64,000 nt of DNA, from NCBI GenBank assembly GCA_022447065.1, contig JAKUUM010000006.1, positions 761 to 64,760 of the forward strand, read 5' to 3'. The notes beneath the pieces are model-generated. The model saw nothing but the letters and a program-made list of their open reading frames with translations. It had not been told where the DNA came from and did no database searches. The position numbers and the translations under genes were made by a program. Every line of letters begins with the position of its first letter. The first letter of the stretch is position 1. Source of the DNA: SAR86 cluster bacterium. GTDB taxonomy: Bacteria > Pseudomonadota > Gammaproteobacteria > Magnimaribacterales > Magnimaribacteraceae. Shown piece by piece: positions 1-64,000 of this stretch.

Positions 1-183
1 TCCAAGGATCGCCTGGTTATTATCATTGCTCATCGTTTATCAACCATTGCTAATGCTGACAAAATTATTTTTCTTGAAGATGGGGTTATTCTTGAACAGG
101 GTTCACCTGGGGAACTAATGCGTAATGAAGACAGTCATTATAGAAATTATGTTAGGTTGCAGACAGATTTGTCTGAAGACTAA
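1..183 (+). CDS. ABC transporter ATP-binding domain, C-terminal fragment (MsbA-like exporter); 5' end lies outside the window
   Basis: Frame 1 reads [40 protein letters not shown]...LSED, then TAA at 181-183. AHRLST is the ABC H-loop region. Confidence 0.7.
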
Positions 184-236
184 CAAATTGATACAGCAAC
201 TTTGACTTTTGTAAATTAACTATTAATCTTTGATCT

Positions 237-1157
237 ATGGATTTTGGAGTTCAGGTTAATGTTTATCGAACCAGCTGGGAAGAAATAAGCGCTTCTGTAA
301 TGGCAATGGAAGCGGGTAATTGGGATAGTGTTTGGTTTGCTGATCATTACATTCCCCCCGGAGCAGACAGGGAACAAGAGGCCCTCACAGCTTTTGAAGG
401 GCTTTCAGCAATTGCGACTGTTGCAGGGATGACCAAAAAACTTCGTTTAGGCAACTTAGTCCTCGGCAATACTTATCGTAATCCTGCGCATGTGGCGAAA
501 ATTGCTGGGACTATTGATACCATGAGCGAAGGTCGTTTTACGCTGGCCATAGGGGCGGGATGGTATCAAAGAGAGCACGAAGCCTACGGTTGGGAATTCC
601 CATCAATGAAAACGCGTCAAGACAGATTCGAAGAAGCCTGTCAGTTAATTCGTGAGTTAATACACAGTAAAGAGCCTGTTGACTTCAAAGGAGAGCATTA
701 TCAAATCGTACAAGGTCAACTTTCGCCTGCTAGCTTTAAAGATCCTATTCCTATTATGGTGGGTGGAACCGGACCTAAAAGAACACTTAGAACCCTAGCA
801 CGTTATGGAGATGTTATGAACCTTGATGGATGGGCAGGTGGAGGAATGTCACTGGAGCACTATCAGAACAAATCATCTATCTTAGAAAAGCACTGTGAAG
901 ATTGGGGGCGTGATCCAAACGAAATCAGAAGAACTTTATTAATGCCCTGTTATCTCACCGACGATCAAAACTTAATTGATAGAGCAGTTAAAGGCTTAGG
1001 ACCTGGCACGGTGGCGGGATCAAAGGATTACATTATTGATCGGATTGGTGAATTTAAAGAGGCCGGCATTGCAGAGATTATGTTTGGGGGTATCCCGTCT
1101 GGAAACGTGAATTTGTTGGAGAAGTTTGATGCAGAAATTCTCAGTGCTTTTAACTAG
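237..1157 (+). CDS. Luciferase-like (LLM class) flavin/F420-dependent oxidoreductase
   Basis: 306-aa ORF. The N-terminal ...NWDSVWFADHY... segment and the overall layout resemble LLM-family oxidoreductases. Confidence 0.65.
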   Translation: MDFGVQVNVYRTSWEEISASVMAMEAGNWDSVWFADHYIPPGADREQEALTAFEGLSAIATVAGMTKKLRLGNLVLGNTYRNPAHVAKIAGTIDTMSEGRFTLAIGAGWYQREHEAYGWEFPSMKTRQDRFEEACQLIRELIHSKEPVDFKGEHYQIVQGQLSPASFKDPIPIMVGGTGPKRTLRTLARYGDVMNLDGWAGGGMSLEHYQNKSSILEKHCEDWGRDPNEIRRTLLMPCYLTDDQNLIDRAVKGLGPGTVAGSKDYIIDRIGEFKEAGIAEIMFGGIPSGNVNLLEKFDAEILSAFN

Positions 1158-1182
1158 TTCTAAACTAGTATTCTTTCAATTT

Positions 1183-2190
1183 TTAATCTAAGTCTAATCG
1201 AACTATACGGGTTCCTATATTCCCACCCGCGAGTAGATCAACAAATGCTGTTGGAGCTGCTTCTAATCCTTTGACTTCGTCAGTTAAAATTTTTAAATCT
1301 CCTAAATCCATCCAACTCATTATTTCTGAACGTGCACGCGCATACTCGCTTGCAAAGTCAAACACAAGAAAACCCTGCATTTGAAGACGTTTATTTATTA
1401 ACAACCCCGGGATCCCTTTGGGACCAGGTTCAGGTGAACTGGTATCGTATTGAGACACAACGCCACAGCAGGCAATACGACCACCCGTGTTCATTCGAAA
1501 TAAAGCCGAACCTAATATCATTCCGCCAGTATTATCAAAGTAGACATCGACCCCGTTTGGTGTTGACTCTTTCAGTGACTGACGAAAATTTGCTTCTTTG
1601 TAGTTTAAGGCACTATCAAATCCTAAATCTGATAGAAGCTTTTCACATTTAACATCAGTACCACAAATGCCCACAATATTACATCCCTTTATTTTAGCTA
1701 TTTGGCCTACCATATGTCCTACCGAACCTGCGGCGGCTGAAACCATTACCGTTTCCCCCTCCTTTGGCTGACCCACTTCCAATAATCCAAAATAAGCCGT
1801 TAATCCATTTATTCCAAGTGGTCCAAGGTAATGCAAAGGATCTCTTCCTTCTGGAATTACAGTTAATGCACCAGTTTTATGAACTGAATAAGATTGCCAA
1901 CCAGTTGGAGCCTGGACTTTCATGCCTACTGGAAAATTTGAATTGTCTCCAGCTATTACTTCGCCAACTCCTAGGCTATTCATGACAACCCCCGTTTGGG
2001 GAGCACCCGCATAACTAGCACTTCCTTGAAGTCCTGCTCTAGTACCTGCGGTAATAGCAAAAGCCATTGTTTTTACTAACACTTCACCCTCAGAAGCTTC
2101 TGGCATAGGTGATTCCACCAATTTATAGTTACTTTCTACCAACTTTCCTTCTGGCAGACTATCAATTAATACTTGTCTGTTTTCTGACAT
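1183..2190 (-). CDS. NADP-dependent oxidoreductase, medium-chain dehydrogenase/reductase family (YncB/CurA/enone-reductase-like)
   Basis: 335 aa with Rossmann motif AAAGSVGHMVGQIAK and an MDR layout without Zn-ligand cysteines. Confidence 0.7.
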   Translation of the reverse strand: MSENRQVLIDSLPEGKLVESNYKLVESPMPEASEGEVLVKTMAFAITAGTRAGLQGSASYAGAPQTGVVMNSLGVGEVIAGDNSNFPVGMKVQAPTGWQSYSVHKTGALTVIPEGRDPLHYLGPLGINGLTAYFGLLEVGQPKEGETVMVSAAAGSVGHMVGQIAKIKGCNIVGICGTDVKCEKLLSDLGFDSALNYKEANFRQSLKESTPNGVDVYFDNTGGMILGSALFRMNTGGRIACCGVVSQYDTSSPEPGPKGIPGLLINKRLQMQGFLVFDFASEYARARSEIMSWMDLGDLKILTDEVKGLEAAPTAFVDLLAGGNIGTRIVRLDLD

Positions 2191-2222
2191 CTTCTTTCCT
2201 TTTTTTAAAGATTTAGTTTTAT

Positions 2223-3683
2223 TTACGTTCCACAGAACGTTTGATGCACCACCTCATGTGGTTTCGGTGGTTTCATAAAATCACTGTACGAACTTTGTTC
2301 TTCATAAGGCCGATTTAATATTGCTAAGAGAGTTTTCATTTCTGAAAAGTCATTATTTTCGACGGCTGCTTCTATGGCTCTTTCTACGAGATGATTACGC
2401 GGAATAAAGACTGGATTTGAGCTTTCCATGGATAAAGCTATTTCTTTTTTACTTAGACTTTGATCTTTGATCAAATCCGTCCACTCTTTTAGCCAATTAG
2501 AAATTTGTTTATGTTCTAAGAACTGTTTCTTAAATAAAGTATTCCCTTTCCCTTTAATTATTTCACTTAAATAACGAAAGGTAAGGGTGTAGTCAGACTC
2601 ATTATCCAACATGATACTCAGTAATTTTTGTAATGTTTCTTGAGAGTTAGAGTTTGTTGACTTTAGACCTATTTTTTTACACATTACTGTCATCAGGGCG
2701 ACTTTCATTTTGTTTGGAAATTGATTTATAACTTCTTGTGCTTGTTCTTCTGCTTTATCTGAATCTTGGTCGATTAAAGGAGCAAGGCAGTTAGCAAAGC
2801 AAGCCATGTTCCAATGTGCTATTGAAGGTTGATTTCCAAATGCATATCTTCCATGAGCATCTATTGAACTAAAGACTGTGCTGGGATTGTAGCTGTCCAT
2901 AAATGCACAAGGGCCATAATCTATGGTCTCTCCTACGATAGAAGTGTTATCAGTATTCATGACCCCATGAATAAAACCAATTCCCATCCATTTTGCAATG
3001 AGTTCAATTTGTCTATCGCAAACGAGTTCCAGTAAAGAAAGATAGGAATTACGTGAATCTTTAAGAAGGGGGAAATGTCTCTTGATGGTGTACTCAGCAA
3101 GAGTTTTCAGGTTTTCAATCTTGTTTTGGGCTGCAAAATATTCAAAAGTCCCTACTCTAATATGGCTTTCAGCTATCCTTGTAAGGATCCCTCCAGGTAG
3201 GGCTGTTTCTCTATACACCTTCTCCCCTGTAGTAACTGCTGCCAATGAACGAGTTGAAGGAATACCTAAAGCATGCATAGCTTCACTGACTATATATTCT
3301 CGGATAACCGGCCCCAGCGGAGCCCTACCATCTCCTTGTCTCGAAAACTTTGTTTGTCCTGACCCTTTTAACTGAATATCATAATGTTTTTGTTCAGGGG
3401 TACTTATTTCCCCTAACAACACTGCTCTACCATCCCCTAATTGACTTACAAATTGTCCAAATTGGTGACCCGCATAGGCAAGGGCTATGGGGGAAGATCC
3501 TTTTGGAATGACATTCCCGGAGAATAATTCTGCAAGTTGTTTTCTAGTTTTGCTTTCATCAATTCCTAAAGTCTTTGCCAGATTATCATTAAATATTATT
3601 AGTTGGGGGTCTTGAACTGGAACGGGATTAATTCTTTCAAAGAATTCCTGAGGAAGACCATTGTAACTATTATCAAAAAGCAT
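2223..3683 (-). CDS. selO: Protein adenylyltransferase SelO (YdiU/UPF0061 family)
   Basis: 486 aa. Motifs GDGRAVLLGE, QLKGSGQTKFSR and GDGRAPLGPVIREY are characteristic of SelO/YdiU. Confidence 0.85.
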   Translation of the reverse strand: MLFDNSYNGLPQEFFERINPVPVQDPQLIIFNDNLAKTLGIDESKTRKQLAELFSGNVIPKGSSPIALAYAGHQFGQFVSQLGDGRAVLLGEISTPEQKHYDIQLKGSGQTKFSRQGDGRAPLGPVIREYIVSEAMHALGIPSTRSLAAVTTGEKVYRETALPGGILTRIAESHIRVGTFEYFAAQNKIENLKTLAEYTIKRHFPLLKDSRNSYLSLLELVCDRQIELIAKWMGIGFIHGVMNTDNTSIVGETIDYGPCAFMDSYNPSTVFSSIDAHGRYAFGNQPSIAHWNMACFANCLAPLIDQDSDKAEEQAQEVINQFPNKMKVALMTVMCKKIGLKSTNSNSQETLQKLLSIMLDNESDYTLTFRYLSEIIKGKGNTLFKKQFLEHKQISNWLKEWTDLIKDQSLSKKEIALSMESSNPVFIPRNHLVERAIEAAVENNDFSEMKTLLAILNRPYEEQSSYSDFMKPPKPHEVVHQTFCGT

Positions 3684-3690
3684 AGATTTA

Positions 3691-4845
3691 CTAGAAAGCT
3701 GATCCCATCAAATCTTCAAAATTTCTTCTGAAGAATTTATCTTGATCTGTTTCTGATAGTTCTTTGGTAGCTTTCTCAAATCTTGCCATTGGATTTCTTC
3801 CTCCTTCTACATGAGGATAATCAGAAGAAAACATAAAGATATCTGTACCTGCTTCATTGATAATCCAGTCAGTGGGTTCTGTTGGATAGGGAGTTACTCT
3901 GACTTGCCTTTCAATGTATTCACTAGGTTTTAATTCAAGTTTCTGCAATCTTTCTTCATGTCTCCCAAAGGCCTCAAAGGCAGAATCAAGTTGCCGCATA
4001 AATCCAGGAACCCAGACAGAACCAAGTTCTATAACTCCTATCTTCAATTTAGAAAAACGATCCAGTACTCCATCAAGAATAAGGAGCGAAAGTGCTTGCA
4101 TAGGCCCACTGGAGATAGCCATATAAGAAATTGAGCGGAAGTTTTCTTCACCGCCGTGGAAGTCCGTTACCGGAGGCATGCCATTATTTTTATGGGCTAG
4201 AGGTAAAACACGATCAGCTACCCCAACATGAAAAAGGATTGGAACTTCAGCTTCCTGAGCTTGAGCCCAAACTTTTTCTAGATCTACATGACTAGTTGAA
4301 TGATTTTTTGGACATGCCCAGGGAACCAATAAGGCCTTTGCACCAAATTCTAAAGCTTCATTTGCAGCTATAGGAGCCTTTTCTAGGTCAGCTAGAGGAA
4401 CATAACAAACTGGGAAGAGTCTTTCATCTTTATCACAAAAGGCAATTTGAGACCTATTTGTTGCACTAGCTATTTCGTATAAAAAGTCCATATCATCTCG
4501 ATGTTCTAGATCTTCAAGCCAAACATTTGGAGAAGTTGGAAAGACAAGTTGAGTTGCTACTCCCAGATAATCAATAGCTTCAGAGCGATCATGACCATCA
4601 AACGCTCCTAAAGCTTGGTAATTTTTTCGCAACATTATCTCTTTTTCATTCAATGTTCTGTATTCTTCTTGTTTATGGAGCTCAGCCATTGCTTCCAAAC
4701 TCTCTAAACTACCTACAAGAGACTTAGCAAAACGCTTCCTAAAAACCTTTTTTACTTTTTCAGTTCCGAATTCGTCATACCAATTAGGAAGTTCCATCGT
4801 ATGTGAATCGGCATCATGTACCACTCTGTTGTTTATATAAGGCAT
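3691..4845 (-). CDS. Amidohydrolase-2 family metal-dependent hydrolase/decarboxylase
   Basis: 384 aa. The C-terminal FSSDYPHVEG motif and the length are typical of the ACMSD-like amidohydrolase_2 family. Confidence 0.65.
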   Translation of the reverse strand: MPYINNRVVHDADSHTMELPNWYDEFGTEKVKKVFRKRFAKSLVGSLESLEAMAELHKQEEYRTLNEKEIMLRKNYQALGAFDGHDRSEAIDYLGVATQLVFPTSPNVWLEDLEHRDDMDFLYEIASATNRSQIAFCDKDERLFPVCYVPLADLEKAPIAANEALEFGAKALLVPWACPKNHSTSHVDLEKVWAQAQEAEVPILFHVGVADRVLPLAHKNNGMPPVTDFHGGEENFRSISYMAISSGPMQALSLLILDGVLDRFSKLKIGVIELGSVWVPGFMRQLDSAFEAFGRHEERLQKLELKPSEYIERQVRVTPYPTEPTDWIINEAGTDIFMFSSDYPHVEGGRNPMARFEKATKELSETDQDKFFRRNFEDLMGSAF

Positions 4846-4953
4846 TTTCTTTCCTTTGGAACTTTCCTAACTACTTGTTTAGTATATTAGAGGTTTTCTT
4901 AAGAAACCAATGATTTGGAGTAGTTTAGAAGTTTATAATTACCACCTTGCATT

Positions 4954-6066
4954 ATGAAGTACCTGCTTTCAGAAAAGTCTCTTCTAACTAATTTTAAAGG
5001 AAATTTAGGAGAGGATGATTACAGAGAACCTTTATCTTTTCTATTGGATTCTCTTAACCAAGAAGCCAAATTGAATCTAATAGGAAAATTTGCATTAAGG
5101 TACCAAATTTCCAACCATCTGAAGATCAGATCTAAAATATTTGAGTTTATAAATAACAAAGACTTAGAAAGGCCTGCCAAACCGGTTTTTGTTATTGGCC
5201 TTCCTAGATCTGGAACTACATATTTATTCAATTTATTAAGTTTAGATCAAAGCCACCGTAGCCCTTTGGTTTGGGAAATGTTTTTCCCTTTCCCATTAGT
5301 TCAGAAAGGTACAAGTCAACACAAATGGCGTATTAGAAAAACAAATTTATTAATGGCTTTCCAAAGACTAATAATGCCTGATTTAGACCCCGTGCACCCC
5401 ATTCAATCAACTGACCCGGAAGAAAGCCTTTTAGTAACTACTTTGAGTTTAAAAAGTATTCTTTACTCGTATATGGCTAGAGTTCCTAGTTATGAAGAAT
5501 ACTTAAAAAATACTGATCATACTTCTGCAATTCTCTGGCTTTCACGCTTTCTACAGGTTTTGGAGAGTTCTAACAGGCCTAAAAGATGGTTACTAAAAGA
5601 TCCTACTCATATTGGACATTTACCTGAAATATTGTCTATTTATCCTGAAGCATGTTTCATCCAAATTCATAGGGATCCTTTAGAAAGTATCCCTTCTATA
5701 TGTAGCCTTACAGAAAAGACTAGGTCTCCTTTTACAAAAAATCTGGATAAAAAAGAAATAGGAAAGAGAACTTTAGCTTATTGGGAAGATGCTTTAGCTA
5801 AAGGAGAGAAAGAAAGGAATAAGATTAATAAGAGTCAGTTTTTTGATGTGAAATTTGAAGAATTTATTAACCAGCCATTAGAGCAGATTAGATTAATTTA
5901 CTCTCACTTAGGTTTTAATCTTGAAGAAAAAACAGAGAGAAGCATGATCAATTATGTTGAAGAGTTTGAAGAAGAAGAAAAAATTAAACATTCATATGGG
6001 TTAAATGAATTTGGCTTGAGCGAAGAATCAGTTCAAAATGCTCTTTCTAAATACCTCAAATTTTAG
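4954..6066 (+). CDS. Sulfotransferase family protein (PAPS-dependent type)
   Basis: 370 aa with a 5'-phosphosulfate-binding-like loop GLPRSGTTYL and a downstream IHRDPLESIPS (3'-phosphate-binding-like) segment. Confidence 0.7.
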   Translation: MKYLLSEKSLLTNFKGNLGEDDYREPLSFLLDSLNQEAKLNLIGKFALRYQISNHLKIRSKIFEFINNKDLERPAKPVFVIGLPRSGTTYLFNLLSLDQSHRSPLVWEMFFPFPLVQKGTSQHKWRIRKTNLLMAFQRLIMPDLDPVHPIQSTDPEESLLVTTLSLKSILYSYMARVPSYEEYLKNTDHTSAILWLSRFLQVLESSNRPKRWLLKDPTHIGHLPEILSIYPEACFIQIHRDPLESIPSICSLTEKTRSPFTKNLDKKEIGKRTLAYWEDALAKGEKERNKINKSQFFDVKFEEFINQPLEQIRLIYSHLGFNLEEKTERSMINYVEEFEEEEKIKHSYGLNEFGLSEESVQNALSKYLKF

Positions 6067-6097
6067 TTATTAGTTAAATAGGACTTAAGAATTTAAG

Positions 6098-6508
6098 ATG
6101 AAAATATTAATAATGGGCCTACCTGGTAGCGGTAAAACTTACCTTGCTCAAAGACTTCAACCTCTCCTTGGTGCAGCCTGGTTCAATGCAGATAAAGTTA
6201 GAGAAATGGCATATGACTGGGATTTTAGTCCGGAAGGAAGAACCAGACAGAGCTTAAGAATGAAGGCTTTGGCAGATTTTGAATCTAAAAATAAGAGGGT
6301 AGTTATCTGTGACTTTATTTGTCCGACGGCAGAAACTAGGAAGTTGTTTGATCCTGATAAAGTTGTTTGGCTTGATACTATAGAAGAAGGGCGTTTTGAA
6401 GATACAAATGCTATGTTTGAAAAACCAAAAAAATTTGATTTTAGAGTTACAGAATGGAACGATAAAAATCATATCAATATAGCAGCTGAGATAAAGCAAG
6501 ATGTTTGA
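6098..6508 (+). CDS. Small P-loop kinase, adenylyl-sulfate (APS) kinase-like
   Basis: 136 aa with Walker A GLPGSGKT. By-eye colinearity with CysC blocks: LDGDNVR vs FNADKVR, DLGFS..DR..N.RR vs DWDFSPEGRTRQSLR, FISP....R vs FICPTAETR, FTGID..YE.P vs FEDTNAMFEKP. The RDPKGLYKKA lid segment is missing. Confidence 0.5.
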   Translation: MKILIMGLPGSGKTYLAQRLQPLLGAAWFNADKVREMAYDWDFSPEGRTRQSLRMKALADFESKNKRVVICDFICPTAETRKLFDPDKVVWLDTIEEGRFEDTNAMFEKPKKFDFRVTEWNDKNHINIAAEIKQDV

Positions 6509-6893
6509 TAGGAAGAAACCTACTGTTCAACTATTAGGCAGATGGCAACCTTGGCATGATGGTCATCAAGAATTGTTTAAAAGAGCTCTCCAAAAAACAG
6601 GTCAAGTCATCATTCAAGTAAGAGATGTTCAAGGAGTATCTGCAGGGATGGGTCACGATGATAACCCTTTCGATTGGGATCAAGTCTGTAACAACATCTC
6701 TGAGGGCTTAGCTAAAGATGGATACAAGAGAGGAATTGAGTACGAAATTATGTTAGTTCCTAACATCGTCAACATTACCTTTGGAAGAGGTGTTGGGTAC
6801 GTTTTTGAAGAGGAATCTTTCGAAGAAATTATTGAGGATATTAGTGCCACTAAAATAAGAAAGAAGATGAGAGAGAGCGGGGATCTCAAATAA
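6501..6893 (+). CDS. Cytidylyltransferase-superfamily nucleotidyltransferase, NadM/archaeal-NMNAT-like (short form)
   Basis: 130 aa. GRWQPWHDGH matches the GRFQPxHxGH (HxGH) motif and ISATKIR matches the ISGTxIR motif. Overlaps the upstream kinase gene by 8 nt. Confidence 0.55.
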   Translation: MFDRKKPTVQLLGRWQPWHDGHQELFKRALQKTGQVIIQVRDVQGVSAGMGHDDNPFDWDQVCNNISEGLAKDGYKRGIEYEIMLVPNIVNITFGRGVGYVFEEESFEEIIEDISATKIRKKMRESGDLK

Positions 6894-6903
6894 AATAATT
6901 TAA

Positions 6904-7860
6904 ATGAAGATTTGTATTAGCGAATTTACTTTTAATTCTTTCAAAGATACTTTCGATGAAGCCCTGAGTGAAGATGAAATCTTATTGCTTAACAGAGAGG
7001 GAAAATTGTCTCAAGGAACCGGTGTCCCAGAAGTTATTTTTGTTTCTTATGAGATTATGTTCAAAATGCTCAAAGACGACCTTTACAATAATAATTTCAT
7101 TAGATTAGTTGACGGATGTAAATTTATTCAAGCAAGTTGGGCCGGAATTGAAAGTAAAGCTGCGCAGGAATTGATAAAACGCTGTGGCCTCTACTCTCAT
7201 GGTGGGGGAATTCATGCGATTACGATAGCAACCTATGTTTTTGCTCAAATGCTTCGAAAAGTAAAAGATATTGATGCGCATATAGCTCTCCAGAAAAATA
7301 AAGAATGGAGGCAGATGACTTCTGTAGGGGAGTTAACCGATATGGTTCTTGGAATTGCAGGTTATGGAGGCATTGGTCAAGAGGTAGCAAGATTAGGAAA
7401 AGCTTTTCGAATGGAGATTTTGGCAACAAAGCGTACTCCAGTTTCATCCGATTATTTAGATAGGCTTTATAAACCTTCAGACCTAAATGAAATGCTGGGC
7501 CTTTGTGATTTTGTTGTTGATTGCTTGCCGGTAACCAATGAAACCTTAGGAACCTTTTCTTTAGATAAATTCAAAGTTATGAAACCATCTTCCATGTTTA
7601 TAAATGTGGGAAGAGGGGAAACAGTTATTGAAGAAGATCTTCATACAGCTTTACTATCTGGAGAAATTGAATGTGCTGCACTGGACGTAACAGACCCAGA
7701 GCCTTTAGATGAGAATTCACCTTTGTGGAATTTAGAAAATTGTTTTATAACTCCTCATGATTCTGCTTGGGGTCCAAGAGCACCTGACAGAGCTGTAGAA
7801 GTATTTTTGTCAAACCTAGAACGATATAAAAGAGGCGAGAAATTACATAATCTAGCCTAA
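6904..7860 (+). CDS. D-isomer-specific 2-hydroxyacid dehydrogenase, NAD-binding
   Basis: 318 aa with dinucleotide motif GIAGYGGIGQEVARLG, NVGRGE, and an acid/His catalytic region near ITPHDS. Confidence 0.75.
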   Translation: MKICISEFTFNSFKDTFDEALSEDEILLLNREGKLSQGTGVPEVIFVSYEIMFKMLKDDLYNNNFIRLVDGCKFIQASWAGIESKAAQELIKRCGLYSHGGGIHAITIATYVFAQMLRKVKDIDAHIALQKNKEWRQMTSVGELTDMVLGIAGYGGIGQEVARLGKAFRMEILATKRTPVSSDYLDRLYKPSDLNEMLGLCDFVVDCLPVTNETLGTFSLDKFKVMKPSSMFINVGRGETVIEEDLHTALLSGEIECAALDVTDPEPLDENSPLWNLENCFITPHDSAWGPRAPDRAVEVFLSNLERYKRGEKLHNLA

Positions 7861-7888
7861 AAAAAGGCCGCTTAGCGGCCTTTTTTTT
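7857..7888. terminator. Bidirectional rho-independent terminator between convergent genes
   Basis: An A-run, then stem GGCCGC (7866-7871), loop TTA, stem GCGGCC (7875-7880), then a T8 run (7881-7888). It lies between the stop at 7860 and the stop of the minus-strand gene at 7887-7889. Confidence 0.75.
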
Positions 7889-9314
7889 AACCTTCGTAAC
7901 CTACAACGGCTTTGGTTTCTAGAAACTCTTCAAAACCAAAAGGTCCCCATTCCCTGCCATTGCCTGACTGCTTGTAACCACCAAAAGGTGCTGTAAAGTC
8001 AGCTTGGGCACCGTTGATTGCGATGCTACCTGCTCTGATTCTATTTGCTATTTTCTTAGCATGTTCTGTTTCTCCAGATACGTAACCGTATAGACCGTAG
8101 TCGGTGTCATTGGCAATCCTTACCGCTTCTTCTTCGTCTTTATAAGGAAGAATTGCTAGCACTGGTCCAAAGATCTCTTCTCTTGCAATTGTCATATCAT
8201 TATTAACATTTGCAAATACTGTAGGTCTTACATAGTAACCCGCATTTAATCCGTCAGGTTTTCCAGGTCCTCCGGTAACAAGTTCAGCTCCTTCTGCTAT
8301 TCCTTTTTCAATCAAGCCTTGAATTTTGTTGAACTGGACTTCACTAACCACAGGTCCTATCGAAGTATCTTCACTAAAGGGGTCACCAACTTTAGTAGCT
8401 TCGGCAGCCTTTTTAGCTATTTCTTTTGCTTCATCGTGACGTCCTTCAGGGACTAGCATTCTAGTAGGTGCATTACAAGATTGTCCGCTATTTAAAAAAC
8501 AATGCCTAGTTCCACCTTCTATTGCAGATTGAAAATCTGCGTCATCTAGAATTATGTTAGCTGATTTTCCCCCTAGCTCTTGAGCGACTCTTTTAACTGT
8601 ATCAGCTGCTCCTTTAGCAACACGGATTCCAGCTCTAGTGGATCCAGTAAATGACATCATGTCTATCCCTGGATGGGAAGACATCGCTTCACCAACGGTA
8701 GGACCATCACCATTTACCAAATTGAAAACTCCAGCAGGAACTCCTGCAGCATCCATTACTTCAGCAAAAAGGATTGCATTTAACGGAGCTATTTCTGTAG
8801 GCTTTAATATCATCGTGCATCCTGCAGCTAAAGCTGGCGCAACTTTGCAGGAAATTTGATTTATTGGCCAGTTCCAAGGAGTGATCATACCAACTACTCC
8901 AATAGGTTCTTTTCTGATGACAGTTTTGCCATGAGTTTCTTCCCACTCATAGTTTTGAAGGATTTCTATTGCTTGAGCAAAATGTCCTAGACCCGTAGCT
9001 GCTTGTGCAGCTTTTGATAAAGACAAAGGCGCACCCATCTCCTTAGAAATAGTCTCTGCAACTTCATCATATCTAGATTGATAAATCTCAACAATTTTGC
9101 CTAGCAAAGCTAAACGTTCTTCCACTGAAGTTTGGCTGAAAGAATCAAATGCCTCTCGGGCTGCTGCAACAGCTTTATCAACATCTGCAGGACTCCCCAA
9201 GGCAATTTGCGCTATTACTTCTTCATTTGAAGGGTTGATGACATCAAAAGAATTCACTCCTTCTGCTGGATCCACCCATTCTCCATTTATATAAAACTGA
9301 TGATAAGTCTTCAT
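7887..9314 (-). CDS. NAD(P)-dependent aldehyde dehydrogenase
   Basis: 475 aa. ELGGKS (catalytic Glu motif) and FLNSGQSCNAPTR (catalytic Cys motif). Confidence 0.85.
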   Translation of the reverse strand: MKTYHQFYINGEWVDPAEGVNSFDVINPSNEEVIAQIALGSPADVDKAVAAAREAFDSFSQTSVEERLALLGKIVEIYQSRYDEVAETISKEMGAPLSLSKAAQAATGLGHFAQAIEILQNYEWEETHGKTVIRKEPIGVVGMITPWNWPINQISCKVAPALAAGCTMILKPTEIAPLNAILFAEVMDAAGVPAGVFNLVNGDGPTVGEAMSSHPGIDMMSFTGSTRAGIRVAKGAADTVKRVAQELGGKSANIILDDADFQSAIEGGTRHCFLNSGQSCNAPTRMLVPEGRHDEAKEIAKKAAEATKVGDPFSEDTSIGPVVSEVQFNKIQGLIEKGIAEGAELVTGGPGKPDGLNAGYYVRPTVFANVNNDMTIAREEIFGPVLAILPYKDEEEAVRIANDTDYGLYGYVSGETEHAKKIANRIRAGSIAINGAQADFTAPFGGYKQSGNGREWGPFGFEEFLETKAVVGYEG

Positions 9315-9378
9315 ATCTAATGCTCCTTAAAAAAAATTTTTTGGACAATAATTATAGCCATCTAAATATACTATGTCT

Positions 9379-10923
9379 CTACTTTAAACGTAAAAGTTTA
9401 GCCTTTAATTGGGGTTGAATTCTCTCAGCCCATTGAGACAAATACTTTCTAGTGTCTCTGGGGTCAATTATTTCGTGAACAGAGAAATTTTCGGCCCTTG
9501 GAAAAGGGTTTTGTTGCTTACTCATACTCTCTTCAATTTCCTTTCTTTTTGCTTCTGGGTCTTTAGCAGCAGCAATTTCTTTCTTAAATGCTACAGCTAC
9601 TCCTCCCTCTAAAGGCAAAGCCCCTGATTCAGCAGAAGGCCAAGCTAATACGTAACCTTCTGGTCCATAATGTGCTGCGGCTGCTACACCAAAAGATTTT
9701 CTTATCATCACTGATGACCATGGAACTGTGGACTCAGTTACAGCTAATACAGCTTCTGTTCCATGAAGAATTGTGGCCTGAACTTCAGCCTCCGGGCCAA
9801 TTAAAAAACCAGGCTCATCTACTAGGCTTACTATAGGGATATGAAACGTATCACATAGTTTTACAAACCTCGTTGTTTTTCTGGCCCCATCTGCAGACAT
9901 AGAGCCTGCATAAAAATTAGAATCGTTTGCCAAAATCCCAACACAAAACCCATTTATTCTCGAAAAGCCAGTGATTATTCCCCTTCCAAAAAATTTTGTC
10001 ATTTCAAAGAAAGAATCTTTATCAGAAACCATTGTTACTATATCTCTCATTTCATAAGATTTTTGACGATCTTTGGGAATAATAGAAAGCAGTTCTTCTT
10101 CCTTTCTATCTATAGGGTCTTCAGAATCTCTTCTTTCTGTTAACTCATAAATGCTTTGGGGCATGTAAGAAAGAAACTGCTTAATTTGAATAAAAGCTTC
10201 TTCTTCTGAATCTGCTACGTTGTCTGTAACTCCATTTAAACGATGAATATGTGAACCTCCTAGCTCTTCTTTAGTCATTTGTTTTCCAAAAGCTCTTTCC
10301 ACAACAGCAGGACCCGCTACAAGTAGTTGGGCTGTTTTCCGAGTCATCACTCTAAAATGAGAAGCAACAAACCTTGCTGCTGGTAAGCCAGCAACCGGCC
10401 CCAAGGCTGCAGAAATAACAGGTATTTCTTTCAAAGTGTCAGCTATGGACTTAAATCTTGATCTAGAAAATACAGGGTCTCCCCCGTAACCTCTATTTTT
10501 ACTCTTTGCTGGTCCTGCTACAGATCCACCACCCCCTTCATGCAACCTAACTAAAGGCATTTTGTAGGTTAATGCTAAGTCTTCTGTGTACACACTTTTT
10601 CTAAGTCCAGCTGGATTAGGAGACCCTCCTTTAACAGTGAAATCTTCTCCTCCTAAAACCACTGATCTGCCATCTATTTTGGCAAAGCCAAGAATAAAAT
10701 TAGCTGGAGTTAAGGATTGTATTTGACCTTTATCATTGGTTTCAGAGCTACCTGCGATCTCACCTTGTTCTTGAAAAGAACCTTTATCGATAAGTTTATC
10801 TATCCTTTCTCTAAGAGTTAATCTTCCTTTGGCATGTTGCAAATCAACTGCCTTAGATCCTCCTTGTTTTTTAGCAAGTTTCTTTCGAATCTTTATTTCG
10901 TCTGTTTCTTTTTTCCAATTCAT
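9379..10923 (-). CDS. Acyl-CoA carboxylase carboxyltransferase (beta) subunit family protein
   Basis: 514 aa. N-terminal GRLTLRERIDKLIDKGSFQE and the two-domain crotonase-like layout are typical of propionyl-/methylcrotonyl-CoA carboxylase beta chains. Confidence 0.8.
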   Translation of the reverse strand: MNWKKETDEIKIRKKLAKKQGGSKAVDLQHAKGRLTLRERIDKLIDKGSFQEQGEIAGSSETNDKGQIQSLTPANFILGFAKIDGRSVVLGGEDFTVKGGSPNPAGLRKSVYTEDLALTYKMPLVRLHEGGGGSVAGPAKSKNRGYGGDPVFSRSRFKSIADTLKEIPVISAALGPVAGLPAARFVASHFRVMTRKTAQLLVAGPAVVERAFGKQMTKEELGGSHIHRLNGVTDNVADSEEEAFIQIKQFLSYMPQSIYELTERRDSEDPIDRKEEELLSIIPKDRQKSYEMRDIVTMVSDKDSFFEMTKFFGRGIITGFSRINGFCVGILANDSNFYAGSMSADGARKTTRFVKLCDTFHIPIVSLVDEPGFLIGPEAEVQATILHGTEAVLAVTESTVPWSSVMIRKSFGVAAAAHYGPEGYVLAWPSAESGALPLEGGVAVAFKKEIAAAKDPEAKRKEIEESMSKQQNPFPRAENFSVHEIIDPRDTRKYLSQWAERIQPQLKAKLLRLK

Positions 10924-10930
10924 ATTCTTT

Positions 10931-11007
10931 TGGTGCCCCGTACAGGATTTGAACCTATGGCCTCCAGATTAGGAATCTGGCGCTCTATCCAACTGAGCTA
11001 ACGGGGC
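10931..11007 (-). tRNA. tRNA-Arg (anticodon CCT)
   Basis: Reverse complement reads GCCCCGTTAGCTCAGTTGGATAGAGCGCCAGATTCCTAATCTGGAGGCCATAGGTTCAAATCCTGTACGGGGCACCA. Cloverleaf with anticodon stem CCAGA/TCTGG, loop TTCCTAA and encoded CCA. Confidence 0.9.
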
Positions 11008-11224
11008 AATCTTTAATTATATTTTAATACATCCTCTTGATTTATATTAGGTCTCTGACTCCACAGTAATTTTTCTTTAGGTCAAAACTGCTTCCACTGT
11101 TAATTTTTAGGAATAAAATAAAGTAATTAATAACAATATACTAAATAAGACTGTACCTTTACATGTACCTTACATGTAGCATATTGTTTTGTTTTGATAA
11201 AATAACATTTTCAGAGTTAAAAGA

Positions 11225-11842
11225 GTGACGAACTTGCTTAAAATAGAAAATTTAACTTGCCAAAGGTCAAATAACCTTATTTTTAGTAATTTATCCTTCG
11301 AGGTGGAGAAGGGTAATAATGTTGAAATTATAGGCTCAAATGGTTCTGGTAAGACTTCTTTACTCAGATGCATTCTAGGATTAGTAGAAAAGAAGGAAGG
11401 GAAAATTTCATGGAAAAATCAACCGGTAGAAGAATCTAGGCATTCTTTTTTAAAATCTTGTTTATATCAAGGTCATGAACTTGCTCTTAAACCATCTTTC
11501 TCGGTACTAGAAAATTTAACCTATTCACATCTATCCTTTGGTCTGAAAGAAGATAAGATTTTGTTTACTTTAAAAGAAGTTGGATTGAATGACTTTATAA
11601 AGAGAACTGCTTCAGATTTATCTACAGGGCAACTGAAAAGATTGGCCCTAGCAAGATGGTTAATGTGTGACCAAGAGTTATATTTGATAGATGAACCTTT
11701 TTCTTCTCTAGATGAGGAAGGTGTTCGTCTCGTCCTTAGGATTATAAAAGAACTAAACTCGAGGGGCTGTTCATTTCTTTTTACGAGCCATAGAAGTACA
11801 GAGGCTGATTCAACAAAAATTCATTTGGATCATTATTCATGA
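11225..11842 (+). CDS. ccmA: Heme exporter ATP-binding protein CcmA
   Basis: 205 aa, GTG start. Walker A GSNGSGKT and signature LSTGQ. First gene of a contiguous ccm operon. Confidence 0.85.
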   Translation: MTNLLKIENLTCQRSNNLIFSNLSFEVEKGNNVEIIGSNGSGKTSLLRCILGLVEKKEGKISWKNQPVEESRHSFLKSCLYQGHELALKPSFSVLENLTYSHLSFGLKEDKILFTLKEVGLNDFIKRTASDLSTGQLKRLALARWLMCDQELYLIDEPFSSLDEEGVRLVLRIIKELNSRGCSFLFTSHRSTEADSTKIHLDHYS

Positions 11843-12519
11843 ATAACACGAGTACTTTATTTTCTTGGTTCAGGCTCATTCTCAAGAGAGATCTTGCTCT
11901 ATCTTTCAAGAAAATAGCCACTTTCCTTATACCTTTAGTTTTTTTTCTTATAGTTATTAGTCTTTTCCCCTTGGCATTGGGCACAGAGAATTCTTTTCTA
12001 AGTTCTCTTTCCCCTGGAGTCATCTGGGTTGCTGCATTGCTAGCCTCATTATTAGCAGTTGAAAGTATATTCAATGAGGACTTTAGAGATGGAACGTTAG
12101 ATCATTTTCTTTTAAGCGGAGAGCCTATTTTTATATTGGTATTCGCTAAGGTATTTGCTCATTGGTTAGTAACAGGTGTTCCCTTATTACTGGCTTCATT
12201 AATAAGTACATTCTTTCTATTTCTTCCAGAGGGGGTGGTTTTACCACTTTTAATTAGCCTTTTGATAGGAACTTTGTTGCTAAGCTTACTTGGTGCTTTA
12301 GGCAGTGCCCTAACCATCGGAAAGACAGCTATATTGAGCGCGGTTATTGTTCTACCACTTTCCATACCTATTTTAATTCTAGGGGTGGCTATAATTACTT
12401 CTGCTATTAATAATCAGGACTATCTTTCTTATCTTTATTTCTTGGGAGCAATGCTTGCAGTTGGAATACCAGGACTTTGTTTGGCGACAGTGGAAGCCAT
12501 ATCTATAAATTATGATTAG
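11839..12519 (+). CDS. ccmB: Heme exporter membrane protein CcmB
   Basis: 226-aa polytopic membrane protein. Overlaps ccmA by 4 nt and sits in the operon position between ccmA and ccmC. Confidence 0.85.
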   Translation: MNNTSTLFSWFRLILKRDLALSFKKIATFLIPLVFFLIVISLFPLALGTENSFLSSLSPGVIWVAALLASLLAVESIFNEDFRDGTLDHFLLSGEPIFILVFAKVFAHWLVTGVPLLLASLISTFFLFLPEGVVLPLLISLLIGTLLLSLLGALGSALTIGKTAILSAVIVLPLSIPILILGVAIITSAINNQDYLSYLYFLGAMLAVGIPGLCLATVEAISINYD

Positions 12520-13270
12520 TCTTTCAATTCTCAAAAAATGGTTAATATCCATGGGATCTCCACCTTTCTTTTTTAAATGGGCTTCCAGATTGTTACCATG
12601 GTTTTCTCCTATTTCCTTCTCGATATTGATAATAGGGTTGATTTGGGGAGTTGGCTTTGCCCCTTCAGACTATAAGCAAGGAGACGTATATAGGATTATT
12701 TTTGTACACGTTCCTTCAGCAATTTTGGGACAGTCTATATATTTAATGATGGCAATTTTTGGATCTATTTGTCTAATTTGGAGAGCGAAACTAGCTGGCA
12801 TGTTTCTGAGATCCGCAGCTCCACTTGGAGCTAGCTTCACCTTGATTGCTTTAATCAGTGGAGCAGTTTGGGGAAAGCCTACCTGGGGAACCTGGTGGGT
12901 GTGGGACGCCAGATTAACATCTACTCTAATCTTATTTTTTCTTTATGTTGGAATAATAGGACTTTACTCTTCAATAGATAATAAGCAAAAAGGAGACAGA
13001 GCGGCTTCTTTAATTTCAGTCGTTGGAGTAATCATTGTTCCCATAATAAAGAAATCTGTGGATTGGTGGCAAACGCTTCATCAGCCTTCTACTTTCAGTA
13101 TCACTTCTTCTCCCTCGATGACTTCAGATATGTATTTTCCACTTTTAATTTGTGTTATTGGCTTTTATTTCATATTTGTTTCTCTACTGTGTAATAGATT
13201 AAGAGTAGAAATATTAACTAGAGAAAGAAATACTACATGGGTTAAGGAATATTTAAATAACAAGGTTTAA
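12512..13270 (+). CDS. ccmC: Heme exporter protein CcmC
   Basis: 252 aa with the Trp-rich WGKPTWGTWWVWDARL (WWD) heme-handling motif. Confidence 0.9.
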   Translation: MISLSILKKWLISMGSPPFFFKWASRLLPWFSPISFSILIIGLIWGVGFAPSDYKQGDVYRIIFVHVPSAILGQSIYLMMAIFGSICLIWRAKLAGMFLRSAAPLGASFTLIALISGAVWGKPTWGTWWVWDARLTSTLILFFLYVGIIGLYSSIDNKQKGDRAASLISVVGVIIVPIIKKSVDWWQTLHQPSTFSITSSPSMTSDMYFPLLICVIGFYFIFVSLLCNRLRVEILTRERNTTWVKEYLNNKV

Positions 13271-13272
13271 GT

Positions 13273-13434
13273 ATGCTGGAATTTATTAGAGACTTATTTC
13301 TTATGGACGGACAGGGCAAGTACGTTTGGTTTGTTTTGTTAATTTTTTTTATTGTTATTTGCTTTAACTATTACTTGCCATATAGAGCAATCAGAAAAAT
13401 AAAAGAAGAGAACTCTCAACATACTGGGGAATAA
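13273..13434 (+). CDS. ccmD: Heme exporter protein CcmD (small ORF absent from the supplied track)
   Basis: 53 codons reading MLEFIRDLFLMDGQGKYVWFVLLIFFIVICFNYYLPYRAIRKIKEENSQHTGE, with a single TM plus a basic tail. It fills the ccmC-ccmE gap exactly where ccmD is expected. Confidence 0.65.
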   Translation: MLEFIRDLFLMDGQGKYVWFVLLIFFIVICFNYYLPYRAIRKIKEENSQHTGE

Positions 13435-13437
13435 GAT

Positions 13438-13863
13438 TTGAATCCTTTAAGAAAACAAAGACTTTATGTAGTTTTGTCTATATTTCTGGGCACTGCCATT
13501 GCTGTCCTATTAGTGTTTCAAGGACTTTCAAAAAGTATTAATCTATTTTATTCACCTTCCGAAATTCTAAAAGCGCAGATAGAGGCAGGTACAGAAATAA
13601 GAGTTGGTGGTATGGTTAAGAAAGGCTCAGTTTATAGAGAAACTAATTCATTAAAGCTTTCTTTCGAAATTACTGACTTTGAGGAGGATCTTGTTATTGA
13701 GTATGAAGGAATACTTCCTGATCTGTTTTCTGAAGAAGCAGGAGTTGTTCTTAAAGGCACAATAAACAGCAAAGGAGTTTTTGTAGCACATGAAGTGCTC
13801 GCAAAGCATGATGAAAATTATATGCCCCCAGAAGTCGCAAAGACGTTAAAACAAAAGAAATGA
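13438..13863 (+). CDS. ccmE: Cytochrome c-type biogenesis heme chaperone CcmE
   Basis: 141 aa, TTG start. N-terminal anchor and the heme-binding His region LAKHDENYMPPEV. Confidence 0.85.
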   Translation: MNPLRKQRLYVVLSIFLGTAIAVLLVFQGLSKSINLFYSPSEILKAQIEAGTEIRVGGMVKKGSVYRETNSLKLSFEITDFEEDLVIEYEGILPDLFSEEAGVVLKGTINSKGVFVAHEVLAKHDENYMPPEVAKTLKQKK

Positions 13864-15782
13864 TAGCGGAGATAGGTCACCTTCTATTAATCGGGGCTCT
13901 GGTAATAAGCTTTTTTGTGGGATTTTCTCCTTTATGCAGATTCATCACCAAAGATAATTTCTTTTACCGTGTCACAGGACCTTTAAATATTCTGGTCTTA
14001 TTTTTAGTTCTTTTTAGCTTTATTTCTCTAATTTACAGTTTCTTAAATGATGATTTTTCTCTTGCTTATGTAGCAAATAATTCAAATACTCTCTTACCTG
14101 TTTATTATAAATTAGCTGCTACATGGGGAGCACATGAAGGATCTTTGCTCTTATGGATATTCTGTCTTTGTTTATGGGCAACCAGTTATCTCTTTTTTAA
14201 CAGAAAAAAAGATGAGGAATTTGTAGCTTTAACGTTGGCTGTTTTAAACCAAATAATTTGTGCTTTTATAGCGTTTACTCTTTTCACTTCAAATCCCTTC
14301 GAAAGACTACTTCCAATTATGCCCATTCAAGGATCTGACCTTAACCCCCTACTTCAAGACTTTGCTTTTACCATTCATCCTCCTTTGCTCTATCTGGGGT
14401 ATTCTGGTTTAGCAGTTCCTTTTGCGCTTTCTATCGCAGCATTGATTTCTAGAAATATTGATTCTGTATGGGCCAGGGATACTAGACCTTGGTCTCTTTT
14501 GTCTTCAGGTTTCTTAACCTTAGGAATAGCTGTTGGTAGTTGGTGGGCTTATTATGAATTAGGCTGGGGAGGCTGGTGGTTTTGGGATCCAGTAGAAAAT
14601 GCTGCGTTTGTTCCTTGGTTAATCTCAATAGCTATGTTCCATTCATTAATTGTTACAGAAAGGCGAGGACTTTATAAAAACTGGTCCATACTTCTGACGA
14701 TTCTAGCTTTTGCTGCCAGCATTCTTGGGACATTCCTCGTAAGATCTGGTGTGCTTACCTCTGTTCATGTTTTCGCTTTGGATCCTGAAAGAGGAGTTTT
14801 TATATTGGTAATTTTTTCATATTTTATTTTAGGATCTTTGATCATTTACTCCCTGATGAACAATAAACTTCCTGGAAGAAGTACTTACAGTTTAATCTCT
14901 AGGGAATTTGGTTTCTTATTAAATAATCTGCTCTTAGTGATCTTGGCTATTTCAATAATGTTTGGAACTCTTTTCCCTTTAATTTATGAAGCTATATATG
15001 ATGGGAAACAAATTTCAGTTGGACCTCCTTATTATCAAGTCTTAATTCTCCCTTTTGCTATAGGTTTAAGTTTCTTGCAGGGAATAGGCTTATATCTTGG
15101 CTGGAATTCCACCAAGGAATTTAGTTTTTTAAAAAGGATTGCTATAGAAAGTTTTAGTTTATTTTTATTGATATGTCTTTTTGTTTTTTTAGTTTTTGGA
15201 AAGTTCTCCTGGGGAAGTGTGCTGGCCATTGCAATGTTTTGCTGGATAGTTTCAGGAAATTTTATCGAATTAATTTATAACTCTTCTCATCTTAGAGACT
15301 TGAAAGCAGTTTTATTTAAGAGGCTAGCTCTTATTAGTGCCCATTTGGGTATGGCCTTTTTAGTATTGGGAGTAGGGATGGTCACAACTTTCTCTTTGGA
15401 GAGAGAAGTTGTTTTGTCTGAAGGTGAGGGTTATCAATTAGGAGATGTAACTTTTACTTTCAAAGGAATCGAAGAATACAAAGATTTAAATTATTACGTT
15501 GACTCCGCAAGGATTGAAATTAAAAGAAATGACACTGTTAATGAAGTAAGAGCCGAAAAGAGAATTTATCTTAGTACAAATCAAACAATGACTGAAGCAG
15601 CTATCAAACCCACTCTTTTGCAAGATTATTATGTAACTCTTGGAGATCATCTAGGAGATAAAACTTGGTCTTTTAAGTTACAGATAAAGCCTTTCATTAG
15701 ATGGATTTGGTTTGGAGCAATACTAATAGCTTTCGGTACTTTCGTTTCAAGTTTCAATATTTTAAAAAAAAGCCATGAATAG
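13860..15782 (+). CDS. ccmF: Cytochrome c heme lyase subunit CcmF
   Basis: 640-aa polytopic protein with WWD-type motif WGGWWFWDPVENA. Confidence 0.9.
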   Translation: MIAEIGHLLLIGALVISFFVGFSPLCRFITKDNFFYRVTGPLNILVLFLVLFSFISLIYSFLNDDFSLAYVANNSNTLLPVYYKLAATWGAHEGSLLLWIFCLCLWATSYLFFNRKKDEEFVALTLAVLNQIICAFIAFTLFTSNPFERLLPIMPIQGSDLNPLLQDFAFTIHPPLLYLGYSGLAVPFALSIAALISRNIDSVWARDTRPWSLLSSGFLTLGIAVGSWWAYYELGWGGWWFWDPVENAAFVPWLISIAMFHSLIVTERRGLYKNWSILLTILAFAASILGTFLVRSGVLTSVHVFALDPERGVFILVIFSYFILGSLIIYSLMNNKLPGRSTYSLISREFGFLLNNLLLVILAISIMFGTLFPLIYEAIYDGKQISVGPPYYQVLILPFAIGLSFLQGIGLYLGWNSTKEFSFLKRIAIESFSLFLLICLFVFLVFGKFSWGSVLAIAMFCWIVSGNFIELIYNSSHLRDLKAVLFKRLALISAHLGMAFLVLGVGMVTTFSLEREVVLSEGEGYQLGDVTFTFKGIEEYKDLNYYVDSARIEIKRNDTVNEVRAEKRIYLSTNQTMTEAAIKPTLLQDYYVTLGDHLGDKTWSFKLQIKPFIRWIWFGAILIAFGTFVSSFNILKKSHE

Positions 15783-16293
15783 GGTCACACATTTCTTGCC
15801 ATTCATCTTCTTTATTTTTTTTATAATTGCGTTGTTTAGTTTTCTTGATAAAGATGAAGATCAATTACGTTCCGTTTTACTTGATAAGAATTTCCCTGAT
15901 TTCTCCTTGCCTAAGCTTGAATCTCAAGAAATAGTTACTGGTCAAGACCTTTCTGAACTTCCATCATTACTAAATGTATGGGCTACTTGGTGTATCGCTT
16001 GTAGGGTGGAACATCCATTCCTAATGAGATTAAAAGAAGAATCTACAGTCAAAATTTATGGATTAAATTATAAAGATCAAAGAGAAAAAGCCCTCAAGTT
16101 ATTGGATCAGATAGGCAATCCTTACGAATTTAGTATTTTTGATCAGAAAGGAAAGTTAGCATTAGATTTGGGCGTATACGGAGCACCTGAGACTTTCTTA
16201 ATTGACGAAAAAGGTGTTATTAGGGTTAGACATGTTGGTGTTTTAACCGAAGATGTTTGGGAAAAAAAGTTTAAGGTAATTTTAGATGAGTGA
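15775..16293 (+). CDS. ccmG: Thiol:disulfide oxidoreductase CcmG/DsbE
   Basis: 172 aa with an N-terminal anchor, thioredoxin motif WATWCIACR and GVYGAPETFLID. Confidence 0.85.
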   Translation: MNRVTHFLPFIFFIFFIIALFSFLDKDEDQLRSVLLDKNFPDFSLPKLESQEIVTGQDLSELPSLLNVWATWCIACRVEHPFLMRLKEESTVKIYGLNYKDQREKALKLLDQIGNPYEFSIFDQKGKLALDLGVYGAPETFLIDEKGVIRVRHVGVLTEDVWEKKFKVILDE

Positions 16294-16774
16294 ACAGAAG
16301 ATGGCGTATAAATTCTTAATATTTCTTTTATTTTTAGCTCCTATGGTTGCCCAATCAGATACATCAAAAGAGCTTTATTCTTTTACTGGCACTGAAGATC
16401 AAGAGAGGTTTTCTAACCTCTTAGAGACTTATAGATGTCCAAAATGCCAGAGTTCAAGCTTAGCAGGTTCTAATGCTCCGATAGCCAAAGATCTTAAGAC
16501 TGAAATACACAGATTGATTAAAGAAGGCAAATCAGATAAACAAATTGAGGACTTTTTAAGATCAAGATATGGAGATTTTATTATTTATAAACCTGCGTTT
16601 AGAATGAATACTTTGGTTCTATGGCTAGGACCTTTCTTGTTACTTTTAGTAATACTCATATTAGTTGTAAATTGGAACATCTCTTCCAAACGTAAGGTAA
16701 AAGACTTAGAAGCTGAGAACATAGTTAAGGCAGTAGAGAGAACGAGGTTAAAGAAGTTACTGGAAGAAGATTAG
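16286..16774 (+). CDS. ccmH: Cytochrome c-type biogenesis protein CcmH
   Basis: 162 aa. YRCPKCQSSSLAGSNAPIA (the LRCxxC motif) and RYGDFIIYKP. Confidence 0.85.
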   Translation: MSEQKMAYKFLIFLLFLAPMVAQSDTSKELYSFTGTEDQERFSNLLETYRCPKCQSSSLAGSNAPIAKDLKTEIHRLIKEGKSDKQIEDFLRSRYGDFIIYKPAFRMNTLVLWLGPFLLLLVILILVVNWNISSKRKVKDLEAENIVKAVERTRLKKLLEED

Positions 16775-17620
16775 ATGTTTTATATTGTAGGTACAGCATT
16801 TCTTATAGGAGTAAGTGTTTACATTACAACAACCTTTTTTGTAGACAAAAAGTCTTTTTACGACAGGCGATTAAAAAATATAGAGTTATTTAAAGAAGAA
16901 GAAGAAAACCTTAAATCAATTAAAAATTTGTCTAATGAATCTCTCACTTTGCTTATTAGAGAAAGAGAACAAAACTTGTTACAGGATGTTCCTAGAGAAA
17001 AGGAGCTGGCCACATCAATGTACAGAAATCCATTGATTCTTCCAATTCTTTTAGCTCTTTGTTCTTGTTTAGTTATTTTTGCCATTTACTTTCAACCTAT
17101 TTCTCTTGGATCTCTAAACGACCTCAGAACTCACGATATTATTTATGGTTTTATTCAGGGAGATGAGAAAGAAAGAAATAAAAAAAGGAACGCTCTAATT
17201 CTTGAACTAGAAGACCTGGTGGATTCGAAAATATCTACTGCATCAGAACTTTACTATTTATCTACTAAATTTAGAGAGATTGATGAGTACCTTTTTTCAA
17301 GTTTGTTGTTAGCTGAGCTAATAAATGCATATAAGAAAGAAATTCCTGCTTATGTTTATTCTGAGTATGCTCAAACCATTTTCTTTAAAGAAGGCAAGAT
17401 ATTTTCTGCAGCGGTCAATAAAGCTTTAGACGTCGCACTTGCTAAATCGCCCACTAATTCAATCGCATTAACACTTAAAGGAATTAACCAATTTGAAGCT
17501 GGAGATCTATCTTTAGCGAAGATCTCTTGGGAAGAGGCTATTAAATATAGTAATAATGAAACAGAAAAAAGATCGATCCAAACTGCCATAGACAGTATAA
17601 AGTCAATAAAAAATCAGTAG
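16775..17620 (+). CDS. ccmI: Cytochrome c biogenesis TPR protein CcmI/CycH-like
   Basis: 281 aa with two hydrophobic segments followed by a helical-repeat C-terminus. Last gene of the ccm operon. The call rests mainly on architecture and position. Confidence 0.55.
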   Translation: MFYIVGTAFLIGVSVYITTTFFVDKKSFYDRRLKNIELFKEEEENLKSIKNLSNESLTLLIREREQNLLQDVPREKELATSMYRNPLILPILLALCSCLVIFAIYFQPISLGSLNDLRTHDIIYGFIQGDEKERNKKRNALILELEDLVDSKISTASELYYLSTKFREIDEYLFSSLLLAELINAYKKEIPAYVYSEYAQTIFFKEGKIFSAAVNKALDVALAKSPTNSIALTLKGINQFEAGDLSLAKISWEEAIKYSNNETEKRSIQTAIDSIKSIKNQ

Positions 17621-17733
17621 TTTCATAGGGTCAAATAGACTAGAATTACCCCGTAAATGGAAAGATATTGTTGTCTTTCGATATCGTCCAATCTTAGGGC
17701 GAAGGGCTTCTTCCCCCCCAAATCAAGCAGAAA

Positions 17734-20217
17734 ATGAGACTCAAAACAGTAAAACTTGCTGGCTTCAAATCTTTTGTTGATCCTACTTCAATCTCATTTC
17801 CTTTTGAATTAACTGCAATAGTTGGACCCAATGGTTGTGGAAAGTCAAACATAATTGATGCCGTTAGGTGGGTATTGGGTGAAAGTTCTGCTAAAAGCTT
17901 AAGAAGCAAATTAATGTCGGAAGTTGTTTTTAATGGTTCCGCTACAAGAAAGCCTGTTTCTAGAGCCTCAGTAGAGCTCTTCTTTGATAATAAGGATGGA
18001 AGAATTGGGGGAGAATTTGCTGACTATAGTGAGATTTCTGTCCGCAGAACCCTAGACCTTGGTGGACATTCGAATTATTACCTCAATGGAACTAATTGTA
18101 GAAAAAGAGATATAACAGATCTTACCTTAGGAACAGGATTAGGTCCTAGAAGTTACGCGATAATCGAACAGGATATGATTTCGACTTTAGTCAGCTCCAA
18201 GCCAGAAGAGATGAGAGGATACATTGAAGAAGTAGCTGGTATATCGAGATATCTCGAAAGACGTAAGGAATCTGAGTCACGAATTAAAAGAACAAAAGAG
18301 AATCTAAGCAGGTTAGAGGATCTCAGACAGGAAATAGGAAGGCTCTTGTTCAAATTAAAGCAGCAGGCAAAGGCAGCAGAAAGATATGCTAATTTAAGAA
18401 AGGAAGAAAACCACTCCAAAGGCCTTTTGTGGTCTTCTCAGTGGCAGCTAAAAGCAGATGAAGTTGCCAAAAAAGATAAAAAAGTTAGGTTGCAAAAGAT
18501 TGAACTTGAAGAAATAAATTCCCTAAAAACTTCTTCGGACTCGGAGATAGATAAATTAAGAACTCAGCAAATGGAAATGCAGTCTGATATGGATAAGATT
18601 CAACAAGAATTTTACAGTTTAGGTGCCGATATTTCACGTTTGGAACAAGAAATAAAGGCACATAAAAACAATGCGTCGGAGATTACAAAAAACATAGATA
18701 ACAACAACTTAACTTTAGTTATTAAAAATAATGAACTGGAAAAATTATCGAAAGAGAAAGAAGAACTGAAAGCGTCCATTGCGGTAATAAGTTCTGAATT
18801 AGAGAAATTGAGAAAAAAACAATTAACCGATGTTAATTCAGACTCTCAAGTAGAAAGCCTTGAAGAAGAGTGGGGCGATTTTTCTAATAAACTTACTAAT
18901 CTCTCAAATAAACTTAAAGAAGTGGAAAAGAAGCTTTTATTTCAGGTAGCTAGCGGAAGAATTACAGAACAAGGCATACTCTCTGATTCGGGTTTAAAGC
19001 AAGTTGAAGCTTCCCTAAATACCCTTGCTAAGATTCCTCTAGTGTTATTTGAAAGGATAAAATTACTATTTAAAGGATCTAAGAAGGAAGAAAGGGAAGA
19101 TAGATTGGAACTTTTAGATAAGACTGGGAAATACGCTGACTTTCAAGCTAAGCTTGCAACGAATATTTCCTTAGCAAATCACCTAAAAGCTGAAATAGTA
19201 GCTTTGGAGTTGGAAATCAATTCTTTAGAAAGCCAGATTACTTCGAACAAAGAACCTTCAAAAAAGATGGAAGAGTCTTTGGGCCTATTACTTCAATCTA
19301 GGCTAACAGCTGAAGAGAACATGGCTTTAGTAAGAAAATCTATAGATGATGCTTCAGATAGAATTAGAAATATAGAAAAAGAAAGATTAGAAAAGGAACA
19401 GAAATCTATAACTTCCAGAGAAGCGCTAGAAACTTTTCGCTTAGAACACCAAGCTTCGATGATGGAAGCTGAGAATATTGAAAAACAGATTGAACAAAAT
19501 GGTTTAAATATTAATGAACTGTTGCCAGAGTTAGACGAGGAAAAGTCTATTGATTATTATCAGAGTGAACTGGAAAAACTCGAAACGAAGATTTCTAGAT
19601 TGGGTGCAATAAATTTAGCAGCCATGGAAGAATACTCCCAAGAAGAAAAAAGAAAAGAGTATCTAGATAAACAACATGAAGAACTTACGAGGGCTTTAGA
19701 GACTCTCCAAAAAGCAATTAAAAAAATAGATAAGGAAACGAGAACAACCTTTAAAGACACTTTTGACAATCTAAATAAGAATTTAGGGAAATCTTTTCCA
19801 AAATTATTTGGTGGTGGACACGCAGAATTAATCCTATTAGACGATGATTTGCTTACAGCTGGGGTAGGCATCTCTGCTAAACCGCCTGGGAAAAGAAACA
19901 CAAGTGTTTCTCAATTATCAGGAGGGGAAAAAGCCCTCACAGCAATTGCCTTGGTCTTTGCTTTCTTTGAACTAAATCCAGCTCCTTTTTGCTTGTTAGA
20001 TGAGGTAGATGCTCCGTTAGATGATCTTAATACCATGCGGTTTATTAGCTTAGTTGAAGATATGTCTGACAAAGTTCAATTTGTGTATATAACTCATAAT
20101 AAAATCTCGATGGAGAAAAGTAAGCATCTTATGGGTGTAACAATGCAAGAGCCAGGAGTTTCCAGAATGGTTTCTGTAGATGTAGATGAAGCTATTAAAC
20201 TAGCTGCAAGTGCATAA
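17734..20217 (+). CDS. smc: Chromosome segregation protein SMC, unusually short (827 aa) and apparently hinge-less
   Basis: N-terminal head FKSF...GPNGCGKSNIIDA and C-terminal head LSGGEKALTAIALVFA...LLDEVDAPLDD. Long heptad-rich arms. Sits in the smc-zipA-ligA order. Confidence 0.8.
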   Translation: MRLKTVKLAGFKSFVDPTSISFPFELTAIVGPNGCGKSNIIDAVRWVLGESSAKSLRSKLMSEVVFNGSATRKPVSRASVELFFDNKDGRIGGEFADYSEISVRRTLDLGGHSNYYLNGTNCRKRDITDLTLGTGLGPRSYAIIEQDMISTLVSSKPEEMRGYIEEVAGISRYLERRKESESRIKRTKENLSRLEDLRQEIGRLLFKLKQQAKAAERYANLRKEENHSKGLLWSSQWQLKADEVAKKDKKVRLQKIELEEINSLKTSSDSEIDKLRTQQMEMQSDMDKIQQEFYSLGADISRLEQEIKAHKNNASEITKNIDNNNLTLVIKNNELEKLSKEKEELKASIAVISSELEKLRKKQLTDVNSDSQVESLEEEWGDFSNKLTNLSNKLKEVEKKLLFQVASGRITEQGILSDSGLKQVEASLNTLAKIPLVLFERIKLLFKGSKKEEREDRLELLDKTGKYADFQAKLATNISLANHLKAEIVALELEINSLESQITSNKEPSKKMEESLGLLLQSRLTAEENMALVRKSIDDASDRIRNIEKERLEKEQKSITSREALETFRLEHQASMMEAENIEKQIEQNGLNINELLPELDEEKSIDYYQSELEKLETKISRLGAINLAAMEEYSQEEKRKEYLDKQHEELTRALETLQKAIKKIDKETRTTFKDTFDNLNKNLGKSFPKLFGGGHAELILLDDDLLTAGVGISAKPPGKRNTSVSQLSGGEKALTAIALVFAFFELNPAPFCLLDEVDAPLDDLNTMRFISLVEDMSDKVQFVYITHNKISMEKSKHLMGVTMQEPGVSRMVSVDVDEAIKLAASA

Positions 20218-20222
20218 CCTGT

Positions 20223-22915
<2,693 letters not shown>

Positions 22916-22920
22916 TTAGC

Positions 22921-23526
22921 ATGAAGGCTAAATTCAGTTTCTTCTTGTCTCTGTTTTTAATTACTGCCTGCGCTTCTTCGGGTCCCCCTTCTACATCAAA
23001 CGATGTTTGTAAAATTTTTAAGGAAAAGAGATCTTGGTATAAAGCAGCTAAAAGAACCGAAGATAGATGGGACATACCAGTCTCAGTGACTATGGCAATA
23101 GTTAAACAAGAATCTAGTTTTATAGCTGCTGCTAAACCTGGTAGAACTAAACTTTTAGGTTTTATCCCTTGGAAAAGGGAAAGTTCTGCTAAAGGTTTTG
23201 CTCAAGCTATAGACGGCACATGGGAGTTATACCTAAAAGACCGAGGTGGTTGGTTTAAATCTAGAAATGATTTTGACGATGCCGTTGATTTTATAGGTTG
23301 GTACAACTCTAAGACTGTTAATCAGCTTAAGATTGAAAAGCACAATGCAAGGGGCTTGTATCTTGCTTACCACGAAGGTAGGGGAGGTTATAAAAAAGGT
23401 AGCTACAGAACTAAACCTTGGTTGCTTGGTGTTGCTGACAAGGTACAGAGACAGTCTGACAGGTACCGCCTTCAATACGAGAAGTGCAAGAAAAAGCTGG
23501 GTAGAAGGTTTTTTAGGTTATTCTGA
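22921..23526 (+). CDS. Lipoprotein with SLT-like lytic transglycosylase domain (putative)
   Basis: 201 aa with a lipobox-like FLITAC signal. AIVKQESSF (catalytic Glu-Ser motif) and GFAQAIDGTW resemble SLT domains. Confidence 0.5.
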   Translation: MKAKFSFFLSLFLITACASSGPPSTSNDVCKIFKEKRSWYKAAKRTEDRWDIPVSVTMAIVKQESSFIAAAKPGRTKLLGFIPWKRESSAKGFAQAIDGTWELYLKDRGGWFKSRNDFDDAVDFIGWYNSKTVNQLKIEKHNARGLYLAYHEGRGGYKKGSYRTKPWLLGVADKVQRQSDRYRLQYEKCKKKLGRRFFRLF

Positions 23527-23563
23527 AAATTCCTTTTATTAGGGTTAAAATAAAGACTTTATT

Positions 23564-24085
23564 ATGAAAAGCATACTGTTACCTCTGGTATTACTATTTA
23601 TTGCAATAGGTTGTACAACGACGTTAAAAATAGATACCGATGCAGATAACACTTATAGACTTTCTTCTTATAAAAGTTTTACAGTAGAGACTCCTGATTT
23701 AAAGGAGCATCCTTCACAAATAAGCATTAACCCTATCCTCTTACAAAGGGTGTTTCGCTCAATAGAACAAAATCTTATTAACAGAGGGCTTCAAAAATCC
23801 TCTGAACCTGACATGGTTGTTAGATTTTTTATTGCTACACAGAGGGAAGTAGAGCGAAGCAGAAGTTACGGTTCATGGTATCGAAGAGGATATCTCGATG
23901 ACTTGGATCAAAGATTTTATAGAGTAGACAACGACGCCCTCACAATTAGATTCCATGATGCTAAAACCGATGACGTAATTTGGTATGCTTTTTCTAGATT
24001 TAAAAGATCCCAAAGCCCTAAAGCCCAAGAAGAAGTGGACTCTCTCATAGATGAAGCAATTTCTAGATTTAACTCTTTCCCTTAA
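23564..24085 (+). CDS. DUF4136-like lipoprotein
   Basis: 173 aa with lipobox FIAIGC. LTIRFHDAKTDDVIWYAF resembles the DUF4136 core. Function unknown. Confidence 0.45.
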   Translation: MKSILLPLVLLFIAIGCTTTLKIDTDADNTYRLSSYKSFTVETPDLKEHPSQISINPILLQRVFRSIEQNLINRGLQKSSEPDMVVRFFIATQREVERSRSYGSWYRRGYLDDLDQRFYRVDNDALTIRFHDAKTDDVIWYAFSRFKRSQSPKAQEEVDSLIDEAISRFNSFP

Positions 24086-25841
24086 ACCTTTCAGGATCTA
24101 AAGCTTCGCTAATTTTTTTCCCAAAAATAGGAGGGGAACCACTCATTAGATCGCAGACAAATTGTGCACCTATGGGCGCACTACTTGAACCCCTAGAGCC
24201 ATGCCCGATGTTAACGTATATATTATGTTTGGTTTTGCCTACAAGAGGAAGATGATCTTGAGTAGTAGCTCTATAACCATACTTTGCACCTTCAATTATT
24301 ACTTTTCTGTTTGTTATAAGCTTTAATTTCTCTAGATTTTCTTGATTTTCTTCTAAAGTAATATCTTTAATATTCTTATCATTATAAGTTGAGCCAATAA
24401 TTTTTAATTCTTCTGGAGCCGGTGAAATATAACCTTTAGCAAATATAGGAACTTTTAGGTTCTTAACTGATGTATTGTTTTGTAAATAAGTTACCTGGCC
24501 TCTTTTTTTAGAAATTCCCTTAAGATCTATTAGGCTACCATGCTCGTAGGAAGAGCATAAGCAAACCTGATCAAAATCGTATTCATGATTATTTGAAATA
24601 ACTTTAAATTTTGATGTTTTCTTAATATTAATCACTTCTTCACCTATGAATCTGATATTTGAGTTTTGAATCATTAAATCACAAGCCCCTTTTGGATCTA
24701 ACCAACCCGCTTCAGGGAAGAATAAACCTCCTTTTGTTAGCTTTATTCCTGCAATGCTACTGGCTTCCTCAGGAGAGACAGATTTAAATAACTTTGAGTC
24801 ATTTCGAGCTGCTAAGAGTTGTTGGAATCTCTTTTTGGTTTCCTTACTAAATTCTAGAAACAACGCTCCAGTCTTATTCCAATGTGGGCTTCCTATCTCA
24901 TCATAAAATCTGATTGAGTATAAATATGAATGTAAACAAAAGGACGAGTAAGGAGTATCAAAAGCAGATAATCTGGGATATAAAATCAGGGCCTTATTAC
25001 CAGAACCTCCGCTAACAATTTTCTTGTTCTTTTCAAACAAGGTAACTTCATAGCCTCTAGAACTTAGGATTTTAGCTGATGTACATCCTGCAATACCTGC
25101 ACCTACTATGGCGATCTTTTTTTTAAAGTCACTTTTTCTTTTTGTAAGCGTAGATTTAAATTCTGCCCTTAACATGTGGCGTTTGTTCCCAAACCCTTTG
25201 ATGATCTCTATTTTGAAATCGTTTTCTATCAGCCTTTCTTTAATTATCTTTGCTGCTGAGAAAGTGCTGTAAGTTGATCCCTTATGACTTAAGTTAGCTA
25301 ATGATTTAAATACCTGTGAAGACCACATTTTTAAATTTCTATCAGGAGAAAAACCATCATGATAACAAGCATCCAAATTGAAAATTCCCGGCTCTAGATC
25401 TTGTAAGCACTGACACACTTCTCCAAAATAGATGGTCAGACTCACCCTTTCTTTTAAAAATTCAATTCTTTGACATCCCTGACAGTTAAGAGGGAAAGTA
25501 TCCATCATCTTGTTTGAGAACAATTCTAATTCAGAATACTTCTCATGTATTTTTTGAAAATCTGCTAAAGATAGCGGGTTGTTTTCTATTGATAAATAAT
25601 TGAGCCAATTATGTGATTTAGGGTTCTTACTCCATTCCTTTAAGGTAGTCAAAAAATTAATTCCTGCACCAAATCCTAATTCTACAATGTTAAAGACCTC
25701 ATTTTTTTTAAGTCCTTCCCATCTTGATGGAAGATTATTACCTTGGATGTAGACGAAATTAGCTTCTTCTATGGCCTGATTTTTTGAGAAATATAGATCT
25801 TTGTAAGTGCTTGAGAATGGTTCATCCGATATCCATTCCAC
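24069..25841 (-). CDS. mnmC: Bifunctional tRNA 5-methylaminomethyl-2-thiouridine biosynthesis protein MnmC
   Basis: 590 aa. The N-terminal half is methyltransferase-like (ELGFGAGINF). The C-terminal half is an FAD oxidoreductase with IAIVGAGIAGCTSA. Confidence 0.8.
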   Translation of the reverse strand: MEWISDEPFSSTYKDLYFSKNQAIEEANFVYIQGNNLPSRWEGLKKNEVFNIVELGFGAGINFLTTLKEWSKNPKSHNWLNYLSIENNPLSLADFQKIHEKYSELELFSNKMMDTFPLNCQGCQRIEFLKERVSLTIYFGEVCQCLQDLEPGIFNLDACYHDGFSPDRNLKMWSSQVFKSLANLSHKGSTYSTFSAAKIIKERLIENDFKIEIIKGFGNKRHMLRAEFKSTLTKRKSDFKKKIAIVGAGIAGCTSAKILSSRGYEVTLFEKNKKIVSGGSGNKALILYPRLSAFDTPYSSFCLHSYLYSIRFYDEIGSPHWNKTGALFLEFSKETKKRFQQLLAARNDSKLFKSVSPEEASSIAGIKLTKGGLFFPEAGWLDPKGACDLMIQNSNIRFIGEEVINIKKTSKFKVISNNHEYDFDQVCLCSSYEHGSLIDLKGISKKRGQVTYLQNNTSVKNLKVPIFAKGYISPAPEELKIIGSTYNDKNIKDITLEENQENLEKLKLITNRKVIIEGAKYGYRATTQDHLPLVGKTKHNIYVNIGHGSRGSSSAPIGAQFVCDLMSGSPPIFGKKISEALDPERFKGKS

Positions 25842-25893
25842 TTCAGCTTCCTTTATGAATAAAGGAGAATCTTTTTGCGGATTTTGGGAGCCG

Positions 25894-27126
25894 CTATTTA
25901 TTGCTTGAAGGAATTTCGTTAAAAGGTATTCCTTTGTCAGCCCTCATATCTTGAGGAAGCCCCAGTACTCGCTCAGAAATGATATTTCTAAGAATCTCAT
26001 CAGTTCCTCCAGCAATTCTAATACCAGCAGCTCCAAAGAAACCCGCATGATACATGGTTTGTTCAGCCTCAGAAGAATCTGGTCTAAGTATTCCAGCTGC
26101 ATCCATCATATCCATGCCAAAATTTGCTATTTCCTGTAATTTATTACCACTGACAATCTTGGTTATTGAAGCCTCTGGACCAGGAGTCTCTCCCCTGGAA
26201 AGTGCAGATATGTTTCTGTATTTGGTATATTTCAATCCACTTGATTGGCAATACCAGTCAGCTAGTTTATCTCTTACATATCCATCTTTAATTGCTAATT
26301 CTCCATTTAAGTCATGTTCACATGCCAGATTGAATGCTTCTTGGAAGTCAGGACCAGAAGCATCACCTACAGCTAACCTTTCATTCATTAGCGTAGTTAG
26401 TGCTACTTTCCATCCATCACCCACTGCACCTAGTCTCTGTTCATCAGGTATCTTCACATCAGTGAAATAGACTTCATTAAAGTTGGCTCCTCCTGAGATC
26501 TGTTTAATTGGTCGGCATTCAACACCTGGACTTTTCATATCTATAAAAAAGTAGGTAAGACCTTTATGCTTTTGAGCAGAGGGATCACTTCTAGTTACCA
26601 GAATCCCATAATCGCAGTAATGTGCACCAGAAGTCCATATTTTTTGACCGTTAATAATCCAAGTATCTCCTTCAAGGACTGCTTTAGTTTTTAGTCCTGC
26701 TAAATCAGAACCAGCACCTGGTTCACTAAATAGTTGACACCAAACTTCTTCTCCTTTGGCCATAGGAGGAAGGTATCTCTTTTTTTGCTCCTCAGTCGCA
26801 TACATCATAAGCACAGGGCCCGCCATTCCTTGACCTATTTCAAAAAATCCACCAGGAATCCTATATTTTGATGCCTCTTGACCCCAGATCACCCTCTCTA
26901 TAGGAGTAGAACCTCGTCCTCCATATTCTTGCGGCCAGTGTAAGCAAGCCCAGCCACTGTCATATAACTTGGCAGCCCATTTTTTCGCAACAGTTAAAGC
27001 ATCTTCTTCACCCCTACCTGGATACCCACTGTCTGCAGAGCTATCTTTAAGAGTTGCATTAGCACTAAGCCAATCGTTTACTTCTTTTCTAAATGTTACT
27101 TCTTCAGGTGTATCGTTAAAGTCCAT
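25894..27126 (-). CDS. Acyl-CoA dehydrogenase family protein
   Basis: 410 aa with ACAD N, middle and C domain order. QLFSEPGAGSDL and a C-terminal IAGGTDEILRNIISE. Confidence 0.85.
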   Translation of the reverse strand: MDFNDTPEEVTFRKEVNDWLSANATLKDSSADSGYPGRGEEDALTVAKKWAAKLYDSGWACLHWPQEYGGRGSTPIERVIWGQEASKYRIPGGFFEIGQGMAGPVLMMYATEEQKKRYLPPMAKGEEVWCQLFSEPGAGSDLAGLKTKAVLEGDTWIINGQKIWTSGAHYCDYGILVTRSDPSAQKHKGLTYFFIDMKSPGVECRPIKQISGGANFNEVYFTDVKIPDEQRLGAVGDGWKVALTTLMNERLAVGDASGPDFQEAFNLACEHDLNGELAIKDGYVRDKLADWYCQSSGLKYTKYRNISALSRGETPGPEASITKIVSGNKLQEIANFGMDMMDAAGILRPDSSEAEQTMYHAGFFGAAGIRIAGGTDEILRNIISERVLGLPQDMRADKGIPFNEIPSSNK

Positions 27127-27134
27127 CGTTTCTC

Positions 27135-28271
27135 CTATATTTGATTAGCTCTCTCAAGAGAACTGATTAGTTTGTTTTTCCAGATTGCTTGACTCCCAAT
27201 ATTAGCAGCTAATTGTCTACATCTCCTGTAATAGAGATGGCAATCAAATTCCCAAGTAAATCCCATTCCACCGTGAGTTTGAATATTTTCTTTAGAACAT
27301 TCATTAAAGGCTTGACTCGCACTTACTCTGGCAGTGGCCGCTGCAGTAGAAAGCTCAGGAGCATTTGTACTTAGGGCCCAGGCACCAAAATAACAATTTG
27401 ACCTTGCAAGCTCTACGGCAATATACATATCTGCTATCTTATGCTTTATGGCTTGAAAAGAGGCTATAGGTCTTCCAAAAGCGAATCTTCCCATGGCATA
27501 TTCTTTTGCCATGTTCATGCAAGCTTCAGCTCCTCCTAGTTGTTCAAAAGCAAACAGAACTGCCGCTCTGTCCAGCACTTCCTGCAAGGCAGTCCATCCA
27601 TCTACTTTAGAGTCTAAGACTTCCACTTTTGCATTCTTAAAAACAATGGATGCATGCGATCTTGAAGGATCCAAAGTGTTTTCACTCTTAATTTCAGCAC
27701 CTTCTGCAGCCAGGTCTGCCAGGCAGAGAACGATTTTATTGCCATCCTTAGCAGAAACGACGGCAAAATTAGCTATGTCACCATCTGGGACTACTATTTT
27801 TGATCCATTAAGTAGATCTTTTTTGAGTTCGCAAGCTAGATTTTCTTGTGTGGGTGCAGTTGTAGTTTCTGTATGCGCTAGGGTACCTACTATTTCTCCC
27901 GCAGCTAATTTAGGTAAATAATTTTGTTTCTGCTCTTTTGTACCATGGTTAAGTATAGCTTCTGTGGCTAAGTAAATACTTGAAGAAAAGGGCGTGGGAG
28001 CTAAACTCCTTCCGAGTTCCTCAGCAATAACACACAACTCTAAGTAGCCCAGACCTAGACCGTCAAATTCCTCAGGAATGGTCGTGGCAGTCCAACCCAT
28101 TTCAATAACTGACTTCCAGAGAGTTTCGTCATAAGAATGATCTCCTTCTAAAACTTCTCTTGCTTTTTTGATTGATTCTTGCCCTTCTAAAAATTTTCGA
28201 GCTTGATCCCTTAGTAGCATCTGATCCGATGAAAATTCAAAATTCATTAACTCTCCTTTTTCAAACGTCAA
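27135..28271 (-). CDS. Acyl-CoA dehydrogenase family protein (possible partner subunit of 25894-27126)
   Basis: 378 aa with an ACAD fold (QTHGGMGFTWEFDCHLYYRR). It ends 8 nt upstream of the next ACAD gene. Confidence 0.8.
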   Translation of the reverse strand: MTFEKGELMNFEFSSDQMLLRDQARKFLEGQESIKKAREVLEGDHSYDETLWKSVIEMGWTATTIPEEFDGLGLGYLELCVIAEELGRSLAPTPFSSSIYLATEAILNHGTKEQKQNYLPKLAAGEIVGTLAHTETTTAPTQENLACELKKDLLNGSKIVVPDGDIANFAVVSAKDGNKIVLCLADLAAEGAEIKSENTLDPSRSHASIVFKNAKVEVLDSKVDGWTALQEVLDRAAVLFAFEQLGGAEACMNMAKEYAMGRFAFGRPIASFQAIKHKIADMYIAVELARSNCYFGAWALSTNAPELSTAAATARVSASQAFNECSKENIQTHGGMGFTWEFDCHLYYRRCRQLAANIGSQAIWKNKLISSLERANQI

Positions 28272-28367
28272 AAGTTTAAGTATTAAAAACCTATTAGTAT
28301 ATTGTAGCCACGAACAAATATAATGAAAGACTAAAAGCTAACTTTAAAACTATATTAAAACTTTATC

Positions 28368-29024
28368 TTGAATTCACCTGATATCAAACCGGTAAGGTCG
28401 GAAACCTTAGCCAATAAGAAAAACAGAAATATAGGTGGTAGCAGCCTATTGTTTGTTTCCCTATTAGGTTTATTAAACTTAGCTGGATTGGTAATTTTGG
28501 GACTGTGGTTTTTTAATACTTCGGGTTATCAACAGGAGACTGGACAGAGCTTTGTACAAAGGATCAGCTTCATCGAGGAGCAAATTAGTTCAATGAAGGA
28601 TTCCAATCAAGATTCTATAAGTTCATTAGAAGAACAAACGAGGTTTCTTAATAAAGAAGTTAGAAAGCTTTGGGATTTAAGTAATAAGAGGAATAGAAAG
28701 AGCATTGATTCTCTTACCAATCAACTGACAGAAATAAAAATAACTTCGGAGGAGATATCAAAAGCCAATAAATCACTGGCGGCCAAACAAAGGGCAAGTG
28801 GTTTAGAAATAGCTAAATTAGAGAAAATTCAAACAGATCTAAAACAAGAATTCTCAAACTTGGATTCCCTTACAGACAAGTCAGATATTGAAAAAAAGAT
28901 TGAATCTCAAGAAGAAGCAATTGTTGCTTTTGATGCTTATAGAAAGCAAGTGAATAGAGCTTTATTAGATCTTGAGGTGAGAATAGATGAGCTCCAGTTA
29001 AACATTGAGGGGGAGAATAAATGA
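28368..29024 (+). CDS. Membrane-anchored coiled-coil protein, function unknown
   Basis: 218 aa, TTG start. One TM (LLFVSLLGLLNLAGLVILGLWFF) followed by a long heptad-like, charged region. No family recognised. Confidence 0.4.
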   Translation: MNSPDIKPVRSETLANKKNRNIGGSSLLFVSLLGLLNLAGLVILGLWFFNTSGYQQETGQSFVQRISFIEEQISSMKDSNQDSISSLEEQTRFLNKEVRKLWDLSNKRNRKSIDSLTNQLTEIKITSEEISKANKSLAAKQRASGLEIAKLEKIQTDLKQEFSNLDSLTDKSDIEKKIESQEEAIVAFDAYRKQVNRALLDLEVRIDELQLNIEGENK

Positions 29025-29101
29025 GCTTCAGTCAAAAAATGAGGATTCTTTATGATCGTACAGGATTTTATTTTTTTAAGGCTTATAATGCTTTTCGCTT
29101 T

Positions 29102-29186
29102 GCGGATGTGGTGGAATTGGTAGACACGCCAGATTTAGGATCTGGTGCCGAAAGGCGTGGGGGTTCAAGTCCCTCCATCCGTACCA
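29102..29186 (+). tRNA. tRNA-Leu (anticodon TAG)
   Basis: GCGGATGTGGTGGAATTGGTAGACACGCCAGATTTAGGATCTGGTGCCGAAAGGCGTGGGGGTTCAAGTCCCTCCATCCGTACCA. Has the long variable arm, anticodon loop TTTAGGA and encoded CCA. Confidence 0.9.
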
Positions 29187-29192
29187 AAGTTC

Positions 29193-30104
29193 TTACTTTT
29201 TCTTACGCTGAATCCTTCCATAGGTAGTAAAAATAAGATCTCGCATCCACTTATTAGCAGGATCTTGATCTTTGTTCCCATGCCAATAGAGGTGTAATAC
29301 CAAAGGATCAATATCAAATGGAAGTTTTAAGATTTTAAAATCCCTGCCACTGGTGAAACTTTTAATTGTTGTTATAGCCAAATCAGATTGATCCATAACA
29401 TAAGGTGCAACCAAGTAGTGTTGCGCTCTCAATGCTATTCTTCTTGTTAACCCTAACCTTTGTAAGGTCATGTCAACATGACCCAACCCAGAAGGTCTTT
29501 TTGATATGTGTAGATGAGAAAGATTCAAATATTCATCAAGAGAGATTTTTTTCCTTTTTGCCATAGGATGTTTTTTGTTAACCACCAAAACATAATGATC
29601 TTCATAGATCATCTCATGTTTCAAGCTGAGATCAGTATGTATAGGGGGATCTATAGCAAAATCTATATTACCTGCTGCAAGTTCTTTTGGGGTTTCACTT
29701 CTTGGTGTTAGGTAACTTTCAATGCCTACCTCTGGGGCTGACTTAGATATATTCTTTATTAACTCTGGAAGTAGCCTATATTCTGAAGTATCTCCGATGG
29801 AAATCCTAAAAGTTATTTGTGCAGTTTTTGGATTAAAGGACTCAGACTCGGAAATGGAGTTTCTGATGAGATCTAAGGCTTGACGAATGTCCTTAACCAT
29901 ATTCTGGGCTACTGGAGTTGGAAGCATTCCTTTAGATGTTCTTACAAATAGCTCATCATTGAAATTTTTCCTAAGTCTAGATAATGCGTTGCTAACTGCA
30001 GGTTGAGTAATTCCTAGCACTTCTCCTGCCTTGGTTAAATTTCTCTCTGTGTAGATAACATCAAAAACCACAAATAAGTTCAGATCTTTATCGCTCAAAT
30101 TCAT
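29193..30104 (-). CDS. LysR family transcriptional regulator
   Basis: 303 aa with N-terminal w[26 protein letters not shown]. Divergent from an acyl-CoA dehydrogenase gene. Confidence 0.85.
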
Positions 30105-30218
30105 TCTTTTGTATGGTTATTCCTTGGGTTAAACTCGAATCTAGTTAAAGGAAGTATTATCATTTTAACTTATAATGCTTCAAAAAAAGAATTTATACTA
30201 TTTATTAGGAGAAAAAAA

Positions 30219-31439
30219 GTGCAGCTTGATAATTCAGAAAGATCTAAAGAATTAGGAATCAGAATTTCACAATTTATGGATGAACATGTCTTCCCTGCCG
30301 AAGCTATTTATGCAGAGCAAATGGAAGAATTTACGAAGCAAGGAAACAGATGGCAGGTCCCCCAGATAATTGAAGACAAGAAGAAGATTGCAAAAAGTGA
30401 AGGACTATGGAATTTATTCCTACCCGAAAACCCCATGGGCGAGAGTATGAGTAATCTCGACTATGCCCCACTATGCGAATTAATGGGTAGGTCCGGGATA
30501 GCTTCTGAAATATTTAACTGTTCTGCCCCTGATACCGGAAACATGGAAGTGTTAGCTCAATATGGTACGCCAGAACAGCTAGAGTTATGGTTAAAACCTT
30601 TATTGGACGGTGAGATCAGGTCGGCCTTTGGCATGACTGAACCAAATGTGGCTTCATCTGATGCTACTAACATAAGCAGTTCGATAGAACCGGATGGTGA
30701 TGAATACGTTATAAATGGAGAAAAATGGTGGACCTCTGGTGCCGGTGACCCCAGATGTAAGATCATAATTTTTATGGGAGTAACCAATCCTGATAATCCA
30801 AAGCACTCAAGGCAATCCCAAATCCTGGTTCCCATGGACACACCTGGCGTTGAAATAAAGAGAATGATGACCGTATTTGGTTCAGATGATGCTCCGCACG
30901 GACATGCCCATATGAAGTTTACCAACGTCAGAGTTCCTAAAGAAAATCTCCTTCTTGGTGAGGGCAGAGGTTTTGAAATAGCGCAAGGTAGACTCGGACC
31001 AGGCAGGATTCATCATTGCATGAGGACCATAGGAGTAGCAGAGAGGGCACTCGAATTATTATGTAAAAGATCTACTTCTAGAGTGGCCTTTGGTAAGCCT
31101 CTATCCGAATTGGGTGGAAACTACGACATCATAGCTGATTGTAGGACGGAAATAGAAATGTGCAGGCTATTAACTCTCAAAGCCGCTTACCTGATGGATA
31201 AGGTTGGAAATAAGGTAGCGAGGAGTGAAATAGCACAGATTAAAGTTGCTGTTCCTAATATGGCTTTAAGGGTTATTGATAAGGCGATACAAATTCATGG
31301 TGGAGCTGGGGTTTCTCAAGATACTCCATTGGCTAAGCTGTATGCTGGTATGAGAACACTTAGAATCGCAGATGGTCCTGATGAAGTTCATCGAAGAACT
31401 ATAGCTAGAATGGAGTTAGCAAAATATAGCGACAGTTAA
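30219..31439 (+). CDS. Acyl-CoA dehydrogenase (ACAD10/11-like type)
   Basis: 406 aa, GTG start. [14 protein letters not shown] and a C-terminal [15 protein letters not shown] motif. Confidence 0.85.
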
Positions 31440-31448
31440 ATTCGAGCT

Positions 31449-32306
31449 TTACTGACTTCTTTTTTCTACGAAGAAATCAAAGATTTTCTTTAGGTTTTCT
31501 TTGTTTTTAGAGATAAAGAAAGAATGGTCAGCACCTTCTATCTCATCGTAAATGTAATCCATTTCCAGATTTTCCATTTCAGCTACCCATTCTCTCGTCG
31601 GGTAGACCAATCTATCTTTAGTTCCTTGAAGAATAAACACGGGGATATGTTTAATGATTTTGAGGTCTTCCACGGTTCTTGTTTGAGGGGGTGCGGGAGC
31701 GGCCAGAGCTAGGGCATTCCATAGATCAGGATATTGCATGGCTAAATGATAAGTCCCTGAACCTCCCATGCTGTGACCCCAAAGGAAAATGTTCTCTGAG
31801 TCTATGGAATAGTTCTGCCTCACAAGATTTAAGACATTCATCACATCTTTTTCGCTGTATTTTCCCTCCCGCTCCAAAGATCTCTCATCGAGTCCTTGAG
31901 ACCAAGACCCAAACCATCCCCTTCGGGTATAGCCGAGAGGGGTGACCACTATAAAATTAAATTCTTCAGCAAAATCTAGTAGGCCCTCATAGCCCATTAA
32001 CCAGTCGTATGTTCTGGTCAAGCCGTGCAAAGATACAATCAGCGATATGGCTTCATCTTTATTGTATGAAGTCGGAACGAAAAGGGCATAAGGAATGGTT
32101 TCCCCGGTTTCCTCAAAAATATAATTTAGGTGTTGAACCCTTGGGTCATCGATAGCGCTCTCGTCATCCCATCCCGTCCGGATTAAATCTTGCATTTTTT
32201 TATCTTTTTTCCCCGATTCAGCATAACCGTTAAAAGACATTATAAGAACCGCCAACACAACAAAATGAAACAGTCTCACTGCATCATCTCCTTGAGGCTT
32301 GTGCAA
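31449..32306 (-). CDS. Alpha/beta hydrolase (secreted esterase/depolymerase-like)
   Basis: 285 aa with a hydrophobic N-terminal signal-like segment and nucleophile elbow GHSMGG. Confidence 0.65.
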   Translation of the reverse strand: MHKPQGDDAVRLFHFVVLAVLIMSFNGYAESGKKDKKMQDLIRTGWDDESAIDDPRVQHLNYIFEETGETIPYALFVPTSYNKDEAISLIVSLHGLTRTYDWLMGYEGLLDFAEEFNFIVVTPLGYTRRGWFGSWSQGLDERSLEREGKYSEKDVMNVLNLVRQNYSIDSENIFLWGHSMGGSGTYHLAMQYPDLWNALALAAPAPPQTRTVEDLKIIKHIPVFILQGTKDRLVYPTREWVAEMENLEMDYIYDEIEGADHSFFISKNKENLKKIFDFFVEKRSQ

Positions 32307-33280
32307 ATCTCATCCAAAACTTGAGGCACTCCAGGGATATAACCCATACTCGCAAAACCGTGAATAAAACCATGATTTTCCTGGTGAAAGACCTTATTGC
32401 CGGCCGCACTTAATTTTTTTGCGTATTCGTCGCCTTCATCACGTAAAGGGTCAAAACCAGCGGTAGAGACAACAGCGGGAGGAAGGTCAGATAAGTCCTC
32501 CGCCAATAAAGGGGAAACAAAGGGGTCCTCCATTTCATCCAATGAATTTAAGTAATGGTTTCTGAACCATTCCATGGCTGCTTTGGTAAGAAAAAACCCT
32601 TCTGCACATTCATCAATCGAATCTTTCTGAAGGTGAAGGTCCGTTACCGGATACAGCAGTAATTGTGCTTTTGGCAAAGCTTTGTTTTCTGTTTTCCTTC
32701 TCAAGCAAAGGGCGGCAGTTATGTTTCCCCCCGCACTATCACCTCCCGCTGCTACTCTGGTTTTGTCGATATCTAAGGAATCAGAATTGTTAAGTACCCA
32801 GTCAAAAGCTTGATCACAATCATCCAGCGGAACCGGGTATTTTGCTTCCGGAGATAAGCGATAATCGACAGAGAAAACTTTTGCCTCAAGGTTTTCACAC
32901 AGATAACCCGTCAGTTGGTGATGCGTTTCCAAGTCTCCAATAACCCATCCGCCTCCATGAAAATATACCAAAGCAGGAGCATTATTCTTTGTGACAGGGG
33001 AGCTGTATTCTCTTACTTGCATGGTTGCTCCTGACACGTCTAGTTGATGGTCTTTCCAGTCTACTGACGAAGGAAATTTGGCTGCAATTTTGTTCTGTTC
33101 TATGTAACCGGCTCTGAATTGTTCCGGAGTTAGTGTGTCAAAATCGGTAACCAAATTTTCAGTTAGTTTTAGCAAAAATTGAAAAGGAGGATGCAACTTA
33201 CGTTTTCCAATTTCAATTTGTTTTTTCCCGGATAGTTTTAGCAGCAGCCAATTAGGCAGCATCATCAATAGTTTAATCAT
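32276..33280 (-). CDS. Alpha/beta hydrolase fold-3 esterase/lipase (hormone-sensitive-lipase family)
   Basis: 334 aa with oxyanion motif HGGGW, nucleophile elbow GDSAGG and C-terminal HGF. Confidence 0.8.
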   Translation of the reverse strand: MIKLLMMLPNWLLLKLSGKKQIEIGKRKLHPPFQFLLKLTENLVTDFDTLTPEQFRAGYIEQNKIAAKFPSSVDWKDHQLDVSGATMQVREYSSPVTKNNAPALVYFHGGGWVIGDLETHHQLTGYLCENLEAKVFSVDYRLSPEAKYPVPLDDCDQAFDWVLNNSDSLDIDKTRVAAGGDSAGGNITAALCLRRKTENKALPKAQLLLYPVTDLHLQKDSIDECAEGFFLTKAAMEWFRNHYLNSLDEMEDPFVSPLLAEDLSDLPPAVVSTAGFDPLRDEGDEYAKKLSAAGNKVFHQENHGFIHGFASMGYIPGVPQVLDEICTSLKEMMQ

Positions 33281-33361
33281 CTTAAATCTCCTGATTTCAA
33301 CTATATCAAACTACATTAACTTCTTATAAAGAAAAGGCAGATGTCTTACAATTAATAGCAT

Positions 33362-33438
33362 AGACACGTAGCTCAGTTGGTTAGAGTACTTGCTTGACAT
33401 GCAAGGGGTCGGCGGTTCAAGTCCGCCCGTGTCTACCA
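33362..33438 (+). tRNA. tRNA-Val (anticodon GAC)
   Basis: AGACACGTAGCTCAGTTGGTTAGAGTACTTGCTTGACATGCAAGGGGTCGGCGGTTCAAGTCCGCCCGTGTCTACCA. Anticodon stem CTTGC/GCAAG, loop TTGACAT. Confidence 0.9.
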
Positions 33439-33492
33439 ATTTAACCAGGTTTTTTTAATTCGATATGGTATTGCTCTATCTTCACAGGTAAT

Positions 33493-34077
33493 TCAGGCTT
33501 CTTCGCGTCTTCTAATTCTATCCCAAGATTTATAACCTATTACGATAATGAAAAGATAGGTAAAAAACAGAAAAGAAGTTAAATAAAGGTCTCTTGACAG
33601 AAAGATGTAAATAGAAATTGAGTCTATTACAAACCAGTAAATCCAATTCTCAAGAACTTTCTTGGCAACCATATAAGTAGTGATAATTGCACCCCAAGTA
33701 GTCAAGGCATCCATGAACGGCAAAGCAGCTTCAGTATATTTTTCTAACATCCATCCAGATCCAAGGGCTAGGAATAGAATCACTGAAATAGCAGATAAAT
33801 GTTCTGAAAGATTCCATGTTTTAACTACCAGTCCTTGGCTGTCACTATTTAGCAGCCACTGCGACCATCCGTAAAATCCCATGACAATGTAAAAAATTTG
33901 TAAACTTGCTTCCATGTAAAGACCAGCCATATACATTACGAAGAGATATAAACAGGAACTCAATATCCAAGCAATCCAACACCAAATATTTTGTTTTACA
34001 GCTAAAACCAAATACAGAATAGCTAAAATCACAGCTGCAATCTCGAGAAGCTTCTCAAGAGAGAGATCAAAAGTCAT
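33493..34077 (-). CDS. PnuC-family transporter, probably thiamine-type (PnuT)
   Basis: 194 aa, polytopic and Trp-rich, with a PnuC-like pattern. Overlaps the stop of the TonB-dependent receptor by 11 nt, so it lies in the TPP-riboswitch operon. Confidence 0.65.
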   Translation of the reverse strand: MTFDLSLEKLLEIAAVILAILYLVLAVKQNIWCWIAWILSSCLYLFVMYMAGLYMEASLQIFYIVMGFYGWSQWLLNSDSQGLVVKTWNLSEHLSAISVILFLALGSGWMLEKYTEAALPFMDALTTWGAIITTYMVAKKVLENWIYWFVIDSISIYIFLSRDLYLTSFLFFTYLFIIVIGYKSWDRIRRREEA

Positions 34078-36187
34078 ATCGCACTAAAATACCCATATGC
34101 CTTGGATCCCCTTGTCTTTCGTAGAGAGCTGGGGAGAAATTAGGGGGTTCGTTACCGAAATAGAAGCCACGAACAGAGTAATAGTTATCGAACAGGTTTC
34201 TTAACCAAAATTCATAATTCCATTGTTCTTTTTTATAACCCAAAACAAGGTTCGATAAAAGGTAAGACTTTGATTTATTTGCATGAGAATCTGAGTAGTA
34301 AAAACTACTTTTACCTGTCATATCAAAGGACAGGTAAATATCGTTCCTTGGCTGCCAGTTTAGTCCAATGGCATAAGTTCGCTTAGGAGCATGGGCTTGG
34401 TCTCTTCCTTCAAGTTCTGGCCGTGATTCGTAACGATTTATTTTCGTTCTGAGAAACCCCACAAAAGAAAAGATGTTTAGATAATCGGTTAAAGCTGCAT
34501 TTAGATTCACTTCAATCCCATAGTTAACACCTTCTGCTGCATTTTGGGTCAGGAAGGAAAAAGTGTTTGGATCGTTAGGGTCAGTTTGAGTTGATATAAG
34601 CACCTGTTGATTTTCTCTATCTGAATAAAAAAGCACTGCGTCTAGACTCAAATTAGAGCTTGGATATCTCGTGTTTATACCAACTTCATAATTCATTAGG
34701 TATTCAGGATCATACATAAGATTCTCGTACGATGAGTTGGGCTGAAGCCCTAGTCCTAAATTGAAACCGCCTGATTTATAGCCTCTGCTAATACTTAAAT
34801 AAAAGTTGGTGTTTTCATGCCATGCTTTTAAAAGAGAGATTTTTCCACCCGACATCTGATTGGATAGCGAAAGGGATTCACCGTATGAATCACTATAATT
34901 TGACTCCCAATCTTCCCATCGAAGACCAAGGATCACCTTTGCTGAAGTCGAAATCAGATATTCAAAATGACCAAAAGCTGCAAGGTTTCTCGAGTCGTAA
35001 TAACTTGACGAAGAAAAGTCAACTTCGTATGGAGGGTAACCGCTAAAAGGGTCTTCGTAAATGCCTTCATCCTTCCTGTCATTTCTTTCTTTTATATCTA
35101 AATAATAAATACCAGTTACCCATTCATGTCTAACGCCTTGATCGAAGTCTGCTCGCTTGGATAAAACCCTAATTTCCTGATTAATAGATTTTCTTGATCT
35201 AATGGTTTCTGAAAAAAAATCATACACATAAGGTGCATTCGTCACAGGATTTCCCCAATCAGCATCGTAGCTAAATATGACGTCTGAATGCGAATAACTC
35301 GACAAACTCTGTAACTCAAATCCTTTTGCCCTATGAAAGATTTTTAAACCATAGGCATTGGTGTCTTGCGAGTCCATACCTGGTTTATCAGAAAGGGTAT
35401 TTAAACTTCCGTCGATGGTCCAAATATCAGCTGGGTCGTTTAGATCAATGTTCATTATCAAGAAATTTAGATCAGTTTTATCATTTACCTCCCAATTAAT
35501 TTTGAAACGTCCAGTGAATTCATCTTTTCTAGATGTATCAGAACGTTGTAGGTAGAGGTTCTTTCGAAATCCATCCATTTGATCTTTTCTTAAAGCAACT
35601 CTGTACTTGAAATTTTGATTTGAGTTAACAGGTCCGCCAAATGCCAGTCCAAGGCTAGCAATACCATAAGATCCAAGATTAACTTCACTATTTCCTTCAA
35701 AAACATCGGTAGGATCTTTACTTTTGATATAGATAAGACCTGCCAAGGCATTAGCACCCATTCTTGCTCCCTGTGGGCCCCGATATACCTCAATTTGCTC
35801 TAAATCAAAGGCAGTAGCTATACCTCCTTGTCCAGAAAAATCTATATCATCAATAATGAATCCGACCGAAGAATTAGGAGTTCCTTCGTAGCCAGATCTT
35901 TCACCAATTCCTCGAATTTGAAAATAGCGAGGTCGGGAGTCACTGCCAGCAAAATTTAAATTTGGTATCAAGAAAGAAAGCTGCTCAAAATGCTTGATTG
36001 GCTGACTCTCAAGCAGTTCTTGATCAAGAATTACAACGCTACCGTCCGTATCTTTAAGCTCAGCTTGTCTCCATGTACCTTTAACAACAATCTCTTCTAT
36101 CTCATCGGTCCTGGCATCAAGACTAAGCCACGAAACAGATAGGATTAAGAAAAAAAAAGTTAATTTAAAATTTAATAGATACGCCAT
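34067..36187 (-). CDS. TonB-dependent outer-membrane receptor (riboswitch context suggests thiamine or a thiamine precursor)
   Basis: 706 aa with a signal peptide and a plug region (EEIVVKGT...LDQELLESQP). Long beta-rich body and a C-terminal ...GILVRYDF with terminal Phe. Confidence 0.85.
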   Translation of the reverse strand: MAYLLNFKLTFFFLILSVSWLSLDARTDEIEEIVVKGTWRQAELKDTDGSVVILDQELLESQPIKHFEQLSFLIPNLNFAGSDSRPRYFQIRGIGERSGYEGTPNSSVGFIIDDIDFSGQGGIATAFDLEQIEVYRGPQGARMGANALAGLIYIKSKDPTDVFEGNSEVNLGSYGIASLGLAFGGPVNSNQNFKYRVALRKDQMDGFRKNLYLQRSDTSRKDEFTGRFKINWEVNDKTDLNFLIMNIDLNDPADIWTIDGSLNTLSDKPGMDSQDTNAYGLKIFHRAKGFELQSLSSYSHSDVIFSYDADWGNPVTNAPYVYDFFSETIRSRKSINQEIRVLSKRADFDQGVRHEWVTGIYYLDIKERNDRKDEGIYEDPFSGYPPYEVDFSSSSYYDSRNLAAFGHFEYLISTSAKVILGLRWEDWESNYSDSYGESLSLSNQMSGGKISLLKAWHENTNFYLSISRGYKSGGFNLGLGLQPNSSYENLMYDPEYLMNYEVGINTRYPSSNLSLDAVLFYSDRENQQVLISTQTDPNDPNTFSFLTQNAAEGVNYGIEVNLNAALTDYLNIFSFVGFLRTKINRYESRPELEGRDQAHAPKRTYAIGLNWQPRNDIYLSFDMTGKSSFYYSDSHANKSKSYLLSNLVLGYKKEQWNYEFWLRNLFDNYYSVRGFYFGNEPPNFSPALYERQGDPRHMGILVRYDF

Positions 36188-36262
36188 CCCTCCGCCATTA
36201 TTATATGGTTCAGGTTCAAAGGGTTCCCTTTAAGATCTCAGGTCAATGACCACCCCTTGTAC
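36188..36262 (-). promoter_or_regulatory. TPP (THI-box) riboswitch
   Basis: The minus strand reads GGGGTGGTCATTGACCTGAGATCTTAAAGGGAACCCTTTGAACCTGAACCATATAATAATGGCGGAGGGATG. It matches the conserved GGGGUG, CUGAGA, ACCCUUUGAACCUGA, AUAAU-loop hairpin and CG.AGGGA blocks. Its 3' GGAGGG abuts the receptor ATG. Confidence 0.85.
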
Positions 36263-36289
36263 TTAGTTGAAATGATAATATAAATTTCC

Positions 36290-37708
36290 CTACTTTTGTT
36301 GAATTTTACCTTTTGAAATAACAATATGAATATCCTGGGTATTCTTAATCTTCTCAAGTGGGCTACTATTCAAAATTACCAGATCCGCGTATTTCCCAGG
36401 ATCAATCGTTCCCATTTTATTGTCTAAATTGAAAAACTCAGCCGGAGTGATTGTTGCTGACCTCAATGCCTGTAAAGGGGTTAGGCCAGCTTCAACCAGC
36501 AACTCCAGTTCTTTGTGTAAACTATATCCAGGGGTGAGGAAACCAATAGGAGAATCAGTGCCAGCTATGATTTTGACGCCGTGTTCATTAAAGAGGCCCA
36601 CGATTTTCAGGCTCCAATCTTCAAAGATTTTATTGTTTTCCAGCACCGGTTGTTGAGCCAGACTAATAGAATCCGCTTGCCAACTTTCCTGAACTTTTTT
36701 GGGCAGAAATTGATAAGTTTCACGCCATTTACTATCGGCAAAAAATCTTTTTGAGCCAACGGTATTGATGGTTAAGGTTGGGGTTTGAAAAACATCATTT
36801 GCAGCCAAATATTTGATGATCCTAGTGCAGCGTGCTTCATCCACATTTTGTATAGCAATGTATCGCTGCGATTGATGAATCCTTGTTCTAAGCGCAGAGC
36901 CAGGAAGGGAATCTGAATTGTTTAACAACAATTTCCTTTGAGCTAAGATTTCTTCCGCATTTTTTGCACAAGCCAGGTCTAGATTTCTAATATGTTGCAT
37001 GCCATCCAGGCCGGCATCAATGGCTTCAATCAAACCGATGCTAAGAGGGATGTGGCTGGTAACCCGCAGATTTTTTTGTTTAGCAATTTCAAGTAAGTTG
37101 AGAAATGTTTTAGCAGACAACATTTCGTATGTTTTTAGGAAAGTAACGCCTTGCTTCACCAGATCATTGACAACAGCTGCAAGGTCAGTGGCTTCATTCA
37201 CGCCGATAGACAACTCAGGGAAGCCTGGTTCTTGTCCTTTGTACACCCTTAGGCTGCCATCGATTAATGGACCTGAATAAAATAGTCTTGGTGTTTTTTC
37301 TGGATTTTCGTTGGCGTAATCTATAGCAGGTTGCAATTTAGTGAGTACCGCCCCCGTATCACGGATACTGGTAATGCCGTTGGTCAGAAATAATGCATAA
37401 GCTGTTTTGTAATCAAGTTCAGGGATAAAAGTCAGATGCACATGCGCATCCCAAAGACCAGGGATCAGAAATTTACCCTTGGCATCAATAACCTTATCAT
37501 CCATTTTGATATCGATAATCTTAGTACTTGATTCTTCAATTGATTCAATGACACCACCCTGTAATACAACGGTCATGTTTTCTCTGACCGGATGGGCCGC
37601 ATCGATCAGTGTGACGTTTTCTATGATGATCCGGGGTGATGCTAAAGCTAGAGAACTGACTAAAAGAAAAGTGAGCATTAAAGAACGGCAAAAAAGACAG
37701 CCCTTCAT
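36290..37708 (-). CDS. Periplasmic amidohydrolase-family metallohydrolase
   Basis: 472 aa with a signal peptide (LMLTFLLVSSLALA), HxH metal motif WDAHVHL and a later GTDSP... region. Confidence 0.7.
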   Translation of the reverse strand: MKGCLFCRSLMLTFLLVSSLALASPRIIIENVTLIDAAHPVRENMTVVLQGGVIESIEESSTKIIDIKMDDKVIDAKGKFLIPGLWDAHVHLTFIPELDYKTAYALFLTNGITSIRDTGAVLTKLQPAIDYANENPEKTPRLFYSGPLIDGSLRVYKGQEPGFPELSIGVNEATDLAAVVNDLVKQGVTFLKTYEMLSAKTFLNLLEIAKQKNLRVTSHIPLSIGLIEAIDAGLDGMQHIRNLDLACAKNAEEILAQRKLLLNNSDSLPGSALRTRIHQSQRYIAIQNVDEARCTRIIKYLAANDVFQTPTLTINTVGSKRFFADSKWRETYQFLPKKVQESWQADSISLAQQPVLENNKIFEDWSLKIVGLFNEHGVKIIAGTDSPIGFLTPGYSLHKELELLVEAGLTPLQALRSATITPAEFFNLDNKMGTIDPGKYADLVILNSSPLEKIKNTQDIHIVISKGKIQQK

Positions 37709-38598
37709 GATCTCCTTCTGTTCAGATGTTTCAACAGCAACTGATCATAGCGACTCTTATCACTATCGTGACCAGGCCGCACGAAAGGCTCCCACTTAGG
37801 CGGTATCCCCTTAGGAGTGTCTCCCATTACGGTGACACGCTGTACCACCCTTTCTTCGTCAAAGTCATTCAGAACCTTGTGTTGGGTACAACGGTTGTCC
37901 CACATAGCTATGGTACCTGCCGCCCAGTGATAACGCATCGTGAAGCTTGGTGTTGCAATCCATTGAGTAAGGTAACCGAGCAAAGATTCACTCTCACTGT
38001 GACTTAGCTCTACGATACGGCGTGTGAAATGTTCGTTGACAAAGAGGGTTTTCTTCCCCGTTACAGGATGGGTGCGTACCACGGGGTGAATAGTCATATC
38101 ATCTGGGTGTCCATGAGGAGCCGCGTTGTGAAGAGCAGTGAGCCCTTGGCATAAGTCACGCAAGGGTGTGGAAAGTTTCTCTAAAGCGAGCTCTGGGTTG
38201 GCCCACAAAGTATCACCACCTATTTTAGGGCACTTAACCATATTGAGGATTGAAAAGAGTGCAGGGTTGGGTCGAAAAGTGATGTCTGAGTGCCACTCGT
38301 CCGCAACACCACCCCGACTGGCAACGAGTTCGAAGATCTTGTCATGCTCGGTGATCGGGTTCTCATAGTGGGGGTGTCCCTCAAGGTCCCCAAAAAGGGA
38401 ACCAAAAGCGACATGTTCATCAACACTGAGAGCCTGATCCGGAAACAAAAGTACTTTATGTTCGATCAGCAGATTTTCGATTGCAGAAGCTCCTTCAGCG
38501 TCCAGTATAGCGAGTTTGACGCCACGAATTTCAGCCCCCAGAGCCGAAGACAGGCGCTTTACCTCGAGGGATTGTGGGTCGAACTTCTGCGTCTTCAT
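37705..38598 (-). CDS. TauD/TfdA-family Fe(II)/2-oxoglutarate-dependent dioxygenase
   Basis: 297 aa. WHSDITF (HxD of the facial triad), the distal His in GTIAMWDNRCTQH, and N-terminal LGAEIRGV typical of TauD. The stop overlaps the next gene's start by 4 nt. Confidence 0.8.
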   Translation of the reverse strand: MKTQKFDPQSLEVKRLSSALGAEIRGVKLAILDAEGASAIENLLIEHKVLLFPDQALSVDEHVAFGSLFGDLEGHPHYENPITEHDKIFELVASRGGVADEWHSDITFRPNPALFSILNMVKCPKIGGDTLWANPELALEKLSTPLRDLCQGLTALHNAAPHGHPDDMTIHPVVRTHPVTGKKTLFVNEHFTRRIVELSHSESESLLGYLTQWIATPSFTMRYHWAAGTIAMWDNRCTQHKVLNDFDEERVVQRVTVMGDTPKGIPPKWEPFVRPGHDSDKSRYDQLLLKHLNRRRS

Positions 38599-38608
38599 TC
38601 AGCTTCTC

Positions 38609-38647
38609 CTATTCAAAACTCTTCTTCATGTACCTTAAAGTATAACT
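38609..38647 (-). promoter_or_regulatory. Conserved leader element, copy 1: TATACT -10-like hexamer plus a 6-codon mini-ORF (MKKSFE) upstream of the TauD-family gene
   Basis: The minus strand reads AGTTATACTTTAAGGTACATGAAGAAGAGTTTTGAATAG. The mini-ORF stop TAG overlaps the AGGAG SD of the main gene. 29/33 nt are identical to copy 2. Confidence 0.45.
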
Positions 38648-38695
38648 TCTATCTTGGTCTAAACTGCTTCTGTGTACCGCGTTAACCATTCGAAG

Positions 38696-39379
38696 CTATT
38701 TTGACGAGTGGTCGTGTTTGCTGTGATCATGTTTTTCTGGCTCTGGGCGCAAGTCTTCAGATTGTTCCGAATCATCGTTTTCATAATTGTCATCATAATG
38801 GCTTGGGATTTCGATGGCTTTACCATCATGTGATTGCTCACTATTTGTTGAATTATCAGTGTGATGCCCCATTCCTTTCGCTCTTGCCAATAAATCCTGG
38901 TACTGGGTTACACCAAGATCAGGCAATTTCTTTATGAACGCCACAACCGGCCAAATGGAGTCATCATCATGCGTTGCACCCCACGCAGGCATACCAGTCA
39001 TTTTGATACCATGCTTAGTTACCCAAAATAGTTCAGCAGATGACATTATCAATGCAGATTCCGAGAGATCAGGTGGAGGAGGATTCAACCCCAGGCCCAT
39101 TGCCTCAGGAGATTGGCCGGGAGCGCCGTGACATCCGAGACACATCTCACTGAAGTCATTAACACCGGCAAGGACCAAAGCGTCATCATGGAGATTTGGC
39201 ACGTTGATATCCTTAGCCGAGCGTTTTATCGAAGCATGAGAAGTCGTCGAAAATAACCAATTGGTGATACTGCTATGTGGTGAGCTTGCACTAATATCAT
39301 AGATACCCGAATACGCAAAACTGACAATAACTAATACACCGATGGTGACGACAATAATAAAAGATCTAATTTTTTTCAT
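38696..39379 (-). CDS. Membrane-anchored mono-heme c-type cytochrome with a His/Asp/Glu-rich C-terminal tail
   Basis: 227 aa with an N-terminal TM, heme motif CLGCH and HGIKMTGMPAWG (Met-ligand region). The tail reads GMGHHTDNST...EKHDHSKHDHSSK. Confidence 0.7.
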   Translation of the reverse strand: MKKIRSFIIVVTIGVLVIVSFAYSGIYDISASSPHSSITNWLFSTTSHASIKRSAKDINVPNLHDDALVLAGVNDFSEMCLGCHGAPGQSPEAMGLGLNPPPPDLSESALIMSSAELFWVTKHGIKMTGMPAWGATHDDDSIWPVVAFIKKLPDLGVTQYQDLLARAKGMGHHTDNSTNSEQSHDGKAIEIPSHYDDNYENDDSEQSEDLRPEPEKHDHSKHDHSSK

Positions 39380-39835
39380 AATTATCTCTGTATTTGTTTT
39401 CAGTTTAATATACCTTGTGTGGAGTCAGTATTCCTGTGTTTGATTACTTTGACAGTCCATAAAATTCAGCCATCAGAATAGATGCCTGTTCCGTGTGTAG
39501 CTGCTCTGATAAAACATTTCTCAACAGTTGAGTTTAAGTGCTTGTTTCTAGACTTACAGCTAGAGAGGGTAGAATAGAACAATTAATTGAGAGAATTATC
39601 CAGAAATGATTATGAACATATTATATTTGGTTGTGGGATTAATATTAATATCAATACCTACTACGATTTTTGCTGAGGGCATGTGCCTTTGCATTGTAAG
39701 GTCTTTCCTAGGCTTCTAAGACATATTAAAAGAAATCACATAGACCTCACCTGCATCAGTAAGTGTGTTGTGCTGCTGTTTGTATACTTTAAAGTGTAAT
39801 TTCCTTTTCGGTCTAATCTACTTTGCTTATAAGTC

Positions 39836-40063
39836 TCAAATCAATTCTTTTAATTTGTCTAGACCTCTTTTTATAGGATTTTCTTTCTTCTCTTCTTTTT
39901 CTTGCTTTTCTTTCTCTTCTTTCTCATCTTCTTTTTCATTAACGCCATGAGGGGGATCTAATGAAAAAGGAGTCGGGAATAGGGTTGCTAAAGCATTTTT
40001 AGATAGATCGTAAGTAGAAAGCAATCTTTCAACATCTATTGTTGTAGGATTTTCTTTTTTCAT
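39836..40063 (-). CDS. Small acidic protein with an E/K-rich low-complexity segment (75-aa model; the track's 108-aa model starts at 40162)
   Basis: MKKENPTTIDVERLLSTYDLSK...EKEDEKEEKEKQEKEEKKENPIKRGLDKLKELI. The ATG at 40063 lies 4 nt after the stop of the upstream 39-codon ORF. No family recognised. Confidence 0.3.
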   Translation of the reverse strand: MKKENPTTIDVERLLSTYDLSKNALATLFPTPFSLDPPHGVNEKEDEKEEKEKQEKEEKKENPIKRGLDKLKELI

Positions 40064-40067
40064 TGAT

Positions 40068-40187
40068 TTATTTCTGCCCCTTACGTCCTTGGTTTGGTGA
40101 TCTCGATTTACTTCCTTTCCCATCCCTACTACGATCTGTTTTTTCTCCGTGTTCAAAACCATATTTCTTTTTATTAAAGCCTTTCAT
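40068..40187 (-). CDS. 39-aa highly basic Gly/Lys/Arg-rich peptide (not in the track)
   Basis: MKGFNKKKYGFEHGEKTDRSRDGKGSKSRSPNQGRKGQK. GGAGAG lies 9 nt upstream of the ATG, and a degenerate copy of the leader element lies upstream. It is in a different frame from the track ORF. Confidence 0.25.
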   Translation of the reverse strand: MKGFNKKKYGFEHGEKTDRSRDGKGSKSRSPNQGRKGQK

Positions 40188-40315
40188 AAATCAAAACTCT
40201 CCAACACCAACTATAACAAACTACTGTGTATTAACGGTCAATTAACTTTAGGAAACGCTACTGGGATAGTGAAGCAAAGTGATTTGGTTAGGATTTAGAA
40301 CTAGTTATGATGAGG

Positions 40316-40573
40316 TTATTTATTGTTGTCCCTACTTTCTCTTTTTTTTAAATCTCTGGGTGTAAAATCTCTAGTAGGCGTAAAGTCTCTGGTAGGTGTA
40401 AAGTCTCTAGGTCTATACTCTTTTGGTCTAATTGCCACCAGCTGGTAAATAAGCTCTTCAAAACTATCCAGAGCCTTTCTAACAAAATTTTCTACTTTGG
40501 CAGATTTTTCTTTTACACTTTTTTCTACTTCGTCAGCCACTGAAGTAGAGAAATCTTTTTTTCTTTGTTTCAT
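40316..40573 (-). CDS. 85-aa charged protein with tandem RDFTP(T) repeats, function unknown
   Basis: MKQRKKDFSTSVADEVEKSVKEK...RPRDFTPTRDFTPTRDFTPRDLKKRESRDNNK. Preceded by leader element copy 2. Confidence 0.4.
   Translation of the reverse strand: MKQRKKDFSTSVADEVEKSVKEKSAKVENFVRKALDSFEELIYQLVAIRPKEYRPRDFTPTRDFTPTRDFTPRDLKKRESRDNNK
40351..40414 (-). repeat. About 3.5 tandem copies of an 18-nt coding repeat
   Basis: Plus-strand units are aatctctgggtgtaa, aatctctagtaggcgtaa, agtctctggtaggtgtaa and agtctctaggtct. They encode the RDFTPT units. Confidence 0.8.
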
Positions 40574-40612
40574 TCAGTTAAAACTCTTCATCATGGATTT
40601 TAAAGTATAACT
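40574..40612 (-). promoter_or_regulatory. Conserved leader element, copy 2: TATACT hexamer plus a 6-codon mini-ORF (MMKSFN) abutting the start of the 85-aa ORF
   Basis: The minus strand reads AGTTATACTTTAAAATCCATGATGAAGAGTTTTAACTGA, followed directly by the main ATG (TGAATG). Confidence 0.45.
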
Positions 40613-40692
40613 ACCTTCTCAGGCTTCCGATTGTAATTATGTTCAATTACTGTATAAACTTAAGTTGATTACATGTTTTTTTGGAGAGGATT

Positions 40693-41256
40693 ATGTACTT
40701 CAGATTTTTATTAACCTTAAGTCTTTTCTGTGCACCGTTATTATTTGGTGCTCATCATGAATCTTCTGCTAAGGCGGAATATTCGACGAACGAAATTATT
40801 GATATTGCAATGTCGGCTGCCCCGTCAAATGTGAGTTCTGTTGCTACCATTATTGATTCTACCGGTAAGGTACTGAGAGAGGGTTCCAATGACTGGACTT
40901 GTATGCCAGGAACACCGCCCAATGAAAATGTTAATCCAATGTGCGTGGACAAAGCCTGGCAAAAATGGTTGCAAGCCTTTATGGAACAAACTCCCTATAA
41001 CTCTGAAAATGAATCCTTAGGAACGTCTTACATGTTGATTGGAGATCAGGCTGTAGATAATGATGACCCATTTAATACTGATAGATCTAAGGGTACCTGG
41101 ATTACTGAGGGGCCACACCTTATGCTCTTACTTCCGGAAAGTTTGATGAGCAATCTACCCACCGATCCTTATGCAGGGGGGCCTTACGTAATGTTTAAGG
41201 GTAGTGATTTTGTGCACGTAATGGTGCCTTTAGAAACTACTAAACTTTCAAATTAA
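40693..41256 (+). CDS. Secreted protein of unknown function
   Basis: The ATG at 40693 is preceded by GGAGAGG (the track's TTG start is at 40681). Signal peptide MYFRFLLTLSLFCAPLLFGA. Two Cys (WTCMPG, PMCVD). No family recognised. Confidence 0.5.
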   Translation: MYFRFLLTLSLFCAPLLFGAHHESSAKAEYSTNEIIDIAMSAAPSNVSSVATIIDSTGKVLREGSNDWTCMPGTPPNENVNPMCVDKAWQKWLQAFMEQTPYNSENESLGTSYMLIGDQAVDNDDPFNTDRSKGTWITEGPHLMLLLPESLMSNLPTDPYAGGPYVMFKGSDFVHVMVPLETTKLSN

Positions 41257-41271
41257 ATTCAAGGAGAAATA

Positions 41272-41652
41272 ATGTCTGGAAAAATAGCCAAGTATGTAAC
41301 GGTAGGAACAAACAATTTAAACAAAGCCAAAGAATTTTACGACAAACTTTTTGAGGACTTGGGAGCAAGAAGTTTTGCTCCCAATGAAAGGAGCTTTTTT
41401 TATACCCTGAAGGATGACGATACTGTCTTTGCCATATTTATACCTTACGATGGTAATGAGGCCACCGTGGGCAATGGCAACATGACCGGCATCACTTTGG
41501 ATTCTACTGAAGAAGTTGATGCTATGTATGCTAAAGCGATGGAGTTAGGAGCTACAGATGAAGGTGCTCCGGGTGAACGAGTGCCAACCTTTTATGGCGC
41601 TTACGTTAGAGACCTGGATGGCAATAAGCTTGTCTTTTGTAAGATGGGTTAA
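41272..41652 (+). CDS. VOC (glyoxalase/bleomycin-resistance/dioxygenase) family protein
   Basis: 126 aa. Its size, the FYDKLF...LG pattern and the C-terminal YVRDLDGNKL are typical of the VOC fold. Confidence 0.6.
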   Translation: MSGKIAKYVTVGTNNLNKAKEFYDKLFEDLGARSFAPNERSFFYTLKDDDTVFAIFIPYDGNEATVGNGNMTGITLDSTEEVDAMYAKAMELGATDEGAPGERVPTFYGAYVRDLDGNKLVFCKMG

Positions 41653-42509
41653 GCATTAGCTTCTTTTTTTGCAGTAACAAGCCAAGCTGCACCGGGGAAA
41701 ATAAGCCCTTTGTCTGAATAATAAGGAGAAAAGACTTCCATTGTTGATTTTATAATCTCTTGTTTCACCTCATTGGACGAGTCTTTTAGCATTTCACTTA
41801 CCACAGGGTTGATTGCCATATAATCTTTTACTGAATCAGCAAGGCTTCTACCTGAGAACATATTGACTTCAGCTTCATGTCCTTCTATTTCTATACTCTC
41901 AAAATTACTATTTTCAAGAATGGAATTTACGTAATTAGATTCCATGAATGCAAATGGACCAGGGCTCCTCGGAGGAGGAGCCGGTAGGTCAATAAATTTT
42001 TTCACTTCCTGTACAAATAATGATTGCCACGGGTTTTGTATTGGAGACTGCCAGCAAACAAAAGATAAGGGAGATCCAGGTAGAAGACTTTTGTTGATAT
42101 TTCTAAAGGCAGCTACTGAATCTTCGAAAAACATAACTCCAAACCTGGAAAATGCTGCACTGAAGGTATCACTACCTATGTCCTCAGTTTGAACATCTAC
42201 GCACTGGAAAGAAATGTTGTCCAAAGATAGCTCTAGAGCAGATTCTGTAGCTCTTTGAAGCATTGGTTCTGAGATATCTAAACCGGTAACCCTCCCTCTA
42301 GGTTTTATTTTTCCTGCAATACTAAGAGTTGTATTACCACATCCACATCCTATGTCTAATACATTTGCATCTTCACTAAGTTCAAGCTTTTGGAGTGCTG
42401 CCTCGCCCAGAGGTTTTAACATAATATCCATGACATTTTGGCGTTGCACCCAAAGATCTCCGCCTTTGCCTGACCAGAAATCTTTTTGACCTTTATTTGC
42501 TTCCGACAT
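41649..42509 (-). CDS. Class I SAM-dependent methyltransferase
   Basis: 286 aa with motif I VLDIGCGCGNTT. Confidence 0.8.
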   Translation of the reverse strand: MSEANKGQKDFWSGKGGDLWVQRQNVMDIMLKPLGEAALQKLELSEDANVLDIGCGCGNTTLSIAGKIKPRGRVTGLDISEPMLQRATESALELSLDNISFQCVDVQTEDIGSDTFSAAFSRFGVMFFEDSVAAFRNINKSLLPGSPLSFVCWQSPIQNPWQSLFVQEVKKFIDLPAPPPRSPGPFAFMESNYVNSILENSNFESIEIEGHEAEVNMFSGRSLADSVKDYMAINPVVSEMLKDSSNEVKQEIIKSTMEVFSPYYSDKGLIFPGAAWLVTAKKEANA

Positions 42510-42592
42510 TAGATTTGCTCCTCTTAGGTTAGTATTAAACCAACAGTAGTAAAAACTTTATAATGTTAGTCTAACTTAATTCTTTTTAAACT

Positions 42593-43972
42593 GTGGACGC
42601 TGTTAACAACTCTATTTTAGATATTATTGGAAATACTCCAATGGTTAAGCTTACGGCCTTCGATACGGGACCGTGTGAACTTTTTGTAAAACTAGAGAAT
42701 CATAATCCTGGAGGTTCAATAAAAGACCGAATAGGTCTATCCATCATAGAAGAAGCAGAAAAATCGGGAGCCTTAAAGCCAGGAGGAACCATCATTGAAG
42801 CCACGGCAGGGAATACCGGCATAGGTTTAGCTTTGGTTGCTGCTATAAAAGGCTATAAGTTAGTACTTGTAATTCCCGACAAGATGAGCCGGGAGAAGAT
42901 CCTTCATCTAGAGGGCTTAGGTGCTGAGATTAAGATAACAAGATCTGATGTTACTGCGGGGCATCCAGAGTATTATCAGGATGTAGCTAGGAAATTAGCA
43001 ACCGAAATTCCAGGCTCTTTTTTAGCCGATCAATTTTCCAATCCGGCTAACCCATTGGCGCATAGGACAACTACCGGCCCGGAGATTTGGGAACAAATGG
43101 GAGGGAAATTAGATGCTCTTGTTGCCGGGGTGGGTTCAGGCGGAACTATAACTGGATTAGCTGAATTTTTTAAGGAAAAGAATCCTGACATTCAAATGGT
43201 AGTAGCCGATCCTGAAGGATCAGTAATAGCCGATGCAGTAACTAAAGGTACCTACAAGTATGAGGGAGGTTCATGGTTTGTTGAAGGAATAGGAGAAGAC
43301 TTCATTCCGACTAATCTGAACCTAGATTTATTAGATGATGCCGTGGTGGTTTCAGACAAAGAGGCTTTTGGAGTCCTTCAAAAATTACTCAGAGAAGAAG
43401 GTATTCTTGCAGGATCTTCAACAGGAACTTTGATAAGTGGAGCTATAAAATGGTGTCAAAAACAAGATTCTCCTAAAAAGGTTGTCACTTTAGTATGCGA
43501 CACTGGCAACAAATATTTATCTAAAGCTTTTAGTAGGTCTTGGCTTAAAGATAATGAATTAATTGAAGAAGAAGGGGAAGGCGACCTCTCCGATCTCATT
43601 AGCAGAAGGGCAGATAAAGCTGAAATGGTGAGTGTCAAATCCGACGACACTTTAATGACAGCTTATAACAGAATGAGGGCTTCAGATGTTTCTCAGCTAC
43701 CTGTCCTGGAAGAAGGCAAATTGGTGGGCATTGTTGATGAAGAAGATCTATTACTCAATGTCTACAGGGATGAAAATTTATTCTCTAAGTCAATTGGATC
43801 CATCATGATTACTAAACTAGAAACCTTAGATGTTAATTCTGATGAGAGCTCACTTTATGAGACCTTATCTCAAGGTAAAGTCGCTATTATCTATGATAAG
43901 GACCTATTTTTAGGATTCATAACTAAGGTAGATTTAATCAATAGATATAAAAGCTTATTTAAATTAAGTTAA
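42593..43972 (+). CDS. Cystathionine beta-synthase (PLP domain plus tandem CBS pair)
   Basis: 459 aa, GTG start. GGSIKDR, GNTGIGLA and GVGSGGTITG of fold-type II PLP enzymes, then a C-terminal pair of CBS modules. Confidence 0.85.
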   Translation: MDAVNNSILDIIGNTPMVKLTAFDTGPCELFVKLENHNPGGSIKDRIGLSIIEEAEKSGALKPGGTIIEATAGNTGIGLALVAAIKGYKLVLVIPDKMSREKILHLEGLGAEIKITRSDVTAGHPEYYQDVARKLATEIPGSFLADQFSNPANPLAHRTTTGPEIWEQMGGKLDALVAGVGSGGTITGLAEFFKEKNPDIQMVVADPEGSVIADAVTKGTYKYEGGSWFVEGIGEDFIPTNLNLDLLDDAVVVSDKEAFGVLQKLLREEGILAGSSTGTLISGAIKWCQKQDSPKKVVTLVCDTGNKYLSKAFSRSWLKDNELIEEEGEGDLSDLISRRADKAEMVSVKSDDTLMTAYNRMRASDVSQLPVLEEGKLVGIVDEEDLLLNVYRDENLFSKSIGSIMITKLETLDVNSDESSLYETLSQGKVAIIYDKDLFLGFITKVDLINRYKSLFKLS

Positions 43973-43977
43973 GTGTG

Positions 43978-45150
43978 ATGAAAGATAAAAAGAATACTCA
44001 AGGATTTTCCACAAAAGCAATTCACTCTGGTCAGGAACCAGATCCTACAACTGGAGCTATTATTGGACCAATTTATACCAGCTCTACTTATGTACAAGAT
44101 AGTCCTGGTGAGCACAAAGGTTACGACTACTCTCGAACTGTAAATCCAACGAGAAAGGCACTTGAAACCTGTATTGCTGATTTGGAACAGGGAGGATCTG
44201 GTTATGCCTACGCTTCCGGTATGGCAGCAACAGCAACCGTTTTGGAAATTTTAGATTCAGGCGATCATGTCATCAGCATGGATGATCTTTATGGAGGAAC
44301 TTACAGACTGTTTAAAAATGTTAGAGAAAGGTCTTCTGGGCTTGATTTTAGTTTTACTGACTTAAGGGTGTTGGACAACCTAGCATCTTCAGTTCAAGAA
44401 AATTCTAAAATGATTTGGGTGGAAAGCCCGTCAAATCCCCTTTTGAGGATAGTTGACCTTAAAGAAGTCAGTAAATTTGCTAAAAACCACGGCCTTATTA
44501 CCGTGTGTGATAATACTTTTTGTTCACCTTATTTGCAGAAACCCCTGACCCTAGGTTTTGATATCGTAGTCCATTCTGCAACTAAATACCTAAATGGTCA
44601 CTCTGACGTTATTGGGGGTATTGTTGTATGCTCTGAAGAGAGAAAAGACCTTAAGGAGAAATTAGATTTTTTGTCTAATTCCATAGGTTCAATTATGAGT
44701 CCTTTTGACAGTTACTTGGTGTTGAGGAGTCTTAAAACTTTAGCTGTTAGGATGGAGAAACACTGTAAAAATGCTTCTCAGGTTGCAGCTTTCCTTCAGG
44801 ACCATAATGCGGTTGAGAAAATCTACTACCCTGGATTATCAAGTCACCCACAACATGATCTCGCCAAGAATCAGATGAAAGGATTTGGAGGCATAATCAC
44901 TGTCGTGCTCAAGGGAGGTCTAGAAAGTGCTAAAAGTTTCTTGGGAAGAACAAAACTCTTTTCATTAGCTGAGAGTTTAGGTGGAGTAGAGAGTCTAATT
45001 GAACACCCAGCCATCATGACACATGCTTCTGTCCCCCCAAATATAAGAGAAAAGTTAGGGATAGAGGACGGTTTGGTTCGTCTTTCAGTAGGGATAGAAT
45101 CCATAGAAGATCTTTTGCAAGATCTTGAACAGGCTCTTAATGGCGCTTAG
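43978..45150 (+). CDS. Cystathionine gamma-lyase / Cys-Met-metabolism PLP enzyme
   Basis: About 390 aa (the track starts at GTG 43975). Schiff-base region VVHSATKYLNGHSDVIGG. Lies immediately downstream of the CBS gene. Confidence 0.85.
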   Translation: MKDKKNTQGFSTKAIHSGQEPDPTTGAIIGPIYTSSTYVQDSPGEHKGYDYSRTVNPTRKALETCIADLEQGGSGYAYASGMAATATVLEILDSGDHVISMDDLYGGTYRLFKNVRERSSGLDFSFTDLRVLDNLASSVQENSKMIWVESPSNPLLRIVDLKEVSKFAKNHGLITVCDNTFCSPYLQKPLTLGFDIVVHSATKYLNGHSDVIGGIVVCSEERKDLKEKLDFLSNSIGSIMSPFDSYLVLRSLKTLAVRMEKHCKNASQVAAFLQDHNAVEKIYYPGLSSHPQHDLAKNQMKGFGGIITVVLKGGLESAKSFLGRTKLFSLAESLGGVESLIEHPAIMTHASVPPNIREKLGIEDGLVRLSVGIESIEDLLQDLEQALNGA

Positions 45151-46150
45151 ATGTATGCCAATTGACCTCTCGAGAAGTCTTACCTATCTGTTCTACTACT
45201 CCTAAAACCAAAGCAAATAGAGCCATCCTAATCACTATGCCATTATCGGCTTGTCTAAAAATGGCCAAATTAGGATTTTTATATAAATCTGAGTCAAGTT
45301 CATTAGCCCCTTGACGCGAATCCCTAGGAAGAGGATGCATGATAACGGTATTTGGTTCGCAATTTGCCGTGTAGATCTTTTCATTAAGCCTTAAGAGTCC
45401 CCTGTATTTTTTGGCATCGGATTTGTTTTTGAATCTCTCTTCTTGAATTCTAGTCATATATATTATGTCTACTTCAATAATACCTTCTTCAATATTTTCA
45501 AATTCATTTATATTTACCCCTGACTCTGTTAGGAGTCTTAAATAAGAATCAGGCAATCTTAACTTTCTTGGAGAAATCAGATTAATTGTCACGTCTTTGT
45601 ACAGACAAAGCACTTTGCTAAGAGAATGTACAGCTCTTCCAAATTTTAAATCTCCAACCAGAGCTATTCTAAGACCTTGAATCGTTTTATGGTTTGCCTC
45701 TAATTCCTTTTTTATTGTGTATAAGTCAAGAAGAGCTTGCGTGGGGTGTTCGTTAGAACCATCACCTCCATTGATGACCGGTACTCGGCTGGCTTGAGAA
45801 AAGGATTCTACTGAACCCTCTTCAGGATGGCGCATAACTATGATATCGCTATAACCACTTAAAACCTGGGCTGTATCCATTAAAGATTCCCCTTTTGTTA
45901 AAGAAGAAGACTTAACTTCAGTTGTTTCTCTAACGGCTCCACCCAAAAGGTTAAAGGCGGCACCAAAACTTATTCTGGTTCTTGTGCTTGGTTCGAAGAA
46001 CATATTGCCGAGAATGGCACCTTCCAGAACACGTGTTACTTTTTTTCTTAATGAATAAGGCTCTAAGCTCTCAGCTACTGAAAAAAGGGTGTCTATATCT
46101 GAATGATCAAATTGGTCTATGGAGAGGATGTGACTACCGCTAAAATCCAC
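45137..46150 (-). CDS. pyrB: Aspartate carbamoyltransferase catalytic subunit
   Basis: 337 aa. FEPSTRTRISF, EHPTQALLD, GRAVHSL and HPLPR. HPLPR rather than HCLP argues for ATCase over OTCase. Confidence 0.85.
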   Translation of the reverse strand: MDFSGSHILSIDQFDHSDIDTLFSVAESLEPYSLRKKVTRVLEGAILGNMFFEPSTRTRISFGAAFNLLGGAVRETTEVKSSSLTKGESLMDTAQVLSGYSDIIVMRHPEEGSVESFSQASRVPVINGGDGSNEHPTQALLDLYTIKKELEANHKTIQGLRIALVGDLKFGRAVHSLSKVLCLYKDVTINLISPRKLRLPDSYLRLLTESGVNINEFENIEEGIIEVDIIYMTRIQEERFKNKSDAKKYRGLLRLNEKIYTANCEPNTVIMHPLPRDSRQGANELDSDLYKNPNLAIFRQADNGIVIRMALFALVLGVVEQIGKTSREVNWHTSKRH

Positions 46151-46184
46151 TTAAGTTTAAACCTGTTTCTTTATTCTACCATTC

Positions 46185-47087
46185 TTAAGTTGAATTTTTG
46201 TATGTTGTAGCCAATCCTTTCCCTCTAACGGAAATCCATTCGTTGGTGGGGCTATCTATGTCTCCAAATCTTGTACCCGTTTCGGCAAAGTGATAAACCA
46301 TGGCCGTCCTTCTTCTGTTTGATTTATTATCGTAGGATTTATGCATCAGAAAGCTATGAAAAAGAAGAAGGTCTCCCGTATCAAGTAACAAAGGTATTTC
46401 CTTCTCAAAATTGTGATCTTTAATTTCAGTATATCCATAATTTGAACCTGGTCTTTCATCGGGAAGGTGCTCGTGTATGGGTTCTTTCTGAGATCCAGGC
46501 AAGACGACCAAACAACCATTTTCTTTGGTTGCAGGACTGGTTGCTAACCAAGCCCCAACTTGTGGTGATCTATCAAAAGGAAAGTAAGAAGAATCTTGAT
46601 GCCAAGGTTGGCCCCATGCGCCTGGATTCTTAAAGATGAATTGGCTCAAAAAACAATCTATATTCTCACCTAGGATATCTTCTATCACGTTGAGTAAATC
46701 TTCACGTTTTATGAATTCATTAAATATACCCTTTTGATGAAGCCTGAAAACTTTTGACATTTCATCCTCTATATTTTCTACCTTTTCAGAGGGCTTCATT
46801 TCTCGAATCCCGATGTGACCTTGGTCGATGTAAGCATGGTTGAATTTTTCGGCTTTTTTGACCATAGATCGAACAATGTCTATTACGGTTTGATTTATCT
46901 CTTCACATTTATCATCAGAAGAAAAATGCGGAATCAGTATGAAACCGTTCTCATTCCAAGATTTCTCTTGATGTGCAGATAAATATTTTGATTTGGATAC
47001 AATCTGGGGAGAAGTCCTTCCTTTTTGCTTATTTATTCTGTTTATGAATTCCTCTGTTGAAGAATTATTTTGCTCTTCTTTACTCAC
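46185..47087 (-). CDS. Phytanoyl-CoA dioxygenase (PhyH) family Fe(II)/2OG oxygenase
   Basis: 300 aa. WHQDSSYFP (HxD) and a distal His in LLFHSFLMHKS. Confidence 0.75.
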   Translation of the reverse strand: MSKEEQNNSSTEEFINRINKQKGRTSPQIVSKSKYLSAHQEKSWNENGFILIPHFSSDDKCEEINQTVIDIVRSMVKKAEKFNHAYIDQGHIGIREMKPSEKVENIEDEMSKVFRLHQKGIFNEFIKREDLLNVIEDILGENIDCFLSQFIFKNPGAWGQPWHQDSSYFPFDRSPQVGAWLATSPATKENGCLVVLPGSQKEPIHEHLPDERPGSNYGYTEIKDHNFEKEIPLLLDTGDLLLFHSFLMHKSYDNKSNRRRTAMVYHFAETGTRFGDIDSPTNEWISVRGKGLATTYKNST

Positions 47088-47196
47088 TTCTTGTTTCTCT
47101 AACTGTTCTTTACATTATTATTTAACCAACTTAGTGGTTAAAAAGCATTTTTTTTGAGAAGATGAAAACTATAAATTACTTAATAAGGGAGGATGT

Positions 47197-47523
47197 ATGG
47201 CCAGTTTTGATGAACTAAAAGAGCAGGCAGAAAAATCTTTTGTGCCCGACGGTGCTAAGGGATTGCAAGCAACTGTCCAATTAAACATAGAAGGTTTAAC
47301 CAATATGTTTTACGAAATTAATGATGGAAGCCTTAGCGTCGGAGAAGGGGATCATGCGGACCCGGACCTAACCTTAACCTTTGATAGTATCGAAACCATG
47401 GAAAAAGTTTTTTCTGGTGATCAGGCAGCGGCGATGCAAGCTTTTATGACTGGTAAGGTCAAGTTTACTGGGGATATGGCATTAGGACAAAAACTAGGTT
47501 CAGTTTTTAAGCCACCAAAATGA
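47197..47523 (+). CDS. SCP2 sterol/lipid-binding domain protein
   Basis: 108 aa. The C-terminal MTGKVKFTGDMALGQKL is typical of SCP2. Confidence 0.7.
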   Translation: MASFDELKEQAEKSFVPDGAKGLQATVQLNIEGLTNMFYEINDGSLSVGEGDHADPDLTLTFDSIETMEKVFSGDQAAAMQAFMTGKVKFTGDMALGQKLGSVFKPPK

Positions 47524-47594
47524 AGGAGCTCTATGGTCCATGAGAGAATGTGGATGTGGACCGATCCGAAGTCTTTCAAGGGGTCCTAAAGAGA

Positions 47595-48488
47595 ATGGAA
47601 ATGTTGTTACGTTGGACAACTATTCTTTTCTGCACCACATTACTGTTGGGGACGGCTTGGGTGCAAGCTGAGGCACCGACACACCACTACTTTACAGCTT
47701 CCGATGGAGTGAACATCCACTATATGCGGTTGGGCGATTCGGGCTCGCACGTGGTTTTGATCCACGGCTATACTGGCAGTGCAGAGGGCAATTGGTTCCG
47801 CAATGGGATTGCTAAATCTTTATCTACGAATCACCGCGTCGTTGCTATTGATTGTCGTAATCACGGTCAAAGTGATAAACCTACCCCACGCGGATTTGGA
47901 ATCCCTTCTGACGTGTTGGAACTGATGGATCACCTCAAAATCGAAATGGCACATATTCACGGCTATTCAATGGGTGGCGCGATTACTGGACAGCTACTGG
48001 CGTCAAATCCCGAACGTTTCATCACTGCCGCTTTCGGAGGATCAGGTATCCGTGAGTCCGATCCATCTTGGGTGGCCAAAGTACCGGCGGATAAGGAGGG
48101 CAGGGATCCGCAGGAAAGCGAAGTAAGTCGTGCACTCAGGATCAGAAGTGCTATGGACAACGGCATGACCCGTACGGAGGCAGAAGAAGCAGCGAGTGTT
48201 CCGCGTCGACCGATCATGGACTCAATCACCAGCAGTCAACTAACTGCTTTAAGGCGGAGATGGGTTCTTGAGATCGATCTAACAAAGGTCATGATTCCTG
48301 TACTCGCGATCAACGGCGAATACGACAGTCCCTTATCCAAGACACACCGTATGTCTCGAGAGTTACCAAATTTCACCAACGTCGTGCTTCCCGGCAAGTC
48401 TCACCTGACGGCCATTGTCGGAGGCTATATGCCCGATCAGTATCGCGAGAGCCTAGTTGATTTTATCAACTCGAATGACCTGGAATAA
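47595..48488 (+). CDS. Secreted alpha/beta hydrolase, encoded in a G+C-rich block
   Basis: The track ORF starts at GTG 47550. The ATG at 47595 gives signal peptide MEMLLRWTTILFCTTLLLGTAWVQA. HGYTGS oxyanion region and nucleophile elbow GYSMGG. Confidence 0.75.
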   Translation: MEMLLRWTTILFCTTLLLGTAWVQAEAPTHHYFTASDGVNIHYMRLGDSGSHVVLIHGYTGSAEGNWFRNGIAKSLSTNHRVVAIDCRNHGQSDKPTPRGFGIPSDVLELMDHLKIEMAHIHGYSMGGAITGQLLASNPERFITAAFGGSGIRESDPSWVAKVPADKEGRDPQESEVSRALRIRSAMDNGMTRTEAEEAASVPRRPIMDSITSSQLTALRRRWVLEIDLTKVMIPVLAINGEYDSPLSKTHRMSRELPNFTNVVLPGKSHLTAIVGGYMPDQYRESLVDFINSNDLE

Positions 48489-48521
48489 TCCTTCGGCTTA
48501 AGTACTCAGGAGGGTTTTTAG

Positions 48522-48641
48522 TTAAAGTCTTAGGGCATCAGCCGTGGTAAGAGCCGGACTTCGCTGGATATCTTCCGCGGTAATTGTGGCCACAACCGCA
48601 GCCGAGTTAATTGTATCTCTCTTCATCCTTGATCCGGTTAC
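48522..48641 (-). pseudogene. Fragment resembling the start of a TonB-dependent receptor plug domain, read through from the thioredoxin-like gene
   Basis: The extension reads VTGSRMKRDTINSAAVVATITAEDIQRSPALTTADALRL. It resembles the plug consensus (..vsvITaedIqrs.a.tladaLR..). Nothing TBDR-like follows the stop. Confidence 0.35.
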
Positions 48642-49241
48642 TTTGTACTTAACGGAGCAACCGTAAGGTTTGCTTACCTTGGTTGTGACTACTTGATTGC
48701 TCTGAATTTCTTTGAGAGCATTTTTAACGTAATTATCTGCTTCTAACAGATTCTTAAAATTGAATCCTCTGCCGCCAGCATCATCAATTGCACCTTGGTA
48801 TCGAAGAATTCCGCTAGCGTCAATAACGTACATATGGGGAGTGGTTTTAGCTCCGTACATTAATCCCACATCTCCCTCAGGATCAAATAGGACATGCTGA
48901 GGTAAAGCATTTCTAGAGGTGGTTAATTCATTGGCGGTATCGGGGAGAACATAACCTTGGGTGCCTGGTGCCGAAGAAATTATGGTTAGCCAAATGGCAC
49001 CACCTTCTTTAGCGTATTCTTGGGTACTCTGCATATTTCCAGTTTTATAATGTTTAGCGACAAATGGACAGTCGTGATTTGTCCACTCAAGGACCACGGT
49101 ACTTCCAGAAAAGTCTGATAAGGAAACGGTCTTCCCAAAGGAATCCACTAAAGAAAAGTCAGGCGCTTCCGCATCTGTTATCACAGAAGCTTGAACGAAG
49201 CTAACACAAAGTGAAATCAATGCTGTGAATAAATATCTCAT
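48522..49241 (-). CDS. Periplasmic thioredoxin-fold (redoxin-like) protein with an aberrant 39-aa C-terminal extension
   Basis: Signal peptide MRYLFTALISLCVSFVQA. VLEWTNHDCPFVAKHY and KPYGCSVKYK, where members of this family that I recall end. The ORF then continues a further 39 codons into G+C-rich DNA. Confidence 0.7.
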   Translation of the reverse strand: MRYLFTALISLCVSFVQASVITDAEAPDFSLVDSFGKTVSLSDFSGSTVVLEWTNHDCPFVAKHYKTGNMQSTQEYAKEGGAIWLTIISSAPGTQGYVLPDTANELTTSRNALPQHVLFDPEGDVGLMYGAKTTPHMYVIDASGILRYQGAIDDAGGRGFNFKNLLEADNYVKNALKEIQSNQVVTTKVSKPYGCSVKYKVTGSRMKRDTINSAAVVATITAEDIQRSPALTTADALRL

Positions 49242-49253
49242 CGGCCTGTTTCT

Positions 49254-51311
49254 TTAATTAATTTCAGTAATAAACCCTACTAACATGTCCTCAGTTAATA
49301 ACTCAGGTAATATTATGGGCTCTCCTTGAGAGGGAAACAATAGGTAAAGCGGTACGCCTGTTCTTCCATAGCGGGCAAGCATCAGAGCTATTTCAGGATC
49401 TTTGCGTGTCCAGTCTGCCTTTAAGTAGACTATGTTCTTATCGGCTAAAATTTTCTTAACCGATTCTCTATTAAGCGCTATAGCTTCATTTACCTTACAA
49501 GTGATGCACCAATCGGCAGTAAAATTTAGAAAGACCGCCCGTTGATTCAATCTCAGATTTTCTAGTCTTTCTGCACTAAACGCATATTCATTTCCTTCTA
49601 TTTCTGCAGGGCTTGCCTTGTAAGAAGTAGGGATAAGCCAAAGTGAAAATGCCAGTAGAATGACAGAAATAAAAAGCGCAAAGCTTCTTGAGAGTCCTTG
49701 CGAATTTTGTGTCTTTTCCAGTAGCCAAAGACCTGCAGCAACAAGCAATGCACCGATAAGAACTGCAAAAACGGATTGGAGCTCTACTTGGCTGCTTAAG
49801 ACCCAGGTAAGCCATAATGCAGATCCCCACATAGGAAAAGCCATGATTTGTTTTAGGGTTTCCATCCACTCTCCAGGTTTGGGTAGTTTAGACAAGAGCT
49901 GAGGAAAAATACTTAACGTCAAGTAAGGAAGTGAAAAGCCTATCCCCAAGGCCAAAAAGATAAATAACGACCCTAAGCCGGGTTGAAGAAAAGCCATCCC
50001 TAAGGCCGGACCCATGAAAGGAGCTGTGCAAGGTGAAGCTACCACTACAGCCAGGGCGCCTGTTAAAAAAGAACCTGCGAGGTCTCTTTGGCCTTGAGCT
50101 AGGACACCAAATTTTGCCAACTGGCCACCCAAAACTAAATTGCCCATAAAAACTATTCCGACTGCTACGAACAAATAAATAAGAAGTGAAATTATCAGTG
50201 GAGATTGCATTTGGTAACCCCAACCTATCGAATCTCCAGTTGACCTTAAAAAGAGAAGGAGACCCGCCACAATAAGGAAGGTTGTTAAGACACCCGCAGA
50301 AAAAACAAATCCATGTTGCATCATCTTTTCTCTAGAGCCTTGGCTTTGCTCAATAAAGCCCAGTATTTTTATAGACAATATAGGGAAAACGCAGGGCATT
50401 GCGTTTAATATCAGACCGCCCAAGAAAGCAAAGAGGAGGGCAGTAATTAAATTCAAACCCAGAGGAGAATGATCAGCCTTGTCACCTAGAGGTAAATCTA
50501 AATTATAGTATTCTGAATCACCATCAGAATTGAGTTTTAAAACTCCCTTCAGGTTTAGTGTTTTAACTTGAACTTCTGCTGGAGTAAGTTCAAGGCTGAA
50601 GCTTCTATCATTCCTTTCTAATTTTTGATTGGCGACATAGCTAATGAATCCATATTCAGCAGGAAAGAAGTAGGCACTTGATATTTGTTGAGCCTCCTCT
50701 CTTTCAAACTGCAAGAATATCTTGTTATCTAGGATGCTAACACGATGAGGAGAAGATAAATCTGTTGGAACTGTTCTTTCCATTTCCCTTAACAGCGAAG
50801 TGGATTGATTTTCAGATTTCAAGCCTTGATAAAGTTTTATAGATACTTCTCCCTCTTGGGGTAGGCAAACATCTTTGCATGTAAACCAAGAAACTTTTGC
50901 TCCAATATTTACTGGATAAGAAATGGTTCTAGGACTTGTAATCTTGGTCAATAACAAGGCTTCGTCTTCATAACCATAGGTCATTAAAGGCTCTACCGGA
51001 ATTTTTGTAGGTCCAGGCCACAGAATCTCTGAAGCTTTAAATCCTGGAGGCAATTCCCATACAACAGAGGCACCTGCACCAGCATCTCCTGGATTTTCCC
51101 AGTAAGTGTGCCATCCTGGGTTAAGCTCAAACTTAAGCCCGACCAGTATTGTTTCACCAGTGCTTATCTCATCAGATTCTGCAATAAGGGACAAACTTGA
51201 TTCTCCAGCATCAAAAAAAGACTCGGCTGTAATAGAATTAGAGAGCAAACTGAAAAACAATAAGAAAAGGCTTACCCTAAGGTAACTTCTATTCGTATAT
51301 AATTTTTTCAC
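49254..51311 (-). CDS. DsbD/ScsB-family protein-disulfide reductase
   Basis: 685 aa. N-terminal periplasmic domain (WFTCKDVCLP), a TM core with CVFPILS and SPCTAPF, and a C-terminal thioredoxin domain DWCITCK. Confidence 0.8.
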   Translation of the reverse strand: MKKLYTNRSYLRVSLFLLFFSLLSNSITAESFFDAGESSLSLIAESDEISTGETILVGLKFELNPGWHTYWENPGDAGAGASVVWELPPGFKASEILWPGPTKIPVEPLMTYGYEDEALLLTKITSPRTISYPVNIGAKVSWFTCKDVCLPQEGEVSIKLYQGLKSENQSTSLLREMERTVPTDLSSPHRVSILDNKIFLQFEREEAQQISSAYFFPAEYGFISYVANQKLERNDRSFSLELTPAEVQVKTLNLKGVLKLNSDGDSEYYNLDLPLGDKADHSPLGLNLITALLFAFLGGLILNAMPCVFPILSIKILGFIEQSQGSREKMMQHGFVFSAGVLTTFLIVAGLLLFLRSTGDSIGWGYQMQSPLIISLLIYLFVAVGIVFMGNLVLGGQLAKFGVLAQGQRDLAGSFLTGALAVVVASPCTAPFMGPALGMAFLQPGLGSLFIFLALGIGFSLPYLTLSIFPQLLSKLPKPGEWMETLKQIMAFPMWGSALWLTWVLSSQVELQSVFAVLIGALLVAAGLWLLEKTQNSQGLSRSFALFISVILLAFSLWLIPTSYKASPAEIEGNEYAFSAERLENLRLNQRAVFLNFTADWCITCKVNEAIALNRESVKKILADKNIVYLKADWTRKDPEIALMLARYGRTGVPLYLLFPSQGEPIILPELLTEDMLVGFITEIN

Positions 51312-51324
51312 TAGTAAAAATGTT

Positions 51325-52176
51325 ATGGAAGAAAGTTTAATCGATCATTTTAACGAAAAGGGTTTCGTAATAGCAGAGAAACTTTTAGAGGTTTCTGAAA
51401 TTAAGCATTACAGAAAAGTTTTGGACGAGGCTGTTAGATTGCGCAAACAGCTTGATAAAAGGAAATTATCTGAGAAGACAGAGTACGAACAATCGTTCAT
51501 TCAATGCCAAAATCTTTGGGAAGATAATCCTGAAATAAGAGAATTAGCTTTCGATCAAAGAATTGCTGCTACAGCTGCTAAATTGTTGGGTGTTGATAGG
51601 TTAAGAATTTGGCACGACCAAGCTTTAGTTAAAGAAAGTGGGGGAAGAGAAACAGATGCTCACCACGACCAACCTTATTGGCCTATTAAAGAAAGTAATA
51701 CTATTACGGCTTGGATTCCTTTGGTACCCATCTCAGAAAATAATGGTCAAATGGGTTTTTTTCCAGGTTCGCACAAGATTAAAGAAGCAAAGTTTATTAA
51801 TATTTTCCAAGGCAAGGTAGATCAACAGGAATTAAATAAACTTCCCCAAGTTGAGGGAAAGGAACCTGAGTATGTTGAGTTGAGAGAAGGTGATGTTTCT
51901 TTTCATCATGGACTAACATTCCACCTAGCCAAACCCAATAAGACAAAAGAAGATAGGCCTGTTTTTACGGTCATTTACTTCGCTGATGGTTCTACCAGAA
52001 GAGATGATCGGTTTCATTTTAGCGTTGATAGAGCCGGGATAGGAGTCGGAGAAATTATTGATAGTGACGTAACTCCTTTGGCTTTTCCAGTTAGTAGCCC
52101 TCCACCTCGTCCCAAAGAACCTATTTCAGAAAAATTCGTGTTTCCAAAGGCATTAGGTCTATTGCCTACAAATTAG
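51325..52176 (+). CDS. Phytanoyl-CoA dioxygenase (PhyH) family Fe(II)/2OG oxygenase
   Basis: 283 aa. AHHDQPYWP (HxD) and a distal His in DVSFHHGLTFH. Confidence 0.75.
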   Translation: MEESLIDHFNEKGFVIAEKLLEVSEIKHYRKVLDEAVRLRKQLDKRKLSEKTEYEQSFIQCQNLWEDNPEIRELAFDQRIAATAAKLLGVDRLRIWHDQALVKESGGRETDAHHDQPYWPIKESNTITAWIPLVPISENNGQMGFFPGSHKIKEAKFINIFQGKVDQQELNKLPQVEGKEPEYVELREGDVSFHHGLTFHLAKPNKTKEDRPVFTVIYFADGSTRRDDRFHFSVDRAGIGVGEIIDSDVTPLAFPVSSPPPRPKEPISEKFVFPKALGLLPTN

Positions 52177-52975
52177 TTTTATCGGGTTTGAAATTAGATT
52201 CTAAATAAGGTTTTAACAATTTAGTCCAAATGGCATAGCCTTTTGAATTCATGTGTAATCCATCTTCAACAAATAAATCTGGATTTGGTTTACCATTTTC
52301 TAAAAGCATAGTGGGTCTAACATCTATAAAAAATAAATTCTCATTTTTATCAGATAATTTTGCTACTGAATCATTCCATTGAATATGCTTTACTTTCTGG
52401 TACTCCCTGGCAGCAGAAGGTTTAATTCCTATAACAAAGACTTTTACTTCTGGAAGGTTAGCCTTAATGGTTTTATAGAAATGGAGAAAATCTTGTAATA
52501 CTTCTTCCGGAGTTTTAAGCCCAAAGATATCATTACCTCCGCAATAGAAAACAATCCCCCTAGGGTTGTAAGGCAGAACAATTTCTTCTAAGTAATTATT
52601 TACATGTGCTATATGTGAGCCACCAAACCCTCGATTTATAACTCGGAAAGGATGCATATCAGTCTCAAGTGTTTTCCAGAAAACTATGCTAGAACTTCCG
52701 ATAAACAAAATAGCATTTCTTGGAGGAGGGTTAGCCTTGTCTTGATCAAGAAATTTTTGTATATCCTTTTCAAAGTAATCAAGAGAACTCCATTTTGTTA
52801 GCCTAAGGGCTCTTTTTTTAATTTCTATTGAGGATAGGTCCTGATTAAAACTTTCAGCTTCTTTTTTTATTTTATTTTCATAGGAAGATAATTCTGAAGA
52901 ACAAGCAGAGAAAGCGGCAAATCCAACTATGAAGGTAGAAATTAAAAATTTTCTTTTCATATTAAGCATTACCAA
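52166..52975 (-). CDS. SGNH/GDSL-type hydrolase lipoprotein
   Basis: 269 aa with lipobox-like AAFSAC. Block I FIGSSSI, GGNDI, and a C-terminal DGLHMN (DxxH). Confidence 0.65.
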   Translation of the reverse strand: MVMLNMKRKFLISTFIVGFAAFSACSSELSSYENKIKKEAESFNQDLSSIEIKKRALRLTKWSSLDYFEKDIQKFLDQDKANPPPRNAILFIGSSSIVFWKTLETDMHPFRVINRGFGGSHIAHVNNYLEEIVLPYNPRGIVFYCGGNDIFGLKTPEEVLQDFLHFYKTIKANLPEVKVFVIGIKPSAAREYQKVKHIQWNDSVAKLSDKNENLFFIDVRPTMLLENGKPNPDLFVEDGLHMNSKGYAIWTKLLKPYLESNFKPDKTNL

Positions 52976-53531
52976 AGTCTGGACTTACCATCCTAAGATT
53001 GAAACCAACTGTTTTTGATAAAGCGTCAACTTGATTTTTTGCAGGTGTATTGAAGATGATATTAAAGTCTGACTGGTTTTGTATCCAAACATTTTCTGAT
53101 AATTCTTCATCCAACTGCCCTGGATTCCAACCCGCATACCCTAGAGCTATTAAATAATTTTCAGGTCCACTGCCTTCAGCTATGGCTTGAAGAATGTCAC
53201 TAGACGTTGTTAAAGCGATTTCGTCGTTTACAAGGACAGTACTATCCCAATTTAGAGGTTTACCATGCAAAACGAATACTGCGTCTGGATTGACAGGACC
53301 GCCTAATAGTAGATTTTCTTGAACTAAGCTTTTTGTGACCTTTAATTTTAGGCTGTTAAAAAGATCTATGGTTTTGATGTTTGTTGCTCTATTGACAACC
53401 ATTCCCATGGATCCATTTACATTATGATCACAGATATATATCAAACTATCAGTAAAGTAAGAGAAATGTTTCTCACTGGGAGAAAAGTAAAGAAGTTTAT
53501 TTTTGCAACTTTCTGTATTCTCAGTAGGCAT
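52962..53531 (-). CDS. YqgE/AlgH family protein (UPF0301)
   Basis: 189 aa. GSMGMVVNR, VLHG and GYAGWNPGQLDEEL are typical of YqgE/AlgH. Confidence 0.8.
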   Translation of the reverse strand: MPTENTESCKNKLLYFSPSEKHFSYFTDSLIYICDHNVNGSMGMVVNRATNIKTIDLFNSLKLKVTKSLVQENLLLGGPVNPDAVFVLHGKPLNWDSTVLVNDEIALTTSSDILQAIAEGSGPENYLIALGYAGWNPGQLDEELSENVWIQNQSDFNIIFNTPAKNQVDALSKTVGFNLRMVSPDFGNA

Positions 53532-53545
53532 AGTAATTTTAAATT

Positions 53546-54124
53546 TTACCTTTTGAACTTTTCAAAGAAATAGAAGGCTGAAATTACCAAAGAATGATCG
53601 ATCTCTCCTTTTTCTATAAGACTAGGAATTTTTTCCAGATCTATTTCTAATACTTCTATATCTTCCATATCATCAAGTTTTTGCTCATCGGTTTTTTCAA
53701 CACCTAAGGCAACGTAAGAATAAGTGCTATTAGTCATGAGAGCAGGATTAGGTGAAACCCTTCCAATTTTAAAAACCTCAGAAGAATCATACCCAGTTTC
53801 CTCTTTCATTTCGCGTGTAGCTGCAGATTTAGTATCCTCTTCAGCATTAACCATTCCACCAGGGATTTCTAATGAGATCTCCTTACTTCCAAATCTATAT
53901 TGCTTAATCATAACCACTTTTTTGTCTCTTGTGATTGGGATGATATTTACCCAAGTAGGGGCATCCATAACCCAAACTGGATGACTATTGTTTGTTTTTG
54001 GAGAAACAACCGTGTCTTCTCTGAAACCAAAGATTCTATTTCCAAAGATTCGTTTTGTCTCTAGGGTTTTCCATTTCTTGGGCATCAATCTTTCTTTTTT
54101 TATTTTCCAAAGGGATAATATCAT
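53546..54124 (-). CDS. NUDIX hydrolase (ADP-ribose pyrophosphatase-like)
   Basis: Nudix box GGMVNAEEDTKSAATREMKEETGY. The true start may be the internal MPKKWKTLE at 54085. Confidence 0.8.
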   Translation of the reverse strand: MILSLWKIKKERLMPKKWKTLETKRIFGNRIFGFREDTVVSPKTNNSHPVWVMDAPTWVNIIPITRDKKVVMIKQYRFGSKEISLEIPGGMVNAEEDTKSAATREMKEETGYDSSEVFKIGRVSPNPALMTNSTYSYVALGVEKTDEQKLDDMEDIEVLEIDLEKIPSLIEKGEIDHSLVISAFYFFEKFKR

Positions 54125-54148
54125 TACTTTTTTAACTCAGGAGAGACT

Positions 54149-54937
54149 ATGTCCAGACATGGAGCTTTAAATACTTTTGGTAGATCTGGAAACCCTATAA
54201 TTAGATCGGACGTTTTTACTTCTAAAGCTTCTAGTTCCGAAGATCGCATGACCTTGAATGGAGCCGTTAATAAAACCGGTATTCTACTGTTTCTTACGGT
54301 TCTAGCAGCAACTATTAGCTGGAATTTTCAAGGTCCTTTTATGCTTTTGGTTTCAATCATAGGTATGTTTACGGCCTTCATTGTCGGTATTGCTACTTTT
54401 GGTTTTTGGTTTTTCTTTGTTGGTTGGTTGGTAAAACCACGTCCATATTTAGCACCTAAAACAGCTCCTATATATGCCTTGGGAATGGGATTCTTGATAG
54501 GGTTAATATCAGAACAAATGGAAAGTCAATTTCCTGGGATAGTTATTCAAGCGGTTTCGTTAACTTTCTTTGTGGCCGCATCTCTTTTACTAGCTTATAA
54601 AACAGGTTTAATTAAACCAACTCAAAATTTCTGGCTCATAGTTTTCTCTGCTACGGTAGGGATATTATTGACGTATATAGTTAATATTTTTTACTCCATG
54701 TTTACTGGGGCATCTTTCTCTTTCTTAACCGGTAATGGAATGTTTGGAATCGGAATAAGTCTTTTTGTGGTTGCAATCGCGTCACTTAATTTAGTTCTTG
54801 ATTTTGACATAATTGAGCAAGCAGATGAACAAGGAGCACCAAAATACGTTGAATGGTTTGGAGCCATGGCATTGGTAGCTACACTAATTTGGCTATACAT
54901 AGAGATACTAAGACTGCTATCTAAGCTACGTAGGTAA
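54149..54937 (+). CDS. Bax inhibitor-1/YccA-like integral membrane protein
   Basis: 262 aa with N-terminal GRSGNPIIRS and about 7 TM segments. The C-terminal LIWLYIEILRLLSKL resembles the BI-1 family tail. Confidence 0.5.
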   Translation: MSRHGALNTFGRSGNPIIRSDVFTSKASSSEDRMTLNGAVNKTGILLFLTVLAATISWNFQGPFMLLVSIIGMFTAFIVGIATFGFWFFFVGWLVKPRPYLAPKTAPIYALGMGFLIGLISEQMESQFPGIVIQAVSLTFFVAASLLLAYKTGLIKPTQNFWLIVFSATVGILLTYIVNIFYSMFTGASFSFLTGNGMFGIGISLFVVAIASLNLVLDFDIIEQADEQGAPKYVEWFGAMALVATLIWLYIEILRLLSKLRR

Positions 54938-54939
54938 TT

Positions 54940-55146
54940 ATGTCTTTGAGTACCATCCTTACTATTGTTATTGGAATCTTTTCATTTTTTATCTTCTTTT
55001 ATTTCCTTAGATTCAAAGCTTCCTCAAAACAGACAGATAGAAGTGATCGGTTAAAGTGGTCTTCTTATTTTACTTACAAAGATAGAGAAAAAAATCTGAA
55101 AGGAAAAAATCCTGACCCTGAAGAAGACGCTCAATTTAAAGATTGA
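54940..55146 (+). CDS. Small single-TM protein, function unknown
   Basis: 68 aa with one N-terminal TM and a charged tail. Starts 3 nt after the previous stop. Confidence 0.3.
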   Translation: MSLSTILTIVIGIFSFFIFFYFLRFKASSKQTDRSDRLKWSSYFTYKDREKNLKGKNPDPEEDAQFKD

Positions 55147-55168
55147 TCTAAATCTAGTTTAGAAAGTA

Positions 55169-56305
55169 TTATCCTATAGCTTCGACAAAGAGTTTTTCAT
55201 AGTCTTCTAAAGTAGGAATCACTGGATTGGTAAAAGAACATACATCAACTACAGAATGTTGAGAGAGTTCAGGGATCATATCTTCTACAATGTTCATTTC
55301 ACCAAGGTTTTTAGGCAACCCTATCTCACTGTTTAAATTCTCTATGATTTCAGCTAAATCAGAAGATTCTGGAAGACCCATACTTCTAGCTATTCTTTCG
55401 TACTTATCTCCAACATGAGCTTTATTGAATCTTATTATGGTTGGAAGAATAACTCCATTTAAGGTGCCATGATGAAGTTTCAATTCTTGCTTAGCTCCAC
55501 AGGCATGACTCATGGAATGGACGGCTCCTAATCCTTTTGTAAAGGCCATAGCTCCTTCTGTAGCAGCCATCATCATATTCCACCTAGCCTCCTTGTTAGT
55601 ACCATCTTTGACCGCCTTAATTAAATTTTCACCCCTATAAATTCTTTCAATGCCATCTAACCCAACGGCCTCAGCTGGCGGATCTATGGTTGGAGACAAA
55701 ACTGCTTCAACACAATGAGTAAAAGCATCCATGCCTGCTCCTGCTGTCATGGTAGGAGGTAGTCCAAGAGTTAAGTCCGGGTCGCAAATGGCAGCATCAG
55801 GGATTAAGTGGGCGCTGGCTAAAATTAATTTTCTTCCATCATTCATGATAATAACGGATCCAGAGGAAACTTCACTGCCAGTTCCAGAAGTAGTTGGTAT
55901 GGCTAGAAGAGGGGCTGTTTCAGAAATCTTTTCTACTCCTCCTTCATTTACAGAATAATCTAATATTGTTCCTTCGTGCGTGGCCAAAATTGATACGGCT
56001 TTGCCAAGATCTATACTGGATCCGCCTCCAAAACCTATAATGCCGTCACAACCCTCAGCCATATAGATTTCGAGAGCTTTTTCTACAGCTTCCTGGGTGG
56101 GATTTGCGGGAGTTTGATCAAAAATTATCGGTGTAAATTCATTTGATATTAGATTCCTTAGTTGATCTAACATTCCTAATTGAACCAATTCAGGATCGGT
56201 GCATATCAGAGGTTTTTTTATACCTATTCCCCCAAGAACTTCAGAAATTTGCTCTATAGCCCCATGGTCAAATACTGGCTTATTAATATAATTTAATTGA
56301 GTCAT
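55169..56305 (-). CDS. Iron-containing (group III) alcohol dehydrogenase
   Basis: 378 aa. GFGGGSSIDLGKA and the His-rich metal site (DAFTHCVEA ... HSMSHACG). Confidence 0.85.
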   Translation of the reverse strand: MTQLNYINKPVFDHGAIEQISEVLGGIGIKKPLICTDPELVQLGMLDQLRNLISNEFTPIIFDQTPANPTQEAVEKALEIYMAEGCDGIIGFGGGSSIDLGKAVSILATHEGTILDYSVNEGGVEKISETAPLLAIPTTSGTGSEVSSGSVIIMNDGRKLILASAHLIPDAAICDPDLTLGLPPTMTAGAGMDAFTHCVEAVLSPTIDPPAEAVGLDGIERIYRGENLIKAVKDGTNKEARWNMMMAATEGAMAFTKGLGAVHSMSHACGAKQELKLHHGTLNGVILPTIIRFNKAHVGDKYERIARSMGLPESSDLAEIIENLNSEIGLPKNLGEMNIVEDMIPELSQHSVVDVCSFTNPVIPTLEDYEKLFVEAIG

Positions 56306-56396
56306 GAAACTCCACCATTTTGGTTACACCTTGAACTCTCAATTTAGTTTACACTTTAGCTTCTCTAAAAGCATTTAGACAACAAAAGGTGAATAA

Positions 56397-56849
56397 GTGG
56401 ATCTAGATAATTCAAAATCGGTAAGGTTAAAAATAATGGATTTTCTGGCAAGGAGAGAACATACAACTAAGGAAATCTATAAAAAACTAGAAAAGAGAGT
56501 TGAGTCTTTAGATGTATTAGAAGACGAGATTAATAAACTTGTAGAAGAAGGTCTTATAGATAATGAAAGATTTGCGGAACAGTATATACATTCAAGATCT
56601 TTCAAAGGCTATGGGCCTTTGAGGATAAAGCAAGAGTTAAAACAAAAAGGAGTAGAAGAAAATATCAGTCATTCTTTAATGACTGATAGAGATTGGACTA
56701 GCTTAGCTCATCAAGTATTGAAGAAGAAGGCAGGTAATAAACTTCCTGAAGAAACTAAAGAATTACTAAAAATTAAAAAATTTTTAAGCTATAGGGGTTT
56801 CGACTTTTCTCACATAGAGAAAGCTCTTATCTTATACAAAGAATCTTAA
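56397..56849 (+). CDS. recX: Recombination regulator RecX
   Basis: 150 aa, GTG start. Three-helical-repeat pattern with DNERFAEQYIHSR and GYGPLRIKQELKQKG. Confidence 0.75.
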   Translation: MDLDNSKSVRLKIMDFLARREHTTKEIYKKLEKRVESLDVLEDEINKLVEEGLIDNERFAEQYIHSRSFKGYGPLRIKQELKQKGVEENISHSLMTDRDWTSLAHQVLKKKAGNKLPEETKELLKIKKFLSYRGFDFSHIEKALILYKES

Positions 56850-56909
56850 AAAATAGACAGTGGACTTAGTAAATATCAAATCATATGATTACATCCTAAT
56901 TCTAAAGAA

Positions 56910-58529
56910 ATGAGTTATCAGGTTTTAGCAAGAAAATGGCGCCCAAATAGTTTCTCAGAAGTTGTTGGTCAAGAACATGTAATCAAAGCTTTATCCAACG
57001 CTTTAGATAGCAACAAAATACACCAAGCGTATTTGTTAAGTGGTACTAGGGGAGTAGGAAAAACCACTCTTGGAAGAATACTAACTAAATGCTTAAACTG
57101 TGAAGAGGGTCTGAAATCTTCTCCGTGTAACAAATGTCTTTCTTGTGAAGCTATAAATGAGGGGCGTTTTATGGACTTTCAAGAAGTTGATGCTGCTTCG
57201 CGGAGAGGTGTAGAGGAAACTCAACAACTGCTTGAAACAGTAATGCATATGCCAAGTTCTTCTAGATATAAAGTTTATCTTATTGACGAAGTGCATATGC
57301 TATCCAAACATAGCTTTAATGCCTTACTCAAAACTTTAGAAGAACCTCCTCCACATGTTGTTTTTATTCTTGCTACAACAGAACCAGAAAGCGTTCCAGC
57401 CACGGTGCTTTCAAGGTGTTTACAATTTCATTTAAAGAATTTAACTCCAGCTCAATTGAGTGAAAGATTGAAAGAAATTTTAAAGGAGGAAGGCATAAAA
57501 TTTGACTCAGAGAGTATCAATCAGATTTCAAGAGCAGGGCGGGGAAGTCTAAGGGATTGCCTAACTATCGCTGACCAGGCCATAGCTTTTTGTAATGGAA
57601 AACTAACTGATTCAAATGTTTCGGAGATGCTTGGTACTTTACCCTACGATCATGTTTACAGCTTGATCGATTGTGTTATTAATGAGAAATCTAACGATTT
57701 GGTTCAGAAGTTAAAAATTATTTCTGATTTAAATGTTGACTATCAAAGGTTGATGGATCTTCTTTTAGAAGCCCTGCAACATATGGCAATAGTGCAAATT
57801 TCTCCTGAGAGTGTTTCTGATCTAAATCTTCCTTCAGAGGAAGTAGTTTCTTTAGCCAATTCTATGGAAGCTGAAGAAATACAAATTCTTTATCAAATAG
57901 GACTAATTGCAAAGAGAGACTTAGACTTAGCTCCTAATATTGGTGATGGGTTTGAAATGGCTTTATTAAGGATGATGTCTTTTCTTCCAGAGAATAAAAT
58001 TACAAAAGAATCTAAAAAAAAAGAAGAAAAAGATGAAGTCTTAGTTAAGAAGGATTTAAAACCAAAGAAAGAAATTAAAGCAAGTGACCCAGAAGAAAAG
58101 AAAAAGTCCATAAAATCGGATATTTCCCTAGAGTTTTTAGATCAAAAAGAATGGAATACTCTTTTCAATTCCCTGCCACTTGATTCTGGAACTAAGCAAT
58201 TAATTTCTCATTGCTCCTTTTTAAGAACAGAAGATGCAGTCGTATATTTTTCTATGCCTAAAGATAAATTAGAGATTCTTAACGGATCTCATAGAGAAAA
58301 ATTCCAAGATAGTCTGAGTGAAATTTTAGACCAAGAATGCCATATCTTCTTTGAGGAAGGAGAAGTAAATGATACCTCTCCAAATAAAACCAAGGAGAAG
58401 AAAAAAACTAAAAAATTAAATAAAGCTACTAAATCAATAAAAAATGATCCAAGGATTAAAACCATCATAAGTTCTTTAGGAGGCAAGATAGTAGAGTCTT
58501 CTATAACTCCTAACGATTCTAATGAGTAA
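56910..58529 (+). CDS. dnaX: DNA polymerase III subunit tau (and possibly gamma)
   Basis: 539 aa. Walker A GTRGVGKTT, zinc module CLNCEEGLKSSPCNKCLSC, DEVHML and SRC. A9 run at 58014-58022. Confidence 0.9.
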   Translation: MSYQVLARKWRPNSFSEVVGQEHVIKALSNALDSNKIHQAYLLSGTRGVGKTTLGRILTKCLNCEEGLKSSPCNKCLSCEAINEGRFMDFQEVDAASRRGVEETQQLLETVMHMPSSSRYKVYLIDEVHMLSKHSFNALLKTLEEPPPHVVFILATTEPESVPATVLSRCLQFHLKNLTPAQLSERLKEILKEEGIKFDSESINQISRAGRGSLRDCLTIADQAIAFCNGKLTDSNVSEMLGTLPYDHVYSLIDCVINEKSNDLVQKLKIISDLNVDYQRLMDLLLEALQHMAIVQISPESVSDLNLPSEEVVSLANSMEAEEIQILYQIGLIAKRDLDLAPNIGDGFEMALLRMMSFLPENKITKESKKKEEKDEVLVKKDLKPKKEIKASDPEEKKKSIKSDISLEFLDQKEWNTLFNSLPLDSGTKQLISHCSFLRTEDAVVYFSMPKDKLEILNGSHREKFQDSLSEILDQECHIFFEEGEVNDTSPNKTKEKKKTKKLNKATKSIKNDPRIKTIISSLGGKIVESSITPNDSNE

Positions 58530-59127
58530 AATAAGTCCACTTGTTGACAGCTTAATTGAAGCATTTCAATGCTTGCCTGGCGTAGGTCCAAAATCAGCCA
58601 GAAGGATGGTCCTACACTTATTGGAGAAAGATAGAGAAGGGGGTAAGGTTTTAGCAGAATCCTTAACCCAGACCTTGAGTTATGTAGGGAAATGCAATGA
58701 ATGCAGGATATTCACAGAAACAGAAACTTGTATTATTTGTAACGACAAAAAAAGAGACGCTAATACCCTTTGTGTTGTTGCATCTGTATCAGATGTTTTT
58801 GCAATAGAAGAAAGCCATCAATATAGGGGTAAATATTTTATATTACATGGTCATCTATCGCCTATAGATAACATGGGACCTCAAGAGCTTGGATTAGACC
58901 AACTTTTTCATATTGTCAAAGATAAGCAACTTTCAGAAGTCATATTAGCTACCAATTCAACTTTGGAAGGCGAAGCAACTGCCCACTTTATTTTTGAAGG
59001 CCTAAAGAAGATAAATTCTTTAACAATTAGCAGATTGGCCAGAGGGGTACCTTTGGGAGGCGAATTAGAATATGTTGACGGGGGGACAATTTTGCACGCC
59101 CTGAGTGGAAGAACTAGTTTGAAATAG
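58522..59127 (+). CDS. recR: Recombination protein RecR
   Basis: 201 aa. HhH LPGVGPKSA, C4 zinc finger CNECRIFTETETCIIC, and a Toprim domain. Confidence 0.9.
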   Translation: MSKISPLVDSLIEAFQCLPGVGPKSARRMVLHLLEKDREGGKVLAESLTQTLSYVGKCNECRIFTETETCIICNDKKRDANTLCVVASVSDVFAIEESHQYRGKYFILHGHLSPIDNMGPQELGLDQLFHIVKDKQLSEVILATNSTLEGEATAHFIFEGLKKINSLTISRLARGVPLGGELEYVDGGTILHALSGRTSLK

Positions 59128-59156
59128 ATAATTATTAACTCAGTGGTTAACTGAAT

Positions 59157-60443
59157 CTAATTTTTATATAAGTCTAAAACTGCCGCTGTCATCGCTTTAA
59201 TCCCAGTCGAAATAGTGGGCTCGGGGTCTGGTAAAAAGAAGGCAGAGTGAAGAGAAGGAAGGCTTATATTATCTCTTAAAGATTTATCGTAAACACTCTT
59301 ATTAACAGCTCCTAACCAAAATAAGACAGTGGGAATTATGGGTTCTACCCTACCGTACATACCAAAATCCTCACCTCCCATTACAGGGGAGAGTTTTAAA
59401 ACTTTATCTTCTCCCAGGGCATTCTCAAAACTAATTCTGAGTTTCTCTGTTAAATCCAGGTTATTAAAAAGTGCAGGCGTGTATTCATCTTTTAACGTAA
59501 CTTCTGGGTATAAATCTTTCGGAAGTCCATTAGCTTCTGCTAGCCCTCTAGCCATTCTTCTTATTGCAGAAATTATTTGGTTCCTTACGTCATCTGTATA
59601 AGAGCGCACTGTTAACTGCAGCCTTACTTCACTAGGAATTACATTATGTTTGGTTCCTCCGTGAATAGAACCAACAGTAACAACTGCTGCATCTATGGGC
59701 GCTATCTCTCTACTTACTATAGTTTGAAGACTGTTAATTAACTGTGATGCCATAACAATAGGGTCTTTGGTGGTATGCGGGTAAGCTCCGTGTCCTCCTA
59801 CTCCTTTCAAGGTGATATCAACAGAATCAACGTTTGCCATTGCCCAACCCGGTACATAACCTACCTTTCCTGCAGGCAGGTCTGCACTTACGTGTAAAGC
59901 TAGATTAAAATCAGGTCTGGGAAATTTCTCAAATATACCTTCTTTAATCATATTTCTAGCACCGCCACTAACTTCTTCAGCCGGTTGAAGAATGAGTAAT
60001 AGGTTTCCTCTCCATTCGTCTTTTCTCTCCATCAGATTAATAGCTGTGCCTATGAGGGAGGTCATATGTATATCGTGACCACAAGCGTGCATTGTGAAAA
60101 CTTCATCTCCTACTTGGTTGAAAGATTTAGTTTTACTAGCGTAACTTGACCCAGTTAATTCTCTCACAGGCAGACCATCCATATCGGCTCTTATCATCAC
60201 TGTTTTACCTTCGCCGTTTTCTAGCAGAGCAACTACTCCATAACCAGCAAAATTCTCAGTAACTTCAAACCCTAGATCGATTAGCATGCTGGCCAGTTTT
60301 TTTGAGGTTTTTTCTTCTTTAAAAGAAAGTTCAGGATATGAGTGAAGTTGCTTATATAAAGTTAACAGATCGAGACTATTATTTGCTTTCAAACCTGAGG
60401 AAGAAAGGATAAAAATAAATATAATAGGGAGTATAATTTTCAT
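59157..60443 (-). CDS. M20-family amidohydrolase (hippurate-hydrolase/aminoacylase-like), secreted
   Basis: 428 aa with a signal peptide. MHACGHDIHMT metal-binding motif. Confidence 0.8.
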   Translation of the reverse strand: MKIILPIIFIFILSSSGLKANNSLDLLTLYKQLHSYPELSFKEEKTSKKLASMLIDLGFEVTENFAGYGVVALLENGEGKTVMIRADMDGLPVRELTGSSYASKTKSFNQVGDEVFTMHACGHDIHMTSLIGTAINLMERKDEWRGNLLLILQPAEEVSGGARNMIKEGIFEKFPRPDFNLALHVSADLPAGKVGYVPGWAMANVDSVDITLKGVGGHGAYPHTTKDPIVMASQLINSLQTIVSREIAPIDAAVVTVGSIHGGTKHNVIPSEVRLQLTVRSYTDDVRNQIISAIRRMARGLAEANGLPKDLYPEVTLKDEYTPALFNNLDLTEKLRISFENALGEDKVLKLSPVMGGEDFGMYGRVEPIIPTVLFWLGAVNKSVYDKSLRDNISLPSLHSAFFLPDPEPTISTGIKAMTAAVLDLYKN

Positions 60444-60514
60444 AATATTTGCAGTAATGCCTTTTTGTGTGGTATCAAAATAGCATATAACTGTTCAACA
60501 GGAAATTATTGTTT

Positions 60515-61081
60515 ATGACCATAAAATCAGATAAATGGATTAGAAAAATGGTCCAAGAAAAAGGGATGATAGACCCTTTTGAACCAAATCAAATAAGAAC
60601 GAATAATGGTAAAAGATTAATTTCTTATGGGACCTCTTCATATGGCTACGATGTTAGATGCTCCAATGAATTCAAAGTTTTTACTAATATAAATTCAGCA
60701 ACTGTAGATCCAAAGAACTTTGATGAAAGCAGCTTTGTAAATTTCGTGGGTGAGGAGTGTGTCATTCCTCCAAACTCCTTTGCATTAGCAAGTACAGTAG
60801 AATATTTCAAAATTCCTAGAAATGTGCTTACGATTTGTCTTGGAAAATCAACATATGCCCGCTGTGGAATAATTGTTAACGTAACTCCTTTAGAACCAGA
60901 GTGGGAAGGCCATGTAACTCTGGAATTTTCTAATACCACTAGTTTACCGGCGAAAATATACGCCAATGAAGGTGTCGCGCAGATGATATTTTTAGAATCT
61001 GATGAAGAGTGTGAAACCAGTTATAAAGACAGAGGAGGGAAATACCAAGGACAAACTGGAGTAACTCTCCCTAAAGCCTAA
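60515..61081 (+). CDS. dcd: dCTP deaminase
   Basis: The ATG at 60515 gives [12 protein letters not shown]..., the usual Dcd N-terminus (the track's TTG is at 60509). GYDVR and the LEFSN region are present. Confidence 0.9.
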
Positions 61082-61773
61082 TCAATAATTTCCAAGCTTT
61101 TTAAGAGAAAGTCCGATTGTCTCCTATCCTTGTTTAAAATTCTCACTACTGCAAAGTCTAATTCAGGAGCGAACCAGTACACTTGTTCTCTCTCTTCATC
61201 CGGTGCGAATTCTCGGCTTAACTTTAAAGCTTTAAAATTACCTAAAGGCGTTTTGATATCCTCAAATCCTTCTAATAGATAAGTTCTTTGCTTTATTTCA
61301 CCTCTGAAAAAGATTAAATATTTTATTTTTTCAGGCAAAGAATTTAGGTCCAGTCTTCTTAAATCTAATCTCATTTGTAGTTGAGCTGTTGCAGGACCTA
61401 AAGTTCCTTCGATTAATGGAATGGATTTCTTATCTTTACCTTCTTGGTAGTTTGCTTTGAGATTTTCCCAATCAAAAGAAGTAGAGCTTCTAATCTTTTT
61501 AAATAGGATTCTCATTCTTATTTTATGACTTAAAGGAATTAGATTTTCTTTGCTTAATTTAAAGATAGAAATTTCTTCTCTTTCGAAGACTCTACCTCCA
61601 TCAACAAAAGATCTCATTTCCCATAAGTTATCTTCTTTTTTTGTTATCAAAAACTCCATCTCACCACTATCCATAGACAATATGGTTCTAGAGGCTTTTA
61701 TACCAGAGAGATCCTTACTTATAAGATTAAAAGAAAATACGGTTAACAAAATAAGAAGGAAATTAATTTTCAT
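61078..61773 (-). CDS. DUF3108-like secreted protein
   Basis: 231 aa with a signal peptide. Located immediately downstream of purN, as DUF3108 genes are in pseudomonad-type gammaproteobacteria. The call is mainly positional. Confidence 0.5.
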
Positions 61774-62404
61774 CTTTACCCTTAATTATTAATTCTTTTC
61801 CGTCAAAATAAACTTTATCTCCAGATAGTTTTAGCAGACCTTCCCCAAACCAATTAATTACTTTTGGGTATAGTTCGTGTTCAAGTTTATGAATTTGATC
61901 TTCCAATTCTACAACTGAAGACGTATTAATTTTTAAGGATGATTGAGCGCAAATTGGCCCTCCATCTATGCTGTCATCAACAAAGTGAATAGTAATTCCA
62001 TGGACCTTATCTGAAGACTCTAAAACTCTTTCATGAGTATTTAACCCTGGGTACTTTGGTAATAGAGAAGGGTGTATATTTAAAAGTTTTCCATTATAGA
62101 CTTTAACAAATAGGGGACTTAAAATTCTCATGAATCCTGCTAAGACAATCAGATCTGGTTCATATTTTGCTAGGACTTTGATCATCTCGTTATCAAAGTC
62201 TTCTCTATTATCAAAGTCATCATTATTAATGACCTCGGTTGGGATACCTGCTTTTTTAGCTCTTATCAATCCATAGGCTTCTTCGTTATTACTTAAGACG
62301 CAACATATCTTGCCGGAGACTTTCTTTTCTTTCACTGCATTAATCATAGCTTGTAAATTTGATCCATTTCCAGATATGAATACAGCAAACAAAAAATCAG
62401 TCAT
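61763..62404 (-). CDS. purN: Phosphoribosylglycinamide formyltransferase
   Basis: 213 aa. ISGNGSNLQA, NIHPSLLPKYPG and HFVDDSIDGGPI. Confidence 0.9.
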   Translation of the reverse strand: MTDFLFAVFISGNGSNLQAMINAVKEKKVSGKICCVLSNNEEAYGLIRAKKAGIPTEVINNDDFDNREDFDNEMIKVLAKYEPDLIVLAGFMRILSPLFVKVYNGKLLNIHPSLLPKYPGLNTHERVLESSDKVHGITIHFVDDSIDGGPICAQSSLKINTSSVVELEDQIHKLEHELYPKVINWFGEGLLKLSGDKVYFDGKELIIKGKDEN

Positions 62405-63469
62405 TTAATTTAAGGTAATATCTAAAGAAGCTTCCTCTTTTTTCTTAAACTCAACAGTACCTATAATTTTAGAAGGAATTGTTAACTTCTCTAGTAAATC
62501 CAAAGCATTATTAACGTCATTTTCTTTAATAGACAAAACCATACCGATACCACAGTTAAAAGTTGAGAGCATTTCTTTTTGTTGAATTTCCCCTTTAGAC
62601 CTGATCCATTCAAAAAGTTTAAAAGCTGGCCATTCAGTTTCATTGAAAGAAAGTATAGCTTTCGAATCAGAATTTAAAATTCTTGGGATATTTTCGTAAA
62701 ACCCACCACCCGCAATATGCGAAATAGCAGAGATTTCAATTTTTTCTTTTAATTCAAGAATCTCTTTAACGTAAATTTTGGTTGGAGTTAAAAGTCTTGA
62801 GCCAACAGTTTCACCTTGAATATTGGATAAGAGTAATTGTGGGTCTTTATTAATTATCTTTCTAATTAAAGAGAATCCATTTGAATGTACTCCGTTAGAA
62901 GCCAAACCAATTAAAACGTCTCCCTTCTCAGCTAAATTCTGACCAATTATTTTTTTTTGATCCACTATTCCTAATGCAAAGCCTGCAAGGTCAAAACTTT
63001 GATAAGGAAAACTATCAGGGTGTTCAGCTGTCTCTCCTCCAACCAGAGAACAATTTGCCTGTTTGCAACCCTCCGCAATGCCTGAAATAACTTCTGTAGC
63101 TAAATCGACATTTAATTTATCAGTTACGTAATAATCTAGAAATAACAGGGGCTCTGCTCCACAAGTAATAAGATCATTGACGCACATTGCTACTAGATCT
63201 ATTCCAATAGTGTTGAATTGTTTCATGGCCTTGGCTATTTCTATTTTGGTGCCTACTCCATCTGTACAAGTTACTAAAATAGGATTATCAATATGACTGG
63301 GAAGTTTACTTAAGGCTGAGAAAGAACCTAATCCTGAAATTATTTCAGGTCTCTTTGTTTCTTTAACTAACGGTTTTATTTTATTTACCAGTTTATAGCC
63401 AGCTTCAACGTTAACTCCAGAATTTTTATAACTGAGTGATTTGTTTTCTTTTGGAACTTTGGTGTTCAT
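62405..63469 (-). CDS. purM: Phosphoribosylformylglycinamidine cyclo-ligase
   Basis: 354 aa. DGVGTK, GGETAEHP and SNGVHSNGFSL. Confidence 0.9.
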   Translation of the reverse strand: MNTKVPKENKSLSYKNSGVNVEAGYKLVNKIKPLVKETKRPEIISGLGSFSALSKLPSHIDNPILVTCTDGVGTKIEIAKAMKQFNTIGIDLVAMCVNDLITCGAEPLLFLDYYVTDKLNVDLATEVISGIAEGCKQANCSLVGGETAEHPDSFPYQSFDLAGFALGIVDQKKIIGQNLAEKGDVLIGLASNGVHSNGFSLIRKIINKDPQLLLSNIQGETVGSRLLTPTKIYVKEILELKEKIEISAISHIAGGGFYENIPRILNSDSKAILSFNETEWPAFKLFEWIRSKGEIQQKEMLSTFNCGIGMVLSIKENDVNNALDLLEKLTIPSKIIGTVEFKKKEEASLDITLN

Positions 63470-63535
63470 AGAATTAGAATTACTTTAAGTATTTTAACAA
63501 TCATCTTAAATTAGTTCTGCTTGTTATTTTTTGAA

Positions 63536-64000
63536 ATGAAGAAAATTTGTTTATCAGTATTATTTCTCATTAGTTTCTCCGCTTCTTTTTACGGAGAAGA
63601 AGGTTATGCATTTAAAAAGTTTTATGAAATAGAGGTGGAACTAGATGGAACAGATAGAGATTCTGTGACCGAAGGCATGGGAAGAGCTTTGAAGAATTTA
63701 ATGATTAGTTTGTCCGGAGTTTCTGATATTAATAACCAAGCCATTGTAGAAAAAGCCATTGAAGATTCAGAAAGATACGTAACTGAATATAGATTATCAT
63801 CTGAGGCTGAAAATATTTTAGGCACTTTTTCTTTTAATGGCGAAGAGGTCAGAAAACTACTTTCTAGTAATAATCTCCCTTTGTGGATAGGTATAAAACC
63901 CAAGATACTTACTTTCCTTCCTTGTAAATCCCAATCTTTTCTGATCCTTGATGAGCAAGATGTTTTTATGCAGCGGAATAAACTATGTACCGAGGTTGAA
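63536..64000 (+). CDS. DUF2066-like secreted protein, 3' end outside the window (not in the track)
   Basis: Open frame from the ATG at 63536 to the window end: MKKICLSVLFLISFSASFYGEEGYAFKKFYEIEVELDG... It has a signal peptide and is divergent from purM, as in pseudomonad-type synteny. Confidence 0.5.
   Translation, partial: MKKICLSVLFLISFSASFYGEEGYAFKKFYEIEVELDGTDRDSVTEGMGRALKNLMISLSGVSDINNQAIVEKAIEDSERYVTEYRLSSEAENILGTFSFNGEEVRKLLSSNNLPLWIGIKPKILTFLPCKSQSFLILDEQDVFMQRNKLCTEVE

Follow-up and report, generated by a model that had tools for sequence, protein, structure and literature searches.

A probable two-step illegitimate-recombination scar at a variable site in a SAR86-type genome

Gene content and composition of the locus

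We analysed a stretch of 64,000 nt (the window) from the assembly GCA_022447065.1 of a SAR86 cluster bacterium (contig JAKUUM010000006.1, positions 761-64,760, forward strand). The original prediction had placed an insertion or recombination scar with raised G+C content at 47524-48641, between a gene for an SCP2 sterol-carrier-like protein and a gene for a periplasmic redoxin. The features of this locus, in window positions, are as follows.

47197..47523, plus strand: SCP2 sterol-carrier-like gene, the native left flank (Pfam SCP2, 54 bits; synteny with G003)
47523..47528, no strand: AAGGAG, remnant of the native 10-nt spacer between the two stop codons (junction alignments of the window, L031, L032, L036, L037 and L034)
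47529..48499, plus strand: foreign hydrolase cassette, comprising a 5' leader, the coding sequence and an 11-nt conserved 3' flank, TCCTTCGGCTT (alignment with L032, L036 and L037)
47550..48488, plus strand: secreted alpha/beta-fold hydrolase coding sequence (Abhydrolase_1, 69 bits; Abhydrolase_6, 50 bits)
48500..48521, no strand: 22-nt filler, AAGTACTCAGGAGGGTTTTTAG (unalignable with the 3' flank of the sister lineage)
48522..48524, minus strand: new TAA stop of the fused redoxin gene (sequence; the receptor-gene alignment ends at AGACTTT)
48524..48641, minus strand: ectopic 118-nt copy of the 5' part of a gene for a TonB-dependent receptor (nucleotide and amino acid identity)
48642..49241, minus strand: native periplasmic redoxin core, AhpC/TSA-type thioredoxin fold, residues 1-200 (Pfam AhpC-TSA, Redoxin)
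48522-49241, minus strand: whole fused Redoxin/AhpC-TSA open reading frame, 239 aa
49254..51311, minus strand: gene for a DsbD/ScsB-type thiol:disulfide transporter, the native right flank (Pfam DsbD_N, DsbD_TM, Thioredoxin_7)

The DsbD/ScsB-type gene lies upstream of the redoxin gene as its operon partner; this synteny is kept in G003 and in all population contigs described below.

Windowed G+C analysis confirmed the predicted discontinuity. The block at 47524-48641 has a G+C content of 50.2% (50.5% in the hydrolase coding sequence and 50% in the tail of the fused protein), against 41.9% in SCP2, 41.8% in the redoxin core, 37.4% in PhyH and a genome mean of 37.0% (SD 2.9, 1118-nt windows). 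It is the second G+C-richest 1.1 kb of the assembly, in which one other place among 14,948 windows reaches 50%. In a 200-nt profile, G+C climbs over about 47500-47600 and drops back over about 48600-48700; raised G+C is partly present already inside SCP2. Of the two proposed limits, the right one stands and the left one moves slightly, because AGGAG at 47524-47528 is native spacer and the inserted DNA therefore begins at about 47529.

The fused gene occurs in natural populations

The exact 239-aa fused protein was found on 92 contigs from NCBI, JGI, Logan and ENA (146 index blocks). The gene order is identical in eleven independent contigs (15-99 kb; at least 11 samples, several assemblers), which are collinear with the window without indels at 99.7-99.9% identity. 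Thirteen population single-nucleotide polymorphisms (SNPs) lie inside the hydrolase gene and others in the flanks, and the three protein variants of the fused redoxin differ in the core only. These data bear on the possibility, raised with the original prediction, that an assembler or binning step had joined a G+C-rich block that exists in no cell. The division of the assembly into 50 contigs and the presence of the receptor piece as a dispersed repeat at 83% identity are compatible with such a chimera. However, the same structure recurs across these contigs with SNPs segregating in the block, and both flanks are perfectly syntenic, so a chimera would need two precise misjoins. We consider an artefact of this kind vanishingly unlikely and reject it; the fused variant is fixed in a widely sampled marine population.

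The block carries a hydrolase gene of distant origin

The prediction that the block holds one complete gene for a secreted alpha/beta hydrolase was borne out. The coding sequence encodes 312 aa from a GTG at 47550; other gene callers start at an ATG at 47595 or 47601 (297 or 295 aa). Its translation has a signal-peptide-like segment at the N terminus and a GYSMG nucleophile motif (the G-x-S-x-G elbow), and its matches to PF00561 (69.2 bits) and PF12697 (49.6 bits) are above cutoff, which together place it in the alpha/beta-hydrolase fold. None of the NCBIfam equivalogs reaches its cutoff, and their matches are generic alpha/beta-fold hits that all fall far below; we therefore assign no specific function.

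The hydrolase is 85% identical to that of the sister species and 74% identical to proteins on marine contigs with 52-53% G+C. It shares 56-71% identity with proteins from metagenome-assembled genomes (MAGs) of Sumerlaeota, Acidobacteriota, Nitrospirales and Planctomycetota, its nearest named relatives being from Sumerlaeota and Acidobacteriota. The 40 SAR86 relatives show partial matches of about 110-130 residues, with no more than 39% identity. Its G+C content at third codon positions (GC3) is 0.52, as compared with 0.34-0.36 in neighbouring genes. In agreement with the original prediction, these comparisons indicate that the hydrolase gene is foreign to the clade and was acquired from a distant lineage.

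We looked for signs of a mobile element or of independent expression. No promoter-like site was found upstream of the hydrolase coding sequence and no terminator-like site in the cassette; a consensus scan for a terminator between the convergent stops was also negative, and the region 3' of the hydrolase gene, between these stops, folds no better than shuffled sequence in the window or the sister (z -0.7 and -1.7). The hydrolase gene probably rides on the SCP2 transcript. Neither the window block nor the sister cassette has terminal inverted repeats, and no second copy of the hydrolase leader exists in the genome. A putative portable promoter/RBS repeat at 38.6-40.6 kb has no sequence in common with either junction. 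The block does not qualify as an insertion sequence, transposon or MITE: terminal inverted repeats are lacking, and the hydrolase gene is the sole complete gene. As for an integron cassette, the folding comparison gave no significant hairpin 3' of the hydrolase gene, and there is no integrase among the neighbouring open reading frames.

The redoxin gene ends in a fragment of a receptor gene

The redoxin core matches AhpC-TSA PF00578 (48.3 bits, cutoff 26) and Redoxin PF08534 (41.2 bits, cutoff 26.6). Cysteines C58 and C195, which are invariant in 26 homologues, are present, and all family-invariant residues are intact, including the C-terminal PYGCSVKY motif. With profile scores above cutoff, both cysteines kept and a core fold predicted confidently by AlphaFold, the protein is a member of the AhpC/TSA-Redoxin family. 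This family had been expected to end near KPYGCSVKYK, and it does: no orthologous match in 40 related genomes extends past residue 205, almost all ending at 200-202, and the redoxins at 11 related loci end in SVKY, then K, A or S, then S, G or I and the stop. Among the best 120 redoxin clusters from a search of 5.8 billion proteins, only the query's own has 239 aa, the others having 170-206 aa.

The tail of 39 residues had been likened to the plug of a TonB-dependent receptor, and direct comparison supports this likeness. The 118-nt piece that encodes it corresponds to residues ~41-79 (VTGSR...ADALRL) of a ~940-aa TonB-dependent receptor and is read in the native receptor frame. In a DNA search of 266 genomes of the order, the closest match to the piece was the receptor gene of the same genome (83% nucleotide identity to G000:C2:46296-46413), followed by that of G004 (78%), and there were no others. 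At the protein level, the tail is 58-83% identical to receptors of related genomes (70-83% within the family). We also searched 5.8 billion proteins with the tail embedded in the genome's own receptor sequence, scoring the tail region alone, and the best proteins, 75-88% identical over the tail, were all receptors of 916-949 aa. Identity is 73-88% to receptors of 936-949 aa that have Plug and TonB_dep_Rec barrel domains. Two receptors that were examined (P0178 and P0179) lie in a conserved Lon-HU-PpiD-SDR-receptor-Opp context. These results indicate that the piece belongs to a SAR86 core receptor orthogroup. Because the genome's own receptor gene is intact, the piece is a copy. The predicted loss of the native redoxin stop and the in-frame fusion to a receptor fragment are upheld.

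A profile search gave a mixed result: the tail matches the Pfam Plug model (PF07715) at positions 4-30 of 107 (E=0.012), but its score of 16.5 bits is below the 23.9-bit cutoff, such that homology to the N-terminal region of the receptor is established and curated Plug membership is not. As predicted, nothing resembling a TonB-dependent receptor follows. Homology to the genome's own receptor stops after 118 nt, beyond which only chance-level short matches occur, and the 22-strand barrel is absent. The TAA stop at 48522..48524 spans the joint of receptor piece and filler, the last two bases of the filler supplying the AA. The filler itself yielded only chance matches in a blastn-short search of the whole assembly, and it has no significant fold and no alignment to the sister 3' flank.

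Could the tail have been kept by selection, as a TonB-box-like or plug-like handle for TonB or a barrel, or as a degradation or targeting signal? The fused variant is fixed in a globally sampled population, and the tail, which starts about at the end of the TonB box (two residues before it), preserves at its junction (KYKVTGSR) the last residues, VTGSR, of the EEVVVTGSR TonB-box region of the receptor. The tail also has zero SNPs among 12 population contigs and no frameshift in its 120 nt. However, at the observed diversity a stretch of 120 nt should contain about 0.3 SNPs, so their absence is uninformative about selection. The piece has six fragment-specific changes, four of which are nonsynonymous and fall at positions invariant in six receptors, and the other redoxins in the best 120 clusters lack a tail. 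AlphaFold predicted no structure for the tail, with a pLDDT of 31-38 from an alignment without depth over this region, as compared with mostly 83-97 in the core. Since it covers only about one-quarter of Plug (27/107 positions), the tail cannot fold as a plug. We therefore regard a selected domain fusion as very unlikely; the tail is most likely a tolerated, disordered and functionless appendage.

The G+C content of the piece is 51%, whereas the corresponding stretch has 38-42% in all related receptors, and its unambiguous derived changes comprise five from A or T to G or C (W>S) and none in the opposite direction (S>W). Drift towards G+C would not be expected in a neutral copy of the AT-rich gene of this genome. 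This is a hint that the donor was an unsampled one richer in G+C, or that the piece came in with the hydrolase gene. A regional W>S process was considered as well and set aside: a W>S excess is also seen in the window-lineage DsbD gene, and with a single, AT-richer outgroup the comparison is confounded.

A sister lineage suggests two separate events

In 11 related genomes or loci from several genera, the SCP2 and redoxin genes end in convergent stop codons 1-12 nt apart. This conserved empty site, found when the locus was aligned with relatives, supports the view that the ~1.1 kb block is a genuine insertion or recombination scar. The native spacer between the stops (TGA-AGGAGATGC-TTA) is 10 nt long.

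In a sister lineage (L032, L036 and L037), the hydrolase gene is present at the same left junction as in the window, and the two cassettes are homologous end to end. The sister redoxin ends natively, in KYKS followed by the stop, without the receptor piece. AAGGAGA stands on both sides of the sister cassette, with the native 10-nt spacer kept; the AAGGAG at 47523..47528 of the window is the left copy of this 7-bp direct repeat, of a type that microhomology-mediated insertion can yield too. Because the sister has the hydrolase gene and an intact redoxin stop, the hydrolase insertion did not delete the stop, contrary to what had been proposed; a second, later event would have done so. Nor does the block look like a single foreign fragment: the receptor piece belongs to a SAR86 core receptor orthogroup, and the relatives of the hydrolase are in other phyla. 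On this evidence, the block appears to have two origins, and two events most likely lie behind it. Their order, with the hydrolase gene first and the receptor patch later, is suggested by one sister lineage and parsimony. The hydrolase genes of the two lineages have also diverged to a degree comparable with PhyH and the redoxin gene (dS values below), in keeping with an older, separate insertion of the cassette.

An alternative, which corresponds to the original prediction, is that the hydrolase gene, filler and receptor piece arrived as one composite insertion; in the sister, recombination with an empty-site allele would later have removed the piece and restored the native gene end. In its favour, the three parts adjoin one another with about 50% G+C in each, the receptor piece is richer in G+C than any sampled SAR86 receptor, and the locus is active in recombination, as the mosaic patch in SCP2 attests. 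On the other hand, the native stop, 10-nt spacer and 7-bp repeat of the sister are the signature of a primary insertion. The piece is also closest in DNA to the genome's own receptor, whereas the hydrolase has its relatives in other phyla, and the scenario requires an extra, precise restoration event. We consider it unlikely.

The SCP2 gene raises a further alternative, in which a tract from SCP2 to the receptor piece was imported from a more divergent relative, with a homology anchor in or near SCP2 and an illegitimate joint at the redoxin 3' end. The window SCP2 gene is anomalously diverged from that of the sister species (pS 0.78, compared with 0.22-0.41 for neighbouring genes), with 44 lineage-specific changes in the window as opposed to 20 in the sister and with raised G+C, and the hydrolase gene has changed somewhat more on the branch of the window than on that of the sister (50 changes versus 35). 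The divergence is concentrated in the 5' two-thirds of SCP2, where identity dips to 0.68-0.74 over 47175-47400. However, identity returns to 0.80 at the SCP2 3' end, ahead of the hydrolase gene, and the dS of the hydrolase gene between the window and the sister lineage (0.60) is close to that of PhyH (0.51; redoxin, 0.40) and is not saturated as in SCP2. This points to a separate event behind the SCP2 patch. This import would still need a donor with an already truncated receptor piece, and we rate it slightly below the composite insertion in likelihood.

Within a narrow SAR86 clade, four states are found at the same junction, at or beside AAGGAGA(T): the hydrolase cassette (L036 and L037); the hydrolase gene with a 229-aa gene and a zinc-ribbon gene (L032); a pentapeptide-repeat lipoprotein gene (L034 and L035); and the receptor-fragment patch of the window. 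All four lack a visible recombinase or repeat element. That the 10-nt spacer is a recurrent, sequence-specific site of cargo insertion is, in our view, very unlikely. If true, it would mean that streamlined marine genomes gain genes in an unrecognised, site-directed way, and the in-frame receptor tail would be one of its by-products.

A model for the origin of the fused gene

We favour a two-step scar of illegitimate recombination at this variable site, with a probability of about 0.7. In the first step, before the split of the two sister species, a promoterless cassette of about 1 kb would have entered the 10-nt spacer between SCP2 and the redoxin gene, duplicating 7 bp (AAGGAGA). The donor would have been a distant lineage of higher G+C, and the secreted alpha/beta hydrolase its cargo, which may then have become a downstream passenger of the SCP2 transcript. 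In the second step, confined to the species of the window, about 63 nt from the hydrolase 3' flank to the last codon of the redoxin gene, including this codon and the stop, would have been replaced by a 140-nt patch. The patch would consist of the 22-nt filler and 118 nt copied from the 5' region of the SAR86 core receptor gene, most likely that of the genome itself or of a near relative. [quoted passage not shown] By chance the piece would have landed in its native frame, so that the redoxin was extended by 39 residues up to the TAA made at the joint, and the fused variant would later have become fixed in the marine population.

Relation to known systems

In SPDIR, a short ectopic stretch from the same genome or from taken-up DNA replaces a resident stretch, with little or no homology at the joints (bioRxiv 10.1101/2023.11.22.568220). 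Reported patches are 3 to ~100 bp long. The scar in the window is likewise an insertion-deletion of unrelated sequence with joints nearly free of homology, whereas its patch is 140 nt long in two pieces (22 + 118) and replaces about 63 nt, and its mechanism is inferred from the scar only.

The locus also resembles the horizontally acquired single-gene islands that occupy variable regions in streamlined marine bacteria, with one cargo gene of atypical G+C, kin in distant phyla and no mobility gene, inserted between conserved core genes at a site where close relatives carry different cargo. It differs in that the site is a 10-nt gap between convergent stops with a 7-bp flanking repeat, and in that a second event altered the end of a core gene's reading frame. 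The tail is homologous to a segment of the Plug region (PF07715) that begins where the TonB box ends and takes in the first plug strand and helix, but it has no barrel, signal peptide or full TonB box and sits at the C terminus of an unrelated periplasmic protein. As in stop-loss extensions, a conserved protein has gained a C-terminal tail with its core unaltered; here, the new codons are an imported coding fragment in its original frame rather than former intergenic DNA.

Significance

The locus reveals no new molecular system; it is an instructive recombination scar. For annotation, the 239-aa 'redoxin' with a weak Plug match is an artefact of evolutionary fusion rather than a novel domain architecture. 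The site can also serve as a marker in population genomics, having at least four structural states among close relatives. More broadly, it represents a clean, datable natural case of gene gain without visible mobile elements in streamlined marine bacteria, and it suggests how a conserved core gene can have its end rewritten by a second illegitimate event that nonetheless sweeps through a global population.

A G+C-rich block established in the species

A compositional jump just after the SCP2 stop codon had been claimed from the sequence, and we found one: positions 47524-48641 have 50.2% G+C, against a genome mean of 37.0% (s.d. 2.9%) for 14,948 overlapping windows of 1118 nt (G000, an assembly of 1.55 Mb, 50 contigs and 37.1% G+C, in which the window is C47:761-64760), and a 200-nt profile goes up between 47500 and 47600 and down between 48600 and 48700. 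Only one further locus in the whole genome, on contig C7 at ~9.1 kb, attained 50% in 1118-nt windows. ORF and profile calls likewise agreed with the genes described by the original prediction, a hydrolase and an opposite-strand redoxin-fold protein:

47197-47523, + strand: SCP2 (ORF and profile match)
47550-48488, + strand: alpha/beta hydrolase, 312 aa, signal-peptide-like N terminus (...LLRWTTILFCTTLLLGTAWVQA/EAP)
48522-49241, - strand: AhpC/TSA-Redoxin protein, 239 aa, convergent, with a signal peptide
upstream of the redoxin gene: DsbD

The hydrolase coding sequence has 50.5% G+C (GC3 0.52) and the 120 nt encoding the 39-aa redoxin tail 50%, with flanks at 41.9% (SCP2), 41.8% (redoxin core), 40.7% (DsbD) and 37.4% (PhyH); GC3 is 0.34-0.36 for SCP2, redoxin core and DsbD. 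The other G+C-richest 1.1 kb stretches (47-50%) lie at ~37500-39400 of the window (contig C47, ~38300), coinciding with a cytochrome c/TauD/amidohydrolase block, and at C7 ~9100, C3 ~12800 and C1 ~127000, the C7 stretch alone equalling the hydrolase block; these may be more foreign insertions, or RNA genes.

An assembly chimera was not borne out. The exact 239-aa sequence occurs on 92 contigs (NCBI, JGI, Logan and ENA; 146 index blocks), and the layout DsbD > redoxin-239 > < hydrolase < SCP2 > PhyH recurs in 11 independent contigs from different samples and assemblers (10 of 36-99 kb, L051-L060, and one of 15 kb, L031), each 99.7-99.9% identical to the window over an indel-free alignment. The hydrolase contains 13 of the 58 segregating sites, and its pi of 0.004 is similar to flank values (0.001-0.0055). 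Because independent assemblies share the layout, with flank-like diversity in the hydrolase, the block is a settled feature of a species that has been sampled widely.

The empty site in relatives

In 40 related genomes, no orthologous match to the 239-aa redoxin extends past residue 205 and almost all stop at 200-202. Among the best 120 clusters (90% identity; 5.8 billion proteins), one of which is named 'redoxin domain-containing protein [SAR86 cluster bacterium]', only the query's own has 239 aa; the other 119 have 170-206 aa, nearly all 201. The tail is therefore not shared by orthologues, as the original prediction required. The related genome G003 has the same order as the window, DsbD - redoxin (201 aa) - SCP2 (convergent) - PhyH - ATCase, with redoxin and SCP2 stop codons 1 nt apart, and at 11 loci in several genera the redoxin ends ...PYGCSVKY[KAS][SGI]*, with 1-12 nt then leading to the SCP2 stop. 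At SAR86 empty sites (L002-L012), where the convergent ends are mostly 1-12 nt apart, there is no room for a terminator between the stops, and transcripts must therefore overlap or terminate inside the opposite gene.

Probable acquisition of the hydrolase before a lineage split

The best hydrolase matches in 40 genomes of the SAR86 order are partial (~110-130 residues) and at most 39% identical. The closest matches in a large protein collection come from the same species (99% identity) and from the sister lineage (cluster P0002, 85%), followed at 74% by cluster P0004, on marine contigs of 52-53% G+C with amidase, amidohydrolase and carboxylesterase gene neighbours. Relatives in named genomes are 56-71% identical overall (Candidatus Sumerlaeota 71%, Thermoanaerobaculia 67%, Solibacter 64%, Nitrospirales 62%, Sedimentisphaerales 59%), as against at most 39% in the SAR86 order, and this comparison of sequences supports acquisition from outside Proteobacteria. 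Family searches gave generic alpha/beta-fold matches, none indicating a substrate; the hydrolase is an ordinary member of its fold.

Three contigs of the sister lineage (L036, L037 and L032) carry a hydrolase with 85% protein identity to that of the window, and their flanking PhyH, DsbD and redoxin genes have 88-92% DNA identity. The left junction at the SCP2 stop is common to both lineages, the alignment spanning TGAAGGA(G/A)A(G/A)CTCTAGGG and TGAAGGAGCTCTATGG. In L036 and L037 the redoxin has its native end (...KPYGCSVKYKS*), with no receptor-derived sequence, and the cassette (edges: left TGAAGGAGA|GCTCTAGGG, right CCCTTTTAAGGAGA|TGCTTTAGC) is flanked by a 7-bp direct repeat, AAGGAGA. From these edges and the sequence of a third lineage lacking the hydrolase (L034, TTGAAGGAGATGCTTTAGC), we deduced the empty site TGA-AGGAGATGC-TTA. 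Between window and sister, dS is 0.60 for the hydrolase, 0.51 for PhyH, 0.40 for the redoxin and 0.26 for DsbD; as the hydrolase falls in the range of PhyH and the redoxin and above DsbD, the cassette was present before the split.

The block contains no transposase and no terminal inverted repeats, and the insertion of foreign DNA was probably illegitimate or microhomology-mediated. We found neither a promoter-like site ahead of the hydrolase nor a terminator-like site or significant hairpin; with its alternative start codons the gene begins 26-77 nt past the SCP2 stop, and it would be read from the SCP2 transcript. Its leader (47535-47604) contains a 23-nt direct repeat (GGTCCATGAGAGAATGTGGATGT / GGTCCTAAAGAGAATGGAAATGT, 74%), a region in which the sister species lacks 6 nt, and an out-of-frame upstream ORF of 18 codons (ATG at 47533, preceded by AAGGAG) that stops 5 nt before the ATG at 47595, which may reflect translational coupling, or mere local duplication.

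SCP2, notably its 5' two-thirds (47175-47400), differs strongly between the window's species and its sister (pS of the gene 0.78, saturated, versus 0.22-0.41 in neighbours; identity 0.68-0.74 versus about 0.9), with changes mostly on the window branch (44 versus 20) and G+C raised. By its sequence, this patch seems to be a small import of its own, brought in by recombination from a distant relative.

The inter-stop site is hypervariable: the AAGGAGA(T) junction borders four different states in close relatives. Other cargo lies at the same junction beside the redoxin stop in L032 (2768-4262), L034 (4607-5784) and L035 (939-2087). Two genes follow the hydrolase in L032, one for a 229-aa secreted Cys-rich protein (no Pfam match) and one for a zinc-ribbon membrane protein of 128 aa; in L034 and L035, SCP2 and the hydrolase give way to a long gene for a pentapeptide-repeat (ANLSG...) lipoprotein. 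We consider it quite unlikely that the 10-nt spacer between the stops is a site at which cargo inserts recurrently and specifically.

Fusion of a receptor fragment to the redoxin

The tail had been read as the first part of a TonB-dependent receptor plug with nothing receptor-like after it. The homology to a receptor N terminus stood, as did the lack of further receptor resemblance in the rest of the block, but the tail is not a member of the Plug domain, matching profile positions 4-30 of Pfam Plug under the cutoff (E=0.012). When a protein search was scored over the tail region only, it returned nothing but Plug-plus-barrel receptors of 916-949 aa (74-88% identity). At the DNA level, positions 48524-48641 (118 nt) match a receptor gene of the window's own genome (G000:C2:46296-46413) at 83% identity and that of the related genome G004 at 78%; among 266 genomes of the order there was no other DNA match. 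The piece is a copy rather than a translocation, because the genome's own receptor gene is intact (938 aa). Placed on the receptor sequence (...EVEEVVVTGSRIKRD...ADILRLSTYN), it runs from the second-last valine of EEVVVTGS, the TonB-box region, through LRL.

Two related receptors that we looked up (P0178 and P0179) lie in a conserved core context, Lon - HU - PpiD-like - SDR - receptor - Opp-type binding protein and permeases, and the genome's own receptor is surrounded by ORFs of matching size and order. For the source orthogroup (~940 aa; G000:C2:46161-48990, L030:4165-6993, and L044-L050), the SBP_bac_5 and Opp permease genes on the contigs of the two related receptors suggest a core gate in the outer membrane that serves an oligopeptide ABC importer.

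Past the hydrolase stop, window and sister stay homologous for another 11 nt (TCCTTCGGCTT). Beyond that point, 63 nt of the sister, including the last redoxin codon and stop, are replaced in the window by a 22-nt filler (48500-48521), for which a search of the genome assembly found no source, and the receptor piece. The redoxin/receptor joint (...TACAAAG|TAACCGG...) has at most 1-2 nt of shared sequence, and the receptor/filler joint (AGACTTT|AACTAAAAACC) creates a TAA stop. The piece shows 17% raw divergence from the genome's own receptor, compatible, if it evolves neutrally, with an origin no earlier than the split.

The locus has two separate sets of junctions, a 7-bp duplication for the hydrolase and near-zero homology for the receptor piece. 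The piece has 51% G+C, versus 38-42% for the same stretch in all sampled relatives, and its polarised changes are five W>S and no S>W. Because this composition would also suit arrival together with the hydrolase, a single event keeps some probability, although we consider it unlikely; an unsampled receptor donor of higher G+C is a conceivable source. More probably the fusion was a second event, either repair of a break with capture of filler DNA or a patch of the SPDIR type larger than the published ones, which are 3 to about 100 bp (bioRxiv 10.1101/2023.11.22.568220).

The fusion replaces only the last redoxin residue (S201). The redoxin retains every residue that is invariant across 26 homologues, among them C58 and the PYGCSVKY motif at the native C terminus, and it is an ordinary member of its fold. 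AlphaFold, run on a 26-sequence alignment, gave a core pLDDT mostly of 83-97 and 31-38 for residues 202-239, where the alignment has no depth. With six receptors as reference, six changes in the tail are unambiguously derived; four of these are nonsynonymous (T>A, E>Q, Q>R and Q>P) and fall at positions invariant in all six receptors, as in a sequence released from constraint. Differences among the three known 239-aa variants are confined to the core, which is uninformative on selection as 0.3 SNPs would be expected in 120 nt. We read the tail as tolerated and probably disordered; a selected function for it is very unlikely.

Significance

The finding is a single-gene horizontal acquisition at a variable site, together with a stop-loss fusion by an ectopic coding fragment. 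Both kinds of event are already known. It is valuable as a well-documented scar whose history can be reconstructed, and it is a warning for annotation.
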